NCBI GenBank assembly: GCA_038087875.1
Contig: CM075996.1
Location: 126,001 to 190,000, forward strand
Length of the DNA: 64,000 bases
Direction of reading: 5' to 3'
Source of the DNA: Malacoraja senta
Lineage: Eukaryota
A program made the translations under genes and the position numbers. Positions 1 to 64,000 of this stretch are shown piece after piece. Numbering within the stretch: position 1 is the first letter of the stretch; each line of letters opens with the position of its first letter. The notes beneath the pieces were generated by a model, which ran no database searches, had not been told where the DNA came from, and saw only the letters and a program-made list of their open reading frames with translations.

Positions 1-444
1 ACATCCGACATACTGGAATTATTTTTTTTAAAGACTGTATGAAATTAAACATATATCAGGCCTAATGTGATCCTTGAGCTTGGTGCTTTTCTGCTAGTTT
101 CAAGATATCAGGCTCCAAATTAGACAATGACACCTCTTGTTGTGATATCAATTCCGTTTCTAGATTTTGTCAAGGAAACTACCTTGCTGAATCCGCACTC
201 AACCAAATATGTTGAAGGAAAGGCAATTAAAAATCTTTGGGCTTTTTCAAACTGTATTGGAAATTTATTCAGCAGATCCAAAAATCGTTTTGAAACTGAC
301 TGACTCCAATTAAGGTTGCTGCTTGGTATTTATTCGTTTCAGTTACCAGGGTCCCCCATTAACCCACAGTTTTCAGTCTGTGGCCCCCTTCAAATGTGCC
401 AGGGCCCCGTTGGGGGCCATATGGCCCCCCGTTGAGAATGGCTG
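1..444 (-). mobile_element. Internally deleted hAT (Charlie/Buster-type) DNA transposon, running off the window start
   Basis: Minus strand 62-300 translates, with frameshifts, to ...FLIAFPSTYLVECGFSKV...LEPDILKLAEKHQAQGSH*, a typical hAT C-terminal dimerisation region. A terminus CAGCCATTCTCAACGGGG reads inward from 444. Confidence 0.8.
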
Positions 445-619
445 CTATATAGGATGAAGCTCCTTTTATAAACAAACCAAATTAGCGAATTGACTTCCTT
501 CTTGCAGCTGTTGTAATCCCTAGGTTTTATAATTTAGGCAGTAAAGTGTAGGGATGGGACGACTACTGGTTTTACTGAAAACTGAGTTAATAGCTGAAAA
601 TAAGGAAATTGAAGAGACG

Positions 620-737
620 AGGAACTGCAGATGCTGGTTTAATAGCAAAGATAGACATGTGCTGGAGTAACGCAGTGGGCAGGCAGTACCTGGAGAAAAA
701 GGATGTGACGTTTCGGGTCGGGACCCTTTTTCAGACG
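620..737. mobile_element. Penelope-like (PLE) terminal-repeat fragment
   Basis: Contains the gaactgcagatgctgg...gacgtttcgggtcgggaccct motif shared with the GIY-YIG-linked copies at 27149 and 44718. Confidence 0.75.
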
Positions 738-1876
738 GAAAGATGTGTCTAAGTCGATGAATTAAGATGGGCTCCATGTTTTTCATTGTACAATTAATTT
801 GCTACATTTCTCGAGCAACTTGAAGCTCATATCCTCTTCCTTACTCTGGACACTCCTTCCTCATTCTATATCACAGTGACCAATTAACAAGAACAGTCGC
901 CCACCCATAAAATGGAGTTATAATTTGGGAAGCAAGACTTTGCGATTTTTTTTACAGATTGAAGAAGAATTCACAAACAGATGGACTCCAAAAAGTTTTG
1001 ATAGTTTTATAAATCAATTTCCTCCCCAATATTCCCGGTCAAAAAAGGCCCAATCCTCGGAAGGTGAAGTTCCCCTTTAATAAGTAAGGGCGACACGTTA
1101 ATGCCAACGGGGGCAGCTTGCTCCCAACACAGTCAAATCAATTGTGTGCCGGGTCCGTTGCACCCTCCCCCCTTGTAGTGTCGATGAAAAGGGATCATTA
1201 GACGGACTGCCCCTGGAGTGGGCGGATCAGTGGGAAGGATACAATAAAGGGCTACAGTCTAGTCCTTTGTTCGCCCCTCATTCCCACAATCAGTAGGGTA
1301 ATGGCCGAATTATGGCTGGAGCACTCACAGGCCGCAGTCTGTCAGGATTAGGAGATGAATTGTGTAGCCACCCCCAATGTCAGCATTAACCCCTGCACCT
1401 CAAGGCCAGCACAGCACCCCAGGTGTCTCATTCTTTATTTTGGGAGCAGAAAATTGCAATTTTTCTTCTTCTTTTAATCTCTCTGATCGATCGAGAATAT
1501 TAACAATTTGGCCATACTGGAATATGCGAGGAACGTCCTTCATTGAATTGAAATTTAATTTTCCCTTTTTTTTAACAAAAAAAGAAGCAAGGCTTTCAGA
1601 GACCTTTCAAAGATCCAAACAAGTCCAGGGTAAAGATGCCTCTAGTGAGTTAGCAAGTTGTCTCACAGTGCGCAAATTTCCCTTTCTATCCAGGAATCGA
1701 GCAAAGCAGCAAAACCTGTTGGAGAACTGGGATCCCCCCATTTTGCCTTATCAGCCGAAGTAAATGTAATGTCTGAAAATTGATTTTTTTTTTAAACCAT
1801 CATAGCTAAGAAATGCAGGTCAGCATATCTTCTCAGTGGCAGGGAACTAGAAGCTGTGGCAGGGCTGAGAGATTCA

Positions 1877-2051
1877 AGGGCCTGTCCCACTTAGGCGATT
1901 TTTTGGGCGACTACAGGTGACTGCCACAAAATGTTCAACATGTTGAAAATTTTTCGGCGACAGTGGCGACAATTTTTGCTGTCGTAGGTGAATTCCATTA
2001 AAACTAGTCCCTGGCAGTGGCCTAAAGAGTCACCTAAGTGGGACAGGCCCA
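1877..2051. mobile_element. PIF/Harbinger-type MITE (subfamily C)
   Basis: TIR AGGGCCTGTCCCACTTAGG / CCTAAGTGGGACAGGCCCA; 3-bp TSD TCA. Confidence 0.85.
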
Positions 2052-2804
2052 TCAGGGGTTTGCGATAGACATTGCTATCGTGACAGATATACAATAATGG
2101 CTAATAATGGAATGTTGGGTCGTGTTTCAAGAGGCTAGAATGTAAAGTACCGGGAATCACTTTATTTTTTATTTATTTCTGAGATCCAGCTGGCAAAACC
2201 AATGGGGTGAACCATTATCTTGAAGCACGGCAGTTCTGGTGAAGATGTTTCCATAGTGCTATTGGGTAGTGAATTCTTGGATTTAAACCCAGTGGCAATG
2301 AAGGAATGGCAATATATTTCAAAATGTATAAATTGGAGGATAATCTGCAGGTGCTGGTTCTTCCTTGCCTCTGCTGCCCTTGTACTTTGTAGGTCGTTGA
2401 GTTTGGGGAGGGCACTGTCGGAGAAGCCCGAGGCAGCTTCACTCTGAATCTGTTCAATGATTTTTGTCTGCGAAACACATTATTTTATATTTTGGGGGAA
2501 AGGGAGGCGCTGCAGCATGTTTCCAAAGTTTCATTCCATTATAGCCCAATTTTGAATATTGGGACCAATTGGAGAGACTAAAAGTAAATAAAAACATATT
2601 GCCGCTCCCAAGAAAACGAGGTATCTGCTGAGTTTCTTTGGCCTATTGGACCAGTGAATTGTAATACAGGTATATAGATCTGCTCGGTTGAATGATGGTT
2701 ACATTGCCATTAGTATCACAAGAAAATGTGGTATTTGGTGAGTTTTCTTGGTCCAGCGGTGCAAGGGGGTCCGTGCATTTTAGTACACAGGTGTAAGATC
2801 TGTA

Positions 2805-3020
2805 GAAACAAAGAACTGCAGATGCTGGTTTATACCAAAGATAGACACAAAGTGCTGGAGTAACTCAGTGGGTCAGGCAGCATCGCTAGAGAAAGAGGAT
2901 AGGTGACGTTTCAGGTCGGTCCGAAGAAAGGTCCCATCCTGAAATGTCACCTATCCTTTTTCTCCAGCGATGCTGTCTGACCCGCTGAGTTGCTCCAGCA
3001 CTTTGGATCTATCTTTGGTG
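2805..3020. mobile_element. PLE-derived inverted (hairpin) element
   Basis: Two PLE terminal repeats in inverted orientation. Confidence 0.8.
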
Positions 3021-3524
3021 TAAAAATCTGCTCAGGCATCCTACGGAGTGATGGTTAAATTGCCACTCGTATACCACCGGCCTTGGTTAATAACCCAGAG
3101 ATCCAAGAAATCAGGCAGTATTGGTAATAAAATGTACAGATTGCAAAATTGCATCTGATTCACTTTTGCCCTTCAGAGTTGGCGATCTGGGTCTTACTTT
3201 GTGTGGGACTATATGTGATCACCAACCTGCAGCAATTCTGTTGTCCCATAACTGCCCACTGAAATGGCCCAACATGCCATTCCGTTCAAGAATTCAACAG
3301 AGTAACTATTTTGGGGGATGAGCTCATCACTGTAATTATTGTCCACCATAAATGACCTTGAGTACAAGGTGTGATGAGCGCTCACTATTCCTTGAGTACG
3401 GGATGTTGCAGAGAGCAGGCATTGTAGGCTGGATGCTGGACAATCCCACCCAATGATGATCTAAGTTAAGGTGATGAAATAATAGTAATAATAATAATAA
3501 TAAATGTATAACAAATAATAATAA

Positions 3525-4166
3525 ATGTTAGCTTTCATAGCAAAAGGATTTGAGTATAGGAGCAGGGAGGTTCTACTGCAGTTGTACAGGGTCTTGGTGA
3601 GACCACACCTGGAGTATTGCGTACAGTTTTGGTCTCCAAATCTGAGGAAGGACATTATTGCCATAGAGGGAGTGCAGAGAAGGTTCACCAGACTGATTCC
3701 TGGGATGTCAGGACTGTCTTATGAAGAAAGACTGGATAGACTTGGTTTATACTCACTAGAATTTAGGAGATTGAGAGGGGATCTTATAGAAACTTACAAA
3801 ATTCTTAAGGGGTTGGACAGGCTAGATGCAGGAAGATTGCTCCCGATGTTGGGGAAGTCCGGGACAAGGGGTCACAGCTTAAGGATAAGGGGGAAATCCT
3901 TTAAAACCGAGATGAGAAGAACTTTTTTCACACAGAGAGTGGTGAATCTCTGGAACTCTCTGCCACAGAGGGTAGTCGAGGCCAGTTCATTGGCTATATT
4001 TAAGAGGGAGCTAGATGTGGCCCTTGTGGCTAAAGGGATCAGAGGGTATGGAGAGAAGGCAGGTACGGGATACTGAGTTGGATGATCAGCCATGATCATA
4101 TTGAATGGCGGTGCAGGCTCGAAGGGCCGAATGGCCTACTCCTGCACCTAATTTCTATGTTTCTAT
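3525..4166 (+). mobile_element. 5'-truncated CR1-clade LINE (HER1-like), ORF2 C-terminus and 3' UTR
   Basis: ORF 3525-4076 LLQLYRVLVRPHLEYCVQFWSP...RRLRGDLIETYKI...FFTQRVVNLWNSLP; (TTTCTATG)n tail. Confidence 0.95.
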
Positions 4167-4805
4167 TTGTATAGCACGTTTAAAAACAACTCGCGTTGAC
4201 CAAAGTGCTTCACATCAGTGCAGCAGTAGACAGACCTAACAATACATACATAAACTGTTTACGGTGCCCCATCAGAGGGGCTCAAAAATGCTTGGGAGTA
4301 GAAATAGGTTTTGAGTCGTGACTTAAAGGAGTCGATGGTGAGGGCAGTTCTGATGAGGAGCGGGATGCTATTCCACAGTCTAGGTGCTGCAACCGCAAAA
4401 GCGCGGTCACCCCTGAGCTTAAACCTGGACTGCGGGATAGTCAGTAGCCCCAAGTCGGCCAACCTGAGGTGACCTGGAGGTAGAATGGTTGGTTAGAAGA
4501 TTTTTGATATGGGGAGGAGGGGGGGGGGGTGGGGGGCAAGCCAGTTAAGGGCTTTGTAAACGAATAAGAGGAGCTTGAAGTTGATTCTATACCGTACTGG
4601 GAGCCAGTGGAGAGAGGCCAGGATCGGGGTGATGTGGTCCCTTTTACGGGTACCCGTCAGAAGTCTTGCTGCGGCGTTTTGGACCAATTGCAGACGGGAC
4701 AGGGATGATTGGCTGATGCCAATGTATAGGGAATTGCGGTAGTCAAGGTGGGAAAAGATGAATGCGTGGATGATTTTTTCAAGGTCGTCGAATTTGAGGA
4801 ATGAT
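4167..4805 (-). mobile_element. L2-clade LINE 3' fragment
   Basis: VQNAAARLLTGTRKRDHITPILASLHWLPV and GDRAFAVAAPRLWNSIP motifs. Confidence 0.9.
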
Positions 4806-4879
4806 AGGTAGGGCAGAGAGAAAGATAAAATAATTCCTCTGGTGGGAGGTGGAGTCTAATATAAGAGGCATTACCCTAA

Positions 4880-5110
4880 AAACAAAGTGCTGGAGTAACT
4901 CAGCGGGTCAGGCAGCATCCCTGGAGAACATGGCTAGGTGATGTTTCAGGTTGGGACACTTCTTCAGACTGTGAGTTGAGTCTGAAGAAGTGTTCCGACC
5001 TGAAATGTCACCTATCCGTGCTCTCCCAGGATGCTGGCTGACCGGCTCAGTTACTCCAGCACTTTGTGTCTTTTTTTTGTAAACCGGCACCTGCAATTCC
5101 TTGTTTCTAC
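4880..5110. mobile_element. PLE-derived inverted element
   Basis: Inverted pair of PLE terminal repeats centred near 4975. Confidence 0.8.
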
Positions 5111-5171
5111 ATTCAGGAGTGATGTTAGGAAGCACTGCGAACAAAAGGCTGTTGATATGTGGAACATCCTC

Positions 5172-5352
5172 CCCTATATGCCTTTCTTGACGTCCTCTGA
5201 AGGAGGGCTATATGTATGTATTTATGTATGTACTTAATCTATGAACCACTGTTGCATAACGTTAGTACCTCCACCAATGTAAAGCACTTTGGTCAACGAG
5301 AGTTGTTTTTTAAATGTGCTATAGAAATAAAAGTGACTTGACTTGACTTGAT
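5172..5352 (+). mobile_element. L2 3' UTR fragment with (GACTT)n tail
   Basis: Reverse-complement match to 4167-4290 (aagcactttggtcaacg...tgctata). Confidence 0.7.
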
Positions 5353-7499
5353 TATAACATTGTGGTTACTGAGAGCCGCTTGGAACATTTGAGATTAAGA
5401 ATTTTATAAATAATACTTTTGTAGGATATGGAACAAAGAAAAGCAATTGGCATTGCAATATAGTGACCAGACTTAATCAGTTGAATGACCTCTTGTTCAC
5501 AATGGCCCTGCCTTGTTGTAAAGTAGAGTCATAGACTGATACAGTGTGGAAACAGGCCCTTCAGCCCAACTTGCCCACACCGGCCAACATGTCCCAGCTA
5601 CACTAGTCCCACTTGCCCGCGTTTGGTCCATATCCCTCCAAACCTGTCCTATCCACAAAGTACTTTTATTTGTTTAGTGGTTGTGCATGGGGAAATATCA
5701 TTGGCAGAAAAATGTTTTTTTTAATATTAAGGAACTGGTTATGTTATAGATCCACAAGGAGTAGTCCTGGGTTCCACGACCCCTTGGAGCCAGTGTGGTG
5801 GAGATTACAGAACGTACAGACCAGAATCATACATGAACTCCAAGGGTTCGGACATAGAAAAAATTGCTCTTCTTGGAATTTTAAATGAACAATCAGGATA
5901 TATGGAGGAACTAATTGGGTAAAAAGGGTGATGCTATTGGCACAGCTTGGGGAATCTAGGACTGGAGGCTTTTTGGAAATTAAGTTAGACATATATCTAC
6001 ATGCAGTGGAATGGTTGCAATTTGGAACTCTGGCTTCCAAGGCAACTAATGTTAGTCAATCGTTAACTTTAAATCTGAGGTTGATAATATTTTGTTAACC
6101 AAAGATCTTAAGGGATATTGCATGAGGACAGTTGTAGCAGCCGTCATCTCGTTGAACAGTTAACGAGTCAAATGCCTTCTCTTGTTCTGCTGTTCCTAAA
6201 CTTTAAGTTTTTTCAGCTGTCAATAAATTTTCATCATTTGGATAAACAGACATCGCCCTCATCCCAACCCCTTATCTGTTTTCATTAGTTTGATAAGGTA
6301 GCAGCAACCTGGGTTATTGCTATGAATAAACCTTTTAAAAAATGCTCACGGTATGTTTATGCTTCTTTTGTAGAAACCCTCCCTGGATGCAGAGGAGTTT
6401 TGGCATTCTTTCGGGAGTTGTCTGTTGAGGTTTCAGGACGACCTGAGGAGGCAGTAAAATGGTCTCGGTGACAAAACAGCCTCCGAATACCTGGGGCAGC
6501 CCCAACAAACCACTGCTGCACACAGGGTGGTTATTATACATGGCCTGATGTCCGATATAAAACTGGTATTGTGCTGGTCTGGCTTGGTTTTCAACCCAGG
6601 GCTACAACAATGAATTTAATTTACAGTGAGGTCTTTTAGAAGCGACAGAGGCCTAGAACAATCCGACTTGTGTTTCCAATTTTGCAGTATGAATGGTAAG
6701 TTAGATAAGACATTGGGGCCTGGTTGTGTATCCCCTTTGTTCAGGCCCAGGTGAACTGGAATCATGTGATCAAATGTAAAAACTTGTTAAACTGAAAAGC
6801 TGCCGGGACAGAGTCACAGAGCGACAACATGTTCCCAGTCTGGTTGCTGTCCGTCTCCCTTTGATTGCCGTGAATGTGCCAGAAGCCAGAAAGTTTGCCT
6901 CATGGGGTAGTTGGAATTTGGGGCCTAAGCAACATCCAGTCAAGTGGAACCCACTGCCGGGATGAGAGAGAGCAATCAAACCTCATGTCTGGAGCGGAAA
7001 GGTATGTGCAAGTGAATCACATGTTTGACAACGGAGAAAATTGTCTTCCTTTCTTTAAAAATAGCGAGGAAATTAATTACAGTTTGGCTTATGTTCTTTG
7101 TTTCTCACAATTTGAGTCGGTCCTTGTTTATTGATCGATCAGCGTGAGGGTTAATTAAAACTTTGGTGAACGAGATGTCAAATTCCCACAACCAGGTAAA
7201 CCAGAGAGGGGAACTAGTAAAGAACATGGGAGATAAAGTAGATTATCCCATTGTAATTATATCTCATTGTGGATAAAACTCATCCTTTCTCCGAATATTA
7301 GTTGAGGAAACTTTCTGCATCACGCACTTCTGCCTCCGTGCTAGTGATATCTTCAGAGAATATATTTGGAGGCCAGACATGGCAATTGATGTTGATATGA
7401 AGGTTCTTGCCGGAGGAGCTCTAAATACTACTCTGTGGGGGGAAGGGATGCTTCTCAGTCATTACTTAGTGACTAGCCCACCTCACCTCTAGGTCATGG

Positions 7500-8070
7500 G
7501 TCAGGAATAATCAAGATATTTGAGTGCATAATCCAGGCTGATGCTCTCGGTGCAGTTCTGAGGGAGAGCTGCACTGCCTTTCAGCAGTAGAAACAAGGAA
7601 CTGCAGATACCAGCTTACACAAAAGGCTGGAGTAACTCAGCGGGTGCGGCAGCATTTCTGGAGTAACATGGATAGGTGGCGCTTCGGGTCGGGACCCTTC
7701 TTCAGACCCTGAAGAAGGGTCCCGACCCGAAATGTCACCTATTCATATTACGCCAGAGAAGCTGCCCAGCTTGCTGTTACCCCAGCACTTTCTGTCCTTC
7801 CATCTTTCAGCAGGTTCCATAAACTTTCTGAAGTGAACTCACTGGACTACGAGTCGGGGAAGGTATCTTGGTGTTCCGACTAGTATTGATTACTTAACCA
7901 ATGACAATCTTAAAATAATTCATTACATGATCATTATTATATTGCTATTTGTAAGGTCTGGCTGGGCGCAAATTGGTTGCTGCATTCTCTATATAACCGT
8001 ATATATAACTTTAAAAATGCTTGATTATCTATCAAATATTTTAGTATGTCCCAAGGTTGTAGAAATAGAA
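7500..8070 (+). mobile_element. Old Deu-domain SINE (SacSINE1/AmnSINE-like) interrupted by a PLE hairpin at about 7588-7800
   Basis: gtgcagttctgagggagagctgcactg and attgctatttgt...gcgcaaattggttgctgcatt motifs flank the PLE copy. Confidence 0.65.
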
Positions 8071-8239
8071 AAGTCTTAAAATCGGTTGTACAAAATGTTG
8101 GGACTGAGAGACCACTTGTCTTGACTGGTCGCACATGTTAATGATATTTGATCGGAGGTGGGCAGGAGTTGGGGTGCTGGTATCTGGCGGAGGAAAGAGG
8201 TGTCCCAAAAGTCAAGCAATCATCAAGGTTGTGTGGGTG

Positions 8240-8345
8240 TGTGGGGGGGGGGGGGAGGTGGTGGGAGGAGGGAGAAGGTGTGGGGGAAGGAGAAGATTGG
8301 GGGGTGGGGGGGGAGGAGGAGAAGATTGGGGGGTGGGGAGGAGAA
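8240..8345 (+). repeat. G-rich low-complexity tract
   Basis: Multiple G runs of 4-14 nt; these explain the spurious Gly/Pro-rich ORFs. Confidence 0.85.
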
Positions 8346-9127
8346 AGGCGGAGAGGTTGCAAATCACTGACACCGCATTTGTCCGTGGGGGAAAGTTGAG
8401 TTGAAAACACAAACTAACCTTTGAACGCCTGTGACGTTTTGCTTGCTGAAGAGTGACACTCTAAATTCTGAATGTTGCACTTTAATCAGAGAGTTTAGCA
8501 GAATGCTTTGCTAGTGTGCCTCACAGCTACATTTCCAGGTAATCAGCTGCCTTCTGTTACTTGATGTGCTTCCCTGCTCACAGCAGAGTTACGCCGTTCC
8601 CACACATCACTGGTTCAGAGCTCAGAAGCTTCCTCGCTGCGGCAGATTGACATGAGAAAGCTCAGAACCACTGAACTATTAAAAAGCTCACCTAAAGTCC
8701 CAGGCTGTACCTTATTCCCAAGCACCTGTTCCATATACCCCCCCCCCCCCCCCCATGGCAAAAGCCTTGAAATCATCTCAGACAAACACTCTCGATTAGA
8801 TTCCAGCCCGTATCTTACTCTCAGGCACCTGTTAGTTCACATATATACCTCCTTCATCATCTCTTCATTACATTCCCTGGCTTTAATTCGCTCCTCAGTA
8901 TTTGTTACTCCATTTAAACTCCACAAAACCCTCAATTGAATTCCAGTATAACTCACTTTCAGGTCCTGTTCTTCTGTACAAAGCCCCTCCAAAACTGCTT
9001 GGTTATATCCAAATCTGCATCTCTGTATCTATTATTCTCAAATATAAATCCCCCTCAAACCCTTTGATTGGATACTAGCCTATATTCCCTTTTGAGGTTT
9101 TGGGTATCTCAGATTGTGTGCATCTGT

Positions 9128-9300
9128 GCTTATATATGTGTGTATGCGTATGTATGTATATGTATTGTTTATGTATATATATATATATATATGTATTGCA
9201 TGTGTATGTATATGTATTACGTGTGTATGTATATGTATTGTGTGTGTATGTATATATATATATATGTATTGTGTATATAGATAGAAATATAAATATATAA
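9128..9300. repeat. (TA/TG)n compound microsatellite
   Basis: Seen directly. Confidence 0.95.
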
Positions 9301-10059
9301 TTACACACCAAATAATTTTGATTCCGTCTTCGATATCTATTATTCCCTTTATAAACTCCCTAAAACGCAAGACAAGACTCTATTCTGTAACTAAGAAGGT
9401 TTCTCACACGTCTCAACTAGATTCCAGTTTGCCGCTTACTCCAGGGTACTGCAAACCTCCAAAACCTTTGACTAGATTCCAGCCCGTGTCTGTTTTTCAA
9501 CATATAAAACACCATGAAACTCTCAATTAGATTTCATCCTACGACCCTGTTATTCAAGGGTAGTGGAGCATCTGAGAATCGGTGTAAACATTTGACGGGT
9601 TCTGGGAAAGACCTCGAAGTGAGGTAGATCGTAGTTTTGCAAGAAAGCAGGGAATGAGGGATGAGATACGTTACCTAATAAAGCATCGTACATTGGTGTA
9701 ACATGTATGTATAAATTACATAATAATACTGCCCGTTACTGAGTATAATTATTAACACACCTATATCACAGAATTTAACACCTCTGTGTGTATTTCAGAA
9801 TAATATACTGTGCCTTACAGGCAATGAAAGGTGCCTTGTATCAATGGACCTGGTTCACACCTCACAGTTCCATTCCTTGTCAATCTGACATCTCCATTTA
9901 ATCATTTGTAGCCACGTGGCTACAAGCTGCTCAAAACTTCACCGTAGCTGCTGTTTAGCGAAGCAGAGTGGGTCTTGAACTACATTTAGTCCTCACACAG
10001 TTGATGCCAAAGCCATGCCCACACTGGCTTTCTGGTAGTGTGTGATTTATATAACATGT

Positions 10060-10830
10060 TTACATCATCATACTGTTACCGATTAACCACGTATCACTGG
10101 GAATAATACCTCTATGCAATACATAATAACGCACTATGCTTGACTGAATGTAACACTTCTGTGTACATTGCAGATTAAAACGTGCCACGCGGGTGTAACA
10201 TCCTCGCATGTAACACACAGTGAATTAGTGGGAATGACACAAATAATAGCACTCATTTTTATAACTGAGCACACACTCCTGAATATACTGCAGAATAACA
10301 CATGGTTTGCTGGCCTAACATTCCTGTACATATATTACACAACATACTGTGCATTACTGAGTATGATATTTATGTTACATACAAGGTACTCTGTTACTGG
10401 TTGTAACATTCTTGTGTATATTAGATAATAGTACACTTTGCATTACTGAGTATGACACTTCCGAATATATTGCATAAACATACATACGTTACTGGGGTTA
10501 ACTTTCCTGGATTTGTCAAATAATATTTCAGCTTGCATTACTGACTATAACGCTGCAGTTTAAAATCTGATACGCCTGTGAATGTTTAATAGTAACAGCC
10601 TGAGCACTACTTAATATAACATTACTCTGCACAACATATAACAACACACTGCACTTTACTGTGTATAATCCTGAATATATTACATATTAGCACACTGCAT
10701 TACTGGGTGGTGTACTCTCATGTGTAATATATAATAACACTCTTTATTACTGGGCATAGTGTTCTGTATATGTCATAAAACAATAGAAAATATATTACAA
10801 AGTATGCCACACTCCGATAATCTAGTATGT
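10060..10830. repeat. Degenerate AT-rich minisatellite, units of roughly 40-50 bp
   Basis: Recurrent (ca)ttactg(a/g)gt(a/g)taac...ctg(t/a)(g/a)tatatt(a/g)ca motif. Confidence 0.65.
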
Positions 10831-10917
10831 AGTAGAAAAAATGTTCAAGAAGGAACTGTAGGTGCTGGAAAATCGAAGGTGGACAAAAGTGCTGGAGAAT
10901 CTCAGCGGGTGCTATGT

Positions 10918-11281
10918 AACATAGAAACATAGAAAATAGGTGCAGGAGTAGGCCATTCGGCCCTTCGAGCCTGCACCGCCATTCAATATGATCATGGCTG
11001 ATCATCCAACTCAGTATCCTGTACCTGCCTTCTCTCCATACCCCCTGATCCCTTTAGCCACAAGGGCCACATCTAACTCCCTCTTAAATATAGCCAATGA
11101 ACTGGCCTCAACTACCTTCTGTGGCAGAGAATTCCACAGATTCACCACTCTCTGTGTAATTTTTTTTTTTCTCATCTCAGTCCTAAAAGATTTCCCCTTT
11201 ATCCTTAAACTGTGACCCCTTGTTCTGGACTTTCCCAACATCGGGAACAATCTTCCTGCATCGAGCCTGTCCAACCCCTTA
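10918..11281 (-). mobile_element. CR1 (HER1-like) 3' fragment
   Basis: KGLDRLDAGRLFPMLGKSRTRGHSL...; close match to 3800-4166. Confidence 0.95.
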
Positions 11282-12373
11282 GTAGTGCTAGGCTGTGTGT
11301 CAATGGATATCAAACTGTACATAATGTACAAATCTGTTTTATTGGTCTTAGCACTCCAATTACTGGATCGAATCTAATATAAGGAGCGTTGTCAATATTT
11401 TTATTTGTATAATGTGAGGTGATGAATATAATAATATAGTGGAATATTACATGGATATAAATCACAATAAAGCCCATTGTCTTACCAGGCCAGTGTAGAT
11501 CTGTGGAGACTGGGAGGTGGGTTTAGGGGTACCTGTTATTTTGGACAGTGGTGCGGGCTGTGGCTAAGTGTGGAATCAGCGACTCTTCCCATTGCCAAGC
11601 CCTGCATCCTCTGTGTTTGGCTCAGGCTGATGTGATAATGGGACTGTCATTTATGTAATTCCATAACTGGCTTTATTCGAGTAGGAGGCAGCACACAAGG
11701 CGGCTTTATTCAGAAAGTGTCTCACTATTCATGGGCAATAAGACAGGACTGACTGTGGTGGCTGTCCTCTTGTACTGCTTTGTACGTTCCTTTCTTCATT
11801 TTGTAAGGAAATAACCTTTTAAACATGCTGACCTCTGACCTTTCTGAATTGCAGAGGGTTTGAGTGTGGTTCAGCAGCTGCGCGACCTTGACAGCCTTCC
11901 CAGTGTTGAGTCGAATGAATCCCATCTTTGTGTTCCCACTTGTTTTGGTTCCTGCGTCAGGATGGCAGGTTGCTGGCATAGACTGGGATGTGTTTGAGGC
12001 GCCTGAAAGGGAATTCCTTGTTCAACAAGTGTTAAGAGGGGGAAAAAACTGGTAGGGAGGGCAGATTTTTTTTTTGTGTGTAAACTTGAGGGGGTTTGTT
12101 GAATGCTCACCATTAGCCATGGCTTTGTAATTGTAACTGTGTCAGGATAACAAAACCTGGCCAAATTTTGGTCCACTACTCATGAGAAGTCACTTTCTTC
12201 CTGGGATGTGAATTTTAGCAATTGTCTATTTTAGAGGCTGGCATCTTATTGAGGCAGGACCAACAGCTTTTTGGATGTTGACCACCAGATAAAAGGATTG
12301 GAGGAAAAGTTGGAAGATTGAATTTCACAGATCTTACTGATGAGGAAGCAGCCTGAAAGGGCCAAAAGGCTTC

Positions 12374-13318
12374 TTAGTTTAGTTCGGAGATATAGTGTGG
12401 AAACAGGCCCTTCGTCCCACCGAGTCCGCGTTGTAAAATTCTTGTGTATATTAGACCATAGTACACTTTGCATTACTGAGTCAATATGCTCTCTACTGTA
12501 CAGCAGAGAGCATATTGACTGGTTGCATCATGGCCTGGTTCAGCAACTTGAACGTCCAGGAGCGGAAAAGACTGCAAAAAGTTGTGACCACTGCCCAGTC
12601 CATCATCGGCTCTGACCTCCCCACCGTCGAAGGGATCTATCAGAGTTGCTGCCTCAAAAAGGCTGCCAATATCATCAGAGACCCACACCATTGGTGCTGA
12701 TTGGGGATGATCAGCCATGATCGCATTGAATGGTGGTGCTGGCTCAAAGGGCCGAATGGCCTACTCCTGCACCTATTGTCTATTGTCTATTGTCACCCTG
12801 GCCACACACTCATTTCACCATTGCTATCGGGAAGAAGGTACAGGAGCCTGAAACTGTAACGTCCAGGTTCAGGAACAGCTTCTTCCCGACAGCCATCAGG
12901 CTATTAAACACAACAACAAATAAGCTCTGAACTACAACAGACTATTATTATTATTGCACCATATTTGTTAATTTATTGAGTATGTGTGTATGTGTATATA
13001 TACACACTGAACTTTTTTTCTCTTGTTTATGTACTATGTTTACATATTCTGTTGTGCCGCAGCAAGTAAGAATGTCATTGTTCTATCTGGGACACATGAC
13101 AATAAAACACTCTTGACTCTCTTGTCTCTTGACCACTGATCACCCGTACATTAGTTCTATCCCACACACTGAGGACAATTTACAGAAGAAAATTAACCTA
13201 CAAATCAGCGCGTCTTTGGAATGTGGGAGGAAACCGAAGAAGCCCACACACTCACAGGAAGAACGTTCAAACTCCGTACAGACAGCATCCATAGTCAAGA
13301 TCGAACCCAGGTCTCTAC
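12374..13318 (-). mobile_element. V-SINE (HE1-like) split by a Rex1/Babar insertion
   Basis: Tail half at 12374-12430; V-domain half at 13130-13318. Confidence 0.75.
12482..13125 (+). mobile_element. Rex1/Babar LINE 3' fragment with a nested CR1 tail at about 12693-12793
   Basis: ESILTGCIMAWFSNLNVQERKRLQKVV...RFRNSFFPTAIRLLN; (CTCTTGA)-type tail. Confidence 0.85.
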
Positions 13319-14044
13319 TGCTGCTCCACCCATTCTACTCCTATTCCTCTAGTTCTACTGCACAGCTGGAATTTACCATCATTTAAATCAATAACAAGCC
13401 TTGGTTATCTGTTAGAATCCTGTACTATCAAGAGAAGCTGCCTTGTAAAACATATGCAAGATGGTGTATTCCAACTGCTAATGGACATCAACTCTCCACT
13501 GTCACAAATCTTAGAGGCATGCTATGTGGTCCATATTCTGTCTGCCAGATGTTTATATCCTACATGAGCCTTCTCCCAAACTCTCCTCTCACCATCTCCT
13601 CATATCTCCTCCCTTTCCTTTCCTCCTTGAGTGTTTGCCCAGCTTCCTCACTCAACCACGCAATGCAAAGTGGATCAGCTATTAAAGCTGCCTCTGCACA
13701 GCTTTTGGTGACCTAGGTTCAATCCTGACCTTTGGTGCTGTCTGGGCGAAGTTTTCACTTTCTACGTTTTTTTTTGCCAAGTTCTCCTGTTTTCCGATCT
13801 CAAAACCACGAGGATTGATAGGTTCATTCACTGTTGTAAGTTGTCCCCACGTGTGTAGGTGAGTGGTAGAACCTGGGAGGAGTTGCGGAAAATGTGGCGA
13901 GAATAGGTAATGGGAAATGAGATTGTTGACATGGGCACAATGGGTCAAAATGGCTTCCTTCTATGCCGTAAGGAGATAATGGAAGAAATGAAATCCCTGT
14001 GGGAGAGTAAGGTCCATTTGAACGGCACCCATTGGAACCATTGG

Positions 14045-14590
14045 AACAATCTGCCACAGGCAATGATGGTCCAATTCTATACGGCCATCGTAAAGTCTAT
14101 CCTCACCTTCTCCATCGTGGTCTGGCTTGGCTCAGCCACCAAGCACGACACCTGGAGGCTGCAGCGAATCATCCGATCAGCTGTGAAGGTTATTGCCTGC
14201 AACCTTCCCTCCATTTATGAACTGTACACTGCAAGGGCCAGGAAGCGAGCGGGTAAGATCATCTCTGACCCCTCTCTCCCTGGCCACAAACTCTTTGAAT
14301 CACTTCTCTCTGGAAGGCGACTCCGGATTGTCAAAGCTGCCACAGCCAGACAGAAAAACAGCGTTTTTTCCACGAGTAGTAGCTCTACTCAATAACCAAA
14401 GATCTGTAGCCTCCTTTTGCTCTGGTATTTTATTTAATTCACATGTTTAACCGATAATGTTTTATTATTAATGTTTGAAGTGTCATTCCTAACTGTCACT
14501 GTATGTCATGTTGCCACTTGCGGGCGGAGCACCAAGGCAAATTCCTTGTATGTGAATACTTGGCCAATAAACTTATTCATTCATTCATTA
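14045..14590 (+). mobile_element. Rex1/Babar LINE 3' fragment (second family)
   Basis: LPQAMMVQFYTAIVKSILTFSIVVW...DPSLPGHKLFESLLSGRRLR; (ATTC)n tail. Confidence 0.85.
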
Positions 14591-15302
14591 GTGACTATTT
14601 TATATTTACACCTACTCATTCGTTACTGACCATGTCAAAGCATTCACCGTATTATGATCTAAAAGATCTTTATCGGGCCAAATATTAATCCTCTTGTGAA
14701 GAGAAGTGCATGTGCTTATTCCATTTTTCCTTATTGGTGTAATCTCTCAGTTATGGGCTCAGTCTTATAACTCTTTACTGCACCTTCACTGGTACCTGTA
14801 TTAAATAGTGACCAGAGCAGTTCACAGTGTTGCAAGTATAATCTTAACTAAGATCTGGTGTAAGTTTAAATAACATCTCTACTCTCTGATTTGGAAATGA
14901 ACCAGAGTACTTGTGTGTGCCCCCCACTTTGAAAGTTTAGTGTTTCTGGATCACTACATTCCATTGCTCATCCACCCCATTAATATTCTTATTGTCTCAG
15001 TGTCAACCTTTCATTAATTTGCATGCTGAATCATCATTAGATTGAGTGGAATTCCTCCACCACAGTGGTCTGTGTCCAAAGACACAGGAAGTGAATGACA
15101 TTAACTGCATTCTAAAATTATGAACAATGGAAAGTGGTGGGGGTGGTTATCTATTATGTGGCGACTGAAGTCAAACTTCCTCCTTCACCTCTTAGTACTT
15201 TAACAAGCTCACTTGATGCCTCACTGATCGATGACCCCACTGAGCACATTGATACTGAGATTCAATTCCATTTCCCTATCCCTATTAGCGTTTACGTTGA
15301 CC

Positions 15303-15602
15303 ACAGGGCGCAGCGGTTGAGTTACTGCCTTACAACACCAGAGACCTGAGTTTGATCCTGGCTACAGGCACTTGTCTGTACGGAGATTGTACCTTTTCCC
15401 CGTGACCGCATGGGTTTTCTCCAAGAACTTCAGATTCCTCCCACACTTCAAAGACGTATAGATTTGTAAGTTAATTGGCTTGGTATAAATGTAAAAATTG
15501 TCCCTAGTGTTCCATAGTGTTAATGTGCGGGGATCGCTGGTCGGTGCGGACTCGGTGGGCCGAAGGGCCTGTTTCTGCTCAGTATCTCTACACTAAACTA
15601 AA
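15303..15602 (+). mobile_element. tRNA-derived V-SINE (HE1-like)
   Basis: A/B-box-like head (ggcgcagcgg...gtttgatcc), V-domain (tgtacggagattgtacc...cctcccacac) and (CTAAA)n tail. Confidence 0.85.
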
Positions 15603-15799
15603 AGTAAACAGGGCAGGGTCTTACTCGAGGCCCAATGTATAAGAGTGGCCATAGTTAACCTAGTTTTCCCGTTCCTGGTTTGATCGTAGTGAAGTATTTT
15701 GGAAAGTACGTGTACTCGTATTTAATGCAAGGTCGTGGTCAGGCTCTCAATCTAGTTCACTGTTCAGACCAAGTTGGCTGCTTGGATTTCCGGATAAAT

Positions 15800-16925
15800 A
15801 TATATATATATTTTTTTAATTTTTATTTATTAGAAGTACATTACATTACAACCAATTACATTAGTACTCATCACGTATATCTTATTACAATTAATGAACT
15901 CCGTCATTTTTTACACTGATAAAAAGGAAAGGTTGAGATTAAGAAAAAAGAGAAAGTGAAGGTAAATAGTGAAGGTGTAAAAACGTGACAACAAGAAAGA
16001 ACAGAGACCCTGTAGAAAAGAAATTAAAAAGAAAGGATTAAGAGATAGACCCTAAAGAAGAAAGAAAAGAGAAAGAGGAAAAAAAGAGAAAAAACAAATA
16101 CTTTGTTATAAGCATCACGCAAATGGGATATACCAACTCTCCAGCTTTCATCCCCCTTTACCTGACCTCAGATTTTTTTTTAAGTACTTTTGCACCCTAT
16201 ACTTGTAATAATTCTATAAATGCAGACCACGTCAGGTGAATCTGGTTTACCTGCCAGGAGGAGTCTTATCTCTTCTAGGTGTAATGTTTCAAACATATTT
16301 GAAATCCACATGTTTATAGTTGGTATTGGAGCGTTTTTCCAGAATTTTAGGATTAACTTTTTTCCAGTTATTAACCCGTAATCTATTAATTTCTTTTGAA
16401 ACACATTTAGTTCAGGACTATCTTCCGTTGTTCCGGAGATACTCCATTCTGCTTTTGGTATCAGTTTTATTTTAAATAATTTTGTAAAGATTTCAAAAAT
16501 TTCAATCCAAAATTTTTGAATTTTTGTACAAAAAACAAATGAGTGCGCTATAGTAGCTTCTTGAGATTGACATTTATCACAAATGGATGATACATTGGGG
16601 AACATTTTATTAATTTTAGTTTTTGAATAATATAATCTATGTAAAATTTTAAATTGTATTAAAGTGTGTCTTACATTAATCGAACATTTATGCACGTTTA
16701 ATAAATGTTCATTCCACCTTTCCTTTGAGATTTTAATAGCTAATTCTTGTTCCCAGACTCTTCTAATACCTTCCGTAGATGGTATTTCTACATTTAAGAT
16801 AATATTATACAAATATGATATTAAGTTTGCTGATTCAGCTTTTATCTGCATTGCTTCATCCAATACATCTGCTGGGATATTATAATGATCTTTTGTATAT
16901 TTTTTCAAATAGTCACATATAATTC
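15800..16925 (-). mobile_element. L1-clade LINE 3' fragment (ORF2 C-terminal CCHC region, T-rich 3' UTR)
   Basis: ORF 16180-16908: IQFKILHRLYYSKTK...CDKCQSQEATIAHSFVFC..IQKFW; AATAAA and A-rich tail near 15810-15830. Confidence 0.9.
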
Positions 16926-17085
16926 AATGTCATTGTTAATCCCGTGCCTTCTATCGGAAAGGAAGTTAAACCTCCGAATATTTTGAAACCCAAACGTTGA
17001 TCATTTTTGCTTCCGCAGTTCAGAAATTCAAAGGCTGTGATTATGGAGCTACCCTGGGTGAAAAGACATTTCCCACACCAACTTA

Positions 17086-17588
17086 AAGGCCTGTCCCACT
17101 GCGGCGACCTAATCCGCGAGTTCTGACAAATTTGCCCTCGACTCCTACTCGCAGCATGGTCCACGCGAGGTCCTAGGAGGTCTTTGTAACTCTCCTTCAT
17201 GCTTGAGCGTAGTCCCCGCGTACTCGAGGCCTCAGCTAGGTCGCGGCGTATTTTTCAACATGTTGAAAAATGCCCGCAAGTAAAAAAATCGCTACTTTTT
17301 TTACTCGTAGGTTTAGTCGAAGTAGGTCGTAGTAGGTCCGCATGTTAATCGTAGGTAATCGAGGGTGGTCAAAGGTAGTCGTAGATAGTCTTCAACATAG
17401 TCGAAGGGAGGTCAAAGGAGATCGAAGGTGGTCGTCTTCACTCTCCACTATTTGGTGTCCAATTTTCCCGAAGCTAGTTGAAGCTAGTCTTCTACATAGT
17501 CGAAGGAGGTCTTCAACATGACATTTTTTCAAATACTCCTAAACTCTTCTAAACTCGCGAATTAGGTCGCCCAAGTGGGACAGCCCCT
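17086..17588. mobile_element. PIF/Harbinger-type MITE (long variant)
   Basis: AGGCCTGTCCCACT / AGTGGGACAGCCCCT ends; TAA flank. Confidence 0.85.
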
Positions 17589-18059
17589 TAACTCACTTCA
17601 GCCCCAAACAAGAAAGGACCATTATTCACATTCTCTTTCGCTTTAGATCACCAACCCCTTGAATTTCTGAACCAAAAATGATCAGTATTTGCATTTCCAA
17701 ACATCCAGAGATTTATTTTGCTTTCCGAACAAAGGCAGTAGATTAACAACGATGTTCAGAGCTACTTGCATTAACACTTCCCACCTTCGAGGCTTGGTTG
17801 CCACATCCATTGCAGTAGTGAGGGAGCACGGCACATAAAGAGAGAATTCTGAAGCAGGGTCTTGACCTGAAACGTCACCCGTTCCTTCTCTCCAGAGATG
17901 CTGCCTGTCCCGCTGAGTTACTCCAGCTTTTTGTGTCTACCTTCGATGTAAACCAGCATCTGCAGTTCTTTCCCACACATAAAGAGAGACAGCACCAAAA
18001 TTGCACTTCACTGATTGGAAAGATGATACAGCATTGAGAAGGCGGCACATACTGAAAAG

Positions 18060-19205
18060 TGTTCTATTAGTGGGGTGTTTCAGAGGGAATGCTGCAGAGT
18101 TGGAAGGCAGTACTGAGGGAGTGCTGCACTATTAGAAGGGTAGTTTTGAAGGAATGCTACACCCTCAGAGGGTTGGCACTGAAGGAGTACTGCACTGTCA
18201 GGAACAGCACGAAGGGAGCGCTGCCATGTTGGAGGGGCAATTTTGAGGATGTGTTAAGCGTCAGCAGGGCAGCATTGCGGAAGTACTGCACTGCTGAGGT
18301 GATAGTACTGATGGAGTGCTGCACTGATGAAGGGCCTTAAACAAAGGCACATTGCACAGTGAGAAGGCCATTATTGAGAAATTGCTACACTATCAAAAGG
18401 ACAGAAGTAAGGTAGTGACACACCATCTGTACTGAAGAACCACTGCAGTACTGGAGAGACAATACTGAGGGTGTACTGTGCTGACACTGGATCAGCATCA
18501 AGGGAACATAGCATCAAGGGAACGCTGTCAGAGGGCCACGACTGAGAATGCACAGCACTGCTGCAGCAATGCACTGTTTGCAGGTGGACACAAAAAGCTG
18601 GAGTGACTCAGCGGGATAGACAGCATCTCTGGACAAAAGGAATAGGTGACGTTTCGGGTCGAGATCCTTCTTAAGTCTGAAGAAGGGCCTCGACCCGAAA
18701 CGTCACCTATTCCTTTTGTCCAGAGATGCTGTCTATCCCGCTGAGTTGCTCCAGCATTTTGTGTCTATCTGCGATTTAAAACAGCATCTGCAGTTCCTTC
18801 CCACGCATACTGTTTGCAGGTGTTACCTAGGAGAGCTCCACCCTGTCCGACGGACAGTACTGAGGATGCAACCACATTGTCTAATTGTTAGTGGTGAGTG
18901 AGAACAGCATTGTTAGAGGCGCTGTACCGACCGCATGCTACGCTGATGATGGACCAGTGCTGAAGGAGGGTTGCACTATTGGGGCAGAACACAAGAATGT
19001 TGGAGGCGCAGTGTTGAAGGGCTTCCCTGCTCTCAGAAGCGGAGCTAAGGGAGTGCTGCATTGTTGGAATGGCCATACTATGCGGATGTTAGACTTTCAG
19101 AAGGACAGCAACAACTGTCAACGCATTAGGACTGAGGGAGCACTACACAGTCAGAGGGGAAGAAATGGGAGAATGCTACACTTTTTTGATATATTACGTT
19201 AAACC
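18060..19205 (+). repeat. Degenerate minisatellite with units of about 30 bp (gcagtactgagggagtgctgcactgt...), containing a PLE hairpin at 18585-18805
   Basis: Many diverged copies of gtactga(g/a)ggagtgctgcact. Confidence 0.8.
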
Positions 19206-19260
19206 AAACGTAACTCAAACAATGTCTCTGTCTAATACTACAGCTGCAAGATAAGTCTAA

Positions 19261-19488
19261 AGGGCCTGTCCCACTTTCACGACCTAATTCACGACCTCTG
19301 CTGAGTTTGCCCTTGACTCACACTCGCAGCATGGTCGTCACGAGGTCGTAGGTAGGTCTTAGCAGGTCGTGATGCTAGTCGTAGGTACTCGTGGCATCAA
19401 CTAGGTCGCGGCGTTTTTTTAAGCCTGATGAAAAATGCCAACGAGTAAAAAAGGTCGTGAATTAGTTTGTGAAAGTGGGACAGGCCCT
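19261..19488. mobile_element. PIF/Harbinger-type MITE (subfamily A)
   Basis: TIR AGGGCCTGTCCCACTTTCAC; TSD TAA. Confidence 0.9.
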
Positions 19489-19854
19489 TAAAGGTTTTTT
19501 TTTAGTGCACCAAGATGTGATCTGGACGAACTTCCTGAAAGTGCAATGCTTTCAGACTCATTGGAATACCTAAAAGGGAATTGGGTAAATGCATAAACTT
19601 GTAGGTAAAGAGCTGGGAGATGGGTCTAACTGAATAATCTTTCAAGGAACCATTTAGATATGATGGGTTGAATGGCTTTCTTCATTGTAAGATTCAATGA
19701 TGTCCCATTGGCAGTCACATTGGTCTTGGATAGTAATACAAAATTGACAATAGTGAATTGTCAGCCAAATTTACACATCCCAAATATTACCATTACATTT
19801 TTTCAGTGCATTCATCTATTATCTGTTTATGGGAGCTTGCTCTGTTTAAATGGA

Positions 19855-20070
19855 CACATTTCCCAACTGTTCCAACGGAGCACCGCCCCAAAACAAGTTT
19901 CCTATTCCCATTTCCAACAAGGTCAAAGAGCTCCCAAAGGTTGGAAGAAATTAATGCAAAGACATCCGCAAAGCATCTCTGAAGAAATTTGGGATTGGCA
20001 CTAAACGTTGGGAAGTTGAAGCAATGAAGCAACATCTGTATGATGGAACCTTTCACTTCAAAGATATTTG
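19855..20070 (+). mobile_element. Old RTE-clade LINE fragment
   Basis: PKQVSYSHFQQGQR, then shifted frame KDIRKASLKKFGI, resembling the RTE ORF C-terminus. Confidence 0.55.
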
Positions 20071-20149
20071 CCTCTCTCAGGCAGCAAAAAAAAGAGAGAA
20101 ACCGAAGAGAGAGAACAGCTGTGAACGTGGATAGACCTTCCCTTGAGCA

Positions 20150-21005
20150 AAGTTGGACGAATTACAGATGGGGATGAATCAGAGTATAGAAGTGAGATCA
20201 ACCGATTGACCAAATGGTGCCAGCACAACAACCTGGCTCTCAACACCAGTAAAACCAACGAACTGATTGTGGACTTTGGAAGGGGAAGGATGAGGACCCA
20301 TAACCCAGTTTATATCAATGGGACAATGGTGGAGAGGGTCAAAAACTTTAAATTCCTGGGTGTGCATATTTCCGAAGATCTTTCCTGGACACAGCACACT
20401 GATGCAATCATAAAGAAGGCACATCAGCGCCTCTACTTCCTGAGAAGACTACAGAGAGTCGGTATGTCAAGGAGGATTCACTTGAACTTCTACAGGTGCG
20501 CAGTGGAGAACATAGTGACTGGCTGCATCGTGGCCTGGTTCGACAACTTGAACGTCCAGGAGCAAAAAGTTGTGAGCACTGCCCAGTCCATCACCGGCCT
20601 GACCTCCCCACCATCGAAGGGATCTATCGAAGTCGCTGCCTCAAAAAGGCGGCCAACATCATCAAAGACCCACACCATCCTGGCCTCACACTCATCTCTC
20701 CGCTGCCATCGGGAAGAAGGTACAGGAGCCTGAAACTGTAACGACCAAGTTCAGGAACAGCTGCTTCCCTGCAGCCATCAGGCTATTAAACACAACATCA
20801 AATAAGCTCTGAACTACAACAGACTATTATTATTATTACTATATTTGTTTATTTATTGAGTCTGTGTGAATGTGTATACACACACTGAACTTTTTTTTTT
20901 CTCCCGTTGTGTACTATGTTTACATATTCCGTTGTGCTGCAGCAAGCAAGAATCTCATTGTCCTATCTGGGACACATGACAATAAAACACTCTTGACTCT
21001 CTTGA
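20150..21005 (+). mobile_element. Rex1/Babar LINE 3' part (RT C-terminus)
   Basis: DESEYRSEINRLTKWCQHNNLALNTSKTNELIVDF...FKFLGVHISEDLSW...AHQRLYFLRRL. Confidence 0.92.
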
Positions 21006-21904
21006 GTTGCATCTGTTCCGGGTTTGGACTTGAAGATTTGGCTCATAACCTACCTTAAGTCCCCAAAAGTTACCCTGAATCTGGACACGGAAAATATGGG
21101 GGAGAGTTTTCCTTATCTCTGAAGGATCAGCCAGAACAAGGCACTTTGAAAGGAATTAATTGGCTGTAAACTACTTTGGGATATCCTGGAGACATGAAAG
21201 GTAACAGTTGAAATGCTTCATTCTTTCCCACTTGTCGCAGTTAACCCTTTACTGCAATGACTGGCCTCCTTTGTCGGTTCTCTCATAATACTGAAAATAT
21301 GTTCATCTTGACTTCCTGTCTTCGCAAGAATAGGCTTGGTTCCTCTAACCTTTTCTTCCACCTGCATTCGAAGAACACCAAAGCACAGTAGGAGCTAATT
21401 CAAGCATGTCGTTCTTTGATGGCCCTTTAAAAATATCCTCCAATTAGAACTACTTTTCTGAAGGTTTTAACTGCATAAGTATTTATTTAATTCAATTTTC
21501 ACTGTTCAATTTTCAATTTTCAATCCGTGTCAGGCATTGCATTCCAGATATAGTAGGTCACTGCACAGAAAGAATCATGCCTCTCATATCCCCTCTGGTT
21601 CATTTAAAATTATATTAAATCCTCTAATTATTTTCCTTCACCAGGTGCAATTACTTCTTATTTGTGCTGCAAACCCCTTTATGACTCTATTAAATCTTCC
21701 TTAAACTTCTAAAACAAATAACCCCAGCTCTCCTGGTTCATGGCTTGGTGGGTGGGATGGGATGATGTGAATTTTAATCAGCCAGTGGAAGTCATGTCGA
21801 CTGAGCAGATGTTAGCGGAGCCTTCCTCACCTCACGCCTTGTTCCACCTTTATTACATCTATCTCATTCGCAGCTCGGGCAAGGGCCATAAGTTCAGAAG
21901 TCGT

Positions 21905-22106
21905 AGGGCGATGGAGTCCGGTTCTCTGGATACTTTCAAGAGAGAGCTAGATACGGCTCTTAAAGATAGCGGAGTCAGGGGATATGGGGAGAAGGCAGGA
22001 ACGGGGTACTGATTAGGGATGATCAGCCATGATCACATTGAAATGGTGGTGCTGGCTCCGAAGGGCCGTATGGCCTACTCCTGCACCTATTGTCTATTGT
22101 CTATTG
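21905..22106 (+). mobile_element. CR1 3' tail fragment
   Basis: SLDTFKRELD...GYGEKAGTGY* followed by (TATTGTC)n. Confidence 0.9.
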
Positions 22107-22375
22107 AGAAGAGTAGGCCATTCAGCCCATCGAGTCTACTCTGTCATTCCTCATGGCTGATCTATCTTTCCCTCTCAACCCCATTCTGACGCCTTCTCCC
22201 CAGATGCCTTGACACCCTTACCAACCAAGTATCTGTCAATCTCTGCCATGCAAAATACCCAATCACTTGGCCTCCACAGCCGTCCGTGGCAATGAATTCC
22301 ACAGATTCACCACAGATTTCACAGATACAAGTCATGCCGCATCTGTGGGTAGAGAAACAGTCAGCATTTCAGGTT

Positions 22376-22858
22376 GAAACATAGAAACATAGAAAATAGG
22401 TGCAGGAGTAGGCCATTCGGCCCTTCGAGCCTGCACTGCCATTCAATATGATCATGGCTGATCATCCAACTCAGCATCCCGTACCTGCCTTCTCTCCATA
22501 CCCCCTGATCCTTTTAGCCACAAGGGCCACATCTAACTCCCTCTTAAATATAGCCAATGAACTGGCCTCAACTACTTTCTGTGGCAGAGAATTCCACAGA
22601 TTCACCACTCTCTGTGTGAAAATTAATTTTCTCATCCTAAAAGACTTCCCCCTTATCCTTAAACTGTGACCCCTTGTTCTGGACTTCCCCAACATCGGGA
22701 ACAATATTCCTGCATCTAGCCTGTCCAACCCCTTAAGAATTTTGTAAGTTTCCATAAGATCCCCCCTAAATCTTCTAAATTCTAGCGAGTACAAACCGAG
22801 TCTATCCAGTCTTTCTTCAAATGAAAGTCCTGCCATCCCAGGAATCAGTCTGGTGAAG
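22376..22858 (-). mobile_element. CR1 (HER1-like) 3' fragment
   Basis: ORF 22471-22938, FTRLIPGMAGLSFEERLDRLGLYSLE. Confidence 0.93.
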
Positions 22859-23245
22859 GGTCTGTTGAAGACCCTACACTCATGGGATACTAAATGAAGG
22901 GACTTCACCGGAAACATTGACTCCGTTTCTCGTACCACAGTTGTGGCCTAACCTGCTGAGTAATTCCAGCCTCTCATAGAAGTGATCAGTGGTCGGCGTG
23001 GACTAGGTGGGCTGAAGCGCCTGTTTCCATGATGCATCTCTAAACTAAACTAAATTAAAAGTGTTCAGAGTCATGATCAGTTTACAGTCCCTCCAAAGTT
23101 TGTAACTGTGCAAAGAGATTTAACAAATTGATTAACGAAAAAACGGGTTGATGTGCTGAAGTGTGTAGGAAGGAACTGAAATGTGTTTTTTTCAAAGCAA
23201 GGAGTATCGTGGGTAAAGCAGATGAACTTAAAGCCTGGATCGTTA

Positions 23246-23876
23246 GCTAGTTTAGTTTAGAGATACAGCGCAGAAACCGTCCATTCGGCCCACTGAGTCT
23301 GCACCGACCAGCGATCCCCGCTTATTAACACTATCCTACACACACCAGTTCAGTTCAGTTTTATTTGTCATATGTAGGTTCAACGGTACAATGAAATGTT
23401 TCTTGACAAGACAACGGGTCACCTCAGCAATGATATTACAAGAATAAAATTAAGGTTAAAAAAAGATACAATAAAAGTGACATTGACAATAGACAATAGA
23501 TGCAGAGTAGGCCATTTGGCCCTTCGAGCCAATTGGTAGGTAAAAGACTGGTAGGTAAAAGACATTGGTAGGTAAAAGACAATAATAAATAAAATAATCA
23601 ACATATATGATGTGTTTATGAGTTCGGAAGCCTGATGGCATGATGATAAAAACTGTTCTTAAGTCTGGTGGTGCACTAGGGATAATTTACCTACAAAAGC
23701 CAATTAACCTACAAAACTACATCTTTGGAGTGTGGGAGGAAGCTGAAGATCTCACGTGGTCACGGTGAGAACATATAAACTCCGTACAGACACCACCCGT
23801 AGTCGGGATTGAACCCGAGTCTCGAACAAGCGATGTATGACAGCAACTTTGCCGCTGTGCCACCCTGCTGCGCCAC
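23246..23876 (-). mobile_element. V-SINE with an internal LINE-tail insertion
   Basis: (TTTAG)n tail at 23246; head near 23870. Confidence 0.7.
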
Positions 23877-24384
23877 CCTACCTCCTTCTGATGTTGTGGC
23901 TATTACAGAAACTTAGTTGCGAGAGGGACAGGACTGGTAGCTCAAAATCCCAGGATTTTGCTGTTTCAGATGTGATAGAGGGGTTAAAGTGGTGGAGGTT
24001 GCTCTACTAATTAGGGAGAATGTCATGGGTGCAGGCTTTGACTTACCTTAACCACAACATGCATTGAGATGCACACTTCAGCCCATCAACCCTCAGCACT
24101 TACGTTAATCAACTTAAATCTCTTTGCACAGTTGGCAACTTTAGAGACACTGACAATTGTGCATGATTTTGAACACTTCCAGCAGAGAAAATCAAAAAAG
24201 GAGGACATACAGAAGGGTTCTCAGAGAGGAGTTACTGGAGGGTTAGTCCACTGAGGTAATATGAGTAAAACTCAAAAAAAAGAAAGATGCAATCACTCTA
24301 ATGCGATTATGCTGTAGACTTGCCAATAGCCAGTGGGAGATGGAGGACCAGATATGTAGGCAGATTACTGAATGATGCAAAAGT

Positions 24385-24811
24385 GGGCGGCATGGTGGCG
24401 CAGTGGTAGAGCTATTGCTTTACAGCGCCAGAGACTCGGGTTCGTTCCTGACTACGGGTGCTGTCTGTATGGAGTTTGTACGTTCTCCCTGTGACCTGCG
24501 TGGGTTTTCTCCAAGATCTTCGGTTTCCTCTCACATTCCAAAGAAGAACAGGTTTGCAAGTTAATTGGCTTGGTATAAATGTAAATTGCCCCTAGTGTAT
24601 GTAGGGTACTGTTAAGGGCTTGTCCCACTTTCACAACCTAATTCACAACCTTTTTTACTCGTGGACATTTTTCATCAGGCTAGAAAAAGGCAGAGGTCGT
24701 GAATTAGGTCGTGAAAGTGGGACAGGCCCATTAGTGTGCGGGGATCGCTGGTCGGCACTGGTCAGTGGGTGAAGGGCCTGTTTCGGCGCTGTATCTCTAA
24801 ACTGAACTAAA
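24385..24811 (+). mobile_element. V-SINE (HE1-like) split by a MITE
   Basis: tggcgcagtggtag A box, gggttcgttcc B box, V domain and ctaaactgaactaaa tail. Confidence 0.88.
24615..24730. mobile_element. Short PIF/Harbinger-type MITE (subfamily A deletion derivative)
   Basis: TIRs present; TSD TTA; removing it restores the SINE. Confidence 0.9.
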
Positions 24812-25004
24812 CGCTATGGTTGTAGTAGGCAACTTTAACTTCACCAATTTTGACTGGGACTTACTTAGTGCAAAAAGGCTTACGCAAGGCAGAATTTATT
24901 CCAGTGGGGTGGAAGGATAAGAATGGCAAGGCAGGGGAATCTTGGATGACCAAAGAAGATGTAAATTTGGTCCCAAAAAAAGAAAGTGTGCAAGGCTGAG
25001 AAAG

Positions 25005-25410
25005 ATTGTATACTCTGGAATTTAGAAAGATGAGAGGAGATCTTATTGAAACATATAAGATTATTAAGGGTTTGGACACGCTAGAGGCAGGAAACATGTT
25101 CCCGATGTTGGGGGAGTCCAGAACCAGGGGCCACAGTTTAAGAATAAGGGGTAAGCCATTTAGAACGGAGACGAGGAAACACCTTTTCACACAGAGAGTT
25201 GTGAGTCTGTGGAATTCTCTGCCTCAGAGGGCGGTTCTCTGGATACTTTCAAGAGAGAGCTAGATAGGGCTCTTGAAGATAGCGGAGTCAGGGGATATGG
25301 GGAGAAGGCAGGAACGGGGTACTGATTGTGGATGATCAGCCATGATCACATTGAATGGCGGTGCTGGCTTGAAGGGCCGAATGGCCTACTCCTGCACCTA
25401 TTGTCTATTG
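25005..25410 (+). mobile_element. Young CR1 3' fragment nested in the older CR1
   Basis: YTLEFRKMRGDLIETYKIIKG...; tattgtctattg tail. Confidence 0.9.
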
Positions 25411-26584
25411 AAATCAGATGGGGCCTGAAGGAATACAAAGAAAGCAAGAAAGAACTGAAGCGGGCAATTAGAAAGGCCAAAATATGTCATGTAATGTCAT
25501 TGGTAAGTCAGGTGAATGAAAATCACATTTTTATGTCCATTAAAAACAAGAGGATAACCTAGGAGAAGCAAGGACCCCTCATGTATACAGAAGGGCATTT
25601 ATGCTTGGAGGCTGAAGATGTAGGCAAGCTGCTAAATGAGTACTTTGCTCCTGTATTCACCAAGGAAAAAGACATGGAGGACAGTGAGATCAGTGTGGGA
25701 ATACGGATAAGCTAGGGCAGGTTGAGATATGAAAGGGTTGGGTCTCTTGAAGAGGGTTAAAGAGAATAAATACCCTGGGGCCGATGGGATCTACCCCAGG
25801 TTAATGAGAGAGGTAAAAGCGAATGCGGGTCCTTGACGAAGGTCTTTGTGTCTTCTCTGGCCACAGGCAAGATCTTGGAGACATGGTGAGTAGCCAATGT
25901 CGTTCGTTGCCTTGTTTAAGAAGGAGATTCTTGTCCATAGAAATTCTTGTCCATGGAGATCTTGTCCATTGTTCTTGTCCACCTCCAGTTTAAATTCCAT
26001 TTGAATATTTTGGAGGACCAAGAAACCAAGAACCAAGAAAAACTTGTCCATGGCATATCATGTCTTTCGAGCTTAATTGAATTTTGAGAAGGTGACAAAA
26101 TTGATCGATTAGCGTGGGACAATGGTTGTTGTTAAACGCATTTGTTAAAGTTGCACATGGCTGGCTGATGCAGAAGATTAAGATGCATAGAATCCACGGT
26201 GACTTGGGTGTTTGGTTCAGAACTGGCTTACGTATAGAAGACAAAGAGGGTTGTGGTGAAAGTATGATTCTGGCTGGGAGGTCTGTAACCAGTGGAGTTC
26301 AGGCATTTGTGCTGGCACCTCTGTTGTTTGTGATATATATATATATATATATATATATACACGACTTGGACGTAGATGTGAATGGGTTTGTTAGTAAATG
26401 TGCAGATGATGCCAATATTGATGGGGTTTCAGATAGTAAGGAAAGCTGTCAAAGTGTACGGTGTGCTCTAGATCAGCTGCCGAAATGGGCGGGAAAATGA
26501 CCGATGGAGTTTATTGGAGCTATTGTGAGGTGCTGCATTTTGGTACATCAAATGTAAGGGGAAAGTATATAATAAGAACCTTAA

Positions 26585-26829
26585 AGGGCCTGTCCCACTT
26601 GGCGATTTTGCTGGCGTCATATCAGTGTCACCAAAAGATTGTGAACATTTCAAAATCCACCGGCGACAAAAAAATATTGCGACACTTGAAAAAACACCAC
26701 GCATCAATACGCATCACACCGTGTCACTGCCGCGCAATATGTCATCACGCCGTATATTTTTTGGTGACCTGATATGTCAGTCAATGATGCCGGCAGTTGC
26801 CGAAAAAATCGGCAAGTGGGACAGGCTCT
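26585..26829. mobile_element. PIF/Harbinger-type MITE (subfamily C)
   Basis: TIRs present; TSD TAA; splits CR1 sequence ccttaa|tagcatt. Confidence 0.9.
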
Positions 26830-27148
26830 TAATAGCATTGGTGTACAGAGGGATCTTGAGGTGCAAGTCCATAACTCCCTGAAAGTGGCAACATAAGTAG
26901 ACATGTAGAGTGGTAAAGAAGGCGTATGGTATCCTTGCATTCATTAGTTGGTGTATTAAATATAGGAGTCAAGAAATCATATTATGGCTTTATAGAACTT
27001 AGGTTCATCCACATTTGGTGTTTTGTGTGCAATTCTCTTCGCCTCATTACAGGAAGGATGAGAGGCTTTGGAGAGGGTGCAGAAAAGGTTTATCAGAATG
27101 TATCTGGATTAGAGGGCATTAGTTAGAAGCAGACCTTGGAAAAACTTG

Positions 27149-27572
27149 GTCGGTGAGACCAAGCGTAGGCTTGGCGATCGTTTCGCCGAACACCTCCGCT
27201 CGGTCCGCATTAACCAACCTGATCTACACTTCAACTCCCCCTCCCATTCCGAATCTGACCTCTCTGTCCTGGGCCTCCTCCATGGCCAGAGTGAGCACCA
27301 CCGGAAATTGGAGGAGCAGCACCTCATATTCCGCTTGGGCAGTCTGCACCCTAGCGGCATAAGCATTGAATTCTCCAATTTCTGGTAGCCCTTGCTGTCT
27401 CCTCCCCCTCTCAGCTCTCCCTCAGCCCTCTGGCTTCTCCTCTTCCTTTTTCCTTTCTTCTCCCACCCTACATCAGTCTGAAGAAGGGTTTTTGGCCTGA
27501 AACGTTGCCTATTTCCTTCGCTCCATAGATGCTGCTGCACCCGCTGAATATTTCCAGCACTTTGTCTACCTT
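27149..27572 (+). mobile_element. Penelope-like retroelement 3' end: GIY-YIG endonuclease C-terminus and terminal repeat
   Basis: GETKRRLGDRFAEHLRSVR...HFNSPSH...RKLEEQHLIFRLGSLHPSGISIEF, followed by ctgaagaaggg...gaaacgtt. Confidence 0.9.
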
Positions 27573-28670
27573 GGGAAAACGTAGATTGTTTTCTCAGAGC
27601 TTCAGAGACTGAGGGGAGACATGATAGGTATATATAATGAGGGACATAGATAGGGTAGATAGTCACCCAGGGTGGAAATGTCGCAAACTAGAGGGCATAG
27701 CTTTAAGGTGAGAGGGGAAAAGTTTGAAGCAGATGTGTGGAGCAAGTTTTTTTATGTAGAGAGTGATGGCTGCCTGGAACGGGCTGCCAAGATCAATAGA
27801 GAAAGCAGATATGATAGTGGCATTTAAGAAGCTTTTGGATAGGCACAGAGATATGCGGAGAATGGAGGGATATAGATCGTGTTTAGGCAGAGGAGATTAA
27901 TTTAATTTAGCATCATGTTGCTCAAGGGCAAAAGGGCCTGTTCCTGTGCTGTGATCTTTTATGTTCTATATAATAATATATAATAATCTGGAACTGCTGA
28001 AAAAGCAATGGGAGTAGATATGGCGAATATTTTTCAGACAATTGGATAAAGACCTGAAGGGAAAATTGTGCAGGGTGCTGCTAGAGAGATCAAGGCAGTG
28101 GAACTAATTCAAAAGTGCTAACACAAACATGATGGACCGAATGGCCTCCTTCTATGCTCCATCATTGTCTGATTCCGTGAAAGAGGATTGTAGAGTGAGC
28201 GCCCCCATTGTCAAAGAAGCACCAATATAATTATCTTCTTATAATTTATAGTTGTATATTGTCACTGTGATTGGCAAGATGGAGCTAAAATGATGAATGT
28301 TCAGTTGTCAAAGTAACATTCTGAAGTGACTTCTCTCCCACAGTTTGCAGTCTCACAGCTGCAGCCAAGCACAGAAATCAATATTTTTTTCTTTATATAA
28401 TTTACTTTTTTTTAAAGCTTATTAGGCATGCAGAGAGTGCTAATGTCCCATGAAAGAAAGGCAAAGAATGTTTCCTTTCATCGCAGAAATGAGTGGTTTG
28501 TGATGCAAAGTTGCAGATGTTCATCAGAGGAGCCATTATCCAAGACATTTCCTGTCACTGGCAGCCTTTAACCCTCTCTCAGCCACCCACCCTTCTCAAA
28601 GCACCCACGTTCCACCGCCCGTAACAAAAACCAAATGCCATGCCACCACCAAGAGCAGAATATCCTTTTC

Positions 28671-29108
28671 CGTGCGCGGACGGGGCGTCCAAGGACGAGA
28701 AGCCGGAGCGAAGAAGTGGAAACCCAGATGCCGATAGGAAATGACGGCGAAAAGCCAAATAACCGAATGGAAACTACGGCGAAAAGCCAAATAACCGAAC
28801 GTAAACGACGCAGAAAAGCCAAATAACCCAATGGCAACGACGCGGAAAAGCCAAATAACCGAACGGACGTGTCCGTTCGGTTATTTGGCTTTTCCGCGTC
28901 ATTGCCATTTGGTTATTTGGTTATTTGGCTTTTCCACGTCATTTCCATTCGGTATCTTGGCTTCCACTTCTTGTCCGTTCGGTTATTTGGCTTTTCCGCG
29001 TCGTTGCCATTTGGTTATTTGGCTTTTCCACGTCATTTCCATTCGGTATCTTGGCTTCCACTTCTTTTCGCTTCGGCTTTTCGTCCTTCGACGCCCCGTC
29101 TGGGTACC
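28671..29108. mobile_element. Foldback/MULE-like non-autonomous element
   Basis: The whole element is an imperfect palindrome built from AAAAGCCAAATAACC subrepeats; 9-bp TSD atccttttc/atccctttc. Confidence 0.75.
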
Positions 29109-30136
29109 ATCCCTTTCACTCATGGGATGTTGACCTCGCTGGCCAGAGCAGCAGTTATCATCCCAACCCTAATTTCCCCTTGAGCCATTGAGTCCATCGC
29201 AAGGATTGAGACAGAACAGCAGTGAGCAATTAATATATATCCAAACCATGGCTGACTTTTGACTCGGGGAACTTGTGTGCTTCTGTGCCCATGCACCTGA
29301 TGTCGTTGGTCCTCCAGGCAGATACTTATCAACGGGGACCTTGCACGGCGGACTTAGATGGGTATACAATTTTTTGGCGACCAAATCCAGTGTCCAGGTT
29401 AAAATTGCCCATCTTGCTTCATTCTTACAATGTAGAGGTTTAGTACAGCTGAGTTCTCCGCCAAGCTATTTTCGAGTCTGCCACATTTTTGTGAGTCTGG
29501 AGTGACATAGAGGCCAGACTGGGTACGAATAACATATTTCTTTCCCCGGAAGACATTAGTGCTTTAGTGTTTTTGCAATGATTTAAGGTGCTAGCTTTTG
29601 CCTTCCATATTTATTTAATTACCTCAATTTAAATATCACGACTGTTGTGGTGGGACTCAAACTGCAAATCTTCAGGTAATTAATGCGAGCCTCTGGATGC
29701 CAATCCCGTAATTTAACGACAATGCCACTGTGCCCAGTAAAGATGTGGAAGGTGAGGATTAAATCAATCCCAACCAGTAGGTCCAAAACTCAATTGTAGT
29801 AAAAAAAAATATCACCAAACTTAAAATGGTTAAATTATTTGAATTAGGAGGGAAAGAGTGGAAAATGAGTGGTTCTGGAACACATCATGCCAAGTCACAC
29901 TGGGCAAACAGGCATGAACATCTTGCAAAAATGCATTTAATGTGGTTACATCCATAGAAATGTTGCTGATCATTTGATTCAATATGGCTCAGTTTCAGAC
30001 AGTAGCCAGAGAGAGTGATGGAGTCACTGATGAGAGAATGGAGATTATGGATAGGGAGCAAAGACAATGGTATCAGTCTCTCTATATTTAGTTGCGTGAC
30101 ATTTAGCATTTGATGTCGAGCTGCCTGTTAAAGTAA

Positions 30137-30466
30137 AAGGCCTGTCCCACTGCACGAGGTAATTCAAGAGTTCTCTGATTCGAGCTTGTGTAATGTCCGT
30201 AGCGGGTACATAGGAGCTCGTGGATGTCACGTAGCGGCTCGTACGAGTAACGGTAGGTACTCGGGAAATCCGGTAAACTCGTGACGTTTTTTCAACACTG
30301 AAAAATGTCCACGAGTAAAAAAATACTCGCGATGAAAAAAATCGTTGCTTTTTACTCGTACGAGCCCCTACGAGACATCCACGAGCTCCTACGTACCCGC
30401 TACGTCCATTACACAAGCTCGAATCGGGAGAACTCTTGAATTACCTCGTACAGTGGGACAGGTCCT
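30137..30466. mobile_element. PIF/Harbinger-type MITE (subfamily B)
   Basis: Family TIRs with long subterminal inverted repeats. Confidence 0.88.
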
Positions 30467-30469
30467 TTA

Positions 30470-31310
30470 GGACTGGTCATCACAAAGAGGTAGGTTTTAA
30501 AGAGGACATACAAGAGGGAAGTGAGACCTTTAGATTTAGCGGGGGGGGGGGGATTCCAGGGGTTTGGGACCATCCATGGCTGATAACAGTGGAGCAACGG
30601 AGATCAGGGCCGGAACCAAGAGTAAAGAACATGGGGATCTTGGAGTAACAGAAGGGGTGTTGAAAGCAAGGATGTGAATTTTACAACAAATCCATTACTT
30701 ACCCAGGAATCACAATAAGTCAGTGACACATGGACAGTTGGATGTCTGGTGCAAGTTAGGAATTAGTAGCAGAGTTTTGCATCGAGCTTAAATTTGCAGA
30801 GATTAGAATGTGGCAAAAATAGATTTCGTGCATTGGAATAGTCATGTGTGTAGATAACAAAGGAACAAATGAAGGTTTCAACAGCAGGTGAGCTGACGCG
30901 GCGTTGGATTTGAGTGCTACTGAGCTTGAGACATTTGATCTGAGTGAGTAGATATGTAGACTGTAGTTATTCTTGGGATATATTGCACCGTCAATATGGG
31001 TAGGAAGGAACTGCAGATGCTGGTTTACACTGAAGATAGATACAAAATGCTGGAGTAACTCAGAGGGGACAGGCAGCATCTCTGGATAGAAGGAATGGGT
31101 GACGTTTCGGTTCGAGACCCTTCTTCAGACTTTGGAGTTTCAGCGAGTAGCCGGGAAGTGTGATGGAGACACTGATGAGGGGGGAATGGAGATTATGGAC
31201 AGGGGTCAAAGACCATGGTATCAGCCTCTCAATATTTAGTTTCATGACATTTATGCTCATCCAGTGCTGAATGTCTGACAGACTGTCTGACAAAGCAGCA
31301 CAACACTGTC
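30470..31310 (-). mobile_element. Old L2 LINE relic with a PLE insert at about 31000-31130
   Basis: LSDIQHWMSINVMKLNIE resembles the L2 RT thumb region. Confidence 0.55.
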
Positions 31311-31485
31311 TCCGCCTACATTCTTTCTTTGTCCTGCCCCCTTCCCCGACATCAGTCTGAAGAAGGGTCTCGACCCGAAATGTCGCCAATTCCTTCTCTC
31401 CATTGATGCTGCCTCTCCCGCTGAGTCTCTCCAGCATTTTGTGTGTCCACCTTCGATTTTACCAGCATCTGCAGTTCTTTCTTAG
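31310..31485 (+). mobile_element. PLE terminal repeat
   Basis: acatcagtctgaagaagggtctcgacccgaaa...agcatctgcagttct. Confidence 0.85.
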
Positions 31486-31673
31486 ACAACAACACTGGGG
31501 CATGCTGTTCTTTACTTCCTCTTGTCTATGTAGATATATCCTCTAACTTCAACTTCACAATATTTTATGGTGATTTTATGTAAACCCTTCCAGTGTAAGG
31601 TCTGTTAATCTACGACCATATAAAACTTTTGAGCATTATTTCACTAGAGAAATTCAAAAGCTCTTATTGATTT

Positions 31674-31881
31674 GCCTCAGAGGGCGGTGGAGGCCGGTTC
31701 TCTGGATACTTTCAAGAGAGAACGAGATAGGGCTCTTAAAGATAGCGGAGTCAGGGGATATGGGGAGAAGGCAGGAACGGGGTACTGATTGGGGATGATC
31801 AGCCATGATCACATTGAATGGCGGTGCTGGCTCGAAGGGCCGAATGGCCTACTCCTGCACCTATTGTCTATTGTCTATTGT
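31674..31881 (+). mobile_element. CR1 3' tail fragment
   Basis: Same 3' UTR as the other copies, with (TATTGTC)n. Confidence 0.9.
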
Positions 31882-32299
31882 TTATTTAATAACCCTTTCC
31901 CAGCTGAACCACAAAGCTTTTTTCCCCTCAGAATACGGTGCAGGTTGGGCTGAAACTCCAGAACAAGCCAGCATAATCTTAACACCACAACCACGTTATT
32001 CAAGAAACCCTCGTTCACACAAAGGGTGGTGCAAATTCAGAAATATCCCCCCTTCCCACACCCCACCCCATCCCACCAAAGAGCTTTGAGTCTGGAGGTT
32101 AGTAGAAATTGTCTAAACAAAGATCGTATATAGTTTCATTGAACATCGGGCTTACAAAACCAAGGTGAGGAGATCGAATCAAGATGCATTTCATGATCTC
32201 ATTGAATGGCAAAACATTTTGGAGAGGCTGACTGGTATTTTCTTATTCCCACATTCCACTGGGCTGCATGTTGGATGTAACAGACACCAAGAGTCGTAG

Positions 32300-32885
32300 C
32301 TTGTAGTTTAACCCGGGCAAGTGCGAGGTGTTGCACTTTGGGAGGTTGAATGTAAGAAGAGAGTATGGTTAATGGCAAGATCCTTAACAGCATTTATGTG
32401 CAGTGGGATCTTGGAGTCTAAATTTGTAGCTCACTAAAGATGGCAGCACAAGTAGGTAGGGGTGGTGAAGAAGGCATATGGTATGCTTGCCTTAATCGCT
32501 AGGGGCTTTGAATGGAAGAGTCAATAAGGTCATGTTTCAGCTCTATAGGACTTTGATTGGAGTACTGCATGCAGTTTTGGTCGCCTCAATACAGAAAAGA
32601 TGTGGAAGCTTTGAAGATACTGCAGAGGAGGTTTATCAGAATGCTGCCTGGATGATAGGGTTTCAGCTATAGGGAGAGGTTTATAAGGTTCATTTATTTG
32701 GATAGGGTTGGATAGACTTGAATTTGTTTTCTCTGGAAGATTGGTGGTTAAGGGGAGGCTTATAAAATTATGAGAGACATTCAGAACCTTTTTCCCAGGC
32801 TGGCAATATGCAACCCTACCTATAAGGTGAGAGGGGGAAAGTTTAATGGAGATGTGCGGGCAAGTTATTTACACAGAGGATGGTG
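32300..32885 (+). mobile_element. Old CR1 RT C-terminal fragment
   Basis: FNPGKCEVLHFG; LEYCMQFWSPQYRKDVEAL..LQRRFIRMLPG. Confidence 0.8.
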
Positions 32886-33025
32886 GAGAAACAATGTGGA
32901 GAACTCTGGAGCTGGTAAAATGACTCAGGAAGGGGGAGAGGAGGAGAGGATGAGATTAAGTTACTTAAAATTAGAGAATTCATTGTTCATACCGCTGGGT
33001 TGTAAGCTACAATAGTGAAATATGA

Positions 33026-33455
33026 GTAAGTAAGTAAGTTTATTGGCCAAGTAATCACATACAAGGAATTTGCCTTGGTGCTCCGCCCACAAGTAACAAC
33101 ATGACATACAGTGACAGTTACGAATGACTCAGAAAACACTAAACATTCATAATAATAAAACATTAATGATAAAACACCATTGATCAAGCATGTGAACCAA
33201 CAAAATACCAGATCAAAGGGAGGCTACAGATTTTTGGCTGTTGAGTAGAGCAACTACTCGTGGATAAAAACTGTTTTTATGTCTGGCTGTGGCAGCTTTG
33301 ACAATCCGGAGTCGCCTTCCAGAGGGAAGTGATTCAAAGAGTTTGTGGCCAGGGTGAGAGGGGTCAGAGATGATCTTGCCCGCTCGCTTCCTGGCCCTTG
33401 CAGTGTACAGTTCATCAATGGAGGGAAGGTTGCAGCCAATAACCTTCTCTGCTGA
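33026..33455 (-). mobile_element. Rex1/Babar 3' fragment inserted into a PLE copy (about 32930-33950)
   Basis: SAEKVIGCNLPSIDELY...; (TAAG)n tail; aaatatgag occurs on both flanks. Confidence 0.85.
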
Positions 33456-34665
33456 CCTCAAATATGAGGCAGCTCATATTTCCACCTCCATATTGTTTCT
33501 CTTGAGATCACTCCTTCCCTAGCCAACAATGGCCCTACCTGGCAACGCCATGCCTGAGGTCATTTGTGGCTGACCCAGATTGGTCCTGGTCTATTCTCGC
33601 CTCCAGCTTACTCCTCCCCTCCCCCCCCCCCCACTTTCAGTCTTAAGAAGGGTCCCAGCCCAAAACATCACCCATCCTTTTTCTCCAAGATGCTGCCTGA
33701 CCCGCTGAGTTGCTCTATCTTTGGTATAAACCAGCATCTGCAGTTCTTTGTTTCTATTGCTCGCCAGGCTTTGCCCCATCCTACCTCTCTTTTTGAGCTT
33801 CCCCCCCGCCACTCCATCAGACTAAAGACGGGTCCCAACCCAAAATGGCGTCTGTCCATTCCCTTCGCAGATGCTGCCTGACTGTATGGCCCCCTCCAGC
33901 ACTTTGTTTTTCCATGAAGAAGATTCCAGCATCTGCGGTTTCTTGTGTCGCCAACTGCTCAGACACAGGACTGTTTTCCAATCCAACCCTCAGCAGAGAA
34001 GATTATTGGATTTCCTATCCAATAAACTGGGCTATTAGCACCCATAAGGATTCCAGTATCCGAAAGGCTCGTCCTTTCTCTCCTGGTTCCTTACATGGAA
34101 TCATAACTTGATCCCACTGAGTTCTAATTCTATGCAAAACATTGGAAATCCAGCCATGATCCCAGTCCTGGCAACCTCCACATGCCCCTCTCTGGTTACA
34201 GTCTTAGTGGATTCGTTTGCTGTTACTGGATGTGCTCAGTATAGGCATCCATACCTCCCATAATGAATGGCCACTGTGAAAATATTAACAGCTGGCAGTT
34301 GCTTCAAAGGAATTGGGGATAATGCTTGAGGATCTGCTGGAATTTTAACTTTTTAAACTTGCTGTGAAAGTGCAAAGTAAACTGCTGTACGGTAGCAGAA
34401 GCGAAATCTTCATTGTTGGTGGGGTAATACAATCTGTCTGTTTACCAAGTGTGATTCAATCCCCCTGGCTACGTTCAGGTAGAGAGCACTGGTAGCAGTA
34501 TCGGATTCAAATTTTACATCCGCCTCTGTCGAACAGGTGAGACGGAGCAGGGCAGAGGAATCCTGCTGAGATATATGAAGTATCAAGCGCATAAGGGGCT
34601 AATAAACTTGGAAGAGAAAAGACAGAAGGATAAGGAGAGACAGGCAAAGACACACAAAGGGATAG

Positions 34666-35030
34666 ATACAATAGACAATAGGTGCAGGAGTAGGCCATTC
34701 GGCCCTTCGAGCCAGCACCGCCATTCAGTGTGATCATGGCTGATCATCCCCAATCAGTACCCCGTTCCTGCCTTCTCCCCATATCCCCTGACTCCACTAT
34801 CTTTAAGAGCCCTATTTAACTCTCTCTTGAAAGTATCCAGAGAACCGGCCTCCACCTCCCTCTGAGGCAGAGAATTCCACAGACTCACAGGCAAAGGGAG
34901 AAGCCTAGAAAATAAAAATGGAGAGTGGGAGATACAATAGACAATAGGTACAGGAGTAGGCCATTCGGCCCTTCGAGCCAGCACCGCCATTCAATGTGAT
35001 CATGGCTGATCATCCACAATCAGTACCCCG
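34666..35030 (-). mobile_element. Two tandem CR1 3' tail fragments
   Basis: caatagacaatagg tails near 34668 and 34935. Confidence 0.88.
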
Positions 35031-35077
35031 ATACAATGAGTACCTCGATACAATCAGTACCTCAGTACAACGAGTAC

Positions 35078-35372
35078 TGGTGGCAGAGCGGTAGAGTTGC
35101 TGCCTTACAGCCCCAGAGACCAGGGTTCGATCCTGACTACGGGTGCTGTCCATATGGTGTTTGTACGTTCTCCCCGTGACCGGGTTGGGTTTTCTCCGGG
35201 ATCTCCTGTTTCCCCCCCCCACATTTCAAAGACGTTTGAGGGCTTGTAGGTTAATTGGCTTGGTGAAATTGTCCCCAGTGACTAGGATAGTGCTCACATG
35301 TGGCGATCGCTGGTCAGCGCGGACCCGGTGCGCCTGTTACCGCGCTGTATCTGTAAGCTAAACTAAACTAAA
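35078..35372 (+). mobile_element. V-SINE (HE1-like)
   Basis: B box gggttcgatcc, V domain and (CTAAA)n tail. Confidence 0.88.
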
Positions 35373-36574
35373 ATACATTGGTAAAGATGGAAACTGCCGA
35401 GGGAGAGAGAAAGAAAAAGTGAAGCGAGGGAGAGAGGGCGTGGAAAAAGGAGAAGGTTGACGAAAAGAGATGAAGGATGGAGAAGGATAGTGAGATTGTG
35501 AGCTTGTAATAAACAAGGGAGGCAGTGAATACAAGAATGCAGAATGAACAAAAAGCGAGCAAGAATGTGAACACAAAATAAAGGGAGGGATTTAAAATTG
35601 TTGCCATATTGGACCCATTTTCCAGATGTAACAAAATATATTTTTTTAATCCCCTCAAAGGATGTTGGAGGCACTGACATGGTGAGCGTCCTTCATGAGT
35701 CACTGCAGTCAGGACAGTGAAAGCAGACACACAGTGCTGAGACCATTCTTCTGACTGAGAGTCAGGGGATAGGGAGATAGTGACTATCTCTGTGTCTTCC
35801 CTCTTCCCCCTGACTCTCAGTCTGAAGAAGGGTCTCAACCCGAAACATCACCCATTCCTCCTCTCCCGAGATGCTTGCCGCCTGAGTTACTCCAGCATTT
35901 TGTGTCTATCCCTGGTGTAAACCAACATCTGCAGTTCCTTCCTACACATACAGTGCCCCTATTAGGCAGGCTTTCGTAATACTTTAGGGGAACTGGGTGT
36001 CTTGCTGGGTGATTTCAGGAGGCAGGTTCAGTCCCTTTGCTGTTGATCCTGAGTCAGGCACGGGCTAGTCTGAGTAAAGACAGCAGGTTTCCTTCCCTGA
36101 GAGGCATTAGGGGGCCAGATATGATTTTACTTCAATCCAGGCATTTCATAAACAATTATTAATAATCTGGCTTCCAATATAATTAAATAAGCTCAAATTC
36201 CTCATCTGCCACGATGGCATTTGAACTTGAATCTGGACTGTTAAAGTCTTGCTTTCTGGTTTACTAGACCAGTAACATTAACAACTTTGTTACCAAGCCA
36301 GCGGTTATCAGGAAACCTTATATACTATTACTTTATTAACAGCTCCCTCATCTCTGACTTGCACTGTTCGTTCCGAACTGATTTTGCTACAACTGAAAAT
36401 ACTTGTAAAATAAAGACGCAAATAAGGGAGTAAAATTTAGGGACATTGTTCTGATATCGGGAGGACAGCTGTACTGCAAGCAGGTGTTGTTTCAGTCATT
36501 CTCTTATCCAGTCCCAGTAAATAACAATAGTCAGCACTGTAAATGTCACCTAAACTTCTAAAAACAGTGAGTAA

Positions 36575-36881
36575 AGGGCCTGTCCCACTGTACGAGCTAA
36601 TTCAAGAGTTCTCCCGAGTTTCCCCTGATTCGAACTCGGAGAATTACGGTAATGGCCGCTCGTAGGTACTTGGGGCTCTCGTGGACTTTTTTCAACATGT
36701 TGAAAAATCTTCACGAGCTTACCGCGTTTCCCGAGTACCTGCCGTTAGCGTTACGAGCCGCTAAGAGACGTCCCGAGCTCCGACGTACCCGCTACGTACA
36801 TTCTATGTGCTTACCACGAGTTTGATTTTTTTTTAAACTCGGGAGAGCTCTTGAATTACCTCGTACAGTGGGACAGGCCCT
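36575..36881. mobile_element. PIF/Harbinger-type MITE (subfamily B)
   Basis: TIRs present; TSD TAA; near-identical to 62275-62593. Confidence 0.92.
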
Positions 36882-37856
36882 TAAATCAGCCAGAATGAAA
36901 TTTAAAAATAGAGACAAAAAGTACTGGAGTGACTCAGCGGATCTGACAGCATCTCTGGAGAACATGGATAGGTGACGTTTCGGGTCGAGGCCCTTGGACA
37001 GTCTGAAGAAGGTCCCGAACGCGAAACGTCACCTATCTTCAGACTGAAGCAGGGCCCAACCCGAAACGTCACCAATTCATGTTCTCCAGAGATGCTGCCA
37101 GATCCCCTGAGTTACTCCAACACTTTATGTCTTTTTTTGGTAAACCAGCACTTGCAGTTCCTTGTGTCACCATCAGATTATGTTTATATATTTCTGTTAA
37201 ACCTTTACCACTGTTTCACATCAAGCACTAACAATTGGGCAGCGTTGTGGAGCAACAGGTAGTGCTGTTGGCTCACACTGACCCGGGATCGATCCTGATC
37301 TGGTGGTGAATCCGTGGAATTCATCGCCGCAGAAGGCTGTGGAGGCCGTCAATGGATATTTTTAGGGCAGAGATAGATAGATTCTTGATCAGTACGGGTG
37401 TCAGGGGTTATGTAGAGAAGGCAGGAGAATGTGGTTAAGAGGGAAAGATAGATCAGCCATGATTGAATGGCGGAGTAGACTTGATGGGCCGAATGGCCTA
37501 ATTCTGCTCCTATCACTTATTAAATTGTGACCTCTCGTTCTGTCTGTGTGGAGTTTGCATGTTCTTTCTGTGACCATGCAGGTTGTTGCCACCATCCCAA
37601 AAATATGTTGGTTGGCAGATGAATTGGCCGTGTAAATCATCATGTCGGGCAGCTCTATGATAGAGGAATCAGGGGATGTTATGGGGACAAGGGAGAATAG
37701 GTTAAAGAGAAACATGGGAAGATGGGATTGCTCTGAGATTTAGTATGAACTTGATGAGCTGAATGGCCTACTTCTGCATTGTAAAGAAATATGATAAATC
37801 GACACCAGCAACAAAAAACCTGCATTGTATTAAGGATAAGGGGTAAGCCATTTAGA

Positions 37857-38240
37857 GGCCGCTTCTAAGGCCGCCTGGGTCAAGATGAGATGGAGAGACC
37901 CGTGGAAATCAGCGGAACCATCTAGGCTACACCAGTACATCGATGACCCCATGGACGTCCCTGGCCAGGACCTGCCCCGAAAGCAGTGGACAACCCTCAA
38001 CCGCTTGACGACAGCCATCGGACGCTATGGAGTAGCGATGAAGAGGTGGGGCCTCGTGGACAGCGAGTGCCTCCTGCGAGTGTGGGGACCCAACACACAG
38101 ACAGTGGAGCACATAGTCACCAGTTGCCTCAAACACCGGCCACCGAATGGTGAACGAGGAATGATTGACCTGGACGATGACACGTTGGCCTGGCTCGCCT
38201 CAACGGAGCTGCAGGTCTAAACGACACACGATAGAAGAAG
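37857..38240 (+). mobile_element. Vingi/Ingi-like LINE 3' fragment
   Basis: DLPRKQWTTLNRLTTAIGR..MKRWG..SEC..QTVEHIVTSC; (AGA)n tail; 12-bp TSD aagccatttaga. Confidence 0.75.
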
Positions 38241-39392
38241 AAGCCATTTAGAACGGAGATGAGCAAACACTTTTTCTCACAGAGAGTTGTGAGTCTGTGG
38301 AATTCTCTGCCTCAGAGGGCGGTGGAGGCCGTTTCTCTGGATACTTTCAAGAGAGAGCTAGATAGGGCTCTTAAAGATAGCGGACTCAGGGGATATGGGG
38401 AGAAGGCAGGAACGGGGTACTGATTGGGGATGATCAGCCATGATCACATTGAATGGCGGTGCTGGCTCGAAGGGCCTATTGTCTATTGGCCTTTATGCTC
38501 TCCATCACTGTAGCAGATACAAAAGGAATTAAGACAAGGCTACGGCCAGGACCAGGTTGGTTACAAAGAAAGGGATACCCTGAGATACTGGGAAAAAGGC
38601 AGGGATCAGAATAGGGACCAAACACAAAAGAGTGGATGGTCAACAGAGATTTAGTCGGTAGATGTGGGTGAGGACCCAGTCCATCATCGGCTCTGATCTC
38701 CCTTCCATCGAGGGGATCTATCACAGTCGCTGCCTCAAAAAGGCTGGCAGCATCATCAAGGACCCACACCATCCGGGCCATACACTCATCTCCCTACTAC
38801 CTTCAGGTAGAAGGTACAGGAGCCTAGATAGGGCTCTTAAAGATAGCGGAGTCAGGGGATATGGGGAGAAGGCAGGAACGAGGTACTGATTGGGGATGAT
38901 CAGCCATGATCATGTTGAATGGCGGTGCTGGCTCGTAGGGCTCGTTGTCTAGCCAGGGGAAATATTGGTTGGTATTCATGACATCACCTTCAGAAGTCGA
39001 AAAGTTATCCAGTTTGGGAACTAGTCTACTAGTTATACTAGAACTAAACTAGTCAGTCTCCCCCTTCTGTCGTGGGGTAGACTGACTCTCCTCCCGCCCC
39101 CCCCCCCCCCCCCCATCCCCAATCCTTTCCATTCATCACTTTAATTTCATGTTTCGTGTATCTTGTGTTTTTATGACTGTTGGCAGATTAATTTCCCTCC
39201 TGGAATAAAGTTTTGTCATATCGTATATTGTATAAATATCTTTCAGTGGGAGTCTCTATCCAAGTTGAATATAGATTTCAGGGAAACACAGTGGAATGGG
39301 GCAGATGCATTTGCTTTGAGAGCTGGCATAGAATCGGTGGGCTGAATGGCTTCCTGTGTCATAACGAAATATGAGAAACTGGGACGGCAGTA

Positions 39393-39621
39393 AGGGCCTG
39401 TCCCACTTGGCGATTTTTTTCAGTGACTGCCGGCGTCATATCAGTGTCGCCAAAAAAGATTTTGAACATTTCAAAATCCAGCGGCGACAAAAAAATGTCG
39501 CAACACTCGGAAAAAAACACCGCGTGTCATACGTCATCACGCCGCAAATTTTTCGGTGACCTGATACGTCAGTCAATGATGCCGGCAGTCGCCGAAAAAA
39601 TAGCCAAGTGGGACAGGCCCT
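39393..39621. mobile_element. PIF/Harbinger-type MITE (subfamily C)
   Basis: TIRs present; interior matches 26585-26829. Confidence 0.9.
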
Positions 39622-40092
39622 ATAGAGGGGATTTTACTTTTGTCTAATCTGTGTGGTCCCTACTTAAAGAGTGTTTGTCATAGTCCTGGCAACATCCTCG
39701 TAAATCTCTGCATTCTCTCCAGTTTCACAACTTCTTTCCCATAACAAGGGTGACCAAAACTGAACAGGATACTGCAAGTGTGGCCTCACCAACATCTAAG
39801 TGCGGCCTCACACAGTGCTTAATGGGAGAGTGCTTTATCTAACCTGCTCTCACTGCCGGGTGAGGGACTGACGGGATAGTCCAGGAGGAGTACCTTCAGT
39901 ATCTGTGATGGAAGTTTTATTCAAGTATTTAACCAGTGCTGTACTTAATCTGGAAGTTTGATAGATTGGTGAAGAGAGAAAATAGCTCTAATAAGGGTCT
40001 CGACCCGAAACGCCGCTTATTTCCTTCTCTCCATAGATGCTGCCTCACCCGCTGAGTTTCTCCAGCATTTGTGTCTACCTTGCAACTAAAGG

Positions 40093-40924
40093 AGGGTCTG
40101 TCCCACTTTCACGACCTAATTCACGACCTCTGCCGTGTTTGCCGTTGACACATACTCGCAGCATGGTCGTCACGAGGTCGTAGGAGGTCGTAGGCAGGTT
40201 GTGATGCTAGTCGAAGGCAAAGATTATAGAGCAGAGCAAGATGCGCCACTCTGCGGAAAAAGCGTAGTATGACATGGGTGAGTGTTGACGCTATTTTACC
40301 GGACTGCAATTTACAATAATAATAATAATATTTACAATAATATTAACTAAATATGTGAAGTGATAGATGCTATATAAAACACTGTTCCCTACAACACGGA
40401 TTACACCAAAGATGATAGAGCAGATCAATCTTTGGAACGGATTACACCAAAGATACTAGAGGAGCATTACCCGCTGCCTCGGGAGCGCCGACGCTTGAGG
40501 CTCTCCCGCCATACAGAGAGCCTGGTGCCGGCCGCCTTCATCTGGTATCGGGGAGACCGAGAATCAGTCCTGGATCAACTCAGGAGTGGAGGAAACGTCC
40601 TCTTCCCCCAAAGATACTTGAGGAGCCTCCAGTATCTTTGCTCTTCCCTGCGACCTGATGTAAGCGCAGATTGTATAACTGTGGAGTCCGTCCCCTCTAC
40701 CAAAGATGTCGCGTTTTGCTTTAAAAAATGGCGGCCGTGACGTTCCGTTACGTACTACACGTCAGTCCATTGGATTTCGGAGGAGTGGTCTATCTTGCTC
40801 CTCTAGTATCTTTGGTCGAAGGTACTCGTGGCATCAAGTAGGTCGGGCCGTTTTTCCAACATGATGAAAAGTGTCCACGAGTAAAAAAGGCCGTGAATTA
40901 GGTCGTCAAAGTGGGACAGGCCCT
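40093..40924. mobile_element. PIF/Harbinger-type MITE (subfamily A) carrying a nested element
   Basis: The two halves join to match 19261-19488. Confidence 0.88.
40218..40814. mobile_element. Non-autonomous DNA transposon with 8-bp TSD (P- or hAT-like)
   Basis: TIR CAAAGATTATAGAGCAGAGCAAGAT / ATCTTGCTCCTCTAGTATCTTTG; exact TSD GTCGAAGG. Confidence 0.85.
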
Positions 40925-41667
40925 TCACCATGCTGTTTTTGAACTGGGAGCATTTGGCAGAACAGTAAATTTAAACATATAACTGCAGATGCTGGAAATC
41001 TGAAATAAAACCAGAACATGCTCGAAACACTCAGCTGGTCAAGTAGCACTTGTGGAAAAAGAGGGAAAATTAAATCTGATGAAATATTGCTGAGCTGAGA
41101 CATTATGTTTCTTTCTCTTTTCACAGATGTTGCTTAAACTGCTGTTTCCAACCTTTCCTGCTTTTTATTTGGCTGGGCGGTGTCGAAGGAGCTACACTTT
41201 CTGTCTAACTGATTCCGTACTTCCCCGCGCATATTCGAGTGGTTTAATTTCTTTTTTTCCCCTCATTAAAACGGTCACTGATGGGATAAAAATCATGCAG
41301 TTGCAATTCATTTGGAAACTTGCATCACAATGGGAACGAAATGTCAAAAATGAAAAAAAATCATTAATATGTAACAGCTATATTTTGTTTGTTGCTCATT
41401 TTCTCCTTGTGGGCGCAATTGGCAAGGCTGGCGTGTGTCACCCTCACTGGTGTCCTGGGAAGGTCATCGTGTACTGAGCCATTTCAGAGGACAGCAAAGA
41501 GCAAACTGCAGTTATATGTAAGCTCATACCACACACAGATGACATAGAAACATGTGAACATGACATAGAAATAGGTGCAGGAGTAGGCCATTCGGCCCTT
41601 TGAGCCAGCACCACTGTTCCCTGTTCCTGCTTTCTCCCCATATCCCTTGATTCCGTTAGCCCCAAGA

Positions 41668-42046
41668 GCAAGGGCCAGGAAGCGAGCGAGCAAGATCATC
41701 TCTGACCCCTCTCACCCTGGCCACAAACTCTTTGAATCACTTCCCTCTGGTAGACGACTCCGGATTGTCAAAGCTGCCACAGCCAGACATAAAAACAGTT
41801 TTTATCCACAAGTAGTTGCTCTACTCAACAGCCAAAAATCTGTAGCCTCCATTTGATCTGGTATTTTGTTGGTTCACATGCTTGATCAATGGTGTTTTAT
41901 CATTAATGTTTTATTATTATTAATGTTTAGTGTTTTCTGAATCATGCGTAACTATCACTGTATGTCATGTTGTTACTTGTGGACGGAGCAACAAGGCAAA
42001 TTCCTTGTATGTGAATACTTGGCCAATAAACTTACTTACTTACTTA
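41668..42046 (+). mobile_element. Rex1/Babar 3' fragment
   Basis: ARARKRASKIISDPSHPGHKLFESLPSGRR; (ACTT)n tail. Confidence 0.88.
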
Positions 42047-42321
42047 ACTCCCTTTTGAATACATCCAGTGAATTGACCGCCATCATGGAACATGAGGAAC
42101 GTGTTCCCTCATGTACAAAGAACCTACAATCCTTCAGCCCCATTGTCCATTTTGTCTGCAGATGCTATTTAAAAATTGTTTTTAAATTCTGAAACTCCCA
42201 TGGCAGGATTTGAACGTAATGGATCATTTTGGACCAACAGATTACCAGTGTAGTTTTGCTATCAGAGCGTGCATTTTCTGCGCAGCGAGCTCTGTACACA
42301 CAGTCACATATTAACAACTAA

Positions 42322-42511
42322 AGGGCCTGTCCCACTTGGGCGTCATTTGTGAATCCCAAAATCCTGGGGAGCCGCGCGCGACGGCATGTCACTGCCTACG
42401 CCACCATGTCTCACCACGCGCCATGCACGCCATGCGCGCGTCGTGTGTCATGACGCGTAAATGATGTCGCGTAAAATGACGCGGAAATAACGCCCAAGTG
42501 GGACAGGCCGT
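42322..42511. mobile_element. PIF/Harbinger-type MITE (subfamily D) inside a Deu SINE relic
   Basis: TIRs present; TSD TAA; CpG-rich interior. Confidence 0.88.
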
Positions 42512-42667
42512 TAAGTATGCCGTTGACTGAGGGATAAATCTTGGCTTCAACACCCTATGAAGGGCCCACCTGCTCTTCTACCGTGAGATCTTTTATGTCC
42601 CTGAGACTGCAGACAAAGCCTCGGGCAGCATCAACCGACTCCAACTGGTCCAAAATGCAGCCGCCCG

Positions 42668-43640
42668 ATGGGAGGGGGTCTTTTCGAAACATATAAGATT
42701 ATTAAGGGTTTGGACACGCTAGAGGCAGGAAACATGTTCCCGATGTTGGGGGAGTCCAGAACCAGGGGCCACAGTTTAAGAATAAGGGGTAAGCCATTTA
42801 GAATGGAGACGAGGAAACACTTTTTCTCACAGAGAGTGGTGAGTCTGTAGAATTCTCTGCCTCAGAGGGCGGTGGAGGCCGGTTCTCTGGATACTTTCAA
42901 GAGAGAGCTAGATAGGGCTCTTAAAGATAGAGGAGTCAGGGGATATGGGGAGAAGGCAGGAACTGGGTACTGATTGGGGATGATCAGCCATGATCACATT
43001 GAATGGCGGTGCTGGCTCGAAGGGCCTATTGTCTATTGGCCTTTATGCTCTCCATCTCTGTTGCAGATACAGAAGGAATTAAGACAAGGCTACGGCCAGG
43101 ACCAGGTTGGTTACAAAGAAAGGGATACCCTGGGGTACTGGGAAAAAGGCAGGGATCAGAATAGGGATCAAACATAAAAGATTGGATGGTCAACAGAGAT
43201 TTAGTCGGTAGATGTGGGTGAGGGCCCAGTCCATCATCGGCTCTGACCTCCCTTCCATCGAGGGGATCTATCACAGTCGCTGCCTCAAAAAGGCTGGCAG
43301 CATCATCAAGGACCCACACCATCCTGGCCACACACTCATCTCACCACTACCTTCAGGTAGAAGGTACAGGAGCCTGAAGACTGCAACGACCAGGTTCAGG
43401 AATAGCCGCTTCCCTACAACCATCAGGCTATTAAACTCGCCTCGGACAAAACTCTGAACATTAATAGCCCATAATCTGTTTATTTGCACTTTATCAGTTT
43501 ATTTATTCATGTGTGTATGTACTGTATTTATACAATTGTATATGGACACACTGATCTGTTCTGTATTCATGCCTACTATGTTCTGTTGTGCTAAAGCAAA
43601 GCAAGAATTTCATTGTCCCATCGGGGACACATGACAATAA
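42668..43640 (+). mobile_element. Composite of a CR1 3' fragment, a spacer and a Rex1 3' fragment
   Basis: ORFs 42668-42850 and 43212-43457. Confidence 0.85.
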
Positions 43641-44248
43641 ACTCTCTTGAACTCTTGAGGGTTGGTTAGCGGGGATGGTGGGACAATCAGTGGTCAGAGC
43701 ACTGGTAGTCAGCGTGGCAGGTAGATTGTTGGGGGTGAAGATGGTGTTGGCAGTCAGGCAATGTTCAGAGCAGTCAGTTGGGGAACCTCAAGCAGACTTT
43801 GGTGTCACTGAAGGAAGAGGTGTAGCAACCCACTCCATGCATGGGCAGCTGCAGTGAGGACAGTATGGAAATTGAACTATATGTGTGGGCATGTTGGCAG
43901 ACCACACCAACAGCAGGCCTGGAAGAATAATGTCGGGAACCTTCCCGAATTTCCAGTACATTTTCTCTTTCATTTGGAATTGAAAATAGGGCTTAGAGCA
44001 GGTAACTCTGACAGTGCAGCACTTAGTCAGTGCTGGACCATCAGACGTGATTGTATTCTGAAGATGTTAGCGGAAAGGCCAAGAGGCCTTTGTTTGTGAG
44101 ATCCTCCGCCCTCCTGTGCACGGAGTTTCCTGTCCTACTTCTAGAGTTGTGGAGAGGGGTGGGTTTCGATGTCAGGGTTTTGAATACTTCAGGGCAAATC
44201 AAAATTGAGACTTGCATGAGATTTTATTGTTACACACAGGCGCCAGTT

Positions 44249-44563
44249 CCTCTCCGTTGGATTGCAACCTTGTCGTGGTCGGGTAGCTTATGTGTGTCTC
44301 AGTGACCCCTAGAGCTATGCCAGCGGGAGATTCGTCTCCTGTTAGGGTCTCCCATGCTGGACAGGTCGAAGGGTAGAGGCGAGACGAAGAGCGATCCACT
44401 GGCCCTCCAGGTTGGAGGTTGAGCACAGGGCTAACAACCCTGTGTCGTAAAACAAATGTGTTACGGAAACAGCAACTGAAGGAATCAACACTACTGAGTG
44501 GAGGACCTTCGTTGCTGCCCTACATGCCAGGAGGCATAATCGGCAGTAAGTAAGTAAGTAAGT
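44249..44563 (+). mobile_element. Bipartite RTE-derived non-autonomous retroelement
   Basis: RTE/BovB-type 5' motif (ccttgtcgtgg...gagctatgcc) fused to an RTE-type 3' end (WRTFVAAL) with (TAAG)n tail; 13-bp TSD acaggc(g/c)ccagtt. Confidence 0.8.
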
Positions 44564-44717
44564 ACAGGCCCCAGTTTACAAACTCCATCTTGTGGACTGA
44601 TTGTTGCTCAATTGACATTTCAAAAGCATTTCAAAAGTAATCAGCAGGTACATTTGGAGGCAGTGGTGCACTCTCGGAAGAGCAGTTCTGAGTGAATGTC
44701 AGCTGTTGGATTTGTAC

Positions 44718-45168
44718 GGTAGACAAAAATGCTGGAGAAACTCAGCGGGCGAGGCAGCATCTATGGAGCGAAGGAAATAGGCAACGTTTTGGGTCGAGAC
44801 CCTTCTTCAGACTGATGTGAGGGTGGGGGGGGGGGGGGGGGGGCGGGAAGAAGAAAGGAAGAGATGAAGCCAGTGGGCTGAAGGAGAGCTGAGAAGGGGA
44901 GGGAGAAAGTAAGGACTACCTGAAATTGGAGAAGTCAATGTTCATACCGCTGGGGTGCAAACTGCTCAAGCGAAATATGAGGTGCTGCTCCTCCAATTTA
45001 CGGTGGTCCTCACTCGGGCCATGGAGGAGGCCCAGGACAGAAAGGTCGGATTTGGAATGAGAGGGAGAGTTGAAGTGCTGAGCCACCGGGAGATCAGGTT
45101 GGTTATTGCGAACCAAGCGGTGGTGTTGGGCGAAGCGATCGCCAAGCCGACGCTTGGTCTCACCGATG
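44718..45168 (-). mobile_element. Penelope-like retroelement 3' end (GIY-YIG and terminal repeat)
   Basis: IGETKRRLGDRFAQH...PVAQHFNSPSH...GMNIDFSNFR. Confidence 0.92.
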
Positions 45169-46225
45169 GATTTGCACAACTGGAGGAATGCTGCACTGTA
45201 GCAATGGTGGCAGCGAGGGAGAGCCACTTTACAGCAACACTGAGGGAGCACTTTCATTTCAGAAGGACAGTACGAAGAAAGAGCCGCATTGTTGGACTGG
45301 CATAAATTTAAACAACACTGCATGTCAGAGGGCAACATTGAGTGAATGCCGCATTTAGTCAGAGCAGTTTAAAGTGCCATTTTTTTAAAGATGTATTAAA
45401 CTAATTGTCCCGTCTGCTTTCACGGGGGCAATGTAAAAGATTCTATGTTGTTAACTCAAAAAGAGCAGGTCATTTTCACCGCTGTAGTGAATCTAACATG
45501 AATCCTGAAAATAAATGATCTGATCACAATCAGATTTCTGTATCGCTATTTTTGTATAGCTTGTTTTCTAAAAAGCTTGTTTTGCTGCATTTTCCACATA
45601 AATATACTAACTAAAAAATAATTTAATACTGAGGACAACCTCTGGTCTTGGTATCCACTGTAACAAAGCGTGTCCCCCATTTCTTCATCTTGGTGATGGG
45701 CTGAATGGCCTCCTCATGCCCTGTAAGGTTCTGAGAACACTTGTCCGAAACTTTGGGATTTATTACTCTTTGTCTCTATGCTTCCCCTCGCGTTCCTTGC
45801 TTCTTCTCAGGCTGTTTTCATGACGATGTTTGCTTGCAACAAAGCTGCTACTCAAATCTTTCAAAGCTGCTGCTCGGGAAACTCTGAAGGCAGTGGCTGG
45901 GTAACCTGCCGATTGAATTTCAGCCCCCCCCCCCCTCCCCTCCCTTTCATCTTTGTGAAGCAAAGTGATTTGATTAAAGTGCTGAGTGACTGGGGGCACT
46001 GGATCCAAATCCAGAGGATACCTGGGCGATAAACATCCCACCACCTGCAGAGCTCAGGCATTAGGTAGCAGGCGGGGAGGAAGAGATGGTGGAGGGCTGG
46101 ACAGTGGTGAGAAGGGCAGGAAGGGATCGGATAACCAGATTACAGATCACAGATTGTCAGCGGAGAGAAGGTTTTTTGACAGAACAATTTCGAGAAACCA
46201 GCTCCTGTTTCTCCTAACCAGAAAC

Positions 46226-46590
46226 CAGTCGCTGCCTCAAAAAGGCTGGCAGTATCATCAAGGACCCACACCATCCTGGCCACACACTCATCTCCCTACT
46301 ACCTTCAGGTAGAAGGTACAGGAGCCTGAAGACTGCAACGACCAGGTTCAGGAATAGCTACTTCCCCACAGCCATCAGGCTATTAAACCTGGCTCGGACA
46401 TAACACTGAACTTTATTAGCCAATACTGTTATTTGCACTTCATCAGTATATTGATTCATGTGTGTATATATTTATAGAATGCCTTGTAGTCAATGCCTAC
46501 TATGTTCTGTTGTGCTGAAGCAAAGCAAGAATTTCATTGTCCTATCAGGGACACATGACAATAAACTCACTTGAACTTGAACTTGAACTC
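46226..46590 (+). mobile_element. Rex1/Babar 3' fragment
   Basis: Matches 43275-43635; (CTTGAA)n tail. Confidence 0.88.
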
Positions 46591-47107
46591 TAGCAGCAGA
46601 ATCAGAGGGCAAAGGTTCGCTAACTTGTGGCACAAAATGGCAAAAGAACCAGAGAAGAGAGTGGAAAGAATTTTTCATTCATGCAGGGAGGTTCTGTGAT
46701 GTGAAATGCACTGCCTGAGAAGGTGGATGAAAGATTTCAACCTGAAATCTCCAAAATGAATTAGATAAATGCTTGCAAAAAAAAAGGTAGGAGCAGTGGG
46801 ATGGGACCACTCTTTCTAGGAGTCTCCACATCCATCGAGAGCGGCCACACAAGGCCTGCTACCGTGCTGCATCATCCCGTGATTCTGGACGCCGAGATGT
46901 GTCTGGAGAGATGGATAGATAGAAAGAAACAATCGGGTGATGTGTTGGCCTCGTGATTGTCCACCGCATCTCTCAGGGTCAAGTTCACTGCCCTGTTGAG
47001 GGAATATCAGATCACAGCGTTGTGTGTCAATGATTTGGTGGAGAAGGCCAGAGAAGAGGAATGGAAGGAAATCTTCGTAAAAAGTGGCAGAAGAAGAGAA
47101 AGAGTAA

Positions 47108-47448
47108 TGGGCCTGTCCCACTTACGCGACTTTTCGGCGACTGCTGGCACCCGTCATAGGTCGTTGCAGGTCGCTGAAAATTTTCAACATGTTGAAAATC
47201 CAGCGGCGACCAGAAAGACGTTACGACTCTTTGGGTGACTGAGGAGACGACTCACGACCATTCAGGCGACACCCCTGGCGACATGTCGCGGGGTGAAGCC
47301 TGTATGGTCGTGAGTAGTCGCCCAAAGAGACGTACCTTGTTCTGGTCTCCGCTGGATTTTGAACATGTTGAACATTTTCGGCGACCTGCAACGACCTATG
47401 ACGGGTGCCGGCAGTCGCCGAAAAAGTCGCGTAAGTGGGACAGGCCCA
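47108..47448. mobile_element. PIF/Harbinger-type MITE with long (about 120 bp) inverted arms
   Basis: TIR TGGGCCTGTCCCACTTACGCGAC; TSD TAA. Confidence 0.92.
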
Positions 47449-47554
47449 TAATGCCGGGAGAAAAGGAAAGAGAGGGGAGAGCATGATCTTTGGATTACCA
47501 CATAGCTCATGGCACAACTAACACTGGAATAAATTGGATTTAATTCTGATTTGT

Positions 47555-47930
47555 TTATGGAAGTGTACAAAATCATGAGCGGAATAGATCGGGTAGATGC
47601 ACAGAGTCGTTCACCCAGAGTAGTGGAATCGAAGACCAGAGGACATGGGTTCACGGTGAAGGGGAAAAGATTTAATAGGAATCTGAGGGGTAACTTTTTC
47701 ACACAGAGGGTGGTGGATGTATGTATGGAACAATCTGCCAGAGGAGGTAGTTGAGGCTGGGATTATCCCATCGTTTAAGAAACAGTTGGACAGGTACATG
47801 GATAGGACAGGTTTGGAGGGTTATGGACCAAGCGCGGGCAAGTGGGATTAGGGTAGATGGGACATTGTTGGCCAGTGTGGGCGAGTTGTGCCGAAGGGCC
47901 TGTTTTCACGCTGTATTACTCTATGACTCT
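47555..47930 (+). mobile_element. CR1 3' fragment (different subfamily)
   Basis: EVYKIMSGIDRVD...TRGHGF...NFFTQRVV. Confidence 0.88.
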
Positions 47931-48475
47931 CTTCAAATGAAAAATGAGGCCCATTAAAGAATAGCAGGTTGCAAGATAAATCATTTAGATGTGAAGCATT
48001 TGGGACATCTCAAGCCTACATGAAGCATTTTATTAATGCAGGGTCTTCCTTTCAAAGTAACTGCTCTCCAACAGGTTTCCTGATATCTCAACAGGTACAT
48101 TTTAGAACACACAGCTCTCGATGAGCTGGAAGAGCTTGGTCAAGGTATAAGATGTGGGTGGGGCTACTGCATCAGACCAAAATGGAAATATGGGAACAGA
48201 AGGAATGAAAGGTTGCATTTTACAGCACCAAGCCATCCCTACGTGTTTTGCCACCAATAATATGCTTTTTGAAATGCAGTCATGGTTGCAATGTTGGAAA
48301 CACAACTGACGATATGTGAACAGCAAACTATCATATGATGATAATGATCAGATAGTGTGTTGTTACAACACAGGCAAGGAATTGGTCCCAGGATAGCAAA
48401 GGTTTTGGGGATATGGTGAGAATCAGTGGGACCTGCTCAGTTCTTCCTTGAGATAGTGTCCAGAAGATCTTTTAT

Positions 48476-49104
48476 GTAGAAACAAGGAACTACAGATGCT
48501 GGTAGACACAAAATGCTGTAGAAACTCATTGGGTGAGGCAGCATCCATGGAGAGAAGGAATTGGCGATGTTTCGGGTCAAGACCCTTCTTCAGTCTGAAG
48601 AAGGGTCTCGACCCGAAACGTCGCCAATTGCTTCTCTCCATAAATGTTGCTTCACCCGCAAAGTTTCTCCAGCATTTTATGTCTACCTTCGATTTTACCA
48701 GCATCTGCAGTTCTTTCTTAAACTACAGATGCTGGTTTACCAAGGGAAAGCACAAAATGCTGGAATAACTTGCAGGTTACATCTCTGGAGAATCCCTGGA
48801 GAACATGGATAGTGATGTTTCAGGTTGGAACCCTTCTTCAGACTGATTTGATAATTGACCTTTCGGGTTAGGATCCTTCGTCAAACTGACCTGAAGAAGG
48901 GCCCCGACCCTCAATGTCACCTCCCTTTGATCTCCAGGGATGATCCTGACCCACTGAGTTACTCCAGCATTTTGTGGCTTTCCTCGGAAGACCTAATAGA
49001 GTGTATGGGGGTAGATACAAAACGCTGGAGTAACTCAGCGGGCCAGGCAGCATCTCCGGAGAGAAGGAATGCGTGACTTTTCGGGTCGAGACCCTTCTTC
49101 AGAC
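48476..49104. mobile_element. Cluster of nested PLE hairpin elements
   Basis: One hairpin (about 48500-48722) sits inside another (aactacagatgctgg duplicated), followed by a third partial copy. Confidence 0.82.
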
Positions 49105-49264
49105 ATACAGAGTGTATGGGATCTTGGTTTAACATTACATCCAACAGACAGAACCTCCAGCAGCAATCCCTTTGCAATGCGCTGCGAGTGTTGGCCAGGA
49201 CGATTGTGCCCAGGCACTTGGAGAAATGTGTCTATACTCATGTTCAAGGCTGGTCGCTGAGTTA

Positions 49265-49503
49265 AGGGCCCGTGCCACTTTCACGACCTAATTCACGACC
49301 TCTGCCGAGTTTGCCCTTGACTCATACTCGCAGCATGGTCGTCAGGAGGTCGTAGGTAGGTCGTAGGTAGGTCGTAGCAGGCCGTGATGCTAGTCGTAGG
49401 TACTCGTGACATCAAGTAGGTCGGGGCGTTTTTTCTAGCATGATGAAAAATGTCCACGAGTATTAAAGGTCGGTAATTAGGTCGTGAAAGTGGGACAGGC
49501 CCT
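49265..49503. mobile_element. PIF/Harbinger-type MITE (subfamily A)
   Basis: TIRs present; TSD TTA. Confidence 0.9.
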
Positions 49504-50196
49504 TTACTGGACAATGACTAGTGTACTTCAAATTATTCCTAAGCAAGGTGATCAACAGAGGCACAATCATAACTGGATTTTTTTTATCCTCTGGAGCCAA
49601 CTCTGAGACATGTTCAACCCCAGTGGCCTGATGCAAATGCACCTGGTGGAACTAGAAACCTGAAGGACTCAAGAAGATCAAGGGAACCACCACCAAGTCC
49701 TTGGAGGTCTGGTCATTTGCAACATAGAATCCAGATAAATGTTGGAGAACGGAAATTGAAAAGCAAGGAGAGATTGACCAGTGCATCCTAAATAGGACTG
49801 ATGAACATGCTCCCTACCTAGATCCTGTCCACTATGAAATTCATCAGGTGCGGATCTTCATGTGATGTGCAACTGAAGGAGCACGTTTCAGTGCATGTTC
49901 ATCTGCATGCATTCTTTGGCGTTAGCCTGCATTTATTGACTTCAACCAATTACCCTGAGAGATTGGTAGATCTTCATAAGTTATAGAAACAGAATTAGGC
50001 TATTTGGCCCACCAAGTCTACCTCGCCATTCTGATCAATCTTTCCCTCTCAACCCCATTCTCTTGCCTTTTCACTGGAACCACTGACACACCTTCTTGAG
50101 TCATTGTAATTTTCAGCCGAAACCTTTTTAAAAATATTCTCCCTGAATCTCACCTCAGAGGGCATTATAGATCAGGAGACACAAGGGACTGCAGTT

Positions 50197-50675
50197 CCAG
50201 GGGGCCACAGTCTTAGTAACCAGGGGCCATAGTCTTAGATAACCAAGAGCCACAGTCTTAGTAATCAGGGGCCACAGTCTTGGATAACCAGGGGCCACAG
50301 TCTTAGTAACCAGGGGCCACAGTCTTAGTAACCAGGGGCCACAGTCTTAGTAACCAGGGGCCACAGTCTTAGTAACCAGGGGCCACAGTCTTAGAATAAA
50401 GGGGAGGCCATTTAAGACTGAGGTGAGAAAAAACGTTTTCACCCAGAGAGTTGTGAATTTGTGGAATTCCGTGCCTCAGAGGGCAGTGGAGGCCAAATCA
50501 CTGGATGGATTTAAGAGAGAGTTAGATAGAGCTCTAGGGGGCTAATGGAATCAAGGGATATGGGGAGAAGGCAGGCACGGGTTATTGATTGGGGACGATC
50601 ACCCATGATCACAATGAATGGCGGTGCTGGCTCGAAGGGCCGAGTGGCCTCCTCCTGCTAGTTTCTATGTTTCTA
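50197..50675 (+). mobile_element. CR1 3' fragment whose 5' end is a 9-copy, 22-23-bp tandem repeat
   Basis: (CCAGGGGCCACAGTCTTAGTAA)x9, then CR1 3' sequence; TSD tgcagtt. Confidence 0.9.
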
Positions 50676-51509
50676 TGCAGTTGCTGGAATCTTTAGCAAT
50701 ATACAAACTGCTGGAAGAAATCTGAAGAAGAGTTCCAAGAAAGGTCCCCATCCAAAACGTCATCTTCCCATTTCCCTCCAAGGATGTTGCCTGATCACCG
50801 AGTTCCTCCAGCGGTTTGTTTGTTTGATTAAGTATCAAATGGAGACTGGATTCACAGGACAGTTCATAAGAACACAAGAAATAGAGGCAGGGGTAGGCCA
50901 TTCAGCCCCTCAGAAGTGCTCTGCCACTCTTTAATATTATGGCTGATCTTTGACCTCAGTTCCATTTTCCTTTCCAAATTGCTTAATTCCCTTAATATCT
51001 AAAAATCTACCATTCTGGCTCAGGCATGAGAGATGATGCAAAAAATATTTCACAGACAATCATTCTTCTAGCAACAATCCAGGTTTATTGAATTTGATTT
51101 CAGAACCAACCATGGTTGGATTTGAATTCCCACCATATGTTAAATGATACAATTGCATAGAAGAATACAGCACAGGAACAGGCTTTATGGCCCACCATGC
51201 ATGTGCCAACCATAATGTCAGTCTAACTTCATCCCATCTGCCTACACATCTTCCATATCCCTCTATTATCTGTTTCTTCAAGTGCTTGTCCAAATGCCTC
51301 TTAAAAGTTGCTAACCTATCTGTTTCTACCACCTCTCCAGCAGTGTGTTCCAGGCACCTACCATTCTCTGTGTAAAAAAAAAACTGCCTTTCAAATCTCC
51401 CTTAAACTTTCCCCCCTCTCAAACTCTCTAGTATTTGACATTTGCGCCTTAGAAAAAAACACTCCGAGTCTTTGACTAATCTATAACTATCAAGTCAATC
51501 TATGACTAA

Positions 51510-51831
51510 TGGCCCTGTCCCACGGTACGAGTTCATTCCAAGAGCTCTCCTGAGTTTTAAAAAAATCAAACTCGTGGTAAGCACGGAGAATGAACGTAGC
51601 GGGTACGTCGGAGCTCGGGGACGTTTCTTAGTGGCTCCTAACGCTAATGGCAGGAAGACTCGCTAACGGCAGGTAAGCTGGGGAAGACTCGTGAAGATTT
51701 TTCAACATGTTGAAAAATGTCCACGAGAGCCCTGAGTACCGACGAGCGGCCATTACCGTAAATCTCCGAGTTCGAATCAGGGCAAACTCGGGAGAACTCT
51801 TGGAATGAACTCGTACCATGGGACAGGGCCA
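51510..51831. mobile_element. PIF/Harbinger-type MITE (subfamily B, inverted) inside an old minus-strand CR1 (about 51150-52280)
   Basis: TIR TGGCCCTGTCCCA; the host reads LQLYKALVRPHLEY. Confidence 0.88.
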
Positions 51832-52336
51832 TCACATAATATTAATTACTTTTATCAGGTCACCCTTCAGACTCTGACATTCGATAGAGAACAGTCCAAG
51901 TTTATCCATCCTCTTCTCTTGACTAATACTCTCCAATCCCAGGGAACCACTTCTGCACCCTCTCCAAAGCCTCTGCATCCTTTCTGTAACCAGAGTTTCA
52001 CATCATACTCCAAATGTGGCCTAACCAAAGCTTTATACAGCTGCAACATGGCTTCCTGACTTTAATACTCAATACCCCAATCAATGAATCAATGGATTAA
52101 ATCCAATTCAATGATGTTGCCACTTTCAGGGAAGGATAGACTTGCACCCAAACTTCACTCTGTATATCATTTCTCCTAAGAGTTCTACCACTCATTGTAT
52201 ACCTTCCTTTAGTGAAACACCACACAAAGGTACTGATTAAACTCCCATTGCCATTTCTCCGCCCAAATTTCCAACTGATCATTACCTGGACGGTTAAATA
52301 TTCCTAGGCACACTAGCTTACCAAAAGAGTCTTCAG

Positions 52337-52716
52337 GTAGACAAAAAAGCTGGAGAAACTCAGCGGGTGAGGCAGCATCTATGGAGCAAAGGAAATAGGC
52401 GACGTTTTGGGTCAAGACCCTTCTTCAGACTGATGTGGGGGTGGGGGGGGCGGGGAAGAAGAAAGGAAGAGGCGGAGACAGTGGGCTGTGGGAGAGCTGG
52501 GAAGGGGAGGGGAAGGAGGGAGAAAGCAAGGACTACCTGAAATTGGAGAAGGAATGTGTCTCCACATATTTGTCAAGAAAACGATCTGTACACCATCTCC
52601 TTTATTCTCCATTGTATTACTGTTAGTTGCCTGTCTAATTGTAGACTCACCCGCTGAGTTTCTCCAACTTTTTTGTCTACCTTCGATTTTTCCAGCACCT
52701 GCAGTTCTTTCTTAAA
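52337..52716. mobile_element. PLE terminal repeats in inverted arrangement
   Basis: Matches 44718-44935, plus an inverted short copy at 52647-52716. Confidence 0.85.
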
Positions 52717-54230
52717 CATTGGAGTCTTCAGAGTGTCTTGCACATATTGGGTGAAGACAGAAGGTCTAAGTAAAGTTCAGTCTTATTATTTGAGTCATTT
52801 TTCCAATTGGAAGTGTGGACTGAAGGTGCGATTTGGAGCAACAGATTATGGCTGCCAATCTCGGGGGGATGTTGAACTGATCAATAAAGTCAACTGATAA
52901 GTATTATAAATGGTTGCCATTTTGAATGTTCTACTTAAGTGTGTAGTGAGGAAAGAGGAGGAATGAATTGCTAAACAGTCACCCTGGTAAGGCCCTTGGC
53001 TGCGTAGGGTTAAGACGAATGGGTAACAACAGTCTCTTCTCTCGGAGCGATGAATCAATAGAGCCGTTGTTGAGAAAATGGCAGCTCAGTGTTTCGTGAC
53101 ACTCCAGTTCCTTGGGCTGGAGAATGGCCCTTTGTTCTCTGACCTGCGTTACATGCTGAGTGATCACTGGGAAGAGCAAACCCATGGTCACAGCAAATTA
53201 CAGTAATCTTTCTTTCCCTCCGCGAGTGGAATACTGCCTGAAAAACAAGACCATAAATAGGATAATGTCATGTTTTTTTTCACGTCGATGAATCATATGC
53301 TGATCATGGGGGCCATCAAAGAGGTTAAAGTCACTTGTGAGAAAGGTTGGGAGTGCATGGGGAAAAGTGATTGAGCGTGCCTCTGCTTTTGACGGGGTGG
53401 GAGGGGGGAGGGGGGGGGTTACAGCGGAGTTTTAGTGCGGAATTTAATGTCTTCCACCCACCCAACAGCGGAGAGCGGCATTCAGTTCTGTCAGCATAAC
53501 TTGGGAAGGATTAGTGCGGATTCATCAGAACAAAAGGGGTTTAATAATGTTAAGCCGATCGGATATTGATTTATATTTCAATGGTATTCCCTTGCGAAGG
53601 ATGACAGGAGAGCTAAATACATGATATTTAATAGAATGGGCTGTGAGACGTTCTTGTGGGAGAAATAAAGAAAACGGAAGAAAGAGAGTGTACAGTTTTT
53701 GCGCTCCCATGAGTCAACAGGAAAACCACTGATTCACACAAAGGATAGTAAGATTAAATGAGAACTTACCAGTTTGAAGTTTGATCTTTATTTTATGAGG
53801 AGTTACGTAGGTGATTACGTGAAGAACCCCGCCAGTGCGCCTGCGCGTCAATCTTCAAAGCAGCGGTGTGAAATCACAAAAAACAACAACCGAAGTAATA
53901 TAGTCTCATAATAAAACGAGTAATACAAGAACTTCCATCTGACCTTTATGATAGAGGGTAGGGTCGTGGTGGGCACGTAATCACCTACGTAACTCCTCAT
54001 AAAATAAAGATCAAACTTCAAACTGGTAAGTTCTCGTTTAATCTTACTTCGGAGTCACGTGAGTGATTACGTGAAGATTTTAAAGCTTTGTGATTTCATG
54101 CCGTAGATCAATCCCGGCTTCTCACTGCATTGATTGACTCGTAACGAGAATAATCAATCATGCATTCATAATAACATTTGTACCACAAATGCAGTAATTC
54201 ATTTCAATAATGAAATTAATCAGATCCCCT

Positions 54231-55190
54231 TTAAACCATAGTTTCTGCAAACAATCCCGCATTAACAATAGGCCGATGGTAAAAATGTTGAAACATCAAC
54301 TCATTGGACCACCCGGTGGCTGCGAGGATATAGTCGACGGGGACGTCTTTTGCCCTGGCCGCCGACGTTTCTGCTGCCCTAGTCGAGTGAGACGTAAAAA
54401 CATAAGTGTTAATACCAGCAGCTGTTAAGACTTCTTTTATCCATCTGGAAATAGTCTGTATTGAAACTCTCTTGTGTGGTTTCTTGTGTATGATCAACAA
54501 CCCAGTTTCCGTATTTCTCAAATTCTTTGTGACCTCAATGTATTGTAACAAATATGTCTTAACACAGAGACAAGGATCATTTGGATATGCTGCTAGCATA
54601 ATTTTAAATCCTGTCACACCTGGCCTAATTTACTTTAGTAGGTCATAGATATAGAATGTAACCTTGTCTTCAGTTACTTCCATACTGTCTATTTGTAATT
54701 TTCCAAGTGTTTGCACTCGTTGTGCTGTCACTCATGCCATAAGCATGAATACTTTCATACTGAGCTTGGCCAAAGGTAAAGACACACTTGGTGACCATTC
54801 ACGAAGTAGTTTCAGTACCACACTTACATCCCAGATTGTCATGTACCTAGGTTTTGGTGGTTTGGAATTAAAGATTTCTTTCATTAGTCTGGAAACAATT
54901 GGGTGTGACCCAATTGGGTTTCTTTCTGAATCCAGAACCAAATATGAGGACAATGCACTTCTGGCTGAATTAATTGCACTACAACTCAGACCTTCATCAT
55001 AATAAAGTTTTGACAGAAATTCTAAACATTTGAAATATCTGCAGTACTATATTGCACATTCTTTTGTACACAGAACTCTTCCCATTTCTTAATATAAGAA
55101 AGGTACTGTTTTTGAGTGCTCTTCCTCCAGGCTGCCGTAAGCATGTCCACAGTACGCTCAGACAGTCCTCGCCCCAGAAAAGGCCTTCTT
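54231..55190 (-). pseudogene. DIRS tyrosine recombinase (frameshifted)
   Basis: AAWRKSTQKQY...; HPIVSRLMK..KPPKPRY..WDV; AQRVQTL; SHSTRAA; AATGWS..FQHFYHR (R...H-x-x-R...W...Y catalytic set). Confidence 0.9.
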
Positions 55191-55601
55191 AAAACCTGCA
55201 AATCAACAAATCCAAACGATCATATAATGGATGTTGTTCCCCTGTTACAGGGTGCAGCAATAAATTACTCCTTTTTGGGACTTTCATCAACATTTGTGTT
55301 GTTAATTCTAATATCAACGGATACCATGGCTGTGTAGGCCAATCTAGTACTACTAATACCCCTGACGCAGCATCTTGCCTGATTTTAAGCAAACATTGGC
55401 TTATGAGGCAGAAAAGTGGAAATATATATATGAAAACATACCACCCCAATGTAGCGAGAAAGCATCAATCGCCACTGCTCCTGGATCTGATTCCCATGAG
55501 ACATATCTCGATAGCTGATGATTCAGTCTAGATGCAAACAAGTCGATGTCGGGCATTCCAAATCTGATTACTATATCATTGAATACCTCTCGATTCAACA
55601 T
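55189..55601 (-). pseudogene. DIRS Dam-like N6-adenine methyltransferase domain (frameshifted)
   Basis: PDIDLFASRLNHQL..YVSW..DAFSLHW; YIFPLF (FPPF-like); VVLDWPTQPWYP. Confidence 0.85.
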
Positions 55602-55619
55602 CCATTCTTATTATCATGG

Positions 55620-57060
55620 AACTTTCGTGACCTGGTGTCTGCTATCGTGTTCATTCTACCTGGTAGATAGATAGCTGAAATCCAAATGTTCTTTTCAATA
55701 CACCCAGACCAAAGTTGATTAGCCATTTTGTCACATGATTCCACCCATATCATTAATATAGGCAACTGCTGTTGTGTTTATCAATTTGAACTTGAACATG
55801 CCTTTTAGTTGTGTTAGAACAATAAGCTTGGAGTCCATAGAAACATCCTAAAACTCCAAATAGTTAACTCCCCATGTCTGCAGTAACAATGACTCTTCCT
55901 GATTCCATCTGCCTCCGCAGCTAGATGCTAAGTCAGTTGCACCCCATCCTAGTGCACTGGCATCAGTTTGTAATATCATGGAAGGTTGTTCAATCAGCAC
56001 TTTGCTGGAACTGCTTGAGACATGTAGAATCCACCACTGCAGATCAGAAACAGCATTTGTTGTTAGTTGCATGGTTCTATCAATATGACCAGCATGCATT
56101 CTCAGTGCCTGTTCTTTAACTCTCTGCAGCTGTTGATAATGTAATGGTCCGTATTGGACTGCTGGGAATGCTGCTACTAATTTTCCCAGTACTCGAGCCA
56201 CCTGTCTGATTGAGGGTTTTTGCTCGTTTAACAGATTACTGCAATCTTTAATCAATTCCACCCTTTTTTCACTGGGCAAAGTAATTTTCATTTGGACTGA
56301 ATCAATTGTGAACCCCAAATAATCAATCGAGGTACATGGTGTTAACCTTGATTTCTTTGGATGAATTAGAAACCCCAAACTTTGAAAAGTTGATTTCACA
56401 ACTGCAACAGATGCTTCTGTTGACTGTTTTGTCCTTCCTATAATCAGGACATCATCCAAGTATGCCATTAGTGCATGCCCCTGGCTTCTCAGCAACCCCA
56501 GAATTGGTTTTTAACAATTTTGTGAATATTCTGGGAGCGGATGTTAATCCATTAGGCAAAGCTTTGAACTGCCATAACTGGTTCATCCATGTAAATTTAA
56601 GATACTTCCTATCTTCCGAGTAAACAGACACTGAATAATATGTATCTTTTAAATCTATAATTGCCATATGACATGCTTCTGAAATAAGTTGTTTGGCAGT
56701 CACAAATGTCTCCCTTTTAAAATGTTTAAATTAAACAAAAGGATTCAGACTTGTCAAGTCTAGAATAATCCTACATCCTCCATCCTTTTTTGATCGAGGG
56801 AATATATTTGACACAAATTGGTGAATTTGGTAGACTGATTCTTCAATAACACCTTTTATATATATAGGGTTTGAAATGCAGCTTGAACCTCCATCACTTC
56901 TTTTTGTGCAAAGTGGAGAGTTCTGCTAGGAACATGCTGGACAGGCAAATCATAATTTGGATTGAATTCAATTCGAAATCCTTGTATACTATTCAGAATT
57001 ACCACATTTGAAGTAATCTTCTTCCAATTGTTATAGAAGATCCGTAATCTGCCTCCAACG
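55620..57060 (-). pseudogene. DIRS reverse transcriptase and RNase H (frameshifted)
   Basis: VGGRL..FY..W; IDLKDTYYSV; LPNGLTSAPRIFTK; AYLDD; DYLG; QTDASALGWG. Confidence 0.93.
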
Positions 57061-57099
57061 TTTGGACTTAATCCGGTTAGTATGTTCCCATGAGAACCA

Positions 57100-58253
57100 G
57101 GTCCACCTACCTCTTGAATCATTTGAGTACTCTGAGATCCCTGGATTCTCCCGGAAGCACCCCCACTGGTTCTTGCTCCCGCTGCAGGCCGCCAGCTACG
57201 TCCCTGCGTTAATGAGCGACTTGGTCCTGGTCCAGGATCCGTATGACGTCTGAAAGGATACTTCCTCTTTACAGACTTTACAACCATTGATGTTTTCATC
57301 AATCCTGTTTTCGCTTCATCTTCCAACTCTTTAATACGTCTCCCGAGATCCTCTCCAAAGAGTAAGTTGGGTAATTGTACATTACTTGGTTTGCAGAGTG
57401 CTGCGAATTTCGGATTCATAGTAGGCCATATAGCACCTTTCCTCAGACAATTGATCTCGAAGTGGGTGCTGCATAGCAACCCCAGTGCTTCCTGATGCAA
57501 CTCCGTCATCTCTTGGCTTTTATCTGCTATTCTGGCAAAAGCAGTTATTCCAGAAACCAGCAGCTTTAATATTCTCTGCAATTTCAATTCTTGAGTTCTC
57601 ATAGTCATACTCAACTCATATTTTCTTGCATTCTCATCCATCTCCTGCTGTTCCAGCTGATGGGAAACCAAGTAATTTATTAGGGAGGCCAATTCTTCTC
57701 CTAATGGCTCTCCTGACCCTGACGGGGCAGCGAATCGTACTGCCAGGGATGGAACATCTGGCAGCTGCCGTTCTTCGCCTTGTACAGCCTCACCATCAGA
57801 GTCGGAGTCTGAAATCTCATGACCCGTGGCACGCTCCTCATCCCTGAGGGTGCATTCTATCAGCCCTGTACCAGGAGCTGTTGAGCTGCTTCCAGCAGCT
57901 TGGATTTCAGTACACTCTTACCCGAGTGTGCTTCGCTCCAACAGCCTATGTTGCAGGCTTTCCATTTGGGCAATACGCTTAAAAGCAGTATCTAGCTCTG
58001 GAGCTTCTTCCATTTCCATTTCCTGGGACTCCTCCTCCGTGGCCCGTTTCGATTTGAACTTGGCCTTGCGCCCGACAGGCGCTGACTGCCCCAGGTCCAC
58101 AGTCGCTATGCTCACCGCTGGCGACTGTACCGGGGTTAGAGGCGGTTGGTCGCTAACCGCAGACTCCCGACTTTCCCGACTTTCTGTCGGCTGTGTCGCT
58201 CGCCTCTTCCCCCTGCCCGTTTTTTCCATGGCGTCTGTGGAAAAAATCCCCAC
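57100..58253 (-). pseudogene. DIRS gag-like ORF1 (disrupted)
   Basis: ORFs 57918-58253 and 56856-57692 (LLFGEDL motif) lie 5' of RT. Confidence 0.7.
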
Positions 58254-58499
58254 AGACCCACAGTAAACGGACCTGAAAATACTGAAAAAAGTTTTTACTT
58301 AGCTTGTAGTTAAAAAACTACAAATCCATTAGAGGAGCTCTGCTCCTCACGTCCGTTTGCATCAAGGCGTCTGACGTAATGACGTGCAGGCGCACTGGCG
58401 GGGTTCTTTACGTATTCACTCACGTGACTCCGAAGTAAAATAGCATATATCTGGAACTCCTATTAAGCTGTGGATGCTGGATACCAATTTCTGCTTGGT

Positions 58500-58816
58500 T
58501 CGCATCTCACCGTTGCCATCGGGAAGAAGGTACAGGAGCCTGAAATCTGTAACATCCAGGTTCAGGAACAGCCACTTCCCCACAGCCATCAGGCTATTAA
58601 ACTCGACATCAAATAAGCTCTGAACAATAGTCTATTATTATTATTATTGCACTATATCTTTATTTATTGTGTATATATGGTCTATGGACACAATGAACTT
58701 TTATCTTCTGTTCTGTATTATGTTTACATATTCTGTTGTGCTGAAGCAAAGCAAGAATTTCATTGTCCTATCTGGGACACATGACAATAAAGCACTCTTG
58801 ACTTGACTCTTGACTT
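58500..58816 (+). mobile_element. Rex1/Babar 3' fragment
   Basis: SPLPSGRRYRSL...AIRLLN, with the same 3' UTR as 20700-21005. Confidence 0.87.
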
Positions 58817-59179
58817 GGCTTTTAAGTCAGAGGTGAAATCGCCTTATGTACGGAGCAATGGTGGGGCAAATGGAATTAAATTACAGTTCAGCATTATCCA
58901 ACTGAATAGTGAGATAGGCCCGAAGGCAGAATGGTCATCTTTTGTCCCCAGTTTACTAACTGAAATCTTGCTTTGACAATGCGTTGATGGATAAGTAATC
59001 TGGGCAATACAATCATTTACATGATCTGGTGTATCACCTTAAACACTACCTGTTATCTGCAAAATCAAATTTAGATGTGCGTTTTCTCCAGATTTTCTTT
59101 TGCCCTGTTCTATTATCCGCATTACCCTCAGCAACTAGGGAACCAGCTCACTGCCCTATCGTCATCTTGGCATTGTGTT

Positions 59180-59380
59180 TAAGAAGCAACTGCAGATGCT
59201 GGAAAATCGAAGGTGGACAAAAATGCTGGAGAAACTCAGCGGGTGAGGCAGCATCTATGGAGCGAAGGAAATAGGCAATGCCTCGGGCCAAAACCCTTCT
59301 TCACCCGAAACGTTGCCTATTTCCTTCGCTCCATAGATGCTGCTGCACCCGCTGAGTTTCTCCAGCATTTTTGTGTACCT
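59180..59380. mobile_element. PLE hairpin element with flanking duplication
   Basis: Inverted PLE repeats; tcttggcattgt occurs on both sides. Confidence 0.85.
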
Positions 59381-59819
59381 AGTCTTGGCATTGTTGTCCA
59401 GATGAGAAATATCGAATAGATCTCTCCATCTTGAGAAAGAGTCCCTTTCAGAACTGTGATATTAACTTCATCCCCCCCCCCCCCCTCCAATATAGAGGAT
59501 AATTCTCCAGTAATAATCATCACAAATTGGTGTAATAAAATCAGTTATGCTAAAACCACACATTAAACTAAAATCTAATTTTTCGGGCACTTCCGCCCTT
59601 CTGCCTCCATAAAGCATTGAGGGGAAACATGGGACTTCACTTCCTGAGTTCCCATATTAAGCCGTTTCATCGATGACCTTCCTGCCATTATCTGAACGAA
59701 TGTAAGGACGTCCGTGAGCACAGTGCTCAGGTCGACATGCAGCCCCCTCAGTAAATGAAGCAATCCAGACCTGCAGGCATCAAACCCAGACACGATCCCA
59801 GCATGCGATGGTAAATAGT

Positions 59820-60545
59820 AAGCATTGTTTGTGGCACTCAACTGCCAGGCAAGGCCAACTCCACCAAGAGTGATTCAAATCACACACCCATGACATTCAA
59901 TGCCACTACCATCACCACGTCTTCTATCGTCAGCATTGATCAGAAACACAAATGGACCAGCCACGTGGATGTTGTGAATGCAAGAGTCGGTGAGTCAGCT
60001 GGGTATTCTGTGATGAGTGACTCACCTCCTGTCAAACCAAAGTCAGTCCATCATCCACTTGACACAAGTCAGGAATGTGATGGAATGCTTTCAACCTGCT
60101 CCAATACAACTCGAGAGACTCACCAACATCCAAGACCAAGCATCCTGCTTGATTTGTCACCCACCCAGCACCCTAAACACTCATCACCTCCAGCAAAAGT
60201 GCACAGTGACTGGAGTGCACAGAGTCAGCAAACGGATTAAACGTACCCCAACAAAACCTCTCAAATCTGAGACCTCTCCCACCTTGCAGGGAAAGGCCAG
60301 AAGACGAATGGTAGGACCATGAACTCCATATTCACACCGTTCTGACCTGGTAATACATTGCCATTCCTTAATCTTGGCTGCGTAAATCCTGGCACTGCCT
60401 CCCGAAGAGCCCTATGACAACACCTTCACCTAAAGGATTGCAGAAGTTCAAGGAGGTGGTTCATCAGTCACCTTCTCAAGGGCACTATGGGATGAGCAAT
60501 TAATGTCCACACTCCTGCGAGTGACGTCCACCCTCAATGAATGAA
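59820..60545 (+). mobile_element. Old CR1/L2-group LINE 3' relic
   Basis: SIDQKHKWTSHV..V.AR; TQVRNVMEC; (TGAA)n end. Confidence 0.55.
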
Positions 60546-60842
60546 CTGCTGTTTACTCTAAAAAAAAAAATAAAGAATGGATTTCCATTCACGGTGGACT
60601 CAATTTTCCCTGCAGTCGTCGGTTCCCATTTTACGCCCTGAGAACTGGGCTTAAAATGTCGTTCAGTGGAAGATTACTGATAATTCCCTAGTCCTTGCCC
60701 CTAGCTACATTTGCCCATTTTAATCACATCACTTTCTGGACAGGGTATTGTTTCCCTTGTGAATCATCATCCCTTAATCTTTCAAGGGAGCAGCACACCT
60801 TAAAAACGAACAATCTGTGCAGAATCTGTCATTACCTTTTAA

Positions 60843-60906
60843 TCTCTCCTCTCTCTCTCTCTCCCTCTTTCCCTCTCTCTCTCTTTCCCTCTCTCTCTCT
60901 CCCTCA

Positions 60907-60957
<51 letters not shown>

Positions 60958-60976
60958 CCTCTCTCTCTCTCTCTCA
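60843..60976. repeat. (CT)n microsatellite
   Basis: Seen directly. Confidence 0.97.
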
Positions 60977-61689
60977 CTAGCAGTCCTTTAAACTCAGAGC
61001 TCAAGCACCTCCAGCCTACATCTCACTCTAGCAGTTGGAGTTCATCGACATTCACATCTGCTGCTCACCACACACGCCACTCAAACACTTTACTTACCCC
61101 AGTTTCTGATTTTTATAGCTCTGTACAAACTCCTTCGAGTTGTCAAACGCCTCTTTTTTTGCCACTGCTGCCCTGCATTTAACATCTTCATTGCTTCAAC
61201 CCCTAGGTATCCTTTAGACAACACAAGGGAACTATCTGCATCACACTCTATTTTCCTAAGGCTTACACACTGAGCTTTAACTTTTGGGATCTCCTCATTG
61301 TGATCCCATTTAAGTTTGACTCCAGGAATTTTAGCTAAAGTCCAAATTGCGAACTTGTCTCAAGTAGCCCTGGTGCCTCCTGCTGGTATCTGCAATCAGA
61401 ATTGGTGCATCAGCAATGATCAAAGGCTGCTCATCAATATCTTAACCCCAAATTTGAGTCATGCGGAGTGTCTCTCTTATATATGGTGAAAGGGTAGCGT
61501 GACATAACACATCCTTGTCTCATTCCTCTGATCTTTGTGCACTTTTTAAAAACTCATTATCAGCTGGAGACTTGTACTTTACCCTGAGTCTCAGCTCGTG
61601 GAGGCACCTTTTTTTTGCTGAATGTTTTCTTGTAATCTTATACTGCGCGGATACGCCTTGTCCTGCTTCTCACAGCGGCAAGAGCTTTG

Positions 61690-62040
61690 GCACAGGCTCA
61701 CGTTGGCCCAGGTCCCTCTGAGCACAGGGGAAGGTCCAGTTCAACGCTCCTGACATTCACAGCAGATATCGGCTGTACTGTCAAAAGTGCCATCTTTCAG
61801 ATATCACATTAAAATTAAATCCCCTTCTGCACTGTAAGGTGGGAAGGACGGGGAGCTCCGGGGCTGGGTGTGGTCCACTTTGGAGTCCTGGCCAAAATGC
61901 ATCCCGCTCTTAATATCAACGCCATTGGCACATTACTGCTTGTGGAAGCTTGCAGTCTACAAATTAGCTGTCGTGTCTAGTACATTAGAACAGCAACTGC
62001 TTAAAAAATAAATACAAATTGTTGCCTCTAACTATCATTT
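61690..62040 (+). mobile_element. Old Deu-domain SINE
   Basis: actgtcaaaagtgccatctttcagat...gtcctggccaaaat...caaattagctg motifs. Confidence 0.6.
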
Positions 62041-62274
62041 ATTTATGCCCGGGACAACATTTAATGTCAAGAATAGACATAAAATGCTGGAGTAACTCAG
62101 CAGGACAGGAGAACTCAGCATCTCTGGAGAGAAGGAATGGGTGACGTTTCGGGTCAAGACCCTTCTTCAGACTGAAACATTTAGTGTCATTCTCTTAGTC
62201 CGAGAGGAACTGGGTGTAACAGGAGTTGACATTACAGCAGAAGAGTCAATCGCATTGTTGTAGGTTTGGAGTTA

Positions 62275-62593
62275 AGGGGCTGTCCCACTGTACAAGCTAA
62301 TTGAAGATTTCTCCCGAGTTTCCACTGATTCAAACTTGGAGAATTACGGTAATGGCCGCTCGTAGGTACTCGGGGCTCTCGTGGACATTTTTCAACATGT
62401 TGAAAAATCTTCACGAGTCTTCACGAGCTTACCGCGTTTCCCGAGTACCTGCCGTTAGCGTTACGAGCCGCTAAGAGACGTCCCGAGCTCCGACGTACCC
62501 GCTACGTACATTCTACGTGCTTCCCATGAGTGTGATTTTTTTTTAAAAACTCGGCAGAGCTCTTGAATTACCTCGTACAGTGGGACAGGCCCT
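62275..62593. mobile_element. PIF/Harbinger-type MITE (subfamily B)
   Basis: TIRs present; TSD TTA. Confidence 0.92.
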
Positions 62594-62949
62594 TTACATA
62601 TAGGTCAGGAGCATTGGCAGCTTCCTTTCCTTAAGTCGGAAGGTGTTCCGAGGTTGTGCAAGATTCCCTAGAGCTCAGTCAAACTCCAGTAAGCAGGAAA
62701 AATCCAATTGTTCGGAAATCCTGATTCCATCCTCTGAAAACCTGGCATGCGCCCCCTTTTTCTTTTTGACCTTCGGTCACCCAAGTTTCCCTGACTTTGC
62801 TTGAAAAGTCTGCTTCACTCATTAGTCTGGGAGGTGAGCCATGAGTCCCAATGGGTGTGTGGTCAGAGCCAAGGGTCCAGGGTAGAGCCAGGGTCTGGAC
62901 TGTGGTCTAAGTGTAAGAACAGACCTGAGATTGGGGTCCAAAACACCAA

Positions 62950-64000
62950 GGATCACCCGGCCCTGACGGCTTCTCTGTAGAGTATTACAAAGCTTTCTCT
63001 GACCTCCTCGCACCAGTCCTGAGAGATATGTAAAATGAGGCGTTTTTACATCGTCGCCTACCGCCCACCTTGTCGTGGGCTACCATCTCCCTAATTCTTG
63101 AAAAGGAGAAAGATCCCCTGCTTTGTAGTAGCTATAGACCAATCTCACTCCTGAATGTGGACCTCAAAATCCTTTCTAAAGCCCTTGCGCTTCGTCTTCA
63201 ACGAGTGATGCCCTCTATTATCTCGTTGGATCAAACAGGGTTTATACCTGGCCGACAGTCTTCCCATAATACTAGGCGTCTCCTTAACATCATTCACTCT
63301 TCGAGTAATGAGACCCCGGAGATGGTGGTCTCCCTCGATGCCGAAAAGGCCTTCGACAGGGTCGAGTGGAGGTACCTATATGAGGCGATGGATAGGTTTG
63401 GCCTCGGTAACAGTTTTATTCTCTGGGTGAGCCTATTATATTCGTCCCCGGTGGCCTCAGTACAAACAAACGCCATACTGTCGCCCCACTTCACACTTCA
63501 GAGAGGTACCAGACAGGGTTGCCCGTTATCTCCACTCTTGTTTGATGTTGCGATAGAACCCCTGGCGGTCTGGTTACGCGCAGAGAAGGGCTTTAAAGGT
63601 ATTACACGGTTTGACACAACTCATAAAGTCTCATTGTATGCGGATGACCTGCTCCTGTACATCTCGAACCCAGTCAGTTCTCTCCCTGTGATTATGAATA
63701 TTTTAGAACGGTTTGGTGCATATTCTGGTTATAAACGTAACTACCAAAAGAGTGAGCTACTACCGATTAACAAACCGGCTAAGCTGCTCCCTCGCTCTTT
63801 AACCTCACTCAAAAGGGCAGAGGATGGGTTTCGTTATCTCGGCGTTTTTATCACAACACCCTTATCTGATATGTTCCGCACAAACCTTTTGCCTCTGGTT
63901 GAGAAAGCCGAAAAAGATTTTGATCGCTGGTCAGTCTTACCGCTATCTCTCGTGGGCCAGATAAATCTGGTTAAGATGGTTGTCCTACCCAAATTCCTGT
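62950..64000 (+). mobile_element. L1-clade LINE ORF2 reverse transcriptase, 5'-truncated, running off the window end
   Basis: SPGPDGF; YRPISLLNVDLKILSK; DQTGF; LDAEKAFDRVEW; RGTRQGCPLSPLLF; LYADD; FRYLG. One stop at 63031, open afterwards. Confidence 0.95.

Follow-up and report, generated by a model that had tools for sequence, protein, structure and literature searches.

Positions 44250 to 44563 of the window (the whole stretch of Malacoraja senta DNA that was analysed, 64,000 nt in length) hold a bipartite, nonautonomous RTE element of 314 nt. We consider it likely that this is a mini-RTE made from the two ends of a LINE, whose first 149 nt form a predicted HDV-like double-pseudoknot ribozyme that probably frees the 5′ end, and that the LINE protein would copy it. 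Most copies of the element begin at position 1 of helix P1, and among homologues helices P1, P2, and P4 covary and a C-N-A-A joiner is conserved. All features described lie on the forward strand unless stated otherwise.

Structure, copies, and parent of the element

The element is flanked by 13-bp TSDs (44236 to 44248 and 44564 to 44576; 12/13 identical) and ends in (TAAG)4 at 44547 to 44563, a tail that starts with the stop codon of an ORF; a first-pass annotation of the window had recognized both features. It had also placed the start of a 315-bp unit at 44249. As the base at −1 (44249) is random over 27 to 30 copies, it is additional to the family sequence, and the true start is 44250. No tRNA gene was identified in the element by ARAGORN, nor was any A-box or B-box match, which agrees with the reported absence of a tRNA head. 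The element is also without a 5S or 7SL head, and its copies are dispersed with TSDs.

A DNA search of the same genome (1.94 Gb) returned 853 candidates, and the 40 that were scored shared 95 to 97% identity over nearly the whole length. TSDs were found for 22 of 30 scored copies and for 23 of 30 in a second copy set. Fifteen of those 22 ended directly before the equivalent of 44250, and five more overlapped the first bases of the element. The median divergence of copies from the majority sequence was 2.0%, and that of the window copy was 1.6% (58 sequences, some loci being counted twice).

The element corresponds to the first ∼246 nt plus the last ∼67 nt of a ∼3.3-kb EN+RT LINE in the same genome. 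A full-length, decayed copy of this LINE (L051; about 3,430 nt, a nested repeat included), reached via a 3′-end pattern with a different upstream neighbor (174 matches), has the same 5′ start, ORF end, and tail. The matches cover LINE nt 3 to 247 (92%) and 3361 to 3428 (97%), the middle being deleted in the element, which retains the final 16 codons of the RTE ORF plus its stop (44499 to 44549) and a terminal hairpin (44515 to 44546). In L051, RVT_1 was detected with an E value of 1e−20, and the EN Pfam match was weak and below the cut-off. The nearest proteins were 78 to 86% identical, many of them EN+RT proteins of ∼1,000 amino acids on 3.2- to 3.5-kb contigs, some from named fish and snails. 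Judged by these sequence characters (EN+RT, ∼3.3 kb, and a microsatellite tail), the parent is an RTE-type LINE. The RTE derivation proposed earlier is borne out by the matches of both element ends to L051 together with its RT match, and mobilization by RTE in trans is supported by the shared 5′ 246 nt and 3′ end. No intact ORF was found in 12 LINE copies (L051 and 11 more); the 11 were without a stop-free frame of >376 amino acids in the stretches covered, and therefore the family may be inactive now.

A piece of the L051 RT (nt 1208 to 1687) is 78 to 80% identical to proteins of teleost fish and of gastropods, and these identities are suggestive of horizontal transfer. By eye, the 5′ core of the element also heads the Repbase entries RTE-3_Crp, RTE-14_Lch, and RTE1-N1_LA in the supplement of Kojima (PMC5786205).

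Two more RTE-type families in the genome (B and C) share the loop L3, with 1,466 pattern matches versus 17 in the control. Both show the same predicted ribozyme fold and are mostly bipartite, together giving over a thousand pattern matches (loci L052 to L081 and L106 to L117), and family B carries two different 3′ tails, both complementary to one 5′ arm. Pieces of the element family were also present in contigs of four runs guessed to be RNA; such contigs cannot reveal ends, strand, or level and support no claim about expression.

Elsewhere in the window, minus-strand frames at 54231 to 58298 look by eye gag-like, RT/RNase H-like, and tyrosine-recombinase-like, and are presumably pieces of a DIRS/Ngaro-type element; a minus-strand frame at 44916 to 45368 has what we take to be a resemblance to a Penelope-type GIY-YIG end. 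CR1/L2-like fragments and palindromic repeats lie densely in the remainder of the window.

Predicted ribozyme fold and 5′ ends of copies

The 5′ strand of P1 (CTCTCCG, 44250 to 44256), with C1 at 44250 as the predicted cleavage position, pairs at six of seven positions with CGGGTAG at 44280 to 44286. The 6/7 pairing noted in the first-pass annotation is true of the window copy but reflects private damage (C44253T and G44284T), as the majority of family copies pair at 7/7, and the duplex energy changes from −12.7 kcal/mol in the majority sequence to −3.4 kcal/mol. With P1 so weakened and a 2-nt insertion (44289 to 44290) after P1.1, the window copy is probably impaired. P3 (44267 to 44269 with 44277 to 44279) closes L3 (44270 to 44276), in which the equivalents of U20, G22, and G25 are 44270, 44272, and 44275; the letters ACC-TTGTCGT-GGT at 44267 to 44279 are as originally described. 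So is the P1.1 layout, a G44272-C44287 pair plus U·U, its bases C44287 and T44288 completing the segment that begins with the 3′ strand of P1 (44280 to 44288).

The location of P2 emerged from family C, where a perfect 9-bp helix joins the strand before P3 to the strand after a C-U-A-A motif ∼95 nt downstream of P1.1. The equivalent site in the window comprises C44385 and an 8-bp P2 between 44258 to 44265 and 44391 to 44398. A44266 faces G44389, where most homologues have a C-G or U-A pair, and the top of P2 in family A is A·G rather than Watson-Crick, which counts against a ribozyme. P1.1 and P2 are separated by a large branched P4 (44291 to 44382; base helix 44296 to 44300 with 44376 to 44380, then a three-way junction) and by J4/2 (44383 to 44390), in which a variable base and then two adenines come after the candidate catalytic cytosine 44385.

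Homologues were gathered with a metagenome scan whose pattern held neither P1, P2, nor the joiner; it returned 101 loci, of which 97 could be parsed (4 were left out) and 71 had the strict joiner motif (a further 26 left out). Over 16 lineage groups, own-lineage pairing of P1 beat all 100,000 permutations, as did that of the far P2 (−9.6 kcal/mol own-lineage versus −4.1 kcal/mol cross-lineage; 0/100,000), and the HDV-like core claimed to start at the 5′ end is thus upheld. In a MAFFT alignment of 28 rows, the far P2 was 84.8% paired with two-sided changes at 8/8 pairs; 0/500 shuffles were as good, and slid controls reached 33 to 45%. The rows were chosen from loci carrying the joiner motif, itself picked once the data had been inspected, and shuffle tests are inflated by relatedness among rows. 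Covariation, which the first-pass annotation had named as a check, therefore supports P1 and the far P2, and not the P2 it had drawn. Since the search patterns prescribed P3, L3, and P1.1, covariation gives no independent test of these parts; compensatory changes in P3 were seen only in L083 and, by eye, in RTE1-N1_LA. A pattern for P3 variants gave 24 matches versus 125 in the control, which is noise save for three or four family B copies.

P4 is a branched domain of ∼95 nt, and its five helices were 74 to 95% paired in the 28 rows, with two-sided changes at 18/24 pairs. A model built from this alignment matched 98 of 100 loci (L218 left out), and the pairing of the P4 helices was found again on 85 distinct rows, counts that lean to the model since they come from an alignment fitted to it. 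Within P4, 44305 to 44320 and 44364 to 44374 form a tandem G·A internal loop with a short bulge, kink-turn-like by eye, which holds the motif GCTA. In L120, L125, and their relatives, P4 is shortened to ∼22 or 52 nt while P1, P2, and the joiner are kept, so that these are natural minimal versions. The C75-N-A-A joiner is conserved though absent from the scan pattern: among 81 distinct full homologue matches (5 of the 98 model matches excluded, 2 as weak and 3 as cut off), the cytosine was present in 77, followed by a variable base and then adenines in 76 and 75. This conservation makes C44385 a candidate for the catalytic cytosine of an HDV-like fold.

Searches of Rfam gave no match for the window or for eight cleaner homologues, even at E values of 5 to 10. 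Minimum-energy folding gave other structures, a method that cannot show a pseudoknot. The first-pass annotation had worried that a weak P2 and a cytosine at position 1 could mean a variant or dead fold. Both concerns are addressed at the family level, where P2 has 8 bp and C1-G37 with G22-C38 is the clade norm, because position 37 is G in 91 of the 97 parsed homologues; the purine at +1 of the HDV/CPEB3 type (G1·U37) is replaced by C1-G37 throughout, and such a purine is no general requirement of HDV-like ribozymes, since L1TcRz has C1.

A 3′-end motif had 272 exact matches, and the 5′ ends of copies were assessed in the first 30 of these, a choice that avoids favoring full-length copies. Twenty-seven begin at P1 position 1 (one pair among them being a segmental duplicate), one begins at position 9, and two are truncated, giving the pile-up at the P1 start that had been named as a check. 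In a set of 30 copies picked by the main junction, 22 start at position 1, 3 start elsewhere in the initial 7 nt, and the other 5 have lost 32 to 157 nt by truncation. In families A, B, and C alike, conservation begins at +1, each family having its own, fully complementary P1, and the 5′ ends are more ragged in family B (C at +1 in 15/29).

Precise 5′ ends can, by analogy with Pr77, which is both promoter and ribozyme, also stem from an internal promoter. The 5′ end could thus be set by an internal promoter for polymerase II within the first 240 nt, with the fold secondary to it or working alongside, as in Pr77/L1TcRz (PMC3185411). This would fit the retention of at least 240 nt, ∼90 beyond the ribozyme, in all deletions and the conservation of the stretch after P2 in distant homologues. 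Yet the boundary equals P1 position 1 in three families with differing P1 sequences, and a DNA promoter leaves the two-sided changes in P1, P2, and P4 unexplained, so we regard this explanation as unlikely, while it and the ribozyme are mutually compatible.

It is quite unlikely that a genuine fold has lost catalysis in this clade and persists because it serves protein binding, translation initiation, or 5′ protection. The large conserved P4 suggests a binding role, and the pyrimidine at +1, the single P1.1 pair, and the imperfect top of P2 in family A all lean that way; HDV prefers G1·U37, and changes there lower activity (PMC1874588). Against this, the equivalents of C75, A77, and A78 are retained in 75 to 77 of the 81 homologues and the intervening base varies, as would be expected for a catalytic joiner, and C1 is compatible with activity in L1TcRz, the active L1Tc ribozyme, which has C at +1 according to a primer sequence and a remark on a "C1A39 mismatch."

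The compact ribozyme drawn by the first-pass annotation (J4/2 at GCTA, 44314 to 44317, and P2 as GCA/TGC) is very improbable: its letters are present and its GC(T/G)A motif is fairly conserved, but they lie in the P4 internal loop, only 44% of the P2 cells are paired (75/500 shuffles as good; an A-U pair in 3/28 rows), own-lineage pairing is no better than cross-lineage (−3.6 versus −3.9 kcal/mol; 76,525/100,000 permutations), and short-P4 homologues without the motif still keep the far joiner and P2. The supported 3′ strand of P2 is ∼75 nt further downstream, and therefore a C-to-U control at GCTA, as proposed, would probe the wrong position, the candidate being C44385.

Internal-deletion junctions and proposed mechanism

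The element's internal-deletion junction (44496 to 44497) joins LINE nt ∼246 to ∼3359 with 1 to 2 nt of microhomology and is the commonest junction, with 132 exact matches. In the set picked by the 3′ end, 29 of 30 copies were bipartite and one was a full LINE; the main junction was present in 11 of the 29, and the other 18 had 15 different junctions. Counting four further loci, there are ∼20 junction types in all, with 5′ breakpoints at nt 240 to 334, 3′ breakpoints at LINE nt 3081 to 3360, and mostly 1 to 5 nt of microhomology. When three minor junctions were searched genome-wide, two were unique and one had three exact and three near matches; the unique junctions suggest that deletions arose during copying or shortly afterward, across the loop closed by a stem between the two ends. 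The flanks of one main-junction copy (L291) match loose contig ends from two other organisms. From these matches the insertion is probably shared by descent with them, and therefore the main-junction subfamily may predate the split of those organisms.

The stem in question is predicted to join the LINE 5′ UTR to the 3′ end: 44470 to 44482 (5′ arm) can pair with 44506 to 44517 (3′ arm) over 12 bp with one bulge, the arms being 3.1 kb apart in the parent. No other LINE window pairs as well with the 5′ arm as the 3′ end does (−23.0 versus −15.7 for the next), 0/1,000 shuffles were as good, and the predicted probability of the stem in a clean copy was 0.94 to 0.99. Every junction observed falls inside this stem, and those of families B and C and of L159 also fall within stems, of different sequence. 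The stem was absent from the short metagenome elements L172 and L174. Two other complements with the 3′ end were rejected, namely, a perfect 9-bp one at nt 151 to 160 (102/1,000 shuffles; predicted probability of zero) and one involving the J4/2-P2 strand (1/1,000, weak after ∼60 windows tested).

In the mechanism that we propose, a host promoter would transcribe a copy, and the read-through RNA would fold co-transcriptionally. C44385 could then cut 5′ of C1, freeing an RNA that starts at P1 and ends with the hairpin and tail, which the RTE protein would recognize and copy by target-primed reverse transcription, leaving TSDs of 8 to 16 bp. We infer, as first suggested, that the element is promoterless and excises itself. 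More tentatively, the 5′ UTR and the 3′ end could pair in the LINE RNA, and the reverse transcriptase would skip or delete the loop; such skipping may be why nearly all copies keep both ends, and deletion products that do so could amplify.

A broader proposal, which we hold to be possible though doubtful, is that a flipped-pair (C1-G37, G22-C38), large-branched-P4 HDV-like subclass is animal-wide and heads BovB/RTE1-type retrotransposons, mammalian ones included, and that the 5′ UTR and 3′ end of RTE RNA pair to form a loop, so that RT skips the ORF time and again and makes mini-elements with a complete ribozyme in place of the usual 5′-truncated copies. The analysis turns a general prediction, 5′ ribozymes of RTEs, into an exact, testable structure with a named candidate catalytic base, and points to a subtype missed by Rfam that RTE families from fish, reptiles, invertebrates, and afrotherian mammals seem to have in common. 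Should the fold be active, host transcripts could be cut by a very large number of genomic copies, and the pyrimidine at the cleavage site would widen the known tolerance of the HDV fold.

Comparison with known systems

HDV-like ribozymes of RTE and other non-LTR elements were reportedly described by Ruminski et al. in 2011, with the first base as the element's 5′ end. The present fold, which has no Rfam match, may differ from those ribozymes in its C1-G37 and G22-C38 pairs and its ∼95-nt branched P4. No description of a C1-G37, large-P4 subtype was found in the literature searched, the scope of which excluded Ruminski 2011, Webb 2009, and most supplements. PMC6765202 and PMC3774820 refer to ribozymes in RTE elements, and earlier descriptors for HDV-like searches have been called too restrictive (PMC4035085).

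Bipartite RTE elements, the idea of a 5′ ribozyme, and tested analogues (R2 SIDEs and NARTc) are already known. RTE-N1/N2_Lch, RTE1-N1_LA, RTESINE, WALLSI3, and Bov-A share with the present element the 5′ and 3′ ends of an RTE LINE, no RNA-derived head, and a microsatellite tail (PMC5786205). Kojima suggested in 2018 that a 5′ ribozyme is the reason for 5′ end retention in such bipartite elements and asked why internally deleted partners are formed by only a small number of LINE clades (PMC5786205). The portions of that paper drawn on here contain no fold or test, whereas here a covariation-resolved fold was obtained and ∼20 junctions were mapped from one parent; the junction series and the end-joining stem offer a mechanism for the question. 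By eye, in the supplement of the same paper, the entire core, its P3 compensatory, is present in elephant RTE1-N1_LA, and the tRNA-headed horse element SINE2-1_EC carries A in place of G25, which would be expected if cleavage has to be lost in a headed SINE.

The R2 SIDEs of Drosophila likewise have a ribozyme and a 3′ end joined by internal deletion; self-cleavage was shown for them and a template jump discussed, and they differ in being rDNA site specific and rare, with a large J1/2 where the present fold has a large P4 (PMC3414825). Twister variants of Perere-3 resemble the present case in belonging to an RTE-clade element, in lying at a 5′ end that adjoins the TSD, and in the GTAA-type tail, but the fold is that of twister and the element is autonomous (PMC8501958). 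L1TcRz of L1Tc/NARTc in Trypanosoma cruzi, like the fold described here, has C at +1 and a single-pair P1.1, which is disrupted by G−1; L1TcRz is active, while cleavage here is predicted (PMC3185411, PMC4035085). L1Tc differs in belonging to the Ingi clade, in its 77-nt ribozyme with a short P4 that doubles as a promoter, and in its poly(A) tail. L1TcRz is carried by a LINE and by its internally deleted partner, as is the present fold.
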